From: a virus
Taxonomy: Duplodnaviria > Heunggongvirae > Uroviricota > Caudoviricetes
Virus record (IMG/VR): IMGVR_UViG_2541047926_000005
Span: 1-12,549 of that record
Strand: one strand, 5' to 3'
DNA: 12,549 bases
Part shown: piece after piece, positions 1 through 12,549 of the stretch
Numbering within the stretch: the first letter of the stretch is position 1
Layout of the letters: the number at the start of each line of letters is the position of its first letter
Made by a program: the position numbers and the translations under genes
The notes under the pieces: generated by a model
Databases searched by the model: none
Seen by the model: the letters and a program-made list of their open reading frames with translations, nothing else
What the model was told of the DNA's origin: nothing

Positions 1-1284
1 TTACTTCTTCGCCTCTGCAACCACTTTACTACCCACGCCGCGGTTATTGTATTCCCACATGCGGTTGTAGTTAGTGTCATTCAGATTGCGCTGTATTTCG
101 TCGTTATCATCTACGCTGCCGGTATTACCCGCAAACGGACGATTAGAGATCACCGCATCGGCCCACGGTTTAGCCGTGTTAAAACCTTCGTTGATGGCGC
201 TATCACGGATCACCACCTGACCGTTGGTATTGGCATCAACATCCAGCGAGCGGCCCAGTTGCGCCACACCATCACCGAAAGCATTGAAACGGCTGTTTAC
301 GGCGAGGAAACCGTAGTAAATGTTGGACAGCGTAGCCGGTGCAAACACATACGCTTCTTGCTGAGTACGTGAGTTCACCACGCGGAATTCGGTGTTATCG
401 AACACCACTGCGCCGCGACCAGAAACGATATCCACATCCCCTTCAATGTAGCTGTTGGTCACCAGCGTACGCGGCTGACGATTCGTTTCCAGACGGTTCT
501 GCACACCGCTGTTGGTGACAAAGAAGGTGTTCTGACGACCGAGAATGTTAACGTTGTTAATCTGTACCTGGTCACCATCAGTACGCAGTGCCACCGCCGG
601 ATGGTTACCTGCATCTACGCTATCGCCCAGCGTGTTTTCGATGGTCAGATTTTGCAGTTGCAGGCCATTGTTTTGTGACCAGAAGACCGCAGAGCAGAGA
701 ACACCGATACTGTCGCTGCGTTTGCTCTGGCAGCTATCGTACATATACCACGCTGGTTTACCTGGCATATATTTGCCGCGCGGGTTGACGTCGTGACGCC
801 AGTCGGCAGGGCTCATGCCACCATCAAGGGAAAGCCCAATCTTCACATCAATCGGTTTTTCACCTGTACCGTACAGAGTAATTCCACCCGGAGCGGCAGG
901 GACATATACCGTTCCCTGATACTCACCAGGCATCACGGCAATATACTGGCGCTTGTTGGTACGCTTGATAATTGCCGCATCTACCGCCGCCTGAATCGTG
1001 GTATGCGTTACACCTTGAGTGCCCGCCGGGCCGACAACAAAGTCAGGTTGCGCAGGCAGGGTAATCGGGGAAGGATTCCACGCTGCAGCACCTGGTGTCA
1101 GGGATGCAAAATAGTGTTGAGCATCGAAATTCTGCGCTTCTTTTGCCGACAGAATCGGGCGAGAAGAGGTACCAGGCGCGGTTTGATCAGAAGGACGTTG
1201 ATCGGGCGGGGTTGAGCTACAGGCGGTCAGCGTCACGCCAAAAGCCAATGCCAGCGCCAGACGGGAAACTGAAAATGTGTTCAC
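1..1284 (-). CDS. ybhC: YbhC-like outer-membrane lipoprotein (pectinesterase/CE8 beta-helix fold, putative acyl-CoA thioesterase)
   Basis: Complete 427-aa ORF; GTG start at 1284 with GGAG about 7 nt upstream; N-terminal signal peptide ending in lipobox LTAC; AVALRTDGD and DIVSG motifs typical of pectinesterase fold; lies directly outside the lambda att core, as ybhC does at attB(lambda) in E. coli. Confidence 0.8.
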   Translation of the reverse strand: MNTFSVSRLALALAFGVTLTACSSTPPDQRPSDQTAPGTSSRPILSAKEAQNFDAQHYFASLTPGAAAWNPSPITLPAQPDFVVGPAGTQGVTHTTIQAAVDAAIIKRTNKRQYIAVMPGEYQGTVYVPAAPGGITLYGTGEKPIDVKIGLSLDGGMSPADWRHDVNPRGKYMPGKPAWYMYDSCQSKRSDSIGVLCSAVFWSQNNGLQLQNLTIENTLGDSVDAGNHPAVALRTDGDQVQINNVNILGRQNTFFVTNSGVQNRLETNRQPRTLVTNSYIEGDVDIVSGRGAVVFDNTEFRVVNSRTQQEAYVFAPATLSNIYYGFLAVNSRFNAFGDGVAQLGRSLDVDANTNGQVVIRDSAINEGFNTAKPWADAVISNRPFAGNTGSVDDNDEIQRNLNDTNYNRMWEYNNRGVGSKVVAEAKK

Positions 1285-1321
1285 AGGTTGCTCCGGGCTA
1301 TGAAATAGAAAAATGAATCCG

Positions 1322-1421
1322 TTGAAGCCTGCTTTTTTATACTAAGTTGGCATTATAAAAAAGCATTGCTTATCAATTTGTTGCAACGAACAGGTCACTA
1401 TCAGTCAAAATAAAATCATTA
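1322..1421. other. attL (B-O-P') junction of a lambda-type integration: 15-bp core 1331-1345, IHF H'-like site 1371-1383, Int arm-type sites about 1392-1411
   Basis: Exact core GCTTTTTTATACTAA; left flank TGAAGCCT matches the bacterial B arm; right flank GTTGGCATTATAAAAAAGCATTGCTTATCAATTTGTTGCAACGAACAGGTCACTATCAGTCAAAAT matches the phage P' arm, with TATCAATTTGTTG (IHF consensus WATCAANNNNTTR) and tandem AGGTCACTAT / CAGTCAAAAT arm-type repeats. Confidence 0.85.
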
Positions 1422-2489
1422 TTTGATTTCAATTTTGTCCCACTCCCTGCCTCTGTCATCACGATACTGTGATGCCATGGTGTCCGACTTATGCCCGAGA
1501 AGATGTTGAGCAAACTTATCGCTTATCTGCTTCTCATAGAGTCTTGCAGACAAACTGCGCAACTCGTGAAAGGTAGGCGGATCCCCTTCGAAGGAAAGAC
1601 CTGATGCTTTTCGTGCGCGCATAAAATACCTTGATACTGTGCCGGATGAAAGCGGTTCGCGACGAGTAGATGCAATTATGGTTTCTCCGCCAAGAATCTC
1701 TTTGCATTTATCAAGTGTTTCCTTCATTGATATTCCGAGAGCATCAACATGCAATGCTGTTGGGATGGCAATTTTTACGCCTGTTTTGCTTTGCTCGACA
1801 TAAAGATATCCATCTACGATATCAGACCACTTCATTTCGCATAAATCACCAACTCGTTGCCCGGTAACAACAGCCAGTTCCATTGCAAGTCTGAGCCAAC
1901 ATGGTGATGATTCTGCTGCTTGATAAATTTTCAGGTATTCGTCAGCCGTAAGTCTTGATCTCCTTACCTCTGATTTTGCTGCGCGAGTGGCAGCGACAGG
2001 GTTTGTTGTTATATGGCCTTCAGCTATTGCCTCTCGGAATGCATCGCTCAGTGTTGATCTGATTAACTTGGCTGACGCCGCCTTGCCCTCGTCTATGTAT
2101 CCATTGAGCATTGCCGCAATTTCTTTTGTGGTGATGTCTTCAAGTGGAGCATCAGGCAGACCCCTCCTTATTGCTTTAATTTTGCTCATGTAATTTATGA
2201 GTGTCTTCTGCTTGATTCCTCTGCTGGCCAGGATTTTTTCGTAGCGATCAAGCCATGAATGTAACGTAACGGAATTATCACTGTTGATTCTCGCTGTCAG
2301 AGGCTTGTGTTTGTGTCCTGAAAATAACTCAATGTTGGCCTGTATAGCTTCAGTGATTGCGATTCGCCTGTCTCGGCCTAATCCAAACTCTTTACCCGTC
2401 CTTGGGTCCCTGTAGCAGTAATATCCATTGTTTCTTATATAAAGGTTAGGGGGTAAATCCCGGCGCTCATGACTTCGCCTTCTTCCCAT
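1419..2489 (-). CDS. int: Lambda-type integrase (tyrosine recombinase)
   Basis: 356-aa ORF beginning MGRRRSHERRDLPPNLYIRNNGYYCYRDPRTGKEF, recognised as lambda Int; catalytic region HELRSLSARLY ... HLLGHKSDTMASQYRDDRG present; 3' end abuts the P' arm; 23-nt overlap with xis as in lambda. Confidence 0.95.
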   Translation of the reverse strand: MGRRRSHERRDLPPNLYIRNNGYYCYRDPRTGKEFGLGRDRRIAITEAIQANIELFSGHKHKPLTARINSDNSVTLHSWLDRYEKILASRGIKQKTLINYMSKIKAIRRGLPDAPLEDITTKEIAAMLNGYIDEGKAASAKLIRSTLSDAFREAIAEGHITTNPVAATRAAKSEVRRSRLTADEYLKIYQAAESSPCWLRLAMELAVVTGQRVGDLCEMKWSDIVDGYLYVEQSKTGVKIAIPTALHVDALGISMKETLDKCKEILGGETIIASTRREPLSSGTVSRYFMRARKASGLSFEGDPPTFHELRSLSARLYEKQISDKFAQHLLGHKSDTMASQYRDDRGREWDKIEIK

Positions 2490-2685
2490 TTCTGATCCTC
2501 TTCAAAAGGCTACCTGTTACTGGTCGATTTAAGTCAACCTTTACCGCTGATTCGTGGAACAGATATTCTCTTCCATCCTTAACCGGAGGAGGGAATATCC
2601 TGCATTCGCGCACCCATCGACGAACTGTTTCAAGGCTTCTTGGGCGTCGCTGGCGAGCGTTCCACTCCTGAAGTGTCAAGTACAT
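2467..2685 (-). CDS. xis: Excisionase
   Basis: 72-aa ORF MYLTLQEWNARQRRPRSLETVRRWVRECRIFPPPVKDGREYLFHESAVKVDLNRPVTGSLLKRIRNGKKAKS, recognised as lambda Xis; overlaps the int start. Confidence 0.9.
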   Translation of the reverse strand: MYLTLQEWNARQRRPRSLETVRRWVRECRIFPPPVKDGREYLFHESAVKVDLNRPVTGSLLKRIRNGKKAKS

Positions 2686-2711
2686 CGCAAAGTCTCCGCA
2701 ATTACACGCAA
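2665..2711 (-). promoter_or_regulatory. pI-like CII-dependent promoter (TTGC-N6-TTGC at 2698-2711 on minus strand)
   Basis: Minus-strand TTGCGTGTAATTGC lies just upstream of the xis ATG, so the predicted transcript start falls inside xis; this matches lambda pI, which yields Int without Xis. No clear -10 hexamer, as expected for an activator-dependent promoter. Confidence 0.5.
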
Positions 2712-2712
2712 G

Positions 2713-2733
2713 AAAAAACCGCCATCAGGCGGC
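2713..2733 (-). terminator. Intrinsic terminator-like hairpin (stem CCGCC/GGCGG, loop 4 nt) followed by U6 on minus strand
   Basis: Plus strand AAAAAACCGCCATCAGGCGG; the minus-strand RNA would be GCCGCC-UGAU-GGCGG-UUUUUU. Confidence 0.4.
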
Positions 2734-2902
2734 TTGGTGTTCTTTCAGTTCTTCAATTCGAATATTGGTTACGTCTGCATGTGCTATCTGCGCCCACAGC
2801 ATCCAGTGGTTATAGCAGTCGCTGATGTTCTCGGCTTCGATAACTCTGTTGAATGGTTCTCCATTCCATTCACCTGTAACTCGGAAGTGCATTTATCATC
2901 GC

Positions 2903-2930
2903 CATAAAACAAAACTCGCCGTAGCGAGTT
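2903..2930 (-). terminator. Intrinsic terminator-like hairpin (7-bp stem AACTCGC/GCGAGTT, loop CGTA) with U-rich tail on minus strand
   Basis: Perfect 7-bp inverted repeat at 2913-2930; minus-strand downstream sequence is UUGUUUUAUGG. Confidence 0.45.
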
Positions 2931-2932
2931 CA

Positions 2933-2961
2933 GATAAAAGAAAACCCGCACTCGGCGGGTT
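2933..2961 (-). terminator. Intrinsic terminator-like hairpin (7-bp stem AACCCGC/GCGGGTT, loop 5 nt) with U-rich tail on minus strand
   Basis: Perfect 7-bp inverted repeat at 2943-2961; minus-strand downstream sequence is UUUUCUUUUAU; tandem with the preceding hairpin. Confidence 0.5.
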
Positions 2962-3240
2962 CGCATTCGTTCAAATTGCGTTTACTTCTTGGCGTTCTGT
3001 TCATCCATATCGATATACCATGGGTTGCTTCCCTTGGGCATGTTTAACGACTGCTCGCGATAGTATCTGATGCGCTCCATGAAATACTCGCGTGAGTGCT
3101 CAGGTTGCTCTCATGATACCTGCTCAGTGATAACAGGTATGTTAAGGCGCTCTCTGTACTCCATGCCTGATGCTGCAAGGTCAACGTTTACCTTGTTCTG
3201 TTTTTCTTTCGATTTCTCGGCGATGTTATGCCTGACATTG

Positions 3241-3525
3241 TCAACCCGCCTCCTTCTGAACATAACGGTTATAAATCAGTCCCTGAGGGCCATAAGGAAG
3301 CGGGATGTGCAACTCCTCTGGTTCAGAAACTATCCATTCCCCGGCCATCTCCGCTGGAGAGGTAATGATAAGTTGTTTGCTAATAAAAGGACCACTCCTC
3401 TCAACAACAAGCTTACCATCTTCATTAATAAAAGCTTGGATGTCAGGTGTGCTTCCACACTTGGTGATGCAGCGTTTGAACATTTTGTGTCCCCCCATTT
3501 TATGGACGGGGTAATTATAACACAT
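3241..3525 (-). CDS. Small hypothetical protein with N-terminal Cys/His cluster, in the ea8.5 position of lambda (Ea8.5-like, tentative)
   Basis: 94-aa ORF (lambda ea8.5 is 93 aa by recollection); N-terminus MCYNYPVHKMGGHKMFKRCITKCG has H-x4-H-x5-C-x3-C spacing; no SD at 3525. Alternative start at 3483 has a purine-rich GGGGGGA upstream. Follows an 84-bp AT-rich spacer. Confidence 0.5.
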   Translation of the reverse strand: MCYNYPVHKMGGHKMFKRCITKCGSTPDIQAFINEDGKLVVERSGPFISKQLIITSPAEMAGEWIVSEPEELHIPLPYGPQGLIYNRYVQKEAG

Positions 3526-3609
3526 TGAAATATAGTAATATTTGACGTAGATTTCTTTTGATCTATAAGCGATTTTTTAATGCTTTTAAGTTATAAATAC
3601 TTGTTTTCA

Positions 3610-4185
3610 TCACCCATCTTGCTGCGGTGCTACTATTGAAAAGTACTCACACCCTTTAGCCCAAATAGTTTTGATAGTTGTCCAACTGACTGGAACCTTG
3701 ATTTCGATTCTTCCGCTGCCGTCACAAGTTTCGCAATCATCATCACCAAAGCATTCCGGGCAGCTTATAAACGTAGTTTCTGAAAATTCACCGGATAGCA
3801 CACCCTTAGCGCCGTTCTCAGCGGTTAGTTTCTTCGGCACTATAACCCAACCATCCGGAGTTACCGGAGAATTGCCATTTATATCGAAGTTTGGCTCTGC
3901 GTCCTGAACCAGGAGGATGTAACCATTCTTGGCAGTATCAAGTTCTAACGCCTCGGTGACGGTACCGAAATAGCGATTACCTAAATCCGCATCACAAGTG
4001 CTTACATCAATGGAAACCTCCATGCCTTCGATTAATTCTGGCAAGTTGTAAGTTTGGCTTACAGGTTCTGCTCCCAGTGATGCCAGTGCAATTCGTGCCA
4101 GTTCCATTTGTTCGCCACGAGTAAGCCCGTTTTCAAGCGGATTTTTAATGAACAATTCAATACGTTCTTTGGTAATAGTGGTCAT
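3610..4185 (-). CDS. Hypothetical protein with C-terminal DnaJ-type zinc-finger motif (CxxCxG ... CxxCxGxG)
   Basis: 191-aa ORF; SD AAGGA 7 nt upstream of ATG 4185; only 10 nt downstream of the preceding gene's stop; C-terminal CPECFGDDDCETCDGSG. Confidence 0.7.
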   Translation of the reverse strand: MTTITKERIELFIKNPLENGLTRGEQMELARIALASLGAEPVSQTYNLPELIEGMEVSIDVSTCDADLGNRYFGTVTEALELDTAKNGYILLVQDAEPNFDINGNSPVTPDGWVIVPKKLTAENGAKGVLSGEFSETTFISCPECFGDDDCETCDGSGRIEIKVPVSWTTIKTIWAKGCEYFSIVAPQQDG

Positions 4186-4195
4186 TTGTTAGTCC

Positions 4196-5056
4196 TTAAA
4201 CTGCTAGTTGCAATTGCATTTCAAAGCGGTCGCGTTGTTCACAATACGCAAGAGAACCAGGGCTATTGTGTGCCTCAATCCGTTCTACCATTAATGCTGC
4301 GCGTGTCTCTTTACTTGCAGGTGCATAAGCCCCAGACCAGGCTTTATCAATACCGATGTTTCGAGCGACGTTCGTACTATCTGCGCTGGCTAAGGGTAAT
4401 TTTGTGAATATCAGCGGATTTAACATGCGCAATCCATGTAGTTTCGTAACCGGCTGACCATGCCCATCAACAATGTGACGAATCAGGTCTTTCATTCTGG
4501 CTACCGCAAGAGTTGGGCGCTTTACGTCATAGTCGCCACAACTACCGATAGCCACTCGCGGAAACTCATTGCACAAATGAATAAATCGCTCGTCACTTTC
4601 ATTCATGTGCCACACTGGAACGCCAGCTAGTTTTCCGTGAGCCCGGACTTCAGCCAGGAAAGCATCGGTGGCTGGGGTGTCAACACGGATGCTGTCGCGC
4701 AAGATGAAAAATGCATTGAGCATTCCAGTCTCTGGCACTTCATCCTGATGCTTCTCATACGCATCAAGAGCCTTCATCATCTCATGTCCGAATGGTTGAG
4801 GGTGCTCAGCCTTCAGCCCAGCATTCTCCGCCGCCAGCGCTGAAAACTTCTCGTGTGCCAACTTAACAGCCGAATCAGCCTGCTTAATTGACTCAATCGC
4901 TTTCTGGTGGTCTTCGTACAGAGCCGAAATCTTGGCCTCCGCTTCAGCAAATTTACGCACCAGATATTCAGCGTTTGTTTCGTTAACCTTTAAATCTCGT
5001 GGGAAGCATTTACCTTTCAGAAAACCATCCATCTCAATTAGTGACATTTGTTTCAT
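4196..5056 (-). CDS. Hypothetical protein: N-terminal coiled-coil-like region plus C-terminal globular domain
   Basis: 286-aa ORF; ATG 5056 overlaps the upstream stop (ATGA); GGAG upstream; helical heptad-like N-terminus ([30 protein letters not shown]); C-terminal motifs AIGSCGDYD and LHGLRMLNP, unrecognised. Confidence 0.7.
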
Positions 5057-5217
5057 TTCTTCCCACTCCGCAACATTGCATTCAGATATTTGTTGTCATT
5101 AACAGAACCGAAACTCTTTCTCTTAAGCAATTCCTCTCTCGATGGCATTGGCTTTACGCGTTGGCGAATAATCATTTCTGCCGGAAGAATGCTGGGATTG
5201 TATGCAAGTCCTCTCAT
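5053..5217 (-). CDS. Small hypothetical protein (about 54 aa), translationally coupled to both neighbours
   Basis: ATG at 5217 with SD GAGGAA 6 nt upstream (alternative ATG at 5235 overlaps the upstream TGA); its stop TGA overlaps the ATG of the 286-aa gene (ATGA). Confidence 0.4.
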
Positions 5218-5227
5218 GGTAAATTCC

Positions 5228-5524
5228 TCAGTCATTACTGATAGCGCCATAGCGTGAGCGGTAATTACGCAGGCGCGGGTCGATATATTCAGGGAAGTGG
5301 GTATATGTGGCTTTGCGGAATGGTCGGATTGATGTCTGGTAAATTCGCTCGCGTTCTTCTTTCTCTGCAAGCCATATACAGTGGCGAAATTCCTTTTCCT
5401 CTTTCGTTTCCTGCGGTAGCGACATTATCAGGTCGTAGTTTTTCCTGAATTTATCCAGCACCTCCGATACGGAATTGCCGGAACAGCGGCGCGCGTCATC
5501 CGCACCATACAGAGGCGCTGGCAT
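5228..5524 (-). CDS. Hypothetical 98-aa protein immediately downstream of the erf/ssb module
   Basis: SD AAGGA about 8 nt upstream of ATG 5524; begins 24 nt after the ssb stop. Confidence 0.65.
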
Positions 5525-5547
5525 AATGGAATCCTTATTTTGCTAAT

Positions 5548-5931
5548 TTAGAAGGGAATTGAATCGTCGTATTCAGGATGGTTTTGATGATTGCTACTTT
5601 GTTGCTGTTGGCTGTTTCCTGAAGTTGCAAATCCAATCTTTGCATTCAGTAATTCAAGAGTGATTGATTGACCATTTTGCCCCTGATAAACATCAACCCT
5701 GATGTTTTCTCCGGTAATTTCCACAATGCCACCTTCAACAAGAACACTACGGTAGTAATCCGCTTGCGCTCCCGGCTTGGCAAATACAACGGCGCTGTAG
5801 TTTGTCCATTCTTTCTTTTTTGTCTGGCGATCGTAATACTGAACGCCAGCACGGATGTTGAATCCGATATTTTCCCCGGCCTGAAACTCTCTTGCGGGCT
5901 TGTTTAGTCTTACAGTAATCGAATGTGCCAT
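5548..5931 (-). CDS. ssb: Phage single-stranded DNA-binding protein (SSB-like)
   Basis: 127-aa product from ATG 5931 (TAATG overlap with the erf stop); OB-fold-like core (SAVVFAKPGAQADYYRSVLVEGGIVEITG), Gln/Ser-rich linker, and acidic C-terminal tip DDSIPF matching the SSB tail consensus DDDIPF. The ORF-track N-terminal extension to 6021 overlaps erf and is rejected. Confidence 0.7.
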   Translation of the reverse strand: MAHSITVRLNKPAREFQAGENIGFNIRAGVQYYDRQTKKKEWTNYSAVVFAKPGAQADYYRSVLVEGGIVEITGENIRVDVYQGQNGQSITLELLNAKIGFATSGNSQQQQSSNHQNHPEYDDSIPF

Positions 5932-6536
5932 TAAGCAGCCGCTCCTTCTAATTCGTCTCGTCTGATGTTGTAAACGTCCTGCGCTTTGTGCTGCTCCGGT
6001 GTTCCTTCGAGCATCTTCCACGCTTTGGCGAACGCCTGTTTAAGCTCTTCCACGGTGTTTTTCTGCATTGCTGCGTCAGTGAATGCTTTTAGAACCTGTT
6101 CAGGTGTAGGTGATGGTTTTGATTGCTTTGCTACTGCGTTCTGCTGATGTTTATGCTCGTCTGTATCTGCATCTTTCGCATCATCAATGCCGAACAAACT
6201 ATTGAGGCAATACTTGCGTGCATAAGAGCTTGTAGCTCCCGTAACTTGTGCAGAATCCATTCCTTTCTTGCTTTCTTCCTCTCGTGCAAGAGCGGTTGCC
6301 GTATGACTGTTTTCGCCATCGGTAATAGTTGCCGTGGCTTTCACGTAATACCGATCACCAATCAACACAACTTCATCGCTGATTGATAAAAACAGGCCAT
6401 TCAGTAACGGCTTAACGCCTTCAAGAATATCTTCGCAGCTTCTGTATTTATATTTACCGAATGAGTTGTACTGATTTTTTGGCGCGTTCAGATTCTCCTG
6501 AATAGCTGCCAGTCTTGCGTAAAATTCTTTGCTCAT
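5931..6536 (-). CDS. erf: Erf-family single-strand annealing recombinase
   Basis: 201-aa product from ATG 6536 (MSKEFYARLAAIQENLNAPKNQYNSFGKYKYRSCEDILEG ... GATSSYARKYCLNSLFGIDD), recognised as close to P22 Erf; the start at 6536 leaves a 10-nt gap to the upstream small ORF, whereas the 6566 start would overlap it. Confidence 0.85.
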   Translation of the reverse strand: MSKEFYARLAAIQENLNAPKNQYNSFGKYKYRSCEDILEGVKPLLNGLFLSISDEVVLIGDRYYVKATATITDGENSHTATALAREEESKKGMDSAQVTGATSSYARKYCLNSLFGIDDAKDADTDEHKHQQNAVAKQSKPSPTPEQVLKAFTDAAMQKNTVEELKQAFAKAWKMLEGTPEQHKAQDVYNIRRDELEGAAA

Positions 6537-6546
6537 ATGTTTGTTC

Positions 6547-6716
6547 TCAGAATGGACATGGCCCAAGGAAATAACGCTGGTTTAATACTTCGACTCGGGA
6601 CAAATTAAGGCATACCCGCATTCCTTCGCGGTCACCATTATGGCGATACCAGAGAGCTTTCTGCGTGTACATGCGTCTCTGTAACTTGCTCTCCTTCACT
6701 GTGGTTGCAAGTGACA
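6547..6716 (-). CDS. Small hypothetical protein (56 aa) upstream of erf (arf-position ORF)
   Basis: Strong SD AAGGAG 6 nt upstream of ATG 6716; ends 10 nt before the erf start; overlaps an alternative 52-aa frame (6640-6796) that is ATGA-coupled to the kil stop. Confidence 0.4.
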
Positions 6717-6792
6717 TGAATATCTCCTTCGTTACCGATTAAATCTTTCATCTGACGAATGAATTCTTCGTCTGACCAGTTATCTGTAAAAC

Positions 6793-6945
6793 TCATTTCC
6801 TGCGATACCACGGAAGGTTGATAGCTGATTTCATCGCTTTATTTGCTTCAAGCCACATTTTGGAATCACCAATAAATCTGGCTATTACTGCTTTGTTTTG
6901 TGCTGCACGAAGCATCTGGTGATTGATGGTTATTTCATTGCGCAT
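6793..6945 (-). CDS. kil: Kil-like small protein (host-killing / cell-division inhibitor family, tentative)
   Basis: Unlisted 54-aa ORF MRNEITINHQMLRAAQNKAVIARFIGDSKMWLEANKAMKSAINLPWYRRK; SD GGAGG 5 nt upstream; start overlaps the 3' end of cIII as kil does in lambda; central FIGD-KM motif resembles lambda Kil as I recall it. Confidence 0.55.
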   Translation of the reverse strand: MRNEITINHQMLRAAQNKAVIARFIGDSKMWLEANKAMKSAINLPWYRRK

Positions 6946-7064
6946 AACGCCTCCAGTTGTTTCTTTGCTGCTCTGATTAATTGTTTAACTCGGCGTGATA
7001 ATTCAGATTCGAGCGGGTAGAAAGCGGACATGACGCCGCTACCCGCGAGCTGAAAGTGCATCAT
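6930..7064 (-). CDS. cIII: CIII-like protein (FtsH inhibitor that stabilises CII)
   Basis: 44-aa product MMHFQLAGSGVMSAFYPLESELSRRVKQLIRAAKKQLEALCAMK from ATG 7064 with SD AAGGAG 6 nt upstream; amphipathic core ESELSRRVKQLIRAAKKQLEAL parallels the lambda CIII core ESLLERITRKLRDGWKRLIDIL; the ORF-track 61-aa version has a spurious N-terminal extension. Confidence 0.75.
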   Translation of the reverse strand: MMHFQLAGSGVMSAFYPLESELSRRVKQLIRAAKKQLEALCAMK

Positions 7065-7139
7065 GGGTAACTCCTTATATTTGATTGCATAACGAAAATG
7101 CCTCTCGTGAAGCATTATTGGTATGCGGTAAAGCCGCGC

Positions 7140-7508
7140 TCAGGCGGCTTTGATAGTCATATCATCTGAATCAAATATTCCTGATGTGTCGATATCGGTA
7201 ATTCTTATTCCTTCGCTACCATCCATTGGAGGCCATCCTTCCTGACCATTTCCATCATCCCAGTCGAACTCACAAACAACACCATATGCATTTAAGTCTT
7301 TCGAAATTGCTATAAGCAGAGCATGTTGCGCCAGCATGATTAATACAGCATTTAATACAGCGCCGTGTTTATTGAGTCGGTATTTAGAGTCTGACCAGAA
7401 ATTATTAATCTGGTGAAGTTTTTCCTCTGTCATTACGTCATGGTCGATTTCAATTTCTATTGATGCTTTCCAGTCGTAATCAATGATGTATTTTTTGATG
7501 TTTGACAT
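7140..7508 (-). CDS. ea10: Ea10-like protein
   Basis: 122-aa ORF, same length as lambda Ea10; N-terminus MSNIKKYIIDYDWKASIEIEIDHDVMTEEKLHQINNFW recognised from lambda ea10; SD GAGGA upstream; sits upstream of cIII as in lambda. Confidence 0.7.
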   Translation of the reverse strand: MSNIKKYIIDYDWKASIEIEIDHDVMTEEKLHQINNFWSDSKYRLNKHGAVLNAVLIMLAQHALLIAISKDLNAYGVVCEFDWDDGNGQEGWPPMDGSEGIRITDIDTSGIFDSDDMTIKAA

Positions 7509-7526
7509 CTATTCATATCCTCATAG

Positions 7527-7554
7527 ATAAAAAATCGCCCTCACACTGGAGGGC
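7527..7554 (-). terminator. Intrinsic terminator (stem GCCCTC/GAGGGC, 6-nt loop) plus GAUUUUUU on minus strand, about 20 nt upstream of ea10
   Basis: Plus strand AAAAAATCGCCCTCACACTGGAGGGC; minus-strand RNA hairpin followed by U6. Confidence 0.55.
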
Positions 7555-7647
7555 AAAGAAGATTTCCAATAATCAGAACAAGTCGGCTCCTGTTTAGTTA
7601 CGAGCGACATTGCTCACATAGCAGACTCGTGAATCTGCTATAGGTGC

Positions 7648-7833
7648 TTATTCGCTTGGTGGTTCAGGTAATTTCACGTACTCAACACCCCACATATTTT
7701 CTACCCAGGAAAGCCACTCCCATGAATTCAGTCTTTGTGACCACATTCGCCATCTCCCATTCAATTGGGTAATCTCCGTCTCGTCTCCCGGCCTGACGAA
7801 TGTGCAATTAGACTTCGTTATTCTTACCTTCAT
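7648..7833 (-). CDS. Small hypothetical protein (61 aa, Trp-rich C-terminal half)
   Basis: ATG 7833 overlaps the upstream stop (TGATG); GGAGGAG upstream; product MKVRITKSNCTFVRPGDETEITQLNGRWRMWSQRLNSWEWLSWVENMWGVEYVKLPEPPSE. Confidence 0.5.
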   Translation of the reverse strand: MKVRITKSNCTFVRPGDETEITQLNGRWRMWSQRLNSWEWLSWVENMWGVEYVKLPEPPSE

Positions 7834-8129
7834 CACTCCTCCCCAAGAGCCTTGCTGATGGCTGCAAGACCTTTATTAACAGCTCCATACCATTCTGGAT
7901 ATGTTGTCGTTGTTCTATTTTTGGATTGCTTAAGTAATAACTGAAGTGCTTCGAGAAGGTCAGGTGCTGCCGCTATTAGATTGGCATCTTCAATACATTT
8001 AACTTCCTCACAGATTGCAATATACGAACGCCAGCCTGCGCCATTTTCAAGTGAGTCTGCCTGGATGATTTTAATCTCATCGCCATCCATCATTATTTCC
8101 CACTTACCTTCAGTACCTTTAAATTCCAT
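7833..8129 (-). CDS. Hypothetical 98-aa protein
   Basis: SD GAGG 6 nt upstream of ATG 8129; lies directly downstream of a terminator; contains IAAAPDLLEALQLL helix; family not recognised. Confidence 0.65.
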   Translation of the reverse strand: MEFKGTEGKWEIMMDGDEIKIIQADSLENGAGWRSYIAICEEVKCIEDANLIAAAPDLLEALQLLLKQSKNRTTTTYPEWYGAVNKGLAAISKALGEE

Positions 8130-8149
8130 GTTAGCCTCTGTTGTTTATG

Positions 8150-8177
8150 CCAAAAATAAAGGCCGACTATGCGGCCT
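8150..8177 (-). terminator. Intrinsic terminator (stem AGGCCG/CGGCCT, 6-nt loop) plus UUUAUUUUU on minus strand, overlapping the stop codon of the 207-aa gene
   Basis: Plus strand CAAAAATAAAGGCCGACTATGCGGCCT; hairpin and U-tract fall immediately 3' of the 8167-8790 gene. Confidence 0.55.
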
Positions 8178-8790
8178 CGGAAGGAAGTCCAATCATCTTA
8201 TTCAAATCTTCTACCCGTAAAGCAGGAAGTGCTGTACTTGCTTTATCTGCTTCTTTTGGTAGCAACTCTTTGCTTTCAGGCCAAACCTCAATAAGTCGCT
8301 TAACTGTTGTGACTGAGTTTAAAGCAGCCCATACATTTGATTCGATATCCTTTTTCTTGGCTTCAAGTTTTTGTTGTAATGAGCAGATTTCATCAAACCT
8401 TTTTGTTATTTCGTGCTCTGCGTCAAACATGCATTTATCTTTTATCGGAGTAGGGAGAAATATATCTTCGCCGTTGCCGTCTTTCCCATATGAATGCCAT
8501 CCAACCCTTCTGCCAGATACAGTCAGATAAATTGAAGTAGAACGAAAATCGTATGAGTAAAATGAACATCCCATCTTGCCAAGTTCTTCACTTATAGCTA
8601 CCAACTTGGATGATAACTGATCCACTTCCTCAGTTTTCTTTTTACCGCCAAACGCAATAACTCTGGCGTCAAGTGCAAGCTGGTTCTTTAACTTTGTTAC
8701 TTCTTCAAGCTCAGTGAAAACCCCAGACTTAATTAAAGCGTTACGAGCGATTTTCTCTTTCATTCTCGTAGTTAAGCGGATTGATGACAT
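8167..8790 (-). CDS. Hypothetical soluble 207-aa protein with its own terminator (accessory gene in the ral/sieB region)
   Basis: ATG at 8790 with SD GAGAGG 7 nt upstream (ORF-track start at 8805 is a TTG inside the SD); charged coiled-coil-like termini; no TM segments; family not recognised. Confidence 0.7.
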   Translation of the reverse strand: MSSIRLTTRMKEKIARNALIKSGVFTELEEVTKLKNQLALDARVIAFGGKKKTEEVDQLSSKLVAISEELGKMGCSFYSYDFRSTSIYLTVSGRRVGWHSYGKDGNGEDIFLPTPIKDKCMFDAEHEITKRFDEICSLQQKLEAKKKDIESNVWAALNSVTTVKRLIEVWPESKELLPKEADKASTALPALRVEDLNKMIGLPSEAA

Positions 8791-8847
8791 ATTAATTCCT
8801 CTCAAATAAGTGGTTTGCTGCGAAAGTAAATACGCTTAAGTTACCTG

Positions 8848-8985
8848 TTATTTATCCCACCAAGTTCCGTATCTATCTATCCAGTTACACCAATCGTCGA
8901 CACTCCATTTTGTTGTGTCGCATTTTGGCAATTGGCATGAATATCTACCTTCTTTGTAAAGTCGGCGTTTGACTTTCTTGGGCAT
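8848..8985 (-). CDS. Small Cys/Trp-rich protein (45 aa)
   Basis: Unlisted ORF MPKKVKRRLYKEGRYSCQLPKCDTTKWSVDDWCNWIDRYGTWWDK; strong SD GAGGTGA 6 nt upstream of ATG 8985. Confidence 0.45.
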   Translation of the reverse strand: MPKKVKRRLYKEGRYSCQLPKCDTTKWSVDDWCNWIDRYGTWWDK

Positions 8986-9171
8986 GGCTCACCTCAATCG
9001 TAATAAGCTGGAATTGATTTTCCGCGTTGCTTCTGGCGGCCTGAACAAGTCACACCCATTTCACTGCGTGGCTTGCGGTAGTAAAGATTGTGCCTGTCTT
9101 TTAACCACATCAGGCTCGGTGGTTCTCGTGTACCCCTACAGCGAGAAAAATAGTAAAATCCTCTCACCCCC

Positions 9172-9534
9172 TTATTTTGTCAGGGGGATATCTCCTTCAG
9201 TTCTGACCATTCGCCTTAATACTTTCCTTAAGTCGATGTAAAGTTGAAGGTCTCCATTTGCTGCGGCATCAGCCATTTTTTGCCTGACAAGCAGTAATGT
9301 TTCATACGGCTCAATAAGAATATCGTCATGAGTAATTAGGTGAAGCGTTGCCGCATCAACTATTCCTAGAGCTGCGCCAAGTATCAAAAATTCCCTGCTA
9401 TTTTTGTCGCATGAGGAGATAAGCGTATTTAGCGCATACCTAATATTCTTTATAGCTGTTGTTAATGCTGCAATTTCTTCTATGGCGTCTTCTTCAATGA
9501 GATTTTTAAGCTCATATTTTTCTTCCTGACCCAT
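9172..9534 (-). CDS. Hypothetical 120-aa protein, first leftward gene after the organisational break
   Basis: ATG 9534 with SD GAGGT about 5 nt upstream; the ORF-track extension to 9618 lacks an SD and has a different composition; no Arg-rich motif, so not an N-like antiterminator. Confidence 0.6.
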   Translation of the reverse strand: MGQEEKYELKNLIEEDAIEEIAALTTAIKNIRYALNTLISSCDKNSREFLILGAALGIVDAATLHLITHDDILIEPYETLLLVRQKMADAAANGDLQLYIDLRKVLRRMVRTEGDIPLTK

Positions 9535-9569
9535 AATTACCTCGCCGTCAGTTGTTTTGATTTCCGGTA

Positions 9570-9601
9570 GCCTGCCGCGTAAATGGCTACATTTGGCAGG
9601 C
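9570..9601. promoter_or_regulatory. Nested inverted repeat GCCTGCC-n18-GGCAGGC (inner AAATG/CATTT) in the divergent intergenic region; candidate operator or RNA structure
   Basis: Perfect 7-bp arms at 9570-9576 and 9595-9601; overlaps a weak sigma70-like promoter for the plus-strand gene (TTGATT 9557-9562, 17-nt spacer, TAAATG 9580-9585). Confidence 0.3.
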
Positions 9602-9647
9602 AAACACTTCCACTGCATTCATCAACTTTCTTGCAGCGAAGGCTAAT

Positions 9648-11123
9648 GTGCTGAAGTATGACCCTGATCAGTTACGACAGGATTTGTCTTCACAGGGCGG
9701 CGTAAACTTAGTTAATGGTGCCGTTAGTTATGATAATCTGGGTAGTGAATACGGGCTGAATCTCATAGGTGAATATGCCGAAATATCAAATTTACGGGAT
9801 GTAGCACCATCTGTAGGTGATAAGGTCATGGTGAAGGAGCACACCACAGGACGTGGTTTGTTAGGTGGTGGTGTTTTCGTAGCTGTATCAGGGAATTACA
9901 CAGATGATGATGGAGTATTTATTTCGTCTGCTTCCCCATCTGTATATTGGGTACGAAGTGGCGCAGGTAGTCATGTTATAATTGAATGGTTCGGTGGCAA
10001 ATCTGAAGATCAGAGTTTAGATCATTCTCCTATCCTGGCTAACGCACAGTTATATGAAGGTCGATCGATAGAGTTTCAGTACGGAAGCTACTACTTTACA
10101 CCTCCATGCGTCATCAAGCCGTCTATGCATTTCATCGGCAGCGGTGGCGCTAAAACATTCTGGCGAAACAAAAATATAAATGCGGACGCCACGGTGTTCT
10201 TCGCCAACACCGGGAGTGCATCTTCTTGGGCTGAAAATACAGTGTTCGAGCGCATTCATTTTAGTAATGACTCCAGCTCTACCCCCAGCAATGCGGCTAT
10301 ATCACTGCAACATGCGAGTCTATTTAAATTTGATAAGTGCGGTTTTTACAAGGCACCGATTTACGCATCAGATTTACACTGGGTTACTTGGAATGGCTGC
10401 GTATTAATCGACAGTATGACCACAATTAACGAGGCCAGTGTATCACCAGCATTTCCTATTAACGAGGGTCCAGCATTTATCGACTGCTATATGGTCAGAT
10501 CCCCTATAGATATAACTGATGTTGCCGATTTGAGACTAGTAGGCACTTCGATGTTTTACGGACCTTACGGCATAAAGTCAACGACACACCGACCTTTAGA
10601 TTCAGGGGCGGATTCTCGGGGATTACCGGTATTTATAACTAATAGCGTAATTGACAATATTGACGGTTATTGCTTGGACCTTAACAGAGTGGCGGTAGGA
10701 ACTATCACAAACAGCCTGTTCTCTGGAGGAAGAGTGTCAGGGACTCCAGCAATACGTGCAACAGAGGTTTTGGGACTTAGCTTTAACGCCAATGTTATCC
10801 ATTTCGCCGGTCAGGAATGCATGTACCTCTATGACGTGCAGAATATATTAATGGGTAATAACCAATTCAGTAGTTGCAACGGTTATGCAATAAAAGCAGA
10901 ATATTGTCGTAATGTTACTGTGAATGGTAATTTCTTCGGTAACCAGAAAGTCACTGGCGGATGGAATACATGCACTGGAGGGATAAACTTTAACACCAAC
11001 GATAACCTTGCATGGATAATAACTGGCAACACTTTCGTAAGTGTACCCGGAGTTGTAGGGCAGACAGGGTCTGGAAGAACAGTTTATACTGCCACAGGTA
11101 ATTCAGGTTTGTCAGATAATTAA
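9648..11123 (+). CDS. Tailspike-like right-handed beta-helix protein lacking a head-binding domain (putative polysaccharide-degrading or -binding)
   Basis: 491-aa ORF with GTG start at 9648 (SD GAAGG 5 nt upstream); N-terminus LKYDPDQ matches the conserved junction motif of P22-family tailspikes as I recall it, and the upstream in-frame codons read A-N-V; body has beta-helix-like repeats (NVTVNGNFF, NILMGNNQF, LSFNANVIH, ITNSLFSGG); no signal peptide. Confidence 0.75.
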   Translation: MLKYDPDQLRQDLSSQGGVNLVNGAVSYDNLGSEYGLNLIGEYAEISNLRDVAPSVGDKVMVKEHTTGRGLLGGGVFVAVSGNYTDDDGVFISSASPSVYWVRSGAGSHVIIEWFGGKSEDQSLDHSPILANAQLYEGRSIEFQYGSYYFTPPCVIKPSMHFIGSGGAKTFWRNKNINADATVFFANTGSASSWAENTVFERIHFSNDSSSTPSNAAISLQHASLFKFDKCGFYKAPIYASDLHWVTWNGCVLIDSMTTINEASVSPAFPINEGPAFIDCYMVRSPIDITDVADLRLVGTSMFYGPYGIKSTTHRPLDSGADSRGLPVFITNSVIDNIDGYCLDLNRVAVGTITNSLFSGGRVSGTPAIRATEVLGLSFNANVIHFAGQECMYLYDVQNILMGNNQFSSCNGYAIKAEYCRNVTVNGNFFGNQKVTGGWNTCTGGINFNTNDNLAWIITGNTFVSVPGVVGQTGSGRTVYTATGNSGLSDN

Positions 11124-11133
11124 CAATATATGC

Positions 11134-11190
11134 ACTCACATGACAATATATGTATAACAGTTGCCGTATATTTGTCATGTGAGTTGTTTT
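11134..11190. terminator. Bidirectional terminator-like hairpin between convergent genes (13-bp perfect stem 11134-11146 / 11172-11184, 25-nt loop)
   Basis: ACTCACATGACAA and its reverse complement TTGTCATGTGAGT; followed by TGTTTT on the plus strand and an AT-rich tail on the minus strand; flanked by 10-bp direct repeat ACAATATATG (11123-11132 and 11143-11152). Confidence 0.5.
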
Positions 11191-11196
11191 AATATA

Positions 11197-12549
11197 TTAA
11201 GCTCTCTTTATTAGAACTGGAGATATAATGATGATTGGTAGTGCTTTTACCAGATAAACCAGCGGGAGAACTAACTCAGCTCTACATGAAAAAATGAATC
11301 CTGGTAAAATGGCCATTGCAGATACAATAAGCATCTTATTTCCTGATGACAGCAACTTATTTATCAATAGAATAATTGACAATGAATACGCTATCATTAC
11401 CATTGGCCCAAATGCACCGCCAAGAATCATGGATTCAAGCGGAAGTGATGATGATAAAGCTATTCCAGATGAATGACTGCCAAGGGCAATATCCGTATAT
11501 ACTTGCGATATCGGCGTGACACCGTTTATATTAAATCCAAGCAGGTTAAAGAATTGTAATATAATATCTTCCTGATTAAAATTGTGGGAATACCAAAAGT
11601 CAGATATATTGAAAGTACTTTGCAACCCAGATATTATTGATGCTATAGAATCAAGAACAATTAGTAAATAGCTAAAGAAATACATGTTGTATCCTTCTCT
11701 ATAATATGAAACCAAAGAAAGTACAACAAATAGAGATGATATTACTACAGGGCTTGTTATTTTTCTGAAGTATTTCTTTGCATTATTTATATCAACAAAC
11801 ATCATTATTATAAAAATTGAAATCAAGGAAGAAAAAGCCTTCCCTCTAATGCCTATAATTATGTCTGAGAACAATATGAATATTGCAATTGCTGTAATTA
11901 TCTTACTCCTTGAAAAGGCTATAGCCATGAGCGATAAAATTACTGAAAACCCACTTAAGAACCTTATTGCGAAAGGCACTGACGACACAAGATCGTCGTT
12001 TGATAGATATATTGCAAGATGCCCAAGACCTGAATTTGATATGAATGAGTAATATGTGTATATTTTATATAGTTGAGCTATCGCTACAAACAAAAATATA
12101 AATACAAAAAAATTACTTAGCCTTAGATTAATTAAAGGATTTGTTTTTGTTTGTCTGAATGACTTTCCAAGAAAGTAAATAACCATAGATGAAAGAACGA
12201 TGCATAGCATCATTCCTTTAAATGCAGGAGTGGAGTCGTTTACCATAAACAAATAACAGGCAGGTATTCCAAGAAGTAATGAATAACAAAAGAAATATAT
12301 AGTTCCAATAGATAATTCATTCATTCTTTTTATATACGATAACACCAAGCATGAAGTATACAGTGGAGCGATAAAACAAAACAATATATCATATACACCT
12401 GATTGAACCCCAGATATCATTAGCAATGATATAAATACGATTATAGACAGTAGAGCAAACATAAGAAATATATACGGCAATGTATTAACTATCTGGTTTG
12501 GAGTCCATATATAACCAGTGTTACTGCCTGAAATGTATTTTCTAATCAT
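11197..12549 (-). CDS. Polytopic inner-membrane protein, GtrC/Wzy-like (candidate O-antigen modifying enzyme: serotype-specific glycosyltransferase or O-antigen polymerase)
   Basis: 450-aa ORF with many hydrophobic helices; markedly AT-rich codon usage unlike the rest of the window; starts at the last base of the window (ATG 12549-12547), so the true start may lie beyond; convergent with the tailspike-like gene. Confidence 0.75.
   Translation of the reverse strand: MIRKYISGSNTGYIWTPNQIVNTLPYIFLMFALLSIIVFISLLMISGVQSGVYDILFCFIAPLYTSCLVLSYIKRMNELSIGTIYFFCYSLLLGIPACYLFMVNDSTPAFKGMMLCIVLSSMVIYFLGKSFRQTKTNPLINLRLSNFFVFIFLFVAIAQLYKIYTYYSFISNSGLGHLAIYLSNDDLVSSVPFAIRFLSGFSVILSLMAIAFSRSKIITAIAIFILFSDIIIGIRGKAFSSLISIFIIMMFVDINNAKKYFRKITSPVVISSLFVVLSLVSYYREGYNMYFFSYLLIVLDSIASIISGLQSTFNISDFWYSHNFNQEDIILQFFNLLGFNINGVTPISQVYTDIALGSHSSGIALSSSLPLESMILGGAFGPMVMIAYSLSIILLINKLLSSGNKMLIVSAMAILPGFIFSCRAELVLPLVYLVKALPIIIISPVLIKRA

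What the first reader, a model, noticed from the sequence alone, without database searches (positions are those of the whole stretch)
3610..4185. 191-aa protein with a single DnaJ-type zinc centre (CPECFG-x3-CETCDGSG) near the C-terminus
Two adjacent CxxCxG(xG) motifs separated by three Asp residues form the signature of one zinc-binding unit of the DnaJ cysteine-rich domain type, attached to an otherwise acidic, unrecognised N-terminal region. Small zinc-finger proteins in phage early regions often act as protein-binding inhibitors of host factors.
Basis: seen in the sequence. Interest (0 to 1): 0.45.

Follow-up and report, generated by a model that had tools for sequence, protein, structure and literature searches.

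The report
Prophage accessory protein with zinc-knuckle tail
This is a very common, intact early gene of lambda/P22-like prophages whose tail end is a small portable domain probably pinned by one zinc ion; databases wrongly call it "chaperone DnaJ", and its real job is still unknown.

Summary
A 191-aa ORF (3610-4185, minus strand) carries C142-PE-C145-FGDDD-C151-ET-C154-DGSG. It is not a DnaJ chaperone.

It is a three-module mosaic protein of the EaA/Ea22 accessory class. It sits in the early-left operon of a defective lambdoid prophage at ybhC/att-lambda.
- Residues 1-45 match the P22 EaA N-terminus.
- Residues ~41-103 are a middle cassette shared with HK620 HkaE and mEp460 gp27.
- At a GNSPVTPDGW junction, a ~75-aa C-terminal cassette replaces the DUF551 tail of those phages.

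The C-terminal cassette has no Pfam or NCBIfam model. It occurs in at least 1312 protein clusters (50% identity) behind many different N-termini, and also alone (79-87 aa). It is under purifying selection (dN/dS 0.07-0.25).

AlphaFold2 (pLDDT 75) gives helix, beta-hairpin, helix, with the two CxxC knuckles at the hairpin tip. Of 188 distinct module sequences, 178 keep all four Cys, 7 keep three, and 3 distant ones replace the loop with a short acidic turn.

The Cys4 site is therefore most likely a structural zinc clip on a conserved scaffold (LTAENGAK..L.GEF ... W..IK.I). Similarity to the DnaJ cysteine-rich domain is at motif level only. The partner and function are not known.

The parts
3610..4185 (-). 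Complete ORF, 191 aa plus stop codon: mosaic EaA/Ea22-class accessory protein
   Evidence: ORF list; translation; PHROG 60 at E=1.4e-41. The exact sequence is on >=1000 contigs, named 'molecular chaperone DnaJ' or 'hypothetical protein'.
4193..4197 (-). Shine-Dalgarno AAGGA, 7 nt before the ATG; overlaps the stop codon (4196-4198) of the upstream gene
   Evidence: Read directly from the sequence. Supports M1 as the start rather than the M55 start used in some RefSeq records.
4066..4185 (-). N-terminal module, about aa 1-40: EaA-type N-terminus, two predicted helices
   Evidence: tblastn: 90-93% identity to the P22 eaa product over aa 1-42. PHROGs 3323, 660 and 10451 match aa 1-46. Helices 6-14 and 23-36 in a low-confidence model.
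3877..4065 (-). Middle cassette, about aa 41-103 (EPVSQTYNLPELIEGMEVSIDVSTCDADLGNRYFGTVTEALELDTAKNGYILLVQDAEPNF...); fold unresolved
   Evidence: Shared nearly unchanged with HK620 HkaE, mEp460 gp27 and BIS08P22 EaA, and with Ea22-, DUF550- and DUF551-named E. coli proteins. AF2 pLDDT is about 30 here.
3847..3876 (-). Junction linker GNSPVTPDGW (aa 104-113), the point where alternative C-terminal cassettes are exchanged
   Evidence: The same linker is followed by a DUF551-type tail in HkaE and mEp460 gp27, by a 'VPIEATEEM...AAAPQQE'-type tail in BIS08P22 EaA and phi80 gp52, and by the Cys4 module here.
3634..3846 (-). C-terminal portable module (aa 114-184): helix (122-130), strand (133-139), Cys4 loop, strand (159-165), helix (168-184)
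   Evidence: 1312 cluster representatives at E<=1e-3. Standalone forms of 79 and 87 aa. AF2 mean pLDDT 75. dN/dS 0.07-0.25. Invariant across distant members: A122, K127, G132, E133, F134, four Cys, W168, K172.
3712..3762 (-). Two zinc-knuckle motifs, C142PEC145FG-DDD-C151ETC154DGSG (aa 142-158), at the tip of the beta-hairpin
   Evidence: Sequence. Four Cys present in 178 of 188 distinct module sequences; spacer of 4-9 residues; loop absent in 3 distant homologues.

Best explanation
The ORF is a real, intact gene of the early-left (pL-type) operon of a lambdoid/P22-like prophage. It encodes a three-cassette mosaic protein of the EaA/Ea22 accessory class.

Its C-terminal ~75 residues form a small, self-contained, acidic domain: helix, beta-hairpin, helix. 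The tip of the hairpin carries two CxxC knuckles that together most probably chelate one Zn2+ in a tetrahedral Cys4 site. That site is structural. It clips the hairpin of a domain too small to have much hydrophobic core. It is an embellishment of an older scaffold defined by P..LTAENGAK..L.GEF and W..IK.I(W/Y).

The domain is a portable 'head' that recombination at the GNSPV.PDGW linker places behind many different N-terminal modules: EaA helices, Ea22 coiled coil, dATP/dGTP pyrophosphohydrolase, DUF551, Lar.

The most likely activity is binding a host or phage protein early after infection or induction, as proposed for other acidic Ea22-family C-terminal domains. It is not chaperone, nucleic-acid-binding or catalytic activity.

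Shown: gene integrity, mosaic architecture, domain portability, Cys conservation, purifying selection, predicted secondary structure. Inferred: zinc binding, structural role of the site, protein-binding function.
For: Gene and context:
- ORF with a good Shine-Dalgarno sequence.
- Operon context: abc2, ssb, erf, kil, cIII; xis and int downstream (for the same genes as annotated in IAI1).
- No terminator between this gene and its neighbours.
- The exact protein occurs on >=1000 contigs.

Mosaicism:
- P22 EaA N-terminus.
- HkaE is 96.5% identical over residues 1-114 and then continues as a DUF551-type tail.
- mEp460 gp27 and BIS08P22 EaA carry alternative tails at the same linker.

Portability:
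- 1312 representative proteins carry the module, at lengths 125-442 aa.
- Fusion partners among 144 representatives: dATP/dGTP pyrophosphohydrolase 10, DUF551 8, Ead_Ea22 7, Lar 2.
- Standalone proteins of 79 and 87 aa; N-terminal position in P. stutzeri phage pAN gp47.

Cys site:
- Four Cys invariant in Escherichia, Serratia, Pseudomonas and Vibrio phage homologues at 35-48% identity.
- 178 of 188 distinct sequences keep all four; spacer varies from 4 to 9.

Fold: AF2 mean pLDDT 75 with the knuckles between two strands; the same secondary structure appears in the independent full-length run.

Selection: dN/dS 0.07-0.25.

Scaffold older than the clip: Cys-less homologues in a Flavobacteriales MAG, a Nitrosovibrio prophage and a viral contig keep LTAE(N/D)G.K..L.GEF and W..IK.I.

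Acidic character: 14 D+E against 7 K+R in residues 101-191. This matches the published observation that Ea22-family C-terminal domains are portable and acidic (PMC10834534).
Against: - No metal was measured, and I could not read model coordinates to check Cys geometry.
- A spacer of only 4-9 residues between the knuckles is shorter than in classical zinc ribbons or DnaJ.
- Seven variants with three Cys and three with none show the site is not essential to the fold.
- No partner, phenotype or literature report exists for this module. 'Protein-binding head' therefore rests on analogy alone.
Confidence: 0.5

Rival explanations
1. It is a genuine DnaJ-type co-chaperone fragment. The Cys-rich unit would bind unfolded client proteins or modulate DnaK/DnaJ, for example in phage replication, as the RefSeq name 'molecular chaperone DnaJ' implies.
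For: RefSeq, GenBank and UniRef name it 'molecular chaperone DnaJ'. The second knuckle is a full CxxCxGxG. hhalign aligns the knuckles to E. coli DnaJ CR repeats 3-4 with 57% probability. In one distant prophage (L089), a J-domain-like ORF with an HPD motif lies two genes upstream of a module homologue.
Against: No J domain, G/F region or DnaJ C-terminal domain: Pfam and NCBIfam give no hit at E<=0.1 and E<=1. There are two repeats, not four. PDB profile search gives DnaJ CR E=0.42, no better than a RING finger. The aligned DnaJ repeats 3 and 4 belong to different zinc centres in DnaJ (established structure knowledge). The J-domain neighbour is unique among 177 sequences scanned. Cys-less homologues keep the scaffold.
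Confidence: 0.06
2. The module is a nucleic-acid-binding zinc ribbon acting as a small transcription or replication regulator, in the manner of TraR/Orf73, Ogr/Delta or Com.
For: Cys4 hairpins are common in phage regulators. The gene neighbourhood repeatedly includes a TraR/DksA-type zinc finger gene: E. coli IAI1, P. stutzeri phage pAN and a Logan contig.
Against: The module is strongly acidic (14 D+E against 7 K+R), and the inter-knuckle loop is DDD/DDE. The invariant residues are not basic apart from K127 and K172. There is no similarity to TraR/DksA or other zinc-ribbon families in Pfam or PDB searches. Zinc-free homologues retain the conserved motifs.
Confidence: 0.08
3. The cysteines are redox-active (a thiol-disulfide switch or isomerase, as reported for plant DnaJ-like zinc-finger proteins), or they hold an Fe-S cluster rather than zinc.
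For: Two CxxC motifs is also the signature of thiol-disulfide oxidoreductases. Plant single-unit DnaJ-like zinc-finger proteins are described as having such activities (own knowledge; papers surfaced). Ea22-family proteins have been linked to oxidative-stress-dependent prophage induction (PMC10834534).
Against: There is no thioredoxin-like fold in the model. The CxxCxGxG context and a hairpin-tip location are typical of structural zinc. Nothing in the sequence distinguishes this reading, and no data were obtainable here.
Confidence: 0.06
4. The 191-aa ORF is an accidental fusion or decaying remnant: a truncated EaA gene fused to a separate 137-aa gene, with no function for the whole.
For: PGAP in several complete genomes annotates aa 1-46 as an 'incomplete' pseudogene fragment. 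It then calls a 137-aa CDS from M55, or calls nothing at all. The surrounding prophage is defective: the early-left operon abuts a truncated tailspike. The full-length AF2 model is poor.
Against: The ORF is uninterrupted and has a proper Shine-Dalgarno sequence at M1; the only AG-rich stretch before M55 (GAAGG) ends 1 nt before that ATG. Many records call the 191-aa protein whole. The exact sequence is on >=1000 contigs. The same N-terminus plus middle cassette is intact in functional phages such as HK620. The module is under purifying selection.
Confidence: 0.06

Closest known systems
P22 EaA / lambda Ea22 family of mosaic early-left ('exo-xis region') accessory proteins; closest relatives are HK620 HkaE and mEp460 gp27
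   Same: Same operon position between the recombination genes and xis/int. N-terminus 90% identical to P22 EaA. 96.5% identical to HkaE over residues 1-114. Same build of variable N-terminus plus exchangeable, acidic, portable C-terminal domain as described for Ea22 (PMC10834534 and PMC7093339). Sibling proteins carry the identical C-module behind the Ead_Ea22 coiled coil.
   Different: This protein has no Ead_Ea22 (PF13935) coiled coil itself. Its C-terminal cassette is neither the lambda Ea22 CTD nor DUF551. I found no mention of a Cys4 or zinc module in the Ea22 papers I read.
DnaJ (Hsp40) central cysteine-rich domain, Pfam PF00684
   Same: CxxCxGxG-type knuckles next to beta-strands. Weak profile alignment to DnaJ repeats 3-4. 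The database name is derived from this resemblance.
   Different: Two repeats instead of four, so one putative Zn instead of two. Spacer of 4-9 residues. No significant Pfam or PDB profile match. No J domain, G/F region or C-terminal domains. The knuckles are embedded in an unrelated helix-hairpin-helix scaffold that also exists without them.
Bacillus subtilis anti-TRAP (RtpA): a 53-aa protein with one DnaJ-CR-like Zn(Cys)4 unit that inhibits TRAP by direct binding (own knowledge)
   Same: A single zinc unit made of two neighbouring CxxC(xGxG) motifs flanked by strands.
Partial DnaJ central domain (two CXXCXGXG repeats) inserted in the DNA polymerase of HMO-2011-type marine phages
   Same: A phage protein in which a two-repeat DnaJ-like Cys motif is inserted into an unrelated host domain (PMC9038755).
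   Different: Different carrier protein (family A DNA polymerase) and different phage group. No sequence comparison was made here.
Lambda Ea8.5 homeodomain/zinc-finger protein (same genome region in lambda)
   Same: A small zinc-binding protein encoded between exo and xis (cited in PMC7093339 and PMC10834534).
   Different: PDB sequence searches at E<=10 returned no Ea8.5-homologue structures. The fold prediction here is helix-hairpin-helix, not a homeodomain.

Membership tests
Type I DnaJ/Hsp40 ('molecular chaperone DnaJ', the RefSeq name) | N-terminal J domain with HPD motif (PF00226) | tested here: not met
   No Pfam hit at E<=0.1 and no NCBIfam hit at E<=1. No HPD tripeptide in the sequence.
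Type I DnaJ/Hsp40 ('molecular chaperone DnaJ', the RefSeq name) | Cysteine-rich domain with four CxxCxGxG repeats forming two zinc centres (PF00684) | tested here: not met
   Only two CxxC motifs. PF00684 not hit. DnaJ CR chain 1exk scores E=7.3 with phmmer and 0.42 with the profile. hhalign probability 57%.
Type I DnaJ/Hsp40 ('molecular chaperone DnaJ', the RefSeq name) | G/F-rich linker and C-terminal beta-sandwich client-binding domains (PF01556) | tested here: not met
   No Pfam hit. The sequence shows no G/F-rich stretch.
Single-unit DnaJ-CR-like zinc knuckle (anti-TRAP-like) | Two CxxCxGxG motifs close in sequence, flanked by beta-strands | tested here: met
   CPECFG (CxxCxG only) and CETCDGSG (full motif) between predicted strands 133-139 and 159-165. 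The second motif has G/G at the two Gly positions in 150 of 178 sequences, and the last G is kept in most of the rest. The first-motif G is present in 155 of 178.
Single-unit DnaJ-CR-like zinc knuckle (anti-TRAP-like) | All four Cys conserved among homologues | tested here: met
   178 of 188 distinct module sequences, including Serratia, Pseudomonas and Vibrio phage homologues. Exceptions: 7 with three Cys and 3 distant ones with none.
Single-unit DnaJ-CR-like zinc knuckle (anti-TRAP-like) | Significant sequence or structure similarity to a characterised member | tested here: inconclusive
Single-unit DnaJ-CR-like zinc knuckle (anti-TRAP-like) | One Zn2+ bound by the four Cys | not testable with these tools
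   Needs metal analysis or an experimental structure.
EaA/Ea22-class mosaic accessory proteins of lambdoid and P22-like phages | Encoded in the early-left operon between the recombination genes and xis/int | tested here: met
   Order on the minus strand: cIII, kil, erf, ssb, abc2, 286-aa gene, this gene, 94-aa gene, xis, int, with ybhC beyond. The same position is seen in E. coli IAI1 and FORC 064 prophages.
EaA/Ea22-class mosaic accessory proteins of lambdoid and P22-like phages | Sequence homology to named family members | tested here: met
   PHROG 60 at E=1.4e-41. 90-93% identity to P22 EaA over aa 1-42, 96.5% to HK620 HkaE over aa 1-114, and hits annotated 'Ea22' and 'EaA protein'.
EaA/Ea22-class mosaic accessory proteins of lambdoid and P22-like phages | Ead_Ea22 coiled-coil signature (PF13935 / IPR025153) | tested here: not met
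   Absent from this protein. Present in sibling proteins that carry the same middle and C-terminal cassettes.

The most novel reading that the evidence does not exclude
The C-terminal cassette represents an uncurated, widespread domain family: helix, zinc-clipped hairpin, helix, with the core motif LTAENGAK..L.GEF ... W..IK.I. On this reading it is a dedicated effector head of temperate-phage early operons. It would bind and neutralise a specific conserved host protein (a defence, repair or lysis-lysogeny factor), and phages would shuffle it between delivery or oligomerisation modules. It would then be a new anti-host effector domain, not a chaperone fragment.
Probability: 0.2. Interest if true: 0.55.

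Novelty: new member of a known kind. Interest (0 to 1): 0.3.

Why it matters
Three practical points follow.

1. The name 'molecular chaperone DnaJ' attached to thousands of E. coli, Shigella and Salmonella prophage proteins is a misannotation. PGAP also handles the ORF inconsistently: whole, split, or dropped.

2. The C-terminal cassette is a well-defined domain with no Pfam or NCBIfam model. It is present in over a thousand protein clusters across Gammaproteobacteria and beyond, and is under purifying selection. That makes it a clean target for family curation and for a small structural and biochemical study. Natural zinc-free variants are available as controls.

3. It adds a further exchangeable C-terminal head to the Ea22/EaA mosaic system. 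Members of that system influence the lysis-lysogeny outcome in lambda and Stx phages, but no partner is known.

None of this overturns current understanding. It is a tidy piece of phage 'dark matter', not a surprise.

Tried and rejected
- Pfam, NCBIfam and PADLOC scans of the protein: no hit. Pfam on a standalone and a Cys-less module gave only sub-threshold noise.
- PDB sequence searches with the single protein and with a profile: nothing significant. DnaJ CR and XIAP RING appear at E 0.2-7.
- Full-length AF2 model: pLDDT 45, with the middle cassette unresolved. It was not used for fold search.
- The representative search and the first viral-contig scan returned only close (>=68% identity) homologues in their visible lists. 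Divergent and Cys-less members were found only after re-querying with divergent sequences.
- A J-domain association was considered after finding one J-like neighbour in L089. It was rejected as systematic because no other of the 177 sequences scanned has one.
- Literature searches for a description of this module found none: Ea22, EaA, DUF550/551, DnaJ-like zinc in prophages, CXXCXGXG in phages. PMC7271347 was not held.
- Gene-neighbourhood look-ups of standalone homologues gave short contigs or only the already known TraR-like and primase neighbours.
Full report
**1. What is in the sequence**

The ORF listed at 3610..4185 lies on the minus strand, starts with ATG and encodes 191 aa. Translation gives Cys at positions 64, 142, 145, 151, 154 and 179. 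I checked the four Cys codons on the raw sequence.

The protein is acidic, with 31 D+E against 14 K+R. An AAGGA Shine-Dalgarno sequence lies 7 nt upstream of the ATG. The upstream gene's stop codon is 10 nt away, so the gene looks translationally linked to its neighbour. The consensus scan found no terminator-like site on the coding strand between this gene and its neighbours. The minus-strand terminator-like sites lie further downstream, at 2962-2942, 2931-2912 and 2735-2716.

The pattern C..C-x3-9-C..C occurs once in the six-frame translation of the window. Composition-matched shuffles give 0.09 per window. The motif alone is therefore only mildly improbable, and the case for it rests on conservation (section 4).

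**2. Where it sits**

The window begins in ybhC (the 427-aa product of ORF 1-1284 minus is the gene annotated ybhC at the same junction). On the minus strand it then carries a lambda-type integrase and excisionase (same genes annotated), a 94-aa gene, the target, and a 286-aa gene. After these come abc2 (anti-RecBCD), ssb and erf, then kil and cIII, and then DUF2528 and Nmad5 genes. An N-terminally truncated tailspike and a Wzy-like membrane ORF follow.

This is the early-left (pL-type) operon of a lambdoid/P22-like prophage at the lambda attachment site. The prophage appears defective. The DNA is 97-98% identical, in patches, to HK97, HK106 and related phages. The identical gene occurs in 40 complete E. 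coli genomes at full length, and parts of it occur in 1577 of 5426 genomes.

**3. The protein is a mosaic of three cassettes**

tblastn against phage genomes shows the following.
- Residues 1-42 are 90-93% identical to the N-terminus of P22 EaA.
- Residues 1-114 are 96.5% identical to HK620 HkaE.
- Residues ~38-137 match 'EaA' proteins of mEp460, HK629, 1720a-02 and others.
- Residues ~102-189 match proteins of Klebsiella, Enterobacter and Salmonella phages, some annotated 'Ea22'.

PHROG 60 (unknown function) matches at 1.4e-41.

Translating the relatives shows where the cassettes join.
- HkaE and mEp460 gp27 share the N-terminal and middle parts up to GNSPVTPDGW, then continue as a DUF551-type tail.
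- BIS08P22 EaA and phi80 gp52 continue from the same linker into a 'VPIEATEEM...AAAPQQE'-type tail.
- The target continues into the Cys-containing cassette.

The alignment of full-length relatives shows the middle-plus-C-terminal pair behind at least five unrelated N-termini. The 'unrecognised N-terminal region' is therefore a recognisable EaA/HkaE-type region. The architecture matches the published picture of Ea22-family proteins: variable N-terminus with portable, acidic, exchangeable C-terminal domains (PMC10834534; PMC7093339).

**4. The C-terminal cassette is an autonomous, widespread, selected domain**

- Distribution. An exhaustive HMMER search with residues 101-191 found 1312 cluster representatives at E<=1e-3 and 251 at E<=1e-30. 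Lengths range from 125 to 442 aa, and the module is usually but not always C-terminal.
- Fusion partners. Among 144 representatives, the Pfam-recognisable partners are dATP/dGTP pyrophosphohydrolase (10), DUF551 (8), Ead_Ea22 (7), Lar (2) and DUF3850/ASCH (1 each). Most partners have no Pfam domain.
- Standalone and other placements. Standalone versions of 79 and 87 aa exist. In P. stutzeri phage pAN the module is N-terminal.
- Selection. Pairwise Nei-Gojobori estimates against 38 viral-contig homologues give dN/dS of 0.07-0.25 once dS exceeds 0.1.
- No curated model. No Pfam, NCBIfam or PADLOC model matches.

**5. Conservation of the cysteines**

All 264 proteins from the first two searches have the four Cys, but all of those are close homologues. 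Divergent homologues at 35-48% identity also keep all four: Serratia phage OS31 gp05, P. stutzeri phage pAN gp47, Vibrio phage D93 gp108 and metagenomic proteins.

I then re-queried with divergent sequences and pooled everything into 188 distinct module sequences.
- 178 have four Cys, 7 have three, and 3 have none.
- The spacer between the two CxxC pairs is 4 (16 sequences), 5 (143), 6 (1), 7 (1), 8 (6) or 9 (11) residues.
- The Gly of the first knuckle (CxxCxG) is present in 155 of 178.
- The second knuckle has G/G at the two Gly positions of CxxCxGxG in 150 of 178. The last G is kept in most of the rest.

The three Cys-less homologues come from a Flavobacteriales MAG (where the module ends a ~589-aa ORF), a Nitrosovibrio prophage and a viral contig. 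They replace the knuckle loop with a short acidic turn. They retain P..LTAE(N/D)G.K..L.GEF upstream and (V/I)PW..IK.I downstream.

I read the Cys4 loop as an embellishment of an older scaffold.

**6. Structure**

AlphaFold2 on the module with a 33-sequence alignment gives mean pLDDT 75, and 77-88 over the core. In protein numbering the elements are helix 122-130, strand 133-139, the Cys loop 140-158, strand 159-165 and helix 168-184. The independent full-length run reproduces these elements, but it is otherwise poor: pLDDT 45, with the middle cassette at about 30.

The two knuckles therefore sit side by side at the tip of one beta-hairpin. This is the arrangement expected for a single tetrahedral Zn(Cys)4 site. 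I could not access the coordinates to measure Cys-Cys distances.

**7. Is it 'DnaJ-type'?**

RefSeq, GenBank and UniRef call the protein 'molecular chaperone DnaJ'. PGAP is inconsistent. It sometimes annotates the whole 191-aa protein. In other genomes it annotates a pseudogene fragment (aa 1-46) plus a 137-aa CDS from M55, or the fragment alone.

None of the defining DnaJ features is present: no J domain, no G/F region, no C-terminal domains, and only two Cys repeats.

Sequence similarity to the DnaJ cysteine-rich domain is not significant.
- phmmer E=7.3; profile E=0.42, comparable to a RING finger at 0.21.
- hhalign gives 57% probability over 29 columns and aligns the knuckles to DnaJ repeats 3 and 4. 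By established knowledge of the DnaJ CR structure, those repeats belong to different zinc centres.

Two-repeat 'partial DnaJ central domains' inserted in unrelated phage proteins are already described for HMO-2011-type phage DNA polymerases (PMC9038755).

Conclusion: the resemblance to DnaJ is real at the level of the motif. Family membership is not demonstrated, and the chaperone name is wrong.

**8. Mechanism**

- Shown: an intact, expressed-looking gene in an early operon; a portable acidic ~75-aa domain under purifying selection; four nearly invariant Cys at a hairpin tip; a conserved non-Cys core (A122, K127, G132-E133-F134, W168, K172).
- Inferred: the four Cys bind one structural zinc that stabilises a very small domain. 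The domain acts as a protein-binding head displayed on interchangeable N-terminal modules, in line with what has been proposed for Ea22 C-terminal domains. Ea22 is reported to favour lysogeny by an unknown partner (PMC7093339, PMC10834534).
- Neighbourhood. The only recurring association I saw is with the exo-xis-type block: a TraR/Orf73-like gene, recombination genes and a primase. A J-domain-like neighbour in one distant prophage is unique among 177 sequences scanned. I treat it as coincidence.
- Rival readings. The acidic composition argues against nucleic-acid binding. Redox or Fe-S roles cannot be excluded without experiments.

**9. Novelty and verdict**

The protein itself is catalogued many times over, under a misleading automated name. 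The gene class (EaA/Ea22 mosaics) and the kind of motif (a single DnaJ-CR-like zinc unit) are both known.

Three things are not in the curated databases or in the literature I could search:
- the C-terminal cassette defined as an autonomous domain family;
- its conserved core motif;
- its zinc-free relatives.

I rate it a new member of a known kind. Interest is modest at 0.3. It is a useful correction and a clean target for domain curation and a small biochemical study, but it is not surprising.

Noticed in passing
window 4196-5056 (-) and 8167-8805 (-): The 286-aa gene immediately upstream looks chimeric. It has an N-terminal coiled-coil/EaA-like part (PHROGs 614, 14548). Its C-terminal half matches only the middle of the phage 'queuine tRNA-ribosyltransferase' (TGT/DpdA-like) PHROG 887 (aa 116-283), with no Pfam TGT hit. 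A Nucleotide-modification-associated domain 5 (Nmad5) gene lies in the same operon. These may be remnants of a DNA-modification module.
   Followed up: partly
window 3610-4185 (-); L001 9001-9576; L002 3001-3576: RefSeq/PGAP treats the same uninterrupted ORF in three ways. It calls a whole 191-aa 'molecular chaperone DnaJ', or a pseudogene fragment (aa 1-46) plus a 137-aa CDS from M55, or the fragment alone with the rest unannotated.
   Followed up: yes
window 3847-3876 (-); L007 2501-3034; L173 1186-1938; L174 1081-1551; L006 1949-2668: The linker GNSPV(T/I)P(D/E)G(W/Y) is a cassette-exchange point. At least three unrelated C-terminal tails follow it in different phages: DUF551-type, 'VPIEATEEM...AAAPQQE'-type, and the Cys4 module. 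Both non-DUF551 tails begin 'VP..(L/A)T.E' and end near 'AAAPQQE', which hints at a distant relationship that I did not test.
   Followed up: partly
L096 4001-4159; L097 4001-4147 (same as L098); L105 3001-3147: Three distant homologues of the module lack all cysteines. The knuckle loop is replaced by a short acidic turn while the flanking motifs are kept. In L096 the module ends a ~589-aa ORF whose N-terminus looks like a YqaJ/lambda-exonuclease-type domain; that resemblance is my own reading of the sequence and was not tested.
   Followed up: partly
L089 2660-3316 (+): In a Candidatus Reddybacter prophage, an ORF two genes upstream of the module homologue ends in a J-domain-like segment, KKLYRKASSRTHPDNGG. 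Pfam DnaJ gives E=3.7e-5, below the gathering score. No comparable neighbour exists in the other 176 sequences scanned.
   Followed up: yes
window 9648-11123 (+) and 11197-12549 (-): A tailspike ORF lacks its N-terminal head-binding part; it matches PHROG 7173 from profile position 106 onward. It directly follows the early-left genes. Next to it is a polytopic membrane ORF with a weak O-antigen polymerase Wzy match (E=0.002, below cutoff) that runs off the window. No immunity, replication, lysis or head genes lie between, so the prophage looks like a deletion remnant.
   Followed up: no
window 6793-6945 (-) and 6930-7115 (-): Small ORFs encode lambda Kil (Pfam E=1.7e-20) and cIII (E=1.8e-28). 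This confirms the pL-operon identity of the region.
   Followed up: yes
window 5548-6021 (-) versus 5931-6566 (-): The ssb ORF as listed starts at an upstream GTG and overlaps the end of erf by 91 nt. The SSB-like sequence begins around the internal 'MAHSITVRLNKP'. The listed start is therefore probably an artefact of the longest-ORF rule.
   Followed up: no

Follow-up and report, generated by a model that had tools for sequence, protein, structure and literature searches.

An in-frame chimera of a coiled-coil gene and half of a DpdA-like gene in a defective Escherichia coli prophage

A 286-codon open reading frame (ORF) in a prophage of Escherichia coli is an in-frame hybrid that arose when illegitimate recombination joined two phage backbones. 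Its N-terminal 139 residues are the front part of a prophage coiled-coil family, and its remaining residues come from a gene whose full-length product appears, on profile and structural comparison, to be a singleton DpdA-like DNA-guanine transglycosylase homologue. We consider it likely that the ORF is a recent and neutral scar of phage mosaicism, an inactive by-product rather than a working protein.

Two phage backbones joined within one reading frame

The window, that is the whole stretch of DNA analysed, comprises 12,549 nucleotides. Within it, the hybrid and its immediate surroundings are laid out as follows.

4196-5056, minus strand: the whole chimeric ORF, 286 aa plus stop, with an ATG start and its stop codon at 4196-4198
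4640-5056, minus strand: N-module, aa 1-139, the front of a 186-189-aa prophage coiled-coil family (phrog_614)
4811-4975, minus strand: heptad-repeat (coiled-coil) segment, aa 28-82, from a heptad test against shuffles and a long AlphaFold helix
4640-4641, no strand: recombination joint, a 2-nt 'CT' microhomology common to both parents, between codons 139 (GCT) and 140 (CAC)
4199-4639, minus strand: C-module, aa 140-286, corresponding to residues 105-251 of a 251-aa singleton-DpdA-like protein and to its strands 5-8
5053-5217, minus strand: upstream DUF2737 gene (Pfam PF10930, E 2.7e-29), also present among the gene calls of identical contigs

An initial annotation of this DNA had proposed a 286-aa ORF at 4196-5056, and this is borne out on the minus strand with an ATG start. 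The start codon overlaps the stop of the DUF2737 gene (ATGA), and 10 nt separate the stop of the chimera from the start of the next gene. The same protein is already present in the databases as an E. coli 'hypothetical protein' (WP_021567296.1 / EQY66542.1). We observed in passing that WP_021567296.1 sits within a protein cluster represented by a 136-aa sequence.

Among PHROG profiles, aa 1-141 are matched by phrog_614, of unknown function (E 4e-49). Residues 1-139 are 99% identical to the 188-aa protein P0007 through ...AFLAEVRA; thereafter the two diverge, P0007 continuing as QGVEMYADN...QLRKGGNQ. Indeed, relatives within the coiled-coil family have aa 1-139 in common and then, from exactly the same position, carry at least five unrelated C-terminal segments (P0007, P0016, P0022, P0033 and the E189 protein). 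The 'EaE' gene of the P22-like Salmonella phage SF3 is 50.7% identical over aa 1-141, and annotators have sometimes given the family the names 'ead/Ea22-like' or 'EaE'.

The N-terminal part had been described as helical with heptad-like spacing, and approximately eight unbroken heptads are found at aa 28-82. Here, 82-88% of the a/d positions are hydrophobic, a value reached by 0-3 of 2000 shuffles; by the same shuffle test, heptad periodicity is absent at aa 88-139. A single-sequence AlphaFold model, run on the 285-aa Met-less protein and hence with numbering that is off by 1, predicts a single unbroken helix at aa ~26-84 (pLDDT 60-83), the rest of the model being unreliable and the C-half not folded (pLDDT <50). 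The N-module of the chimera is intact, with a short head, a coiled coil of ~55 residues and a linker; the C-terminal part of the coiled-coil family, together with its conserved ...QLRKGGNQ tail, is missing.

In a base-by-base comparison, the first parent matches through nucleotide 417 of the ORF and the second from nucleotide 416, with no wider DNA homology. Using blastn, positions 1-4641 of the window are 99.957% identical to the ybhC-side prophage of E. coli FORC064 (L001), the alignment ending at the joint, and positions 4641-6947 are 97.4% identical to a P22-like arm carrying P0007 (L007), that alignment beginning at the joint. This is the same point at which members of the coiled-coil family switch C-terminal domains (after ...AEVRA), and in a full-length model it coincides almost exactly with the division of the DpdA-like barrel into halves. 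A simple deletion of ~460 bp between adjacent genes of one ancestor was rejected, since the flanks match different prophages; it is this difference at the joint that leads us to prefer recombination between two backbones over a single-ancestor deletion, while allowing that later recombination may have replaced one flank. No full-length homologues conserved around aa 139/140 were found among E. coli genomes, phage records or protein relatives.

Mosaicism of lambdoid phages is described by the non-homologous recombination model of Hendrix, Juhala and colleagues, and most surviving lambdoid mosaic joints fall at gene boundaries. The joint described here resembles such joints in its abrupt switch of backbone, its 2-nt microhomology and its placement in a non-essential accessory region; it differs from them in lying inside two genes and in producing an in-frame fusion. 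As a separate observation, the arrangement of the two genes side by side does exist in nature, P0097 being a 415-aa read-through of a full-length coiled-coil gene and a full-length dpdA-like gene.

The host prophage and its lineage

The chimera is carried by a defective prophage remnant that occupies the lambda attachment site. The window starts in ybhC, followed by a lambda-type integrase (1419-2489) and an excisionase (2467-2685). The chimera is located between int/xis (1419-2685) and abc2, erf and an SSB-like gene (5228-6566), all on the same strand; the co-oriented accessory run comprises abc2 (anti-RecBCD), the SSB-like gene, erf, DUF2528, Nmad5 and a remnant of the antiterminator N. The genomic slot to which the initial annotation referred is the early-left accessory (exo-xis / ea) region, bounded here by xis on one side and the recombination genes on the other. 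Two features mark the far end of the prophage.

9172-9644, minus strand: remnant of the antiterminator N region, from comparison with the E. coli E9 prophage and a match to phrog_7374
9648-11123, plus strand: tailspike gene without its N-terminal ~105 profile positions (phrog_7173, E 1.5e-185, profile positions 106-626 of 626)

Similarity to intact prophages ends at ~9641-9644, within the N-peptide gene, and the direct joining of the N gene to a 5'-truncated tailspike gene constitutes a large prophage deletion. Missing are pL, the immunity region, the replication and lysis genes and nearly all morphogenesis genes. No convincing promoter was found upstream of the chimera, where terminator-like sites are present. 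With pL and N lost, expression of the chimera is probably weak. PADLOC returned no defence-system match, and neither preQ0-synthesis genes nor dpdB were found near the chimera.

At least 80% of the ORF in one place was found in none of 5426 complete E. coli genomes and in no phage record, each half being common. The junction 23-mer likewise had no match in GTDB species representatives, IMG/VR or JGI metagenomes. Across NCBI, ENA and Logan assemblies, the chimera is encoded on at least eight contigs. The window itself is 100% identical to E. coli scaffold KE702177.1 (GCA_000461015.1), and five retrieved loci are 99.97-100% identical to it over up to 12.5 kb, all with the same large deletion. 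Near-identical contigs bearing the same deletion therefore indicate one near-clonal E. coli lineage and no recurrence. The C-module DNA is 99.8% identical over 449 nt to the WP_000582234.1 genes of many E. coli prophages; with 1 of 449 nt separating the C-half from its parental allele, the fusion is too young to show either selection or decay in its sequence.

A DpdA-like half-barrel

The initial annotation had distinguished a C-terminal unit of ~170 residues that it could not recognise. A distinct unit is indeed present, although the unit of homology amounts to 147 residues (aa 140-286), and it is recognisable as the C-terminal half of a DpdA-like protein through phrog_887 and through hhalign comparison with the DpdA of phage 9g. 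The PHROG profile phrog_887, 'queuine tRNA-ribosyltransferase', matches aa 116-283 of the chimera (E 1.4e-53) and the full-length protein P0002 (E 3e-101). That the former alignment begins at aa 116 is explained by a weak resemblance of aa 117-139 to the segment they replaced. BLASTP and HMM alignments extend back to aa 64 or 116 with almost no identity there; because these upstream extensions are near-identity-free and the DNA is without homology in the same region, we set the start of true homology at aa 140. From this residue on, the chimera is near-identical to BTP1_023 (SIU02687, 251 aa) of Salmonella virus BTP1.

Both SIU02687 of BTP1 and YP_004782407 of Salmonella phage 7-11 have been listed as DpdA, among singletons from gamma-proteobacterial phages, the term 'singleton' denoting a phage that encodes DpdA without the preQ0 pathway (Hutinet 2019, PMC6884629). 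The 251-aa family is homologous to the 7-11 protein (35% identity, E 3e-31 by BLASTP). A profile of 51 family members aligned by hhalign with the validated phage 9g DpdA at a probability of 98.4% (E 4.9e-15), pairing LDNGAF with LDSGAF, KLHGLR with KVHGFG and SADST with SCDSS. Furthermore, Foldseek searches of BFVD with the parent family returned phage 'queuine tRNA-ribosyltransferases' at E 1e-6 to 1e-4, and a full-length model of the 251-aa family takes the form of a TGT-like TIM barrel. An exhaustive profile search widened the family to 1360 representative clusters (E<=1e-3), whose members are typically 240-260 aa long. These sequence and model comparisons identify the parent of the C-module as a putative singleton DpdA-like DNA-guanine transglycosylase homologue.

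When the ORF and the two parental families were scanned against Pfam, NCBIfam and PADLOC, nothing significant emerged; for the ORF, Pfam listed Taxilin alone (E 0.09), and PDB sequence searches with two family profiles gave spurious matches only. Nor did the family profile match E. coli Tgt in hhalign or TGT in Pfam. However, Pfam also misses the experimentally validated 9g DpdA, and for that reason the silence of Pfam, NCBIfam, PADLOC and PDB cannot be held against a relationship to TGT. The family is linked to the TGT superfamily via phage DpdA1 and via structure.

Two motifs that the initial annotation had picked out in this region, AIGSCGDYD and LHGLRMLNP, are read directly from the sequence where it had them, and they are listed here with a third site of the C-module.

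4526-4552, minus strand: motif AIGSCGDYD, aa 169-177, equivalent to family residues 134-142 in strand 6 and the following loop
4415-4441, minus strand: motif LHGLRMLNP, aa 206-214, containing His207, equivalent to family-invariant H172, the conserved DpdA histidine
4379-4381, minus strand: Asp226, equivalent to family-invariant D191 (SADST), the putative nucleophile, retained and aligned with 'sCDSs' of 9g DpdA

The first of these motifs aligns with 'yitlGGlvG' of 9g DpdA, and R132, V133, G136, S137 and G139 are invariant among close relatives of the 251-aa family. The second, which corresponds to the strand bearing the conserved histidine, aligns with 'kvHGfg'. D47, H172, D191 and S192 do not vary across 51 diverse family members, and D87 hardly does. 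In the DpdA of Salmonella Montevideo (bDpdA), D95A and D256A each abolish guanine exchange and His181 contacts the base (PMC10164549); a conserved histidine of DpdA has also been cited at position 196 (Hutinet 2019, PMC6884629). In terms of bDpdA, D47 would correspond to Asp95 (general acid/base), H172 to His181 and D191 to Asp256 (nucleophile), equivalences that rest on the 9g DpdA alignment and the literature rather than on a direct alignment with bDpdA. The base-recognising Asp130 of bDpdA would be represented by D87/D90, within IPDVID (residues 85-90), D90 being the residue paired in the 9g alignment.

In parental numbering, the full-length model assigns the strands at residues 2-3, 23-27, 43-47 and 80-84 to the lost part and those at residues 110-114, 133-135, 169-171 and ~189-191 to the part that is kept. 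The chimera does not contain a complete (beta/alpha)8 TIM barrel, having strands 5-8 only. It lacks D47 (LDNGAF) and D87/D90 (after strand 4), both of which lie upstream of residue 105, and retains the conserved His207 and the nucleophile-type Asp226. With neither the acid/base Asp nor strands 1-4, the half-barrel alone should be unable to catalyse transglycosylation, be it exchange of guanine or of 7-deazaguanine.

The chimera shares with singleton DpdA proteins its aa 140-286, the histidine of LHGLR, the aspartate of SADST and a genomic place among the ea genes of lambdoid and P22-like prophages; unlike them, it is without the N-terminal 104 residues (strands 1-4, with HxHGGP, LDNGAF and IPDVID), in place of which it has a coiled coil. 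Singletons themselves are without demonstrated activity, the DNA of phage 7-11 containing ~50 dADG per 10^6 nt and that of phage Orion none (PMC6884629). Validated DpdA/TGT enzymes (9g DpdA1; bDpdA, PDB 7ui4) resemble the parental family in their TIM-barrel fold and Asp/His/Asp active-site pattern, but measure 317-413 aa as against 251 aa, and the chimera has the half-barrel only.

Origin of the fusion and its possible roles

In the reading that we favor, the gene is a neutral scar with the following origin. Positions 1-4641 of the window come from an E. coli prophage of the FORC064 type, integrated at lambda attB, and run from ybhC, int and xis to the 3' part of a dpdA-like gene. Positions 4641-~9644 come from a P22-like early-left arm with an N remnant, Nmad5, Erf, SSB-like, Abc2, DUF2737 and the 5' part of a coiled-coil gene. 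The crossover occurred inside both genes at the 2-nt microhomology, in frame by chance, and its product is the N-module joined to strands 5-8 of a TIM barrel with the TGT fold, presumably catalytically incomplete.

The dpdA-like gene is often broken in prophages. Frameshifted forms (P0006, P0053, P0103 and P0119) occur, as does an internally deleted one (P0071). It also occurs in other fusions to Ea22-like N-termini, at residue ~47 (P0136) and at residue ~100 (P0050) of the dpdA-like protein. In P0050, which is known from a single 1048-bp contig of one run, a Pfam Ead_Ea22 N-terminus is joined at ...LLEWPHGK, no more than 5 residues from the dpdA-like break point of the chimera.

Several observations count against a scar. 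The ORF is uninterrupted, reads in frame and remains coupled in translation to the neighbouring genes; the fusion could be structurally tolerated, the joint falling at both a module and a half-barrel boundary; and P0050 is an independent fusion near the same break. Half TIM barrels of other families, such as the HisF halves, fold and dimerise.

The alternative that fares best is a working accessory protein of the Ea22 or EaE type, in which the N-module still oligomerises and the DpdA piece is one more swapped C-terminal domain; we regard this as unlikely. [quoted passage not shown] The initial annotation had tentatively suggested this layout. The short N-terminal segment and long coiled coil are present as it supposed; the C-terminal part is a fragment of an unrelated fold and no Ea22 CTD. 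Position and general architecture likewise agree with an Ea22 assignment, but the CTD does not, and homology is unproven. The search for Ead_Ea22 (PF13935) gave no match either to the ORF or to its intact relative P0007, P0050 serving as a positive control (E 8.7e-08), and lambda Ea22 (182 aa) gave no BLASTP alignment with the ORF at E<=100. A match of the CTD to an unrelated enzyme family, which the initial annotation had itself named as speaking against its suggestion, was found in the DpdA/TGT-like family.

Swapping of C-terminal segments at exactly the joint of the chimera nevertheless lends this alternative some force, as do the intact coiled coil and the retained slot and translational coupling. 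The CTDs of lambda and Stx-phage Ea22 proteins differ from each other as well (PMC10834534). The N-module and lambda Ea22 each match the mosaic family phrog_368, in regions of the profile that are not the same and overlap only in part; P0026, which is intact and close to identical to the N-module, carries the NCBI name 'ead/Ea22-like family protein'; and the ...QLRKGGNQ tail of intact relatives resembles the ...GIRIKGE tail of Ea22. The likeness to lambda Ea22 thus comprises the early-left slot and a short head with a coiled coil, to which the intact relatives of the N-module add a ...(L/I)R(K/I)(G/K)G tail and phrog_368. The differences are the lack of pairwise similarity, an unrelated CTD, the lost tail and the absence from the chimera of the N-terminal 'ALREAAEKA' signature. 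Against a working protein of this type, moreover, stand a new C-terminal piece that is half a barrel and no autonomous domain, and the confinement of the chimera to one near-clonal lineage, in a prophage for which the choice between lysis and lysogeny no longer arises.

A further alternative is a newly functional fusion, in which the coiled coil gathers two or four half-barrels into a pseudo-barrel or the chimera poisons the DpdA of incoming phages. We think this very improbable. Its outcome, for which we hold out as little expectation, would be a DNA- or base-binding protein, or one that acts as a dominant negative against 7-deazaguanine DNA modification. The break at the half-barrel boundary, the retention of His207 and Asp226 and the independent fusion of P0050 at nearly the same residue would all be in keeping with such a role. 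The role is pure inference, however, and P0050 is that single short contig; other fusions break elsewhere (P0136, at residue 47) and this, together with frameshift decay, fits random damage. The C-half was unfolded in the single-sequence model, PADLOC gave no matches, and pL, the normal driver of the gene, has been lost from the prophage. That the fusion is no accident, its oligomerised half-barrel forming a dead pseudo-barrel which binds DNA or 7-deazaguanine bases or poisons the DpdA of superinfecting phages, we would credit scarcely at all.

Finally, an assembly or sequencing artefact joining two prophage regions would accord with a microhomology of only 2 nt and with a joint present in no complete E. 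coli genome, but is hardly conceivable given that the same protein and DNA recur in two NCBI genomes, one ENA metagenome assembly and several Logan runs, on contigs of up to 3.58 Mb.

The locus is, then, an ordinary mosaic scar. The families involved are already known, and it is the architecture of the fusion that is new, though probably accidental. As a scar, it offers a clean, datable mosaic joint inside two genes, with an in-frame fusion. The C-terminal domain, which had seemed unplaceable, is accounted for by a published family, the singleton DpdA-like transglycosylase homologues that temperate enterobacterial phages encode. Sequence searches of Pfam, NCBIfam, PADLOC and PDB miss this family, and database records of the chimera still say 'hypothetical'. 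A functional chimera would be unusual as a half-barrel protein occurring in nature, although nothing that we found requires a function; and if poisoning were true, a prophage remnant would strip invaders of their anti-restriction DNA modification by a new route. More generally, the frequent breakage of the dpdA-like gene bears on the question of selection for singletons in lysogens.

Resemblance across the chimera joint

A weak resemblance to the replaced part of the DpdA-like parent extends into the coiled-coil N-module of the chimera, where window 4640-4708 (aa 117-139) can be set against residues 82-104 of the parental DpdA. Over its final 23 residues the N-module reads F.IL.D.I.......DAFL.E, compared with FAIIPDVIDGGEEENDALLNE in the segment that was replaced, and HMM and BLAST alignments therefore overrun the true joint by approximately 24 or more residues. 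Since the DNA of window 4640-4708 has no homology to the replaced dpdA-like segment, this likeness is probably due to chance.

Damaged and fused dpdA-like derivatives

Public data hold many broken or fused forms of the 251-aa dpdA-like gene, and the following proteins are its derivatives:
P0050
P0136
P0097
P0071
P0006
P0053
P0103
P0119

Besides the chimera there are two Ea22-like::DpdA fusions, and the breakpoint of one, P0050, falls no more than five residues from the chimera joint. In more distant lineages, as seen in proteins P0176 and P0193, unrelated N-termini precede the DpdA-like domain, which runs from about profile position 75 onward. The N-terminal sequence of P0176 looks like a histidine phosphatase, and both proteins may be real fusions or assembly chimeras.

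Genes downstream of the chimera

Two features lie downstream of the chimera:
3610-4185, minus strand: 191-aa gene directly downstream, matching phrog_60 (unknown function)
~2982-3263, minus strand: HolE/Hot-like homologue of DNA polymerase III theta, broken by an internal stop

The product of the 191-aa gene contains CPECFGDDDCETCDGSG, which as a sequence pattern resembles a CxxC...CxxC zinc-binding motif. In E. coli FORC064, the annotation directly downstream of the dpdA-like gene offers merely a 138-nt pseudogene fragment in place of this gene, despite the DNA there being 99.96% identical to the window. The theta homologue is likewise annotated as a pseudogene in the identical region of FORC064, and a 50-aa fragment on contig L016 matches Pfam DNA_pol3_theta.

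Early-left arm and tailspike side

Three further features lie towards the other end:
8167-8805, minus strand: Nmad5 gene, 212 aa, full-length Pfam Nmad5 match (E 6.7e-71)
~9641-9648: large prophage deletion joint, where the N-peptide gene abuts the tailspike ORF
11197-12549, minus strand: highly hydrophobic multi-pass membrane protein, 450 aa or longer

Nmad5 denotes 'nucleotide modification associated domain 5', and its gene shares the early-left arm with the DpdA-derived fragment. Because three related prophages (L007, L008 and L012) carry Nmad5 without a dpdA-like gene, no strict linkage between the two is apparent.

The antiterminator N-peptide gene is broken at ~9644 and directly adjoined by the tailspike ORF, which has a GTG start and lacks ~105 profile positions at its N-terminal end. 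This prophage has no pL promoter or immunity region, and its replication, lysis and head/tail genes are all missing. Adjoining the tailspike, the membrane-protein gene occupies a segment of ~30% GC and extends past the window edge, making 450 aa its minimum length. Searches of Pfam, NCBIfam and PADLOC returned no match for its product; its position suggests a candidate phage-borne O-antigen polymerase or modification gene.

Follow-up and report, generated by a model that had tools for sequence, protein, structure and literature searches.

A 5'-truncated tailspike gene fused to a remnant of N in a relic prophage at the lambda attachment site

The P22 tailspike chains read ...YIANVLKYDPDQYS at residues 100–114, the Sf6 tailspike hinge reads ...FQNVLKYDPDQF, and the crystallised P22 head-binding fragment 1LKT ends within this hinge motif. 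The same hinge, NVLKYDPDQLRQDL, is found in full-length 596-aa tailspikes of E. coli prophages (WP_338389178.1 in GF66.2, P0015 in 1-110-08_S3_C2), which also share their beta-helix body and stop codon with the gene studied here. In the intact GF66.2 protein the head-binding domain PF09008 spans residues 1–113 (E 1.6e-63), and the gene has a convergent wzy neighbor, as does ours. The receptor-binding beta-helix is homologous, at ~23–27% identity, to that of CBA120 TSP3 (ORF212; PDB 5W6F, 6NW9), an O77-specific tailspike glycosidase (PMC10408124) whose catalytic carboxylates are Glu362 and Asp426, plus Asp383 (PMC6517402).

We analyzed a 12,549-nt stretch of DNA (the window; IMG/VR record IMGVR_UViG_2541047926_000005, positions 1 to 12,549) in which an earlier note, made from the sequence alone, had described a free-standing 491-aa tailspike-like gene beginning at the P22-family hinge. 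The hinge had been identified correctly, as the P22 chains attest. The note left two options, the 3' part of a tailspike gene remaining after deletion or recombination, or a domain-shuffled, independently translated module. Our analysis favors the former.

Reading frame, junction and relic prophage

An ORF check of the window confirmed the 491-aa frame at 9648..11123 on the plus strand, with a GTG start. An in-frame stop lies upstream at 9558–9560, and the 29 codons between this stop and 9648 contain no ATG, as had been noted, and no GTG or TTG; the ORF therefore cannot be longer, which rules out a larger gene with an overlooked start. Codons 9639–9647 encode K-A-N, followed by VLKYDPDQ, and a GAAGG at 9638–9642 is placed 5 nt 5' of the GTG. 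In RefSeq the ORF is a normal CDS (WP_024238472.1, 'right-handed parallel beta-helix repeat-containing protein').

The alignment of the upstream DNA with tailspike genes, which had been proposed as a check, maps the breakpoint to 9643/9644, in codon 104. Homology to lambdoid phages (97–98%) ends at 9644 inside N, and homology to tailspike genes (99.2–100%) begins at 9643; the Megablast boundaries agree, at 9644 for the left-hand matches and 9643 for the right-hand ones. The parental sequences at the junction, N antisense GAAGGCT|TCCGAG and tailspike TTTTCCT|AATGTG, have only the dinucleotide CT in common. Two unrelated genes are thus cut at a single junction: N keeps 35 of 90 amino acids, lacking its Arg-rich motif, start codon, nutL and pL, and the tailspike gene keeps its 3' five-sixths (492/596 codons). 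Intact N is known in HK620, CFSAN064035 and E9, and the intact tailspike in GF66.2 and PSS-11.

The junction also accounts for the apparent start of the gene. The usable Shine–Dalgarno sequence (SD) and GTG that had been noticed at the breakpoint are a fusion accident and no designed feature, the SD being antisense N and the GTG the internal Val106 codon. Gene callers report the 491-aa protein only because this GTG now follows the SD-like GAAGG from antisense N. Coordinates of all features are collected in Table 1.

Table 1. Features of the window, with the basis of each assignment.
Feature	Position	Strand	Description and basis
ybhC	1..1284	-	Host gene, gal side of the lambda attachment site; 427-aa pectinesterase-family product in record L003, annotated ybhC in E. 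coli E9
attL core GCTTTTTTATACTAA	1331..1345	+	Exact pattern search
Lambda-type integrase	1419-2489	-	356 aa; Pfam Arm-DNA-bind_1/Phage_integrase in L003
Excisionase	2467-2685	-	72 aa; Pfam Exc in L003
Early-left (pL) operon genes, pL gone	2725..9534	-	Gene calls and Pfam in L003, PHROG matches
N' remnant	9537..9644	-	Last 35 codons and stop of the 90-aa antiterminator N; alignment to N of HK620 and CFSAN064035
SD and start	9638..9650	+	Fortuitous; GAAGG from N antisense, 5-nt spacer, GTG is the Val106 codon of the intact tailspike
Deletion junction	9643..9644	.	Dinucleotide CT; three- and four-way DNA alignments, Megablast boundaries
'tailspike	9645..11123	+	Codons 105-596 of a 596-aa P22-type tailspike gene; hinge, linker, TSP3-like beta-helix, C-terminal part
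Catalytic codons	E273 10464-10466, D294 10527-10529, D336 10653-10655	+	HMMER alignment to 5w6f/6nw9
O-antigen polymerase (Wzy-like)	11197..12549	-	450 aa; lysogenic-conversion gene of the cassette, convergent with the tailspike fragment

The ORF starts with VLKYDPDQ, part of the NVLKYDPDQ hinge common to P22, Sf6 and 20 enterobacterial tailspikes. Since the DNA is 99–100% identical to intact tailspike genes from 9643 on, the motif is inherited and not a chance match. The earlier identification of ANVLKYDPDQ as the hinge holds for NVLKYDPDQ but not for its first residue: intact copies of the gene read FPNVLKYDPDQ, and the GCT codon of the 'A' is N-antisense DNA. The claim that the N-terminal domain was lost precisely at a domain-swapping hotspot is likewise only approximately right, the break being in codon 104 and off the exact domain boundary. 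Relative to the P22 Y108/D109 boundary the ORF begins 4 residues early; it retains residues 105–113 of the Pfam Head_binding model (1–113 in the intact protein), and the break falls ~30 nt upstream of the point where tailspike genes diverge in the DNA alignment.

The junction lies within an 11.8-kb relic prophage, measured from attL to attR, with lambda att cores at the ybhC/ybhB site. The 15-mer GCTTTTTTATACTAA is what we take to be the lambda att core; its second copy, attR, lies outside the window, at position 13494 of L003, before ybhB-bioA. The relic keeps int, xis and the early-left genes (theta-like, DUF2737, Abc2 anti-RecBCD, Erf, Kil, CIII, DUF2528, Nmad5 and hkaQ-like, the last at 9172–9534), a region 97–98% identical to HK620/HK629 and E. 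coli prophages, and lacks immunity, replication, lysis and virion genes. The two breakpoints are 27.7 kb apart in E. coli E9, whose intact P22-like prophage occupies the same site, and 27.3 kb apart in HK620. On its 3' side the tailspike fragment is followed by convergent wzy, attR and ybhB, an arrangement shared with HK620, E9 and GF66.2 and in keeping with the place of P22-type tailspike genes at the end of the late operon; the late genes upstream have been lost. The wzy gene is labelled 'O-antigen polymerase' in both GF66.2 and PSS-11; its match to Pfam O-ag_pol_Wzy is weak (E 0.002, below cutoff).

The fragment is 99.2% identical at the DNA level to the GF66.2 allele (WP_338389178.1, 596 aa), and 1220/1220 nt (9643–10862) are identical to the allele of the att-lambda prophage of E. 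coli 1-110-08_S3_C2 (L059), where the head-binding 5' part is intact; this same-site prophage carries gtrABC in place of wzy. There are 6 synonymous and 5 non-synonymous substitutions relative to GF66.2 and none relative to L059. With so few changes, most of them older than the deletion, constraint and neutrality cannot be told apart; dN/dS was accordingly set aside as a test of constraint.

Every occurrence of the exact 491-aa protein is in a collinear copy of one and the same relic, at 99.95% identity or more (nine contigs carry the protein, and the alignment covered six places), and a search of 5,426 complete E. coli genomes did not turn up the junction. In GTDB species representatives, DNA encoding VLKYDPDQ gave 44 matches, 20 of them true tailspikes from Enterobacterales, each with head-binding sequence directly upstream (20/20). 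The other 24 come from unrelated phyla and, with nothing resembling a head-binding domain upstream, look fortuitous. Thus, a gene boundary at the hinge was found in 0/20 other hinge-bearing enterobacterial species. Several candidate N-truncated homologs did not survive inspection: P0037 (504 aa, Salmonella) has an MSSGCG... anchor in frame upstream and is a start-call artifact, and P0061–P0064 and P0066 are either cut off by a contig end or simply called shorter.

Beta-helix body and expression signals

The beta-helix signatures noticed at the outset were borne out by a Pfam Beta_helix match (E 4e-8), by a match to PHROG 7173 'tail spike protein' (E 1.5e-185) that covers profile positions 106–626 only, and by the predicted structure. 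The AlphaFold2 monomer model has a pLDDT of 84.7 and is nearly all beta from residue 140. Its best Foldseek match is CBA120 TSP3 (TM 0.71, E 8e-17), and the top matches are tailspikes and depolymerases. A phmmer search aligned ORF residues about 105–462 with the TSP3 D3 beta-helix (E 9e-26). No P22, Sf6 or HK620 body appeared among the PDB sequence matches at E <= 1, in agreement with the early impression that the P22 endorhamnosidase body is not recognizable here; kinship with the P22, Sf6 and HK620 catalytic bodies was dropped on this ground. The Pfam search found no PF09008 head-binding domain (~110 aa) in the ORF.

By HMMER alignment, E273, D294 and D336 are the equivalents of CBA120 TSP3 Glu362, Asp383 and Asp426, and all three are invariant in 31 homologs. 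Because these TSP3-type catalytic residues are kept, the product would probably fold and be active. If translated, it would be expected to behave like the laboratory ΔN tailspikes, as a soluble beta-helix glycosidase acting on O-antigen. Attachment to virions is impossible within this element, since it has neither a head-binding domain nor virion genes.

A crude consensus search, which is a weak test, found no sigma70-like site on the plus strand at 7906–9648 (~1.7 kb upstream), and an equally weak consensus-only scan found no canonical terminator pattern between the tailspike fragment and wzy. The native drivers of the gene in intact relatives (late promoter region, Q, immI region) are absent from the relic. 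Transcription against the leftward operon had been taken to fit a function in the lysogen; the plus orientation is simply the ancestral direction of the late operon. The N-terminus VLKYDPDQLRQDLSSQGG lacks the hydrophobic segment of a signal peptide, and on direct inspection neither the basic n-region nor the hydrophobic core of an export signal is seen in VLKYDPDQLRQDLSSQGGVNLVNGAVSYDNLG. With an open frame, a well-spaced SD/GTG, intact catalytic residues and a RefSeq CDS, translation from spurious or read-through transcripts is conceivable. Nevertheless, we infer that the fragment is functionless and that any expression is too low to matter.

Origin of the fragment

We propose, with a probability of about 0.9, that the ORF is a gene fragment, produced when a P22-like (Lederbergvirus-type) prophage that occupied the E. 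coli lambda attachment site underwent a single internal deletion. The deletion would have begun midway through the leftward N gene and ended in codon 104 of the rightward tailspike gene, an interval of about 27–28 kb in intact relatives. Lost with it would have been pL, the immunity region, Q, the genes for replication and lysis, and every virion gene as far as the tailspike head-binding domain. The ends would then have been joined by illegitimate recombination at the 2-nt CT microhomology. Tailspike codons 105–596 would still be open because the event is recent, as the 99–100% identity to intact alleles suggests. The first option of the earlier note is thereby upheld: there is one junction, ~27 kb are missing, and full-length copies at 99–100% identity exist elsewhere. 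This is ordinary prophage decay and no new free-standing gene; the wzy neighbor may be the reason why this end of the prophage persists.

The same structure could have had two parents, an att-lambda prophage already in place and a P22-like phage, newly arriving or a second resident, with the tailspike-wzy cassette. We consider this route unlikely; it would combine an illegitimate left crossover inside N with a homologous right crossover in the att arm. The cassette shares 99.2% identity with its counterpart in GF66.2, an argW/intS prophage, and the homology runs on past wzy into a ~100-nt fragment of the intS 3' end, which shows that the cassette has moved between phage backbones. The att-lambda prophage whose 5' allele is identical has gtrABC instead of wzy. 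However, the intact att-lambda prophage of E9 has the intS fragment too, and the mosaicism is therefore older than the truncation. A one-step deletion covers every feature with fewer events, and either path would leave the same non-functional relic.

Far less probable still is a preferred breakage site at the hinge, one cut by a phage homing endonuclease, for instance, or a hotspot of recombination. The break in codon 104, so close to the point of tailspike divergence, and an HNH endonuclease gene directly 5' of the tailspike gene in GF66.2 would fit such a site. Under the single-deletion model the position of the break is a coincidence, with a prior probability of roughly 3% that a random endpoint inside the gene falls within a few codons of the hinge, and it counts against that model. 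Yet none of the 20 species representatives has a truncated copy, and the one other short homolog, P0037, proved spurious, leaving one event with an unrelated N partner and 2 nt of microhomology, so that use of a hotspot is not demonstrated.

We regard it as very improbable that the ORF is a functional, self-translated ΔN tailspike, a soluble O-antigen-binding or depolymerase module made in the lysogen. Once cells have lysed, such a module might sense O-antigen or shorten it; it might also serve as a decoy for related phages. The open ORF with an SD 5 nt from the GTG, the conserved catalytic E273/D294/D336 and the confident beta-helix model speak for it, as do the folding and in vitro activity of P22, Sf6 and HK620 tailspikes that lack their N-terminus. 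It would also accord with the reported remodeling of the O-antigen of a lysogen population by a prophage-made tailspike (PMC4413052). Against this, the fusion itself supplied the SD and start codon, there is no promoter-like site upstream and no signal peptide, the boundary is confined to one clonal relic and absent from all 20 other hinge-bearing species, and N was destroyed by the same event, as an accident would predict. The domain-shuffled module offered as the second option of the earlier note is not supported either, on the same points: a single clonal context, a by-product SD/GTG and the lack of a promoter-like site.

The most speculative version, which we rate slightly lower again, has the accidental fusion giving a translated ΔN tailspike, a soluble trimeric O-antigen glycosidase, or the DNA serving as a receptor-binding cassette for capture by phages. 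If true, low-level transcription through the dead early-left region and the fortuitous SD/GTG would yield a glycosidase that trims the O-antigen of neighboring cells after lysis; as a cassette, the DNA would be captured by incoming P22-like phages through the wzy/att arm and the ~27 nt of homology retained at the hinge. In both cases nature would have made its own version of the laboratory ΔN tailspike.

Relation to known tailspikes and prophage remnants

On the single-deletion reading the scientific consequence is small and the practical point mainly one of annotation: WP_024238472.1 is a 5'-truncated tailspike remnant fused to a dead N and not an ordinary protein. The locus is a clean case of prophage decay in which the wzy conversion end and the int/xis end are kept and the core is lost, and the same receptor-binding module is seen on at least three N-terminal anchors and two integration modules. 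The fragment encodes almost exactly a hand-made ΔN construct, making it a possible natural template for expressing a TSP3-like putative depolymerase.

Compared with the full-length E. coli prophage tailspikes, the window copy lacks codons 1–104 (PF09008) and the upstream late genes and is fused to antisense N. The receptor-binding module itself is shared more widely: the tailspike of Salmonella phage FSL SP-031 is 72.7% identical over the whole 491 aa, and related prophage tailspikes of Salmonella, Enterobacter and Xenorhabdus are 71–75% identical over the same length. These proteins have complete anchors (PF09008, PF18668 or an MSSGCG... N-terminus) that the window ORF lacks, and CBA120 TSP3 differs in its anchor, which consists of the Ackermannviridae head domains D1/D2. 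In the laboratory ΔN constructs (P22 TSP 109–666, Sf6 and HK620 ΔN) the head-binding domain was removed at essentially the same hinge; those constructs are engineered and expressed from vectors, whereas the window ORF is a natural deletion by-product with no evident promoter. As a whole, the element is of the same kind as other defective lambdoid or P22-like prophage remnants of E. coli, bounded by att sites and retaining int/xis, early-left genes and a conversion gene.

The junction and the start of the ORF

Megablast against phages and 5,426 complete E. coli genomes divides the window in two. The part up to 9644 is early-left DNA of lambdoid type and shares 97-98% identity with HK620, HK629 and many prophages; from 9643 on it matches, at 99.2% identity, the 'phage tailspike protein' gene of E. 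coli GF66.2 and PSS-11 and their convergent 'O-antigen polymerase' gene. None of the 5,426 genomes spans the junction. In the alignments, N antisense reads ...CTTGCAGCGAAGGCT|TCCGAG..., the intact tailspike ...TTCTATTTTCCT|AATGTGCTGAAG..., and the window ...CTTGCAGCGAAGGCT|AATGTGCTGAAG...; the dinucleotide CT is all that the two parents have in common. The left parent is the antiterminator gene N, whose last 35 codons remain (N'), without the start codon, Arg-rich RNA-binding motif, nutL and pL. The tailspike parent on the right encodes 596 aa (Pfam Head_binding at residues 1-113) and is broken in codon 104.

The GTG that opens the 491-aa ORF is the internal Val106 codon of the intact tailspike. 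A longer gene with a missed start was sought and does not exist: upstream extension fails because an in-frame stop is followed by 29 codons without ATG, GTG or TTG. The codons preceding the GTG encode K-A-N, and the product begins VLKYDPDQ. The earlier note rightly took ANVLKYDPDQ for the P22-family hinge: a PDB sequence search finds the motif in tailspike chains of P22 (...YIANVLKYDPDQYS) and Sf6 (...YFQNVLKYDPDQF); 1LKT, the crystallised P22 head-binding fragment, terminates inside it. The 'A' of ANV in the window is not tailspike DNA. Since the intact protein reads FPNVLKYDPDQ and the break falls in codon 104, this 'A' and the Shine-Dalgarno (SD) sequence are N-antisense DNA, and the agreement with P22 IANV is coincidental.

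Features of the window and of related loci
Feature	Position	Strand	Remark
att core, left	1331-1345		
int with xis	1419-2685		ORFs intact
Theta-like ORF	3111-3263	-	small, early-left; DNA polymerase III theta match (HolE-like, PF06440)
Nmad5-family gene	8167-8790	-	putative nucleotide modification; phrog_1965; HK620 has sieB-like hkaP here
Apparently non-coding, ~380 nt	8791-9171		matches HK620 hkaP region in part only
N'	9537-9644	-	
In-frame stop	9558-9560	+	
SD, GAAGG	9638-9642	+	5 nt from GTG
ORF	9648-11123	+	GTG start
Wzy-like O-antigen polymerase	11197-12549	-	450 aa; prophage gene
Identity to 1-110-08_S3_C2 tailspike	9643-10862		L059 10127-11346
gtrA/gtrB/gtrC-type module	L059 11436-14295		
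intS-end homology	L003 12903-13284		past window right end
intS-end homology	L002 14908-15288		GF66.2
intS-end homology	L012 1384-1467		
att core, right	L003 13494		relic contig
HNH endonuclease gene	L002 11167-11625	-	GF66.2
P0037	L013 ~7662-9515		Salmonella
Citrobacter amalonaticus hinge	L024 5508-5531	-	NZ_JBALIF010000002.1

Origin of the element and position of the break

The exact 491-aa protein is RefSeq WP_024238472.1, 'right-handed parallel beta-helix repeat-containing protein [Escherichia coli]', present on nine contigs. Six places were retrieved as loci; all six share an identical 100-nt junction and are collinear with the window at >=99.95% identity. The longest contig runs from the host left flank as ybhJ - ybhC - attL core - int - xis - early-left genes (theta-like, DUF2737, Abc2, Erf, Kil, CIII, DUF2528, Nmad5, hkaQ-like) - N' - truncated tailspike - wzy - attR core - ybhB - bioA - bioBFCD - uvrB. 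The 15-bp lambda att core occurs as a direct repeat, with copies 11.8 kb apart. The element lacks cI, cII and pL. With intact int and xis ORFs and both cores kept, it might still be able to excise, provided that Int and Xis are expressed or supplied.

In E. coli E9 this site is occupied by a P22-like prophage that looks intact and has the same gene order, and in which 27.7 kb (cI, cro, replication, nin, Q, lysis, terminase, portal, coat, ejection proteins, immI, tailspike 5' end) separates the equivalents of the two breakpoints; the distance in HK620 is 27.3 kb. Both also have the convergent polymerase-like gene 3' of the tailspike gene. From exactly 9643, the window is 100% identical over 1220 nt to the tailspike gene of a P22-like prophage that E. 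coli 1-110-08_S3_C2 carries at att-lambda; the head-binding 5' part of that copy is intact. All this fits one deletion inside a P22-like prophage at att-lambda that removed a region measuring ~27 kb in intact relatives; illegitimate recombination at the 2-nt microhomology would account for the joint. Orientation against the leftward operon, once read as a sign of lysogen function, loses that meaning: the + strand is the ancestral late-operon direction.

The 1-110-08_S3_C2 tailspike (P0015, 539 aa) has a scrambled 3' end (...NILMGNNWQHFRRC...) where the gtr-type module stands in for wzy. Its 5' end is intact and the relic copy is 5'-truncated; thus, two lineages have each clipped the same tailspike gene, one at either end. 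Homology of the relic to GF66.2 (argW/intS prophage) runs beyond wzy into the last ~100 nt of intS, and apparently this fragment is also present in E9, where it has a pseudo-CDS annotation. This remnant is a mosaic scar and shows movement of the tailspike-wzy cassette among phages whose integrases differ. The predicted Wzy-like protein has a weak Pfam match (E 0.002, under cutoff) and no PHROG match; its gene is probably the one whose retention matters to the host.

The head-binding domain was thought to have been lost precisely at the domain-swapping hotspot. The break is near the hinge and not exactly at it: it precedes by ~30 nt the divergence of tailspike genes with different specificities (after ...GATCAGTT) and by 4 residues the P22 108/109 domain boundary. 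A random endpoint in a 1.8-kb gene would have a ~3% chance of falling <=10 codons from the hinge. A hotspot mechanism might explain this position; nothing here supports it. When GTDB species-representative genomes were scanned for VLKYDPDQ-coding DNA as a recurrence test, head-binding sequence lay directly upstream in 20/20 true enterobacterial tailspike loci. Coincidence is the economical reading, because there is one clonal event and the partner sequence is unrelated.

An HNH endonuclease gene lies directly upstream of the intact GF66.2 tailspike gene, close to whose 5' end it could favour breaks or gene conversion. Salmonella P0037 (504 aa), considered as a second short homologue, is a start-call artefact: the start of this annotated beta-helix protein was placed at an internal position, with an in-frame ~110-aa MSSGCG... 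anchor upstream, and the true gene encodes a complete tailspike of siphovirus type. The Citrobacter amalonaticus copy, with stop codons in its head-binding region and just 142 open codons past the hinge, is an independently decayed pseudogene.

The receptor-binding body and its possible activity

Pfam reports Beta_helix only, plus NosD slightly under its curated cutoff, and PHROGs assigns the ORF to phrog_7173 'tail spike protein' (E 1.5e-185), covering only profile positions 106-626 of 626. Among sequenced phages, Salmonella phage FSL SP-031 comes closest (72.7% identity). CBA120 TSP3 (5W6F/6NW9, E 9e-26) is the sole significant solved relative by sequence; P22, Sf6 and HK620 bodies are absent from these PDB matches, in keeping with the earlier note, which saw no obvious similarity to the P22 endorhamnosidase. 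An AlphaFold2 model built from 31 homologues (pLDDT 84.7, pTM 0.84) is a long beta-helix and, with the Pfam match, bears out the proposed fold; Foldseek ranks TSP3 first (TM 0.71), then other tailspikes and depolymerases. TSP3 catalysis uses Glu362 and Asp426, with Asp383 close by (PMC6517402). These align with E273, D336 and D294 of the ORF, invariant in 31/31 homologues. Elsewhere, the body occurs only within longer proteins with an N-terminal anchor: the P22-type head-binding domain PF09008 (596-597 aa; E. coli, Salmonella, Enterobacter, Xenorhabdus), a PF18668-type anchor or an MSSGCG...-type N-terminus.

We regard the ORF as a non-functional relic (probability about 0.9). The deletion took the elements that natively drive tailspike transcription (late promoter region, Q, immI region), a consensus scan of the + strand over 7906-9648 found no sigma70-like site, and the product's N-terminus has no signal-peptide-like segment. 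Over 1220 nt the ORF is identical to the 1-110-08 allele, and 6 synonymous and 5 non-synonymous changes set it apart from GF66.2. It is still open because the fragment has scarcely diverged from intact alleles, and the open frame is therefore no evidence of selection. Known deltaN constructs and the conserved catalytic residues suggest that the product, if translated, should behave as laboratory deltaN tailspikes do: it should be soluble, probably a trimer and competent for catalysis, but should not bind a virion. That the fusion is translated to give a soluble depolymerase, or serves incoming phages as a recombination cassette, strikes us as highly improbable. RefSeq annotates the relic fragment like an ordinary protein.

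Modular exchange of anchor and receptor-binding domains is well documented for tailspikes (PMC10408124), and the present case, though not described before, belongs to a known kind; no novel type of system is involved. The ORF shows homology to P22-type tailspikes and lacks their defining N-terminal feature; its body groups with CBA120 TSP3-type glycosidase modules, and the element as a whole is a typical defective prophage.

Follow-up and report, generated by a model that had tools for sequence, protein, structure and literature searches.

A P22-like prophage at the lambda attachment site, very probably reduced to an 11.8-kb remnant by one deletion between N and the tailspike gene

The stretch of viral DNA analysed here (the window, 12,549 nt) raises the question of how the early-left genes of a lambdoid phage came to lie directly beside a tailspike-like gene. 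The initial annotation had described an abrupt organisational break in the 113 bp from 9535 to 9647 and had offered two causes for it, either a large internal deletion that left a defective prophage remnant or a moron insertion within the pL operon that would place N and pL beyond the window. The features identified in the window are collected in Table 1.

Table 1. Features of the window, with positions counted from its first nucleotide
Feature	Position	Strand	Remarks
Host gene ybhC	1–1284	−	Pectinesterase-like, 427 aa; Pfam PF01095; left flank of the lambda attachment site
attL core	1331–1345	+	15-bp lambda att core GCTTTTTTATACTAA, exact match, then P′-side GTTG
Lambda-type integrase gene (int)	1419–2489	−	356 aa, apparently intact; Pfam Arm-DNA-bind_1, Phage_int_M/SAM, Phage_integrase
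Excisionase gene (xis)	2467–2685	−	72 aa; PF07825 Exc on the identical L004 gene; counterpart of the HK629 excisionase
Early-left (pL) operon genes, promoter lost	2686–9534	−	Pfam, PHROG; homology to HK97, HK106 and HK629 early-left
abc2	5228–5524	−	Early-left operon
erf	5931–6566	−	Early-left operon
kil	6793–6945	−	Early-left operon
cIII	6930–7064	−	Early-left operon
DUF2528 gene	7140–7508	−	Early-left operon
Nmad5 gene	8167–8805	−	Nucleotide-modification-associated; early-left operon
120-aa gene of unknown function	9172–9534	−	phrog_7374
3′ stump of antiterminator gene N	9537–9644	−	Last 35 codons and stop; PF25694, phrog_271
7-bp inverted repeat GCCTGCC/GGCAGGC	9570–9601		18-nt spacer; incidental, within the N coding sequence
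Deletion junction	9643–9644		2-bp microhomology CT common to the N side and the tailspike side
5′-truncated tailspike gene	9648–11123	+	491-aa ORF; phrog_7173, PF13229
13-bp-stem hairpin	11134–11184		Separates the tailspike gene from the convergent polymerase-like gene; z-scores of the fold −2.8 (+) and −3.6 (−)
O-antigen-polymerase-like (Wzy-like) lysogenic-conversion gene	11197–12549	−	450 aa, full length; the name O-antigen polymerase comes from RefSeq and NCBI labels

The window begins in host DNA. The ybhC gene is annotated beside the same int gene in Escherichia coli 317, and window positions 2–2947 are 97.8% identical in nucleotides to that locus. Homology to attP and int of phage HK629 begins exactly at 1331, and the homology to HK629 attP spans both arms. 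The int-xis pair is 99.2% identical to that of HK629 in nucleotides, and int, xis, erf, abc2, kil and cIII are homologues of phage genes, with 97–99% nucleotide identity to HK97, HK106 and HK629.

An exact-protein look-up led to a 162-kb contig (L004, GCA_004767235.1) that matches the window over its full length with 99.95% identity. Rightward of the polymerase-like gene, this contig carries ~590 bp, a perfect lambda att core (attR) and then ybhB-bioABFCD-uvrB. Perfect 15-bp lambda cores flank the element between ybhC and ybhB, the attL core with the P′-type flank GTTG and the attR core, which lies beyond the window in L004, with the B′-type flank CTTGAGCG. The distance between the two cores gives a length of 11,810 bp for the element, of which the window holds almost all. 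To the right of the polymerase-like gene, L004 has neither N, cI, cro, O, P or Q nor any gene for lysis or structure, and its complete gene list between attL and attR lacks immunity, replication, lysis and morphogenesis. The sequence to the right of the window, to which the initial annotation had referred the choice between its alternatives, was attR followed by ybhB and the bio operon, with no complete prophage downstream. The element is located at the classical lambda site and has the order attL-int-xis-early left-N stump/truncated tailspike-polymerase-like gene-attR; the int, xis, attL and recombination module that had been attributed to a defective remnant are all present.

The organisational break was confirmed and narrowed to a single point, 9643/9644, but the 113 bp assigned to it are not a spacer, as this stretch is the 3′ third of N. 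The leftward 120-aa ORF has its ATG at 9532–9534 and the rightward 491-aa beta-helix ORF has its GTG start at 9648; as had been noticed, genes for immunity, replication, lysis and heads are absent from the interval. On the minus strand, positions 9537–9644 encode SLRCKKVDECSGSVCLPNVAIYAAGYRKSKQLTAR followed by a stop codon, and this peptide matched the Pfam N_peptide family PF25694 only over positions 70–100 of 100 (E 7e-12), and also phrog_271. In both HK629 and the prophage of E. coli CFSAN064035, a 273-bp gene precedes the homologue of the 120-aa gene. Its 90-aa product matched PF25694 (E 4e-17 and 1e-15) and phrog_271, "anti-termination protein N-like", and this full-length N has an N-terminus rich in arginine in both.

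The N-terminal two thirds of N, including the arginine-rich N-terminus, are lost from the window, and nutL and pL are also deleted. In HK629, the N start codon, boxA, the pL region and the arginine-rich motif are all located upstream of the point where homology to the window ends. A search for boxA across the window found none, and no nutL/boxA remnant was present at the junction. Therefore a full-length N of the lambda type, with its N-terminal arginine-rich RNA-binding motif and with nutL and pL upstream, is not what the window contains; the 113-bp "intergenic" stretch reads as an N pseudogene rather than a spacer. RefSeq (CFSAN064035; L002, 6371–7008) applies the label "antitermination N domain protein" to the 120-aa phrog_7374 product and lists the 90-aa PF25694 N as hypothetical. 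The former label was rejected for the gene at 9172–9534, as neither Pfam nor PHROGs supported it, the real N being the 90-aa gene upstream.

On the other side of the break, the initial annotation had correctly placed a tailspike-like ORF from 9648 onwards, but the truncation of this gene at its 5′ end had been missed. The GTG start corresponds to native Val106, so residues 106–596 are kept, which comprise the linker and the beta-helix receptor-binding domain; tailspike codons 1–103 are lost, the join is at codon 104 and nearly the entire head-binding domain is removed. The ORF is 99% identical in amino acids to residues 106–596 of P0018, a 596-aa tailspike, and aligned with positions 106–626 of phrog_7173 (E 1.5e-185). 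The right-handed beta-helix receptor-binding domain was recognised with PF13229, phrog_7173 and PDB. The PF09008 Head_binding domain was found at residues 1–113 of an intact 596-aa homologue, and Pfam detected no such domain of P22-type tailspikes in the window ORF. This 5′ truncation is the strongest internal sign of a deletion.

Among the phage records, the best matches to the tailspike had 72% nucleotide identity and came from Salmonella phages FSL SP-031, SP-038 and SP-049. The closest solved relative of the receptor domain was CBA120 TSP3 (PDB 6nw9 and 5w6f, E 9e-26), and TSP3 targets E. coli O77. This relation and an O106 label within the protein cluster of the polymerase-like gene hint at the O77 group of O-antigens. 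Decay of the tailspike in a metagenome copy (L011), suggested by a 431-aa call, was rejected because the DNA is identical and only the choice of start differs.

A three-way alignment with base-by-base extension showed that identity of the N side to intact phages extends to 9644 and that identity to intact tailspikes begins at 9643. The overlap at the junction is 2 bp (CT), with no more homology on either side, which is the signature of illegitimate, microhomology-mediated joining. Deletion mediated by an insertion sequence was rejected, as no IS sequence or repeat was found at the window junction. In another contig (L016), the tailspike is 100% identical to that of the window and includes the head-binding part, and a putative IS1 is inserted in the head-binding region, ~165 bp upstream of the position of the window break; the end of this contig (3427–3474, reverse strand) is what we take to be the IS1 terminal inverted repeat.

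The initial annotation had also pointed to a perfect 7-bp inverted repeat with a nested AAATG/CATTT repeat. Both arms are present (GCCTGCC at 9570–9576 and GGCAGGC at 9595–9601), located 42 bp from the break within the N codons for CLPNVAIYAAG, but their proposed role as a regulatory site or recombination scar was unsupported. The window contains 27 inverted repeats of this type, against 16 ± 5 when sequences were simulated with a first-order Markov model, and one turned up in 7% of the 113-mers simulated, which places the repeat at chance level; its fold is unremarkable, with z-scores of −0.9 (minus strand) and −2.1 (plus strand). Furthermore, the arms are unchanged in HK629 and in the CFSAN064035 prophage, where the nested repeat is broken by an A-to-G change. 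As the arms are present in intact phages, the repeat predates the deletion and is not its scar. The inverted repeat is therefore neither a scar nor demonstrably a regulatory site. An Rfam scan of the window at gathering thresholds revealed no known RNA family.

The occurrence of the junction was followed in other assemblies, and an identical 32-mer spanning it was found in 7 independent ones (NCBI, ENA and Logan; isolates and metagenomes). Compared with the window, these carriers have no more than 6 SNPs, none of which falls in 9537–12549, and the junction is flanked by kilobases on each side, within contigs of 162 kb and 68 kb that bear host flanks. None of the 5,426 complete RefSeq E. coli genomes spans the junction. 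The junction is thus real and of single origin in a young, near-clonal lineage. Since the copies are nearly identical, they are silent on selection, and the intactness of an ORF among them is uninformative. At position 8578, within the Nmad5 gene, the window and SRR786272 (L006/L013), the one assembly that matches it fully here, have G and the other five carrier assemblies have T.

A relative with the missing block was found in E. coli 317, where a complete P22-like prophage occupies this site and has ~26 kb from N to the start of the tailspike gene. Its order is ybhC-int-xis-early left-N-repressor-cro-cII-replication-nin-Q-lysis, continued after lysis by terminase-portal-coat-ejection proteins-arc-tailspike-attR-ybhB. 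Unlike the window, this prophage has no conversion gene and its tailspike is different. The intact att-lambda prophages (317; CP116919.1/L023; L024) share the site and the ybhC-attL-int-xis left end with the window and carry the ~26 kb that are missing here, and in att-lambda prophages the tailspike, conversion module, intS stump, attR and ybhB follow in the same order as in the present element. The tailspike of L022–L024 is 99.66% identical in nucleotides over window 9643–11094 and lies beside attR at att-lambda, behind P22-like tail and ejection genes, with gtrA-gtrB-gtrC where the window has the polymerase-like gene.

The boundary of this module swap is located at window 11094–11123 (L022–L024, ~11762–11934), with the polymerase-like gene in the window and GF66.2 and gtrC-gtrB-gtrA in L022–L024; the last ~10 tailspike codons vary with the adjoining module. 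In L004, the intS stump lies past the window, at ~13178–13302, where the polymerase-like gene gives way to the lambda-type P arm; it consists of ~108 bp from the 3′ end of an integrase gene of the intS (argW) type. This is a mosaic joint, at which a lambda att-int-xis module replaced an argW-type one. The att-lambda P22-like prophages of strains 317 and EC931 have an 84-bp pseudogene at the equivalent place beside attR.

L022 (1–2700, GCA_958315335.1) is an independent and different deletion remnant at att-lambda. Its int breaks off at the position matching window 1822, with 102 aa left, and is followed by 143 bp equal to window 8801–8943; the rest runs from gp10 through tailspike, gtrCBA and attR, the early and head genes being gone. 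This remnant shows that prophage decay recurs at the att-lambda site.

The right arm has close relatives elsewhere. Window 9643–12549 is 99.2% identical to the P22-like prophage of E. coli GF66.2, and the match begins 310 bp into its 596-aa tailspike gene. In GF66.2 and PSS-11, the prophage occupies argW with IntS; its tailspike receptor domain, polymerase-like gene and 380 bp upstream are 99.2% identical to the window, whereas its 596-aa tailspike is full length. Its attP is located between int and xis, so that int adjoins the polymerase-like gene. The Kapi1 preprint places attP between int and xis in Sf6, HK620 and KplE1.

Two short contigs, from ERZ28598084 and ERR11861305, combine an untruncated tailspike with the polymerase-like gene; they match the window at 100% identity over 9643–12549 and diverge exactly at 9643. 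The intact att-lambda relatives and these diverging contigs together point to a P22-like att-lambda ancestor and to a missing block of ~26 kb. Among complete E. coli genomes, the tailspike-polymerase pair was found only in argW P22-like prophages and never at att-lambda, and no intact parent with both arms at att-lambda was found; a single-parent history is thus the most parsimonious one.

Taken together, the break is very probably the scar of one ~26-kb deletion by which a P22-like prophage at the lambda att site became an 11.8-kb remnant. This is the first alternative of the initial annotation, and it is borne out by the truncation of both N and the tailspike gene, the flanking att sites and the intact relatives. 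The ancestor would have been a P22-like temperate phage of ~38–40 kb with lambda-type att-int-xis, a lambdoid early-left operon and, at the right end, the tailspike followed by the O-antigen-polymerase-like conversion gene. A single illegitimate recombination at CT (9643–9644) would have joined N codon ~55 to tailspike codon 104. In its early part, the deleted ~26 kb would have contained the 5′ part of N, nutL, pL/oL, the repressor gene, cro, cII, replication, nin, Q and lysis, and in its late part all head, DNA-ejection and immI (arc/mnt) genes plus nearly all of the head-binding domain of the tailspike. A series of nested deletions would have ended in the same junction as a single event.

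The two arms could also derive from two phages, with a left arm (attL to N) and a right arm (tailspike to attR) joined in one non-homologous event by illegitimate recombination between elements, for example between a resident att-lambda lambdoid prophage and a P22-like phage that superinfected the cell or integrated in tandem. The siphoviral lambdoids HK97, HK106 and HK629 are equally close to the early-left arm, the exact tailspike-polymerase pair occurs elsewhere in argW-type P22-like prophages and the intS-type integrase 3′ stump beside the polymerase-like gene shows that the right arm is mosaic. However, early-left modules are common to lambdoid and P22-like phages, so that the left arm cannot tell the two histories apart, and att-lambda P22-like prophages with a lambda-type int, the same intS stump and a 99.7% identical tailspike do exist. 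The att sites have the right orientation and match in type, and a simple internal deletion needs no extra steps. Recombination between two elements is therefore improbable, and its end product and consequences would be identical.

The position of the break within the tailspike gene suggests another reading, in which the break was kept because it yields a free O-antigen-cleaving tailspike enzyme that acts with the polymerase-like gene. The head-binding domain ends no more than 8 residues from the break, which comes immediately before the conserved NVLKYDPDQ linker, and the first 36 bp retained are this linker, common to other P22-like tailspikes. The sequence AAGG (9639–9642), a 5-nt spacer and the GTG at 9648 form a Shine-Dalgarno-like, plausible translation start created by the break, and the ORF is intact in 7 of the 7 assemblies. 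Against this, a scan of the plus strand from 8800 to 9648 found no promoter-like site upstream of the truncated tailspike, a tailspike fragment has no known export route and the integrity of the ORF says nothing about selection among near-clonal copies with 0 SNPs. In addition, the position of the break was spotted post hoc, and the L022 remnant at the same site was deleted quite differently. Such domestication is very unlikely. Given the absent promoter, the truncated ORF is most likely an unexpressed leftover; on read-through transcripts, translation of a free tailspike fragment from the AAGG-N5-GTG start is conceivable, although actual expression of such a fragment is scarcely to be expected, and the position of the break is then a coincidence noticed after the fact.

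The second alternative of the initial annotation, in which the tailspike-like and membrane-protein genes are a moron within the pL operon and N, pL and the rest of the prophage lie rightward, drew only on the window stopping short of the right end of the element. It was refuted by the 3′ third of N that abuts the break and is extremely improbable: what follows to the right of the polymerase-like gene is ~590 bp, attR, ybhB and the bio operon, the break cuts N short, the tailspike lacks its 5′ end, and in intact relatives the tailspike and conversion module adjoin attR in this same orientation. Finally, prophage repeats often mis-join short-read assemblies and several carrier contigs end ~350 bp past the polymerase-like gene, but a chimeric contig of two unrelated prophage fragments is practically dismissed by the recurrence of the same junction in 7 independent assemblies from three sources, with kilobases on each side and in 162-kb and 68-kb contigs.

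The deletion from N to the tailspike gene has consequences for what the remnant can still do. Considering the genes lost, it is likely to be uninducible, with replication, lysis and particle formation impossible. As their promoters are missing, the early-left genes (kil, cIII, erf, abc2, xis, int and others) should be largely silent, which explains that kil is tolerated without a repressor. The element's own routes for expression of int and xis (pL plus N, and the cII-dependent pI) are gone, and we infer that excision would need help in trans. As int, xis, attL and attR look intact, the element may be excisable when Int and Xis are provided in trans. The combined proposal that it is an 11.8-kb O-antigen island, excised and re-integrated by a helper (Int/Xis or cII), and that it also provides a free O-antigen-cleaving enzyme from AAGG-N5-GTG, is unlikely. 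If it were true, excision and re-integration of the island would switch the polymerase-like gene off and on, as reported for the wzy locus of Salmonella Typhimurium.

The part of the remnant likeliest to be still expressed, selected and useful to the host is most likely the polymerase-like gene, as it has its own upstream region: ~270 bp of native upstream sequence are retained, 99% identical to the GF66.2 prophage. The gene itself has the same length as the GF66.2 copy and 99.2% nucleotide identity to it, a GC content of ~30% and a highly hydrophobic 450-aa product. This protein scored 17.3 bits against Pfam PF14296, below the cut-off of 26.6, in an alignment that is near end-to-end (residues 35–443 versus profile positions 4–461 of 468). 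It had no NCBIfam, PHROG or PDB match, and tblastn against 50,697 phage records gave no match. Its gene takes the slot held by gtrABC behind a 99.7% identical tailspike in att-lambda prophages. Its sequence weakly suggests assignment to the Wzy family, and the gene may encode an undescribed phage conversion polymerase. The corresponding cluster at 90% identity contains proteins from E. coli (one member labelled O106) and from Salmonella enterica subsp. houtenae and salamae. The gene lies outside the O-antigen cluster and could affect serotype prediction and the sensitivity of carrier strains to O-antigen phages. The hairpin between this gene and the tailspike gene has a perfect 13-bp stem (ACTCACATGACAA/TTGTCATGTGAGT) and probably terminates transcription arriving from at least one side; it was missed by a simple terminator scan because of its long loop.

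The element is an ordinary cryptic prophage, and its route of decay is already well known. It provides a clean, base-resolved example of the passage from temperate phage to cryptic prophage via one microhomology-mediated deletion, in which loss of the regulatory and lytic core left the integration end on one side and a surface-conversion gene on the other. Annotations should accordingly treat the tailspike-like ORF as a truncated gene and should not tally the element among inducible prophages.

Cryptic remnants of this kind are known from E. coli K-12, where CPS-53/KpLE1 is a seroconverting one with the organisation argW-intS-gtrABC-like yfdGHI, and from Shigella flexneri, which has gtr-carrying cryptic prophages. 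Like the element in the window, these remnants are P22-like or lambdoid prophages that have lost lytic and morphogenesis genes and have kept an integrase and an O-antigen-modification module by the att site. In contrast to them, the present element is located at att-lambda with a lambda-type int, has a polymerase-like gene instead of gtrABC or oac, keeps the whole early-left operon and shows a single, clean, base-mapped junction.

Engineered ΔN fragments of the P22, Sf6 and HK620 tailspikes fold and stay active. The tailspike ORF of the window resembles these constructs in starting at the NVLKYDPDQ linker between the head-binding and receptor-binding domains, but the constructs were engineered and expressed, whereas the ORF is a deletion product without a recognisable promoter.

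A further comparison is offered by Salmonella Typhimurium DT8/DT30, in which a wzy locus of 2.6 kb, with 113-bp direct repeats as attL and attR and its own integrase absent, is excisable; excision was shown experimentally, and loss of the locus alters sensitivity to O-antigen-binding phages (PMC12074656). In contrast to that locus, the present element spans 11.8 kb, has 15-bp lambda cores and carries int and xis. In both cases, an O-antigen polymerase or polymerase-like gene is located outside the O-antigen cluster and is flanked by attL and attR (PMC12074656).

Follow-up and report, generated by a model that had tools for sequence, protein, structure and literature searches.

The AT-rich open reading frame at the right end of the window (the whole stretch of 12,549 nucleotides analyzed here) very probably encodes a prophage-borne O-antigen polymerase (Wzy). 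In our main reading, to which we assign a probability of roughly 0.7, this Wzy-type polymerase constitutes a single-gene conversion cassette in the slot between integrase and tailspike, where it would re-link O176-type units and alter the serotype. The gene has already been named 'O-antigen polymerase' by PGAP; its link to O176 and the frameshift in the native wzy make it a good experimental case. The general idea of the preliminary description, an O-antigen conversion gene at the tailspike end of a P22-like phage, was supported.

The window represents most of a prophage remnant of ~11.8 kb at att-lambda, from which the region between pL and codon ~105 of the tailspike gene has been deleted. 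The chromosomal ybhC (1-1284, minus strand) is followed by a lambda-type att core (attL, 1331..1345, plus strand, exact GCTTTTTTATACTAA). The matching attR core was found ~592-606 bp past the window end, adjoining ybhB, in one of two contigs of the same arrangement that extend beyond the window (L003, 9395-9409; six mismatches to the window, while the other contig, L006, has none). A lambda-type integrase (1419-2489) and xis are followed by a lambdoid early-left operon comprising ERF, Abc2-like, Kil, CIII, Nmad5 and an N-like gene (9172-9534). A DNA polymerase III theta (HOT-like) domain is encoded by a 50-aa ORF (3111-3263, minus strand) that separates xis from the recombination genes. The Nmad5-family protein (207 aa, 8167-8790, minus strand), which is putatively involved in nucleotide modification, is encoded just downstream of the N-like gene and represents unusual cargo for that position. 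Genes for immunity, replication, lysis and morphogenesis are missing from the remnant.

The sequence is homologous to lambdoid N regions up to position ~9644 and to the tailspike-wzy module of Escherichia coli strain GF66.2 from 9643 onwards. The deletion or recombination junction, at which tailspike codon ~106 meets the lambdoid N/pL region, was accordingly placed within 9619..9647 (about 9643). The fusion point coincides exactly with the boundary between head-binding and receptor-binding domain, a known exchange point in P22-like tailspikes. The adjacent tailspike ORF (9648..11123, plus strand) is truncated at its 5' end; all that is left is the receptor-binding beta-helix domain, equivalent to residues 106-596 of a full-length tailspike. 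It aligned to residues 106-596/597 of full-length tailspikes with 74% and 73% identity and to positions 106-626 of the 626 positions of phrog_7173 (E 1.5e-185). Beta_helix was its sole Pfam domain, while full-length relatives additionally contain PF09008 (Head_binding). The ORF, which had been described in the preliminary description as a tailspike-like gene, is therefore a pseudogene remnant that lacks the head-binding domain and not a working tailspike.

The wzy-like gene itself (11197..12549, minus strand) encodes 450 aa, with the stop codon at 11197-11199 and the ATG at 12547-12549, that is, in the last three bases of the window according to the ORF list and its translation. The completeness of the ORF had previously been left undecided. 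It is a complete gene, since the contigs which run past the window end contain an in-frame TAA immediately 5' of the ATG and since identical 450-aa limits are annotated in RefSeq for a 99%-identical gene. Its GC content is 0.319 (GC3 0.279), compared to 0.437 in the tailspike ORF and 0.453 in window positions 1-9600. A 19-residue Kyte-Doolittle scan of the product yielded ~12-13 merged hydrophobic segments, and the AlphaFold2 model, built with 17 homologues as input, consisted nearly entirely of long helices (pLDDT 86, pTM 0.85). The earlier characterization as an AT-rich polytopic membrane protein therefore holds, with 32% GC against about 44-45% in the neighbourhood and ~12 helices.

Within the family alignment the residues H177, G233, R235, R284, E285, S301, S366-368, E372, L400, R423, E425 and K435 were invariant. 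The segment from residue 310 to 373 contains neither lysine nor arginine. From the positive-inside rule, by which R235, R284/E285, E372 and R423/E425 would lie on the periplasmic side, we infer a tentative topology of 12 transmembrane helices with both termini inside. All invariant residues would then be periplasmic, provided that the helix 291-315 joins the large periplasmic loop.

The assignment to the Wzy proteins is based on several searches. The Pfam model PF14296 (O-ag_pol_Wzy) aligned to the product from end to end but below its threshold (17.3 bits vs a cut-off of 26.6, E 0.0021); it matched 7 of the 17 aligned family members, the best with an E-value of 8.7e-8. Significant similarity to polymerases of Wzx/Wzy-dependent O-antigen clusters was found with P0005, which represents the protein cluster containing the chromosomal Wzy of E. 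coli O176 (40% identity, E 2.7e-64). Overall, the identity to chromosomal O176 Wzy amounted to about 36-40% over nearly the full length. Wzy was one of the options named in the preliminary description, and proteins with 99% identity bear the name 'O-antigen polymerase' in PGAP. The loci of two chromosomal relatives (P0004 and P0006) contained manC, manB, two GT1-type transferases, a wzx-sized gene and wzz.

The family is very small. A word-indexed search of 5.8 billion proteins returned six relatives, and no more than 20 sequences at E<1e-3 were obtained when 1.84 billion representatives were searched exhaustively with HMMER. No match was obtained with the NCBIfam models, nor by tblastn against 50,697 phage records, and PHROGs contained no family for the product. 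A profile search of PDB sequences gave a lone spurious match (E 1.6), Foldseek of the model against the PDB gave nothing meaningful, and the alignment of the four prophage-clade sequences found no relatives in the GTDB species representatives or in IMG/VR. The closest relatives were a Salmonella protein (93% identity), P0002 (64%) and P0003 (52%). In a neighbor-joining tree these three and the window protein formed one clade apart from the chromosomal sequences; the prophage context was confirmed for three of the four members (the window protein, P0002 and P0003).

Several records extend the distribution of the gene. The 90%-identity cluster of the window protein (P0048, P0055, P0058) includes a full-length, 93% identical protein from Salmonella enterica (P0048) as well as a fragment from Salmonella enterica subsp. 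houtenae serovar 18:z36,z38:-. The nearest relatives of the native O176 Wzy outside E. coli were found in S. Cerro and Citrobacter (67-69%). A parallel pairing of phage and host may exist in Salmonella O18; a search of the literature on the relatedness of Salmonella O18 and E. coli O176 found nothing usable. Fragments of the prophage Wzy (P0007, P0051, P0055, P0057) are on record from several genomes, covering the N-terminal 161 aa or the C-terminal 162 aa starting at M289, and one of them is labelled E. coli O106. These fragments indicate that some lineages carry a disrupted copy. Besides the complete genomes described below, carriers of the prophage gene were found in GCA_004767235.1, SRR786272, SRR6784596, SRR14993948, SRR32236011, ERR11861305 and SRR30025527.

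Among 5426 complete E. coli genomes the prophage wzy was present in three (GF66.2, PSS-11 and MB53) and the O176 wzy-wzx pair in eight, and all three carriers belonged to these eight. The hypergeometric probability of this co-occurrence is about 2e-9, or about 2e-6 when GF66.2 and PSS-11, which are identical at both the prophage and the native wzy locus, are counted as one. Furthermore, the native wzy was flagged as frameshifted by PGAP in all three carriers (GF66.2, L013 8955-10285; PSS-11, L016 501-1831; MB53, L014 6501-7832; all outside the window) and was intact in all five O176 non-carriers. The lesion was the same in each carrier, namely a contraction of a tract from A8 to A7 at nt 731-738, with a further inserted T in MB53.

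We compared GF66.2 with MIN9 (O176:H45) over 15.5 kb of this region. The two differed by 5 SNPs and the single A8 to A7 indel; five other runs of eight or more bases in the GF66.2 stretch carried no indel against MIN9. Additionally, the exact 250-aa truncated native Wzy is on record from 13 contigs (NCBI, Logan, ENA). Both findings speak against an assembly artefact, with the caveat that MB53 contained several other homopolymer indels. The A8 tract of the native wzy may be a phase-variable or a selected off-switch.

The O176 unit has the structure ->4)-a-Man-(1->2)-a-Man-(1->2)-b-Man-(1->3)-a-GalNAc-(1-> (PMC8244359), from which it follows that the native Wzy forms the alpha-GalNAc-(1->4)-Man bond. 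In the preferred reading the prophage Wzy would take the Und-PP-linked O176-type tetrasaccharide units (Man-Man-Man-GalNAc) that are flipped by the host Wzx and would polymerize them in the periplasm, most likely via a position other than the native alpha-GalNAc-(1->4)-Man linkage. The new linkage would change the serotype and render the O-antigen of the lysogen a poor substrate or receptor for the phage's own tailspike, so that lysogens would be protected from phages with a matching tailspike. With the native wzy switched off by a 1-bp slip in the A8 tract, the prophage enzyme may be the sole working polymerase in some lineages. If so, this would account for an intact gene amid a decaying prophage.

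The gene is transmitted together with the receptor domain of the tailspike. At the P0002 and P0003 loci the order was integrase, wzy, convergent tailspike, gp16, gp20 and gp7, as part of P22-like prophages. The receptor domains of the adjacent tailspikes were 74% and 73% identical to that of the window, with Wzy identities of 64% and 52%, respectively. The conserved unit is the tailspike receptor domain plus Wzy, which co-vary. In contrast to this unit, the leaders were not conserved among the three module versions, and the neighbouring genes differed. The 64%-identity module carried a Peptidase_S24 protein (UmuD/LexA-like, 129 aa, L021 7275-7664, minus strand) and a small HNH/AP2-like ORF between integrase and wzy, both of which were absent in the other versions.

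No polymerase inhibitor was conserved within the module across its three versions, although an intact phage might encode one elsewhere. Likewise, the 298-bp leader contained short hydrophilic ORFs only and no small hydrophobic ORF resembling Iap. One of these short ORFs, MTMKKEFQMITELASKNKVPIYSTHTLHM (L003 9850-9939, about 60-150 bp past the window end), is hydrophilic and not Iap-like. It overlaps the sole promoter-like site of the wzy leader (TTGACA-17-AATGAT, 9850-9878) and is not kept in the leaders of P0002 and P0003.

A more specific version of the preferred reading is that a P22-like phage family combines a tailspike receptor domain with a matched Wzy, a paralogue of the polymerase of its own host, and that polymerization in E. 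coli O176 lineages has passed to the phage enzyme, with the native wzy off at the slippery A8 tract. We put this forward tentatively, at somewhat less than even odds.

The alternative that survives best is a back-up function with the same linkage. Here, the prophage Wzy would make the ordinary O176 polymer and complement hosts whose phase-variable native wzy (A8 tract) is off, resulting in smooth LPS and an unchanged serotype. That the prophage and native enzymes belong to one family, that the native wzy is off in all three carriers with complete genomes and that the module versions share no inhibitor of the native enzyme would all fit. However, the identity to the native Wzy is merely 36-40%, the prophage proteins form a separate clade, and the phage gains no obvious benefit from restoring its own receptor on the lysogen. 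The Wzy enzymes of phages D3 and epsilon15 change the linkage. Phage Wzy enzymes that have been described alter the linkage between units (PMC9241936), and we consider the back-up function unlikely, at odds well below those of a changed linkage.

The enzyme might instead act as polymerase or ligase for another glycan, such as capsule, ECA or colanic acid, rather than for the O176 O-antigen. We regard this as improbable, because the nearest chromosomal relatives with a recovered context were all located in O-antigen-type clusters with wzx and/or wzz and because, among the complete genomes, the gene occurred only alongside the O176 cluster.

An inert gene, left over as cargo without current function in a defective prophage, would agree with the state of the window, a deletion remnant with a truncated adjoining tailspike, and with the disrupted copies elsewhere. 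Short-range dN/dS was uninformative, as it comprised just 8-10 differences in total. On the other hand, the 450-aa frame was intact in three differently decayed prophages, those of the window type, of GF66.2/PSS-11 and of MB53. The window type has decayed by the deletion from pL to the tailspike. In GF66.2/PSS-11 the early, lysis and terminase regions were lost in association with an IS3, and MB53 has been reduced to intS, wzy and the final ~290 bp of the tailspike beside an IS1. Survival of the frame together with its 298-bp leader through three independent decays, and strong purifying selection over the long range (dN 0.26-0.40, with dS saturated), make inert cargo very improbable. The P22-like prophage of GF66.2 at argW (L001 6732-9336) has a full-length tailspike (WP_338389178.1) next to wzy and is itself defective; its IS3 adjoins a portal gene that lacks the N-terminus, and the annotation lists no genes for immunity, replication, lysis or terminase.

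The convergent arrangement with the tailspike-like gene was also the basis of the prediction that the ORF may be a GtrC-type last gene of an operon, with gtrA and gtrB just past the window end. What follows there in L003 is, in order, the 298-bp leader, an intS-type integrase relic (the last ~85 nt of the gene, at 9620-9702 and thus roughly 300-380 bp past the window end), the lambda att P-arm and core, ybhB and bioA. In contigs of the window type the DNA upstream of wzy thus consists of the att site and ybhB, while GF66.2 and MB53 have argW, followed by intS, wzy and the convergent tailspike. No gtrA or gtrB was present upstream of wzy in any of five contexts (window type, GF66.2, MB53, P0002 and P0003). 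The HMM searches that had been proposed (GtrC/GT-C, Wzy and acyltransferase-3) returned the sub-threshold PF14296 match described above, but no GtrC/GT-C family in Pfam or NCBIfam and no Acyl_transf_3 in the Pfam scan, each at E<=1. An Oac or acyltransferase-3 type O-acetylase was rejected for want of an Acyl_transf_3 domain match. Although the protein is polytopic, AT-rich and located in the slot that holds the gtr genes of P22-like phages and of K-12 CPS-53, a serotype-specific glucosyltransferase GtrC as last gene of gtrABC is scarcely credible and was rejected, given the att/integrase context upstream, five contexts devoid of gtrA/gtrB, the homology to Wzy of O-antigen clusters and no match to a GtrC-like family.

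The leader and the intS relic were identical between the att-lambda and argW versions, which indicates that the cassette moved between phages with different integration modules. Since an intS-type relic lies between the lambda att sites of this prophage, the wzy cassette derives from an argW-integrating phage. In K-12 CPS-53, yfdGHI occupy the argW slot that is held by wzy in GF66.2 and MB53.

The stop codons of the tailspike ORF (11123) and of wzy (11197) converge on a spacer of 73 bp. It contains an inverted repeat (11134..11184) with perfect arms of 13 nt (11134-11146 and 11172-11184), a candidate bidirectional terminator. The repeat folded at -25.9 kcal/mol over 101 nt (z = -3.7), and none of 200 shuffled sequences folded as well. 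The hairpin was absent from the output of a generic terminator scan because of an overlong loop between its perfect arms and an insufficient T run. Of the shared hairpin noted in the preliminary description the repeat itself is present, but it is no canonical terminator and the scan was negative; a terminator of non-canonical type shared between tailspike and wzy is plausible. The GF66.2 spacer carries the identical inverted repeat. The convergent spacers of the P0002 and P0003 modules contain inverted repeats as well, whose sequences are unrelated to that of the window.

The closest system for comparison is the chromosomal O176 Wzy (WP_046644955.1, 'O176 family O-antigen polymerase' in PGAP), which belongs to the same family (443 vs 450 aa) and shares the invariant H, R, E and S positions. 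Presumably both enzymes use the same O-unit as substrate, since the prophage wzy and the O176 cluster co-occur. They differ in location, between galF and gnd and on a prophage, respectively, and in clade, and their linkages may differ.

Conversion cassettes of the gtrABC or oac type are known from P22, Sf6 and K-12 CPS-53 (yfdGHI). The window cassette resembles them as an AT-rich moron in the same slot between integrase/att and tailspike, convergent on the tailspike. In contrast to gtrABC it consists of one gene instead of three, without GtrA or GtrB and from another family, and polymerization is predicted for it in place of side-chain decoration.

Pseudomonas phage D3 encodes Wzy-beta and Iap, and Salmonella phage epsilon15 encodes a beta-polymerase and an inhibitor. 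As in these systems, a temperate phage would bring a second polymerase that re-links the O units of its host. Their polymerases have no detectable sequence similarity to the window Wzy (50,697 phage records; PHROGs). Moreover, they are paired with an inhibitor, whereas the window module has no adjacent inhibitor gene and the native wzy of the examined carriers is off by mutation. Phage D3 is cited in the O-antigen review of 2019 (PMC7685785).

In Acinetobacter baumannii the prophage-encoded WzyPh1 (K127 capsule) overrides the Wzy of the locus and changes the linkage between units (PMC9241936). In both cases the prophage Wzy has relatives among the Wzy proteins encoded in polysaccharide loci of the chromosome, but WzyPh1 acts on capsule in another genus, belongs to another type of phage and coexists with an intact native wzy. 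Salmonella group B1 arose from B2 when a new wzy was acquired outside the cluster and the original was subsequently lost (PMC3715488). The pattern of this wzy (rfc) outside rfb is the same, with a new wzy gained and the function of the original then lost. There, however, the event is ancient and fixed and no phage module is recognizable, while here the phage module, the att sites and the 1-bp inactivation are still visible.

Genome-based O typing reads only the cluster between galF and gnd. If the prophage Wzy re-links the O units, carriers of the O176 genotype would show another antigen and another receptor for phages and their tailspikes than predicted. In the 2019 review of E. coli O-antigens, a second wzy outside the cluster is raised only as a hypothesis (PMC7685785). 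The locus provides a concrete and testable case, with GF66.2, PSS-11 and MB53 as carriers, MIN9 as control, an O-unit of known structure and a matching tailspike. With a retained wzy on the prophage and a native wzy disabled by a 1-bp change, the evolution of serogroups through replacement of the polymerase can be tested directly. If the take-over is true, it would represent an unrecognized O176 variant antigen and a present-day snapshot of polymerase replacement, which has so far been inferred retrospectively for Salmonella group B1.
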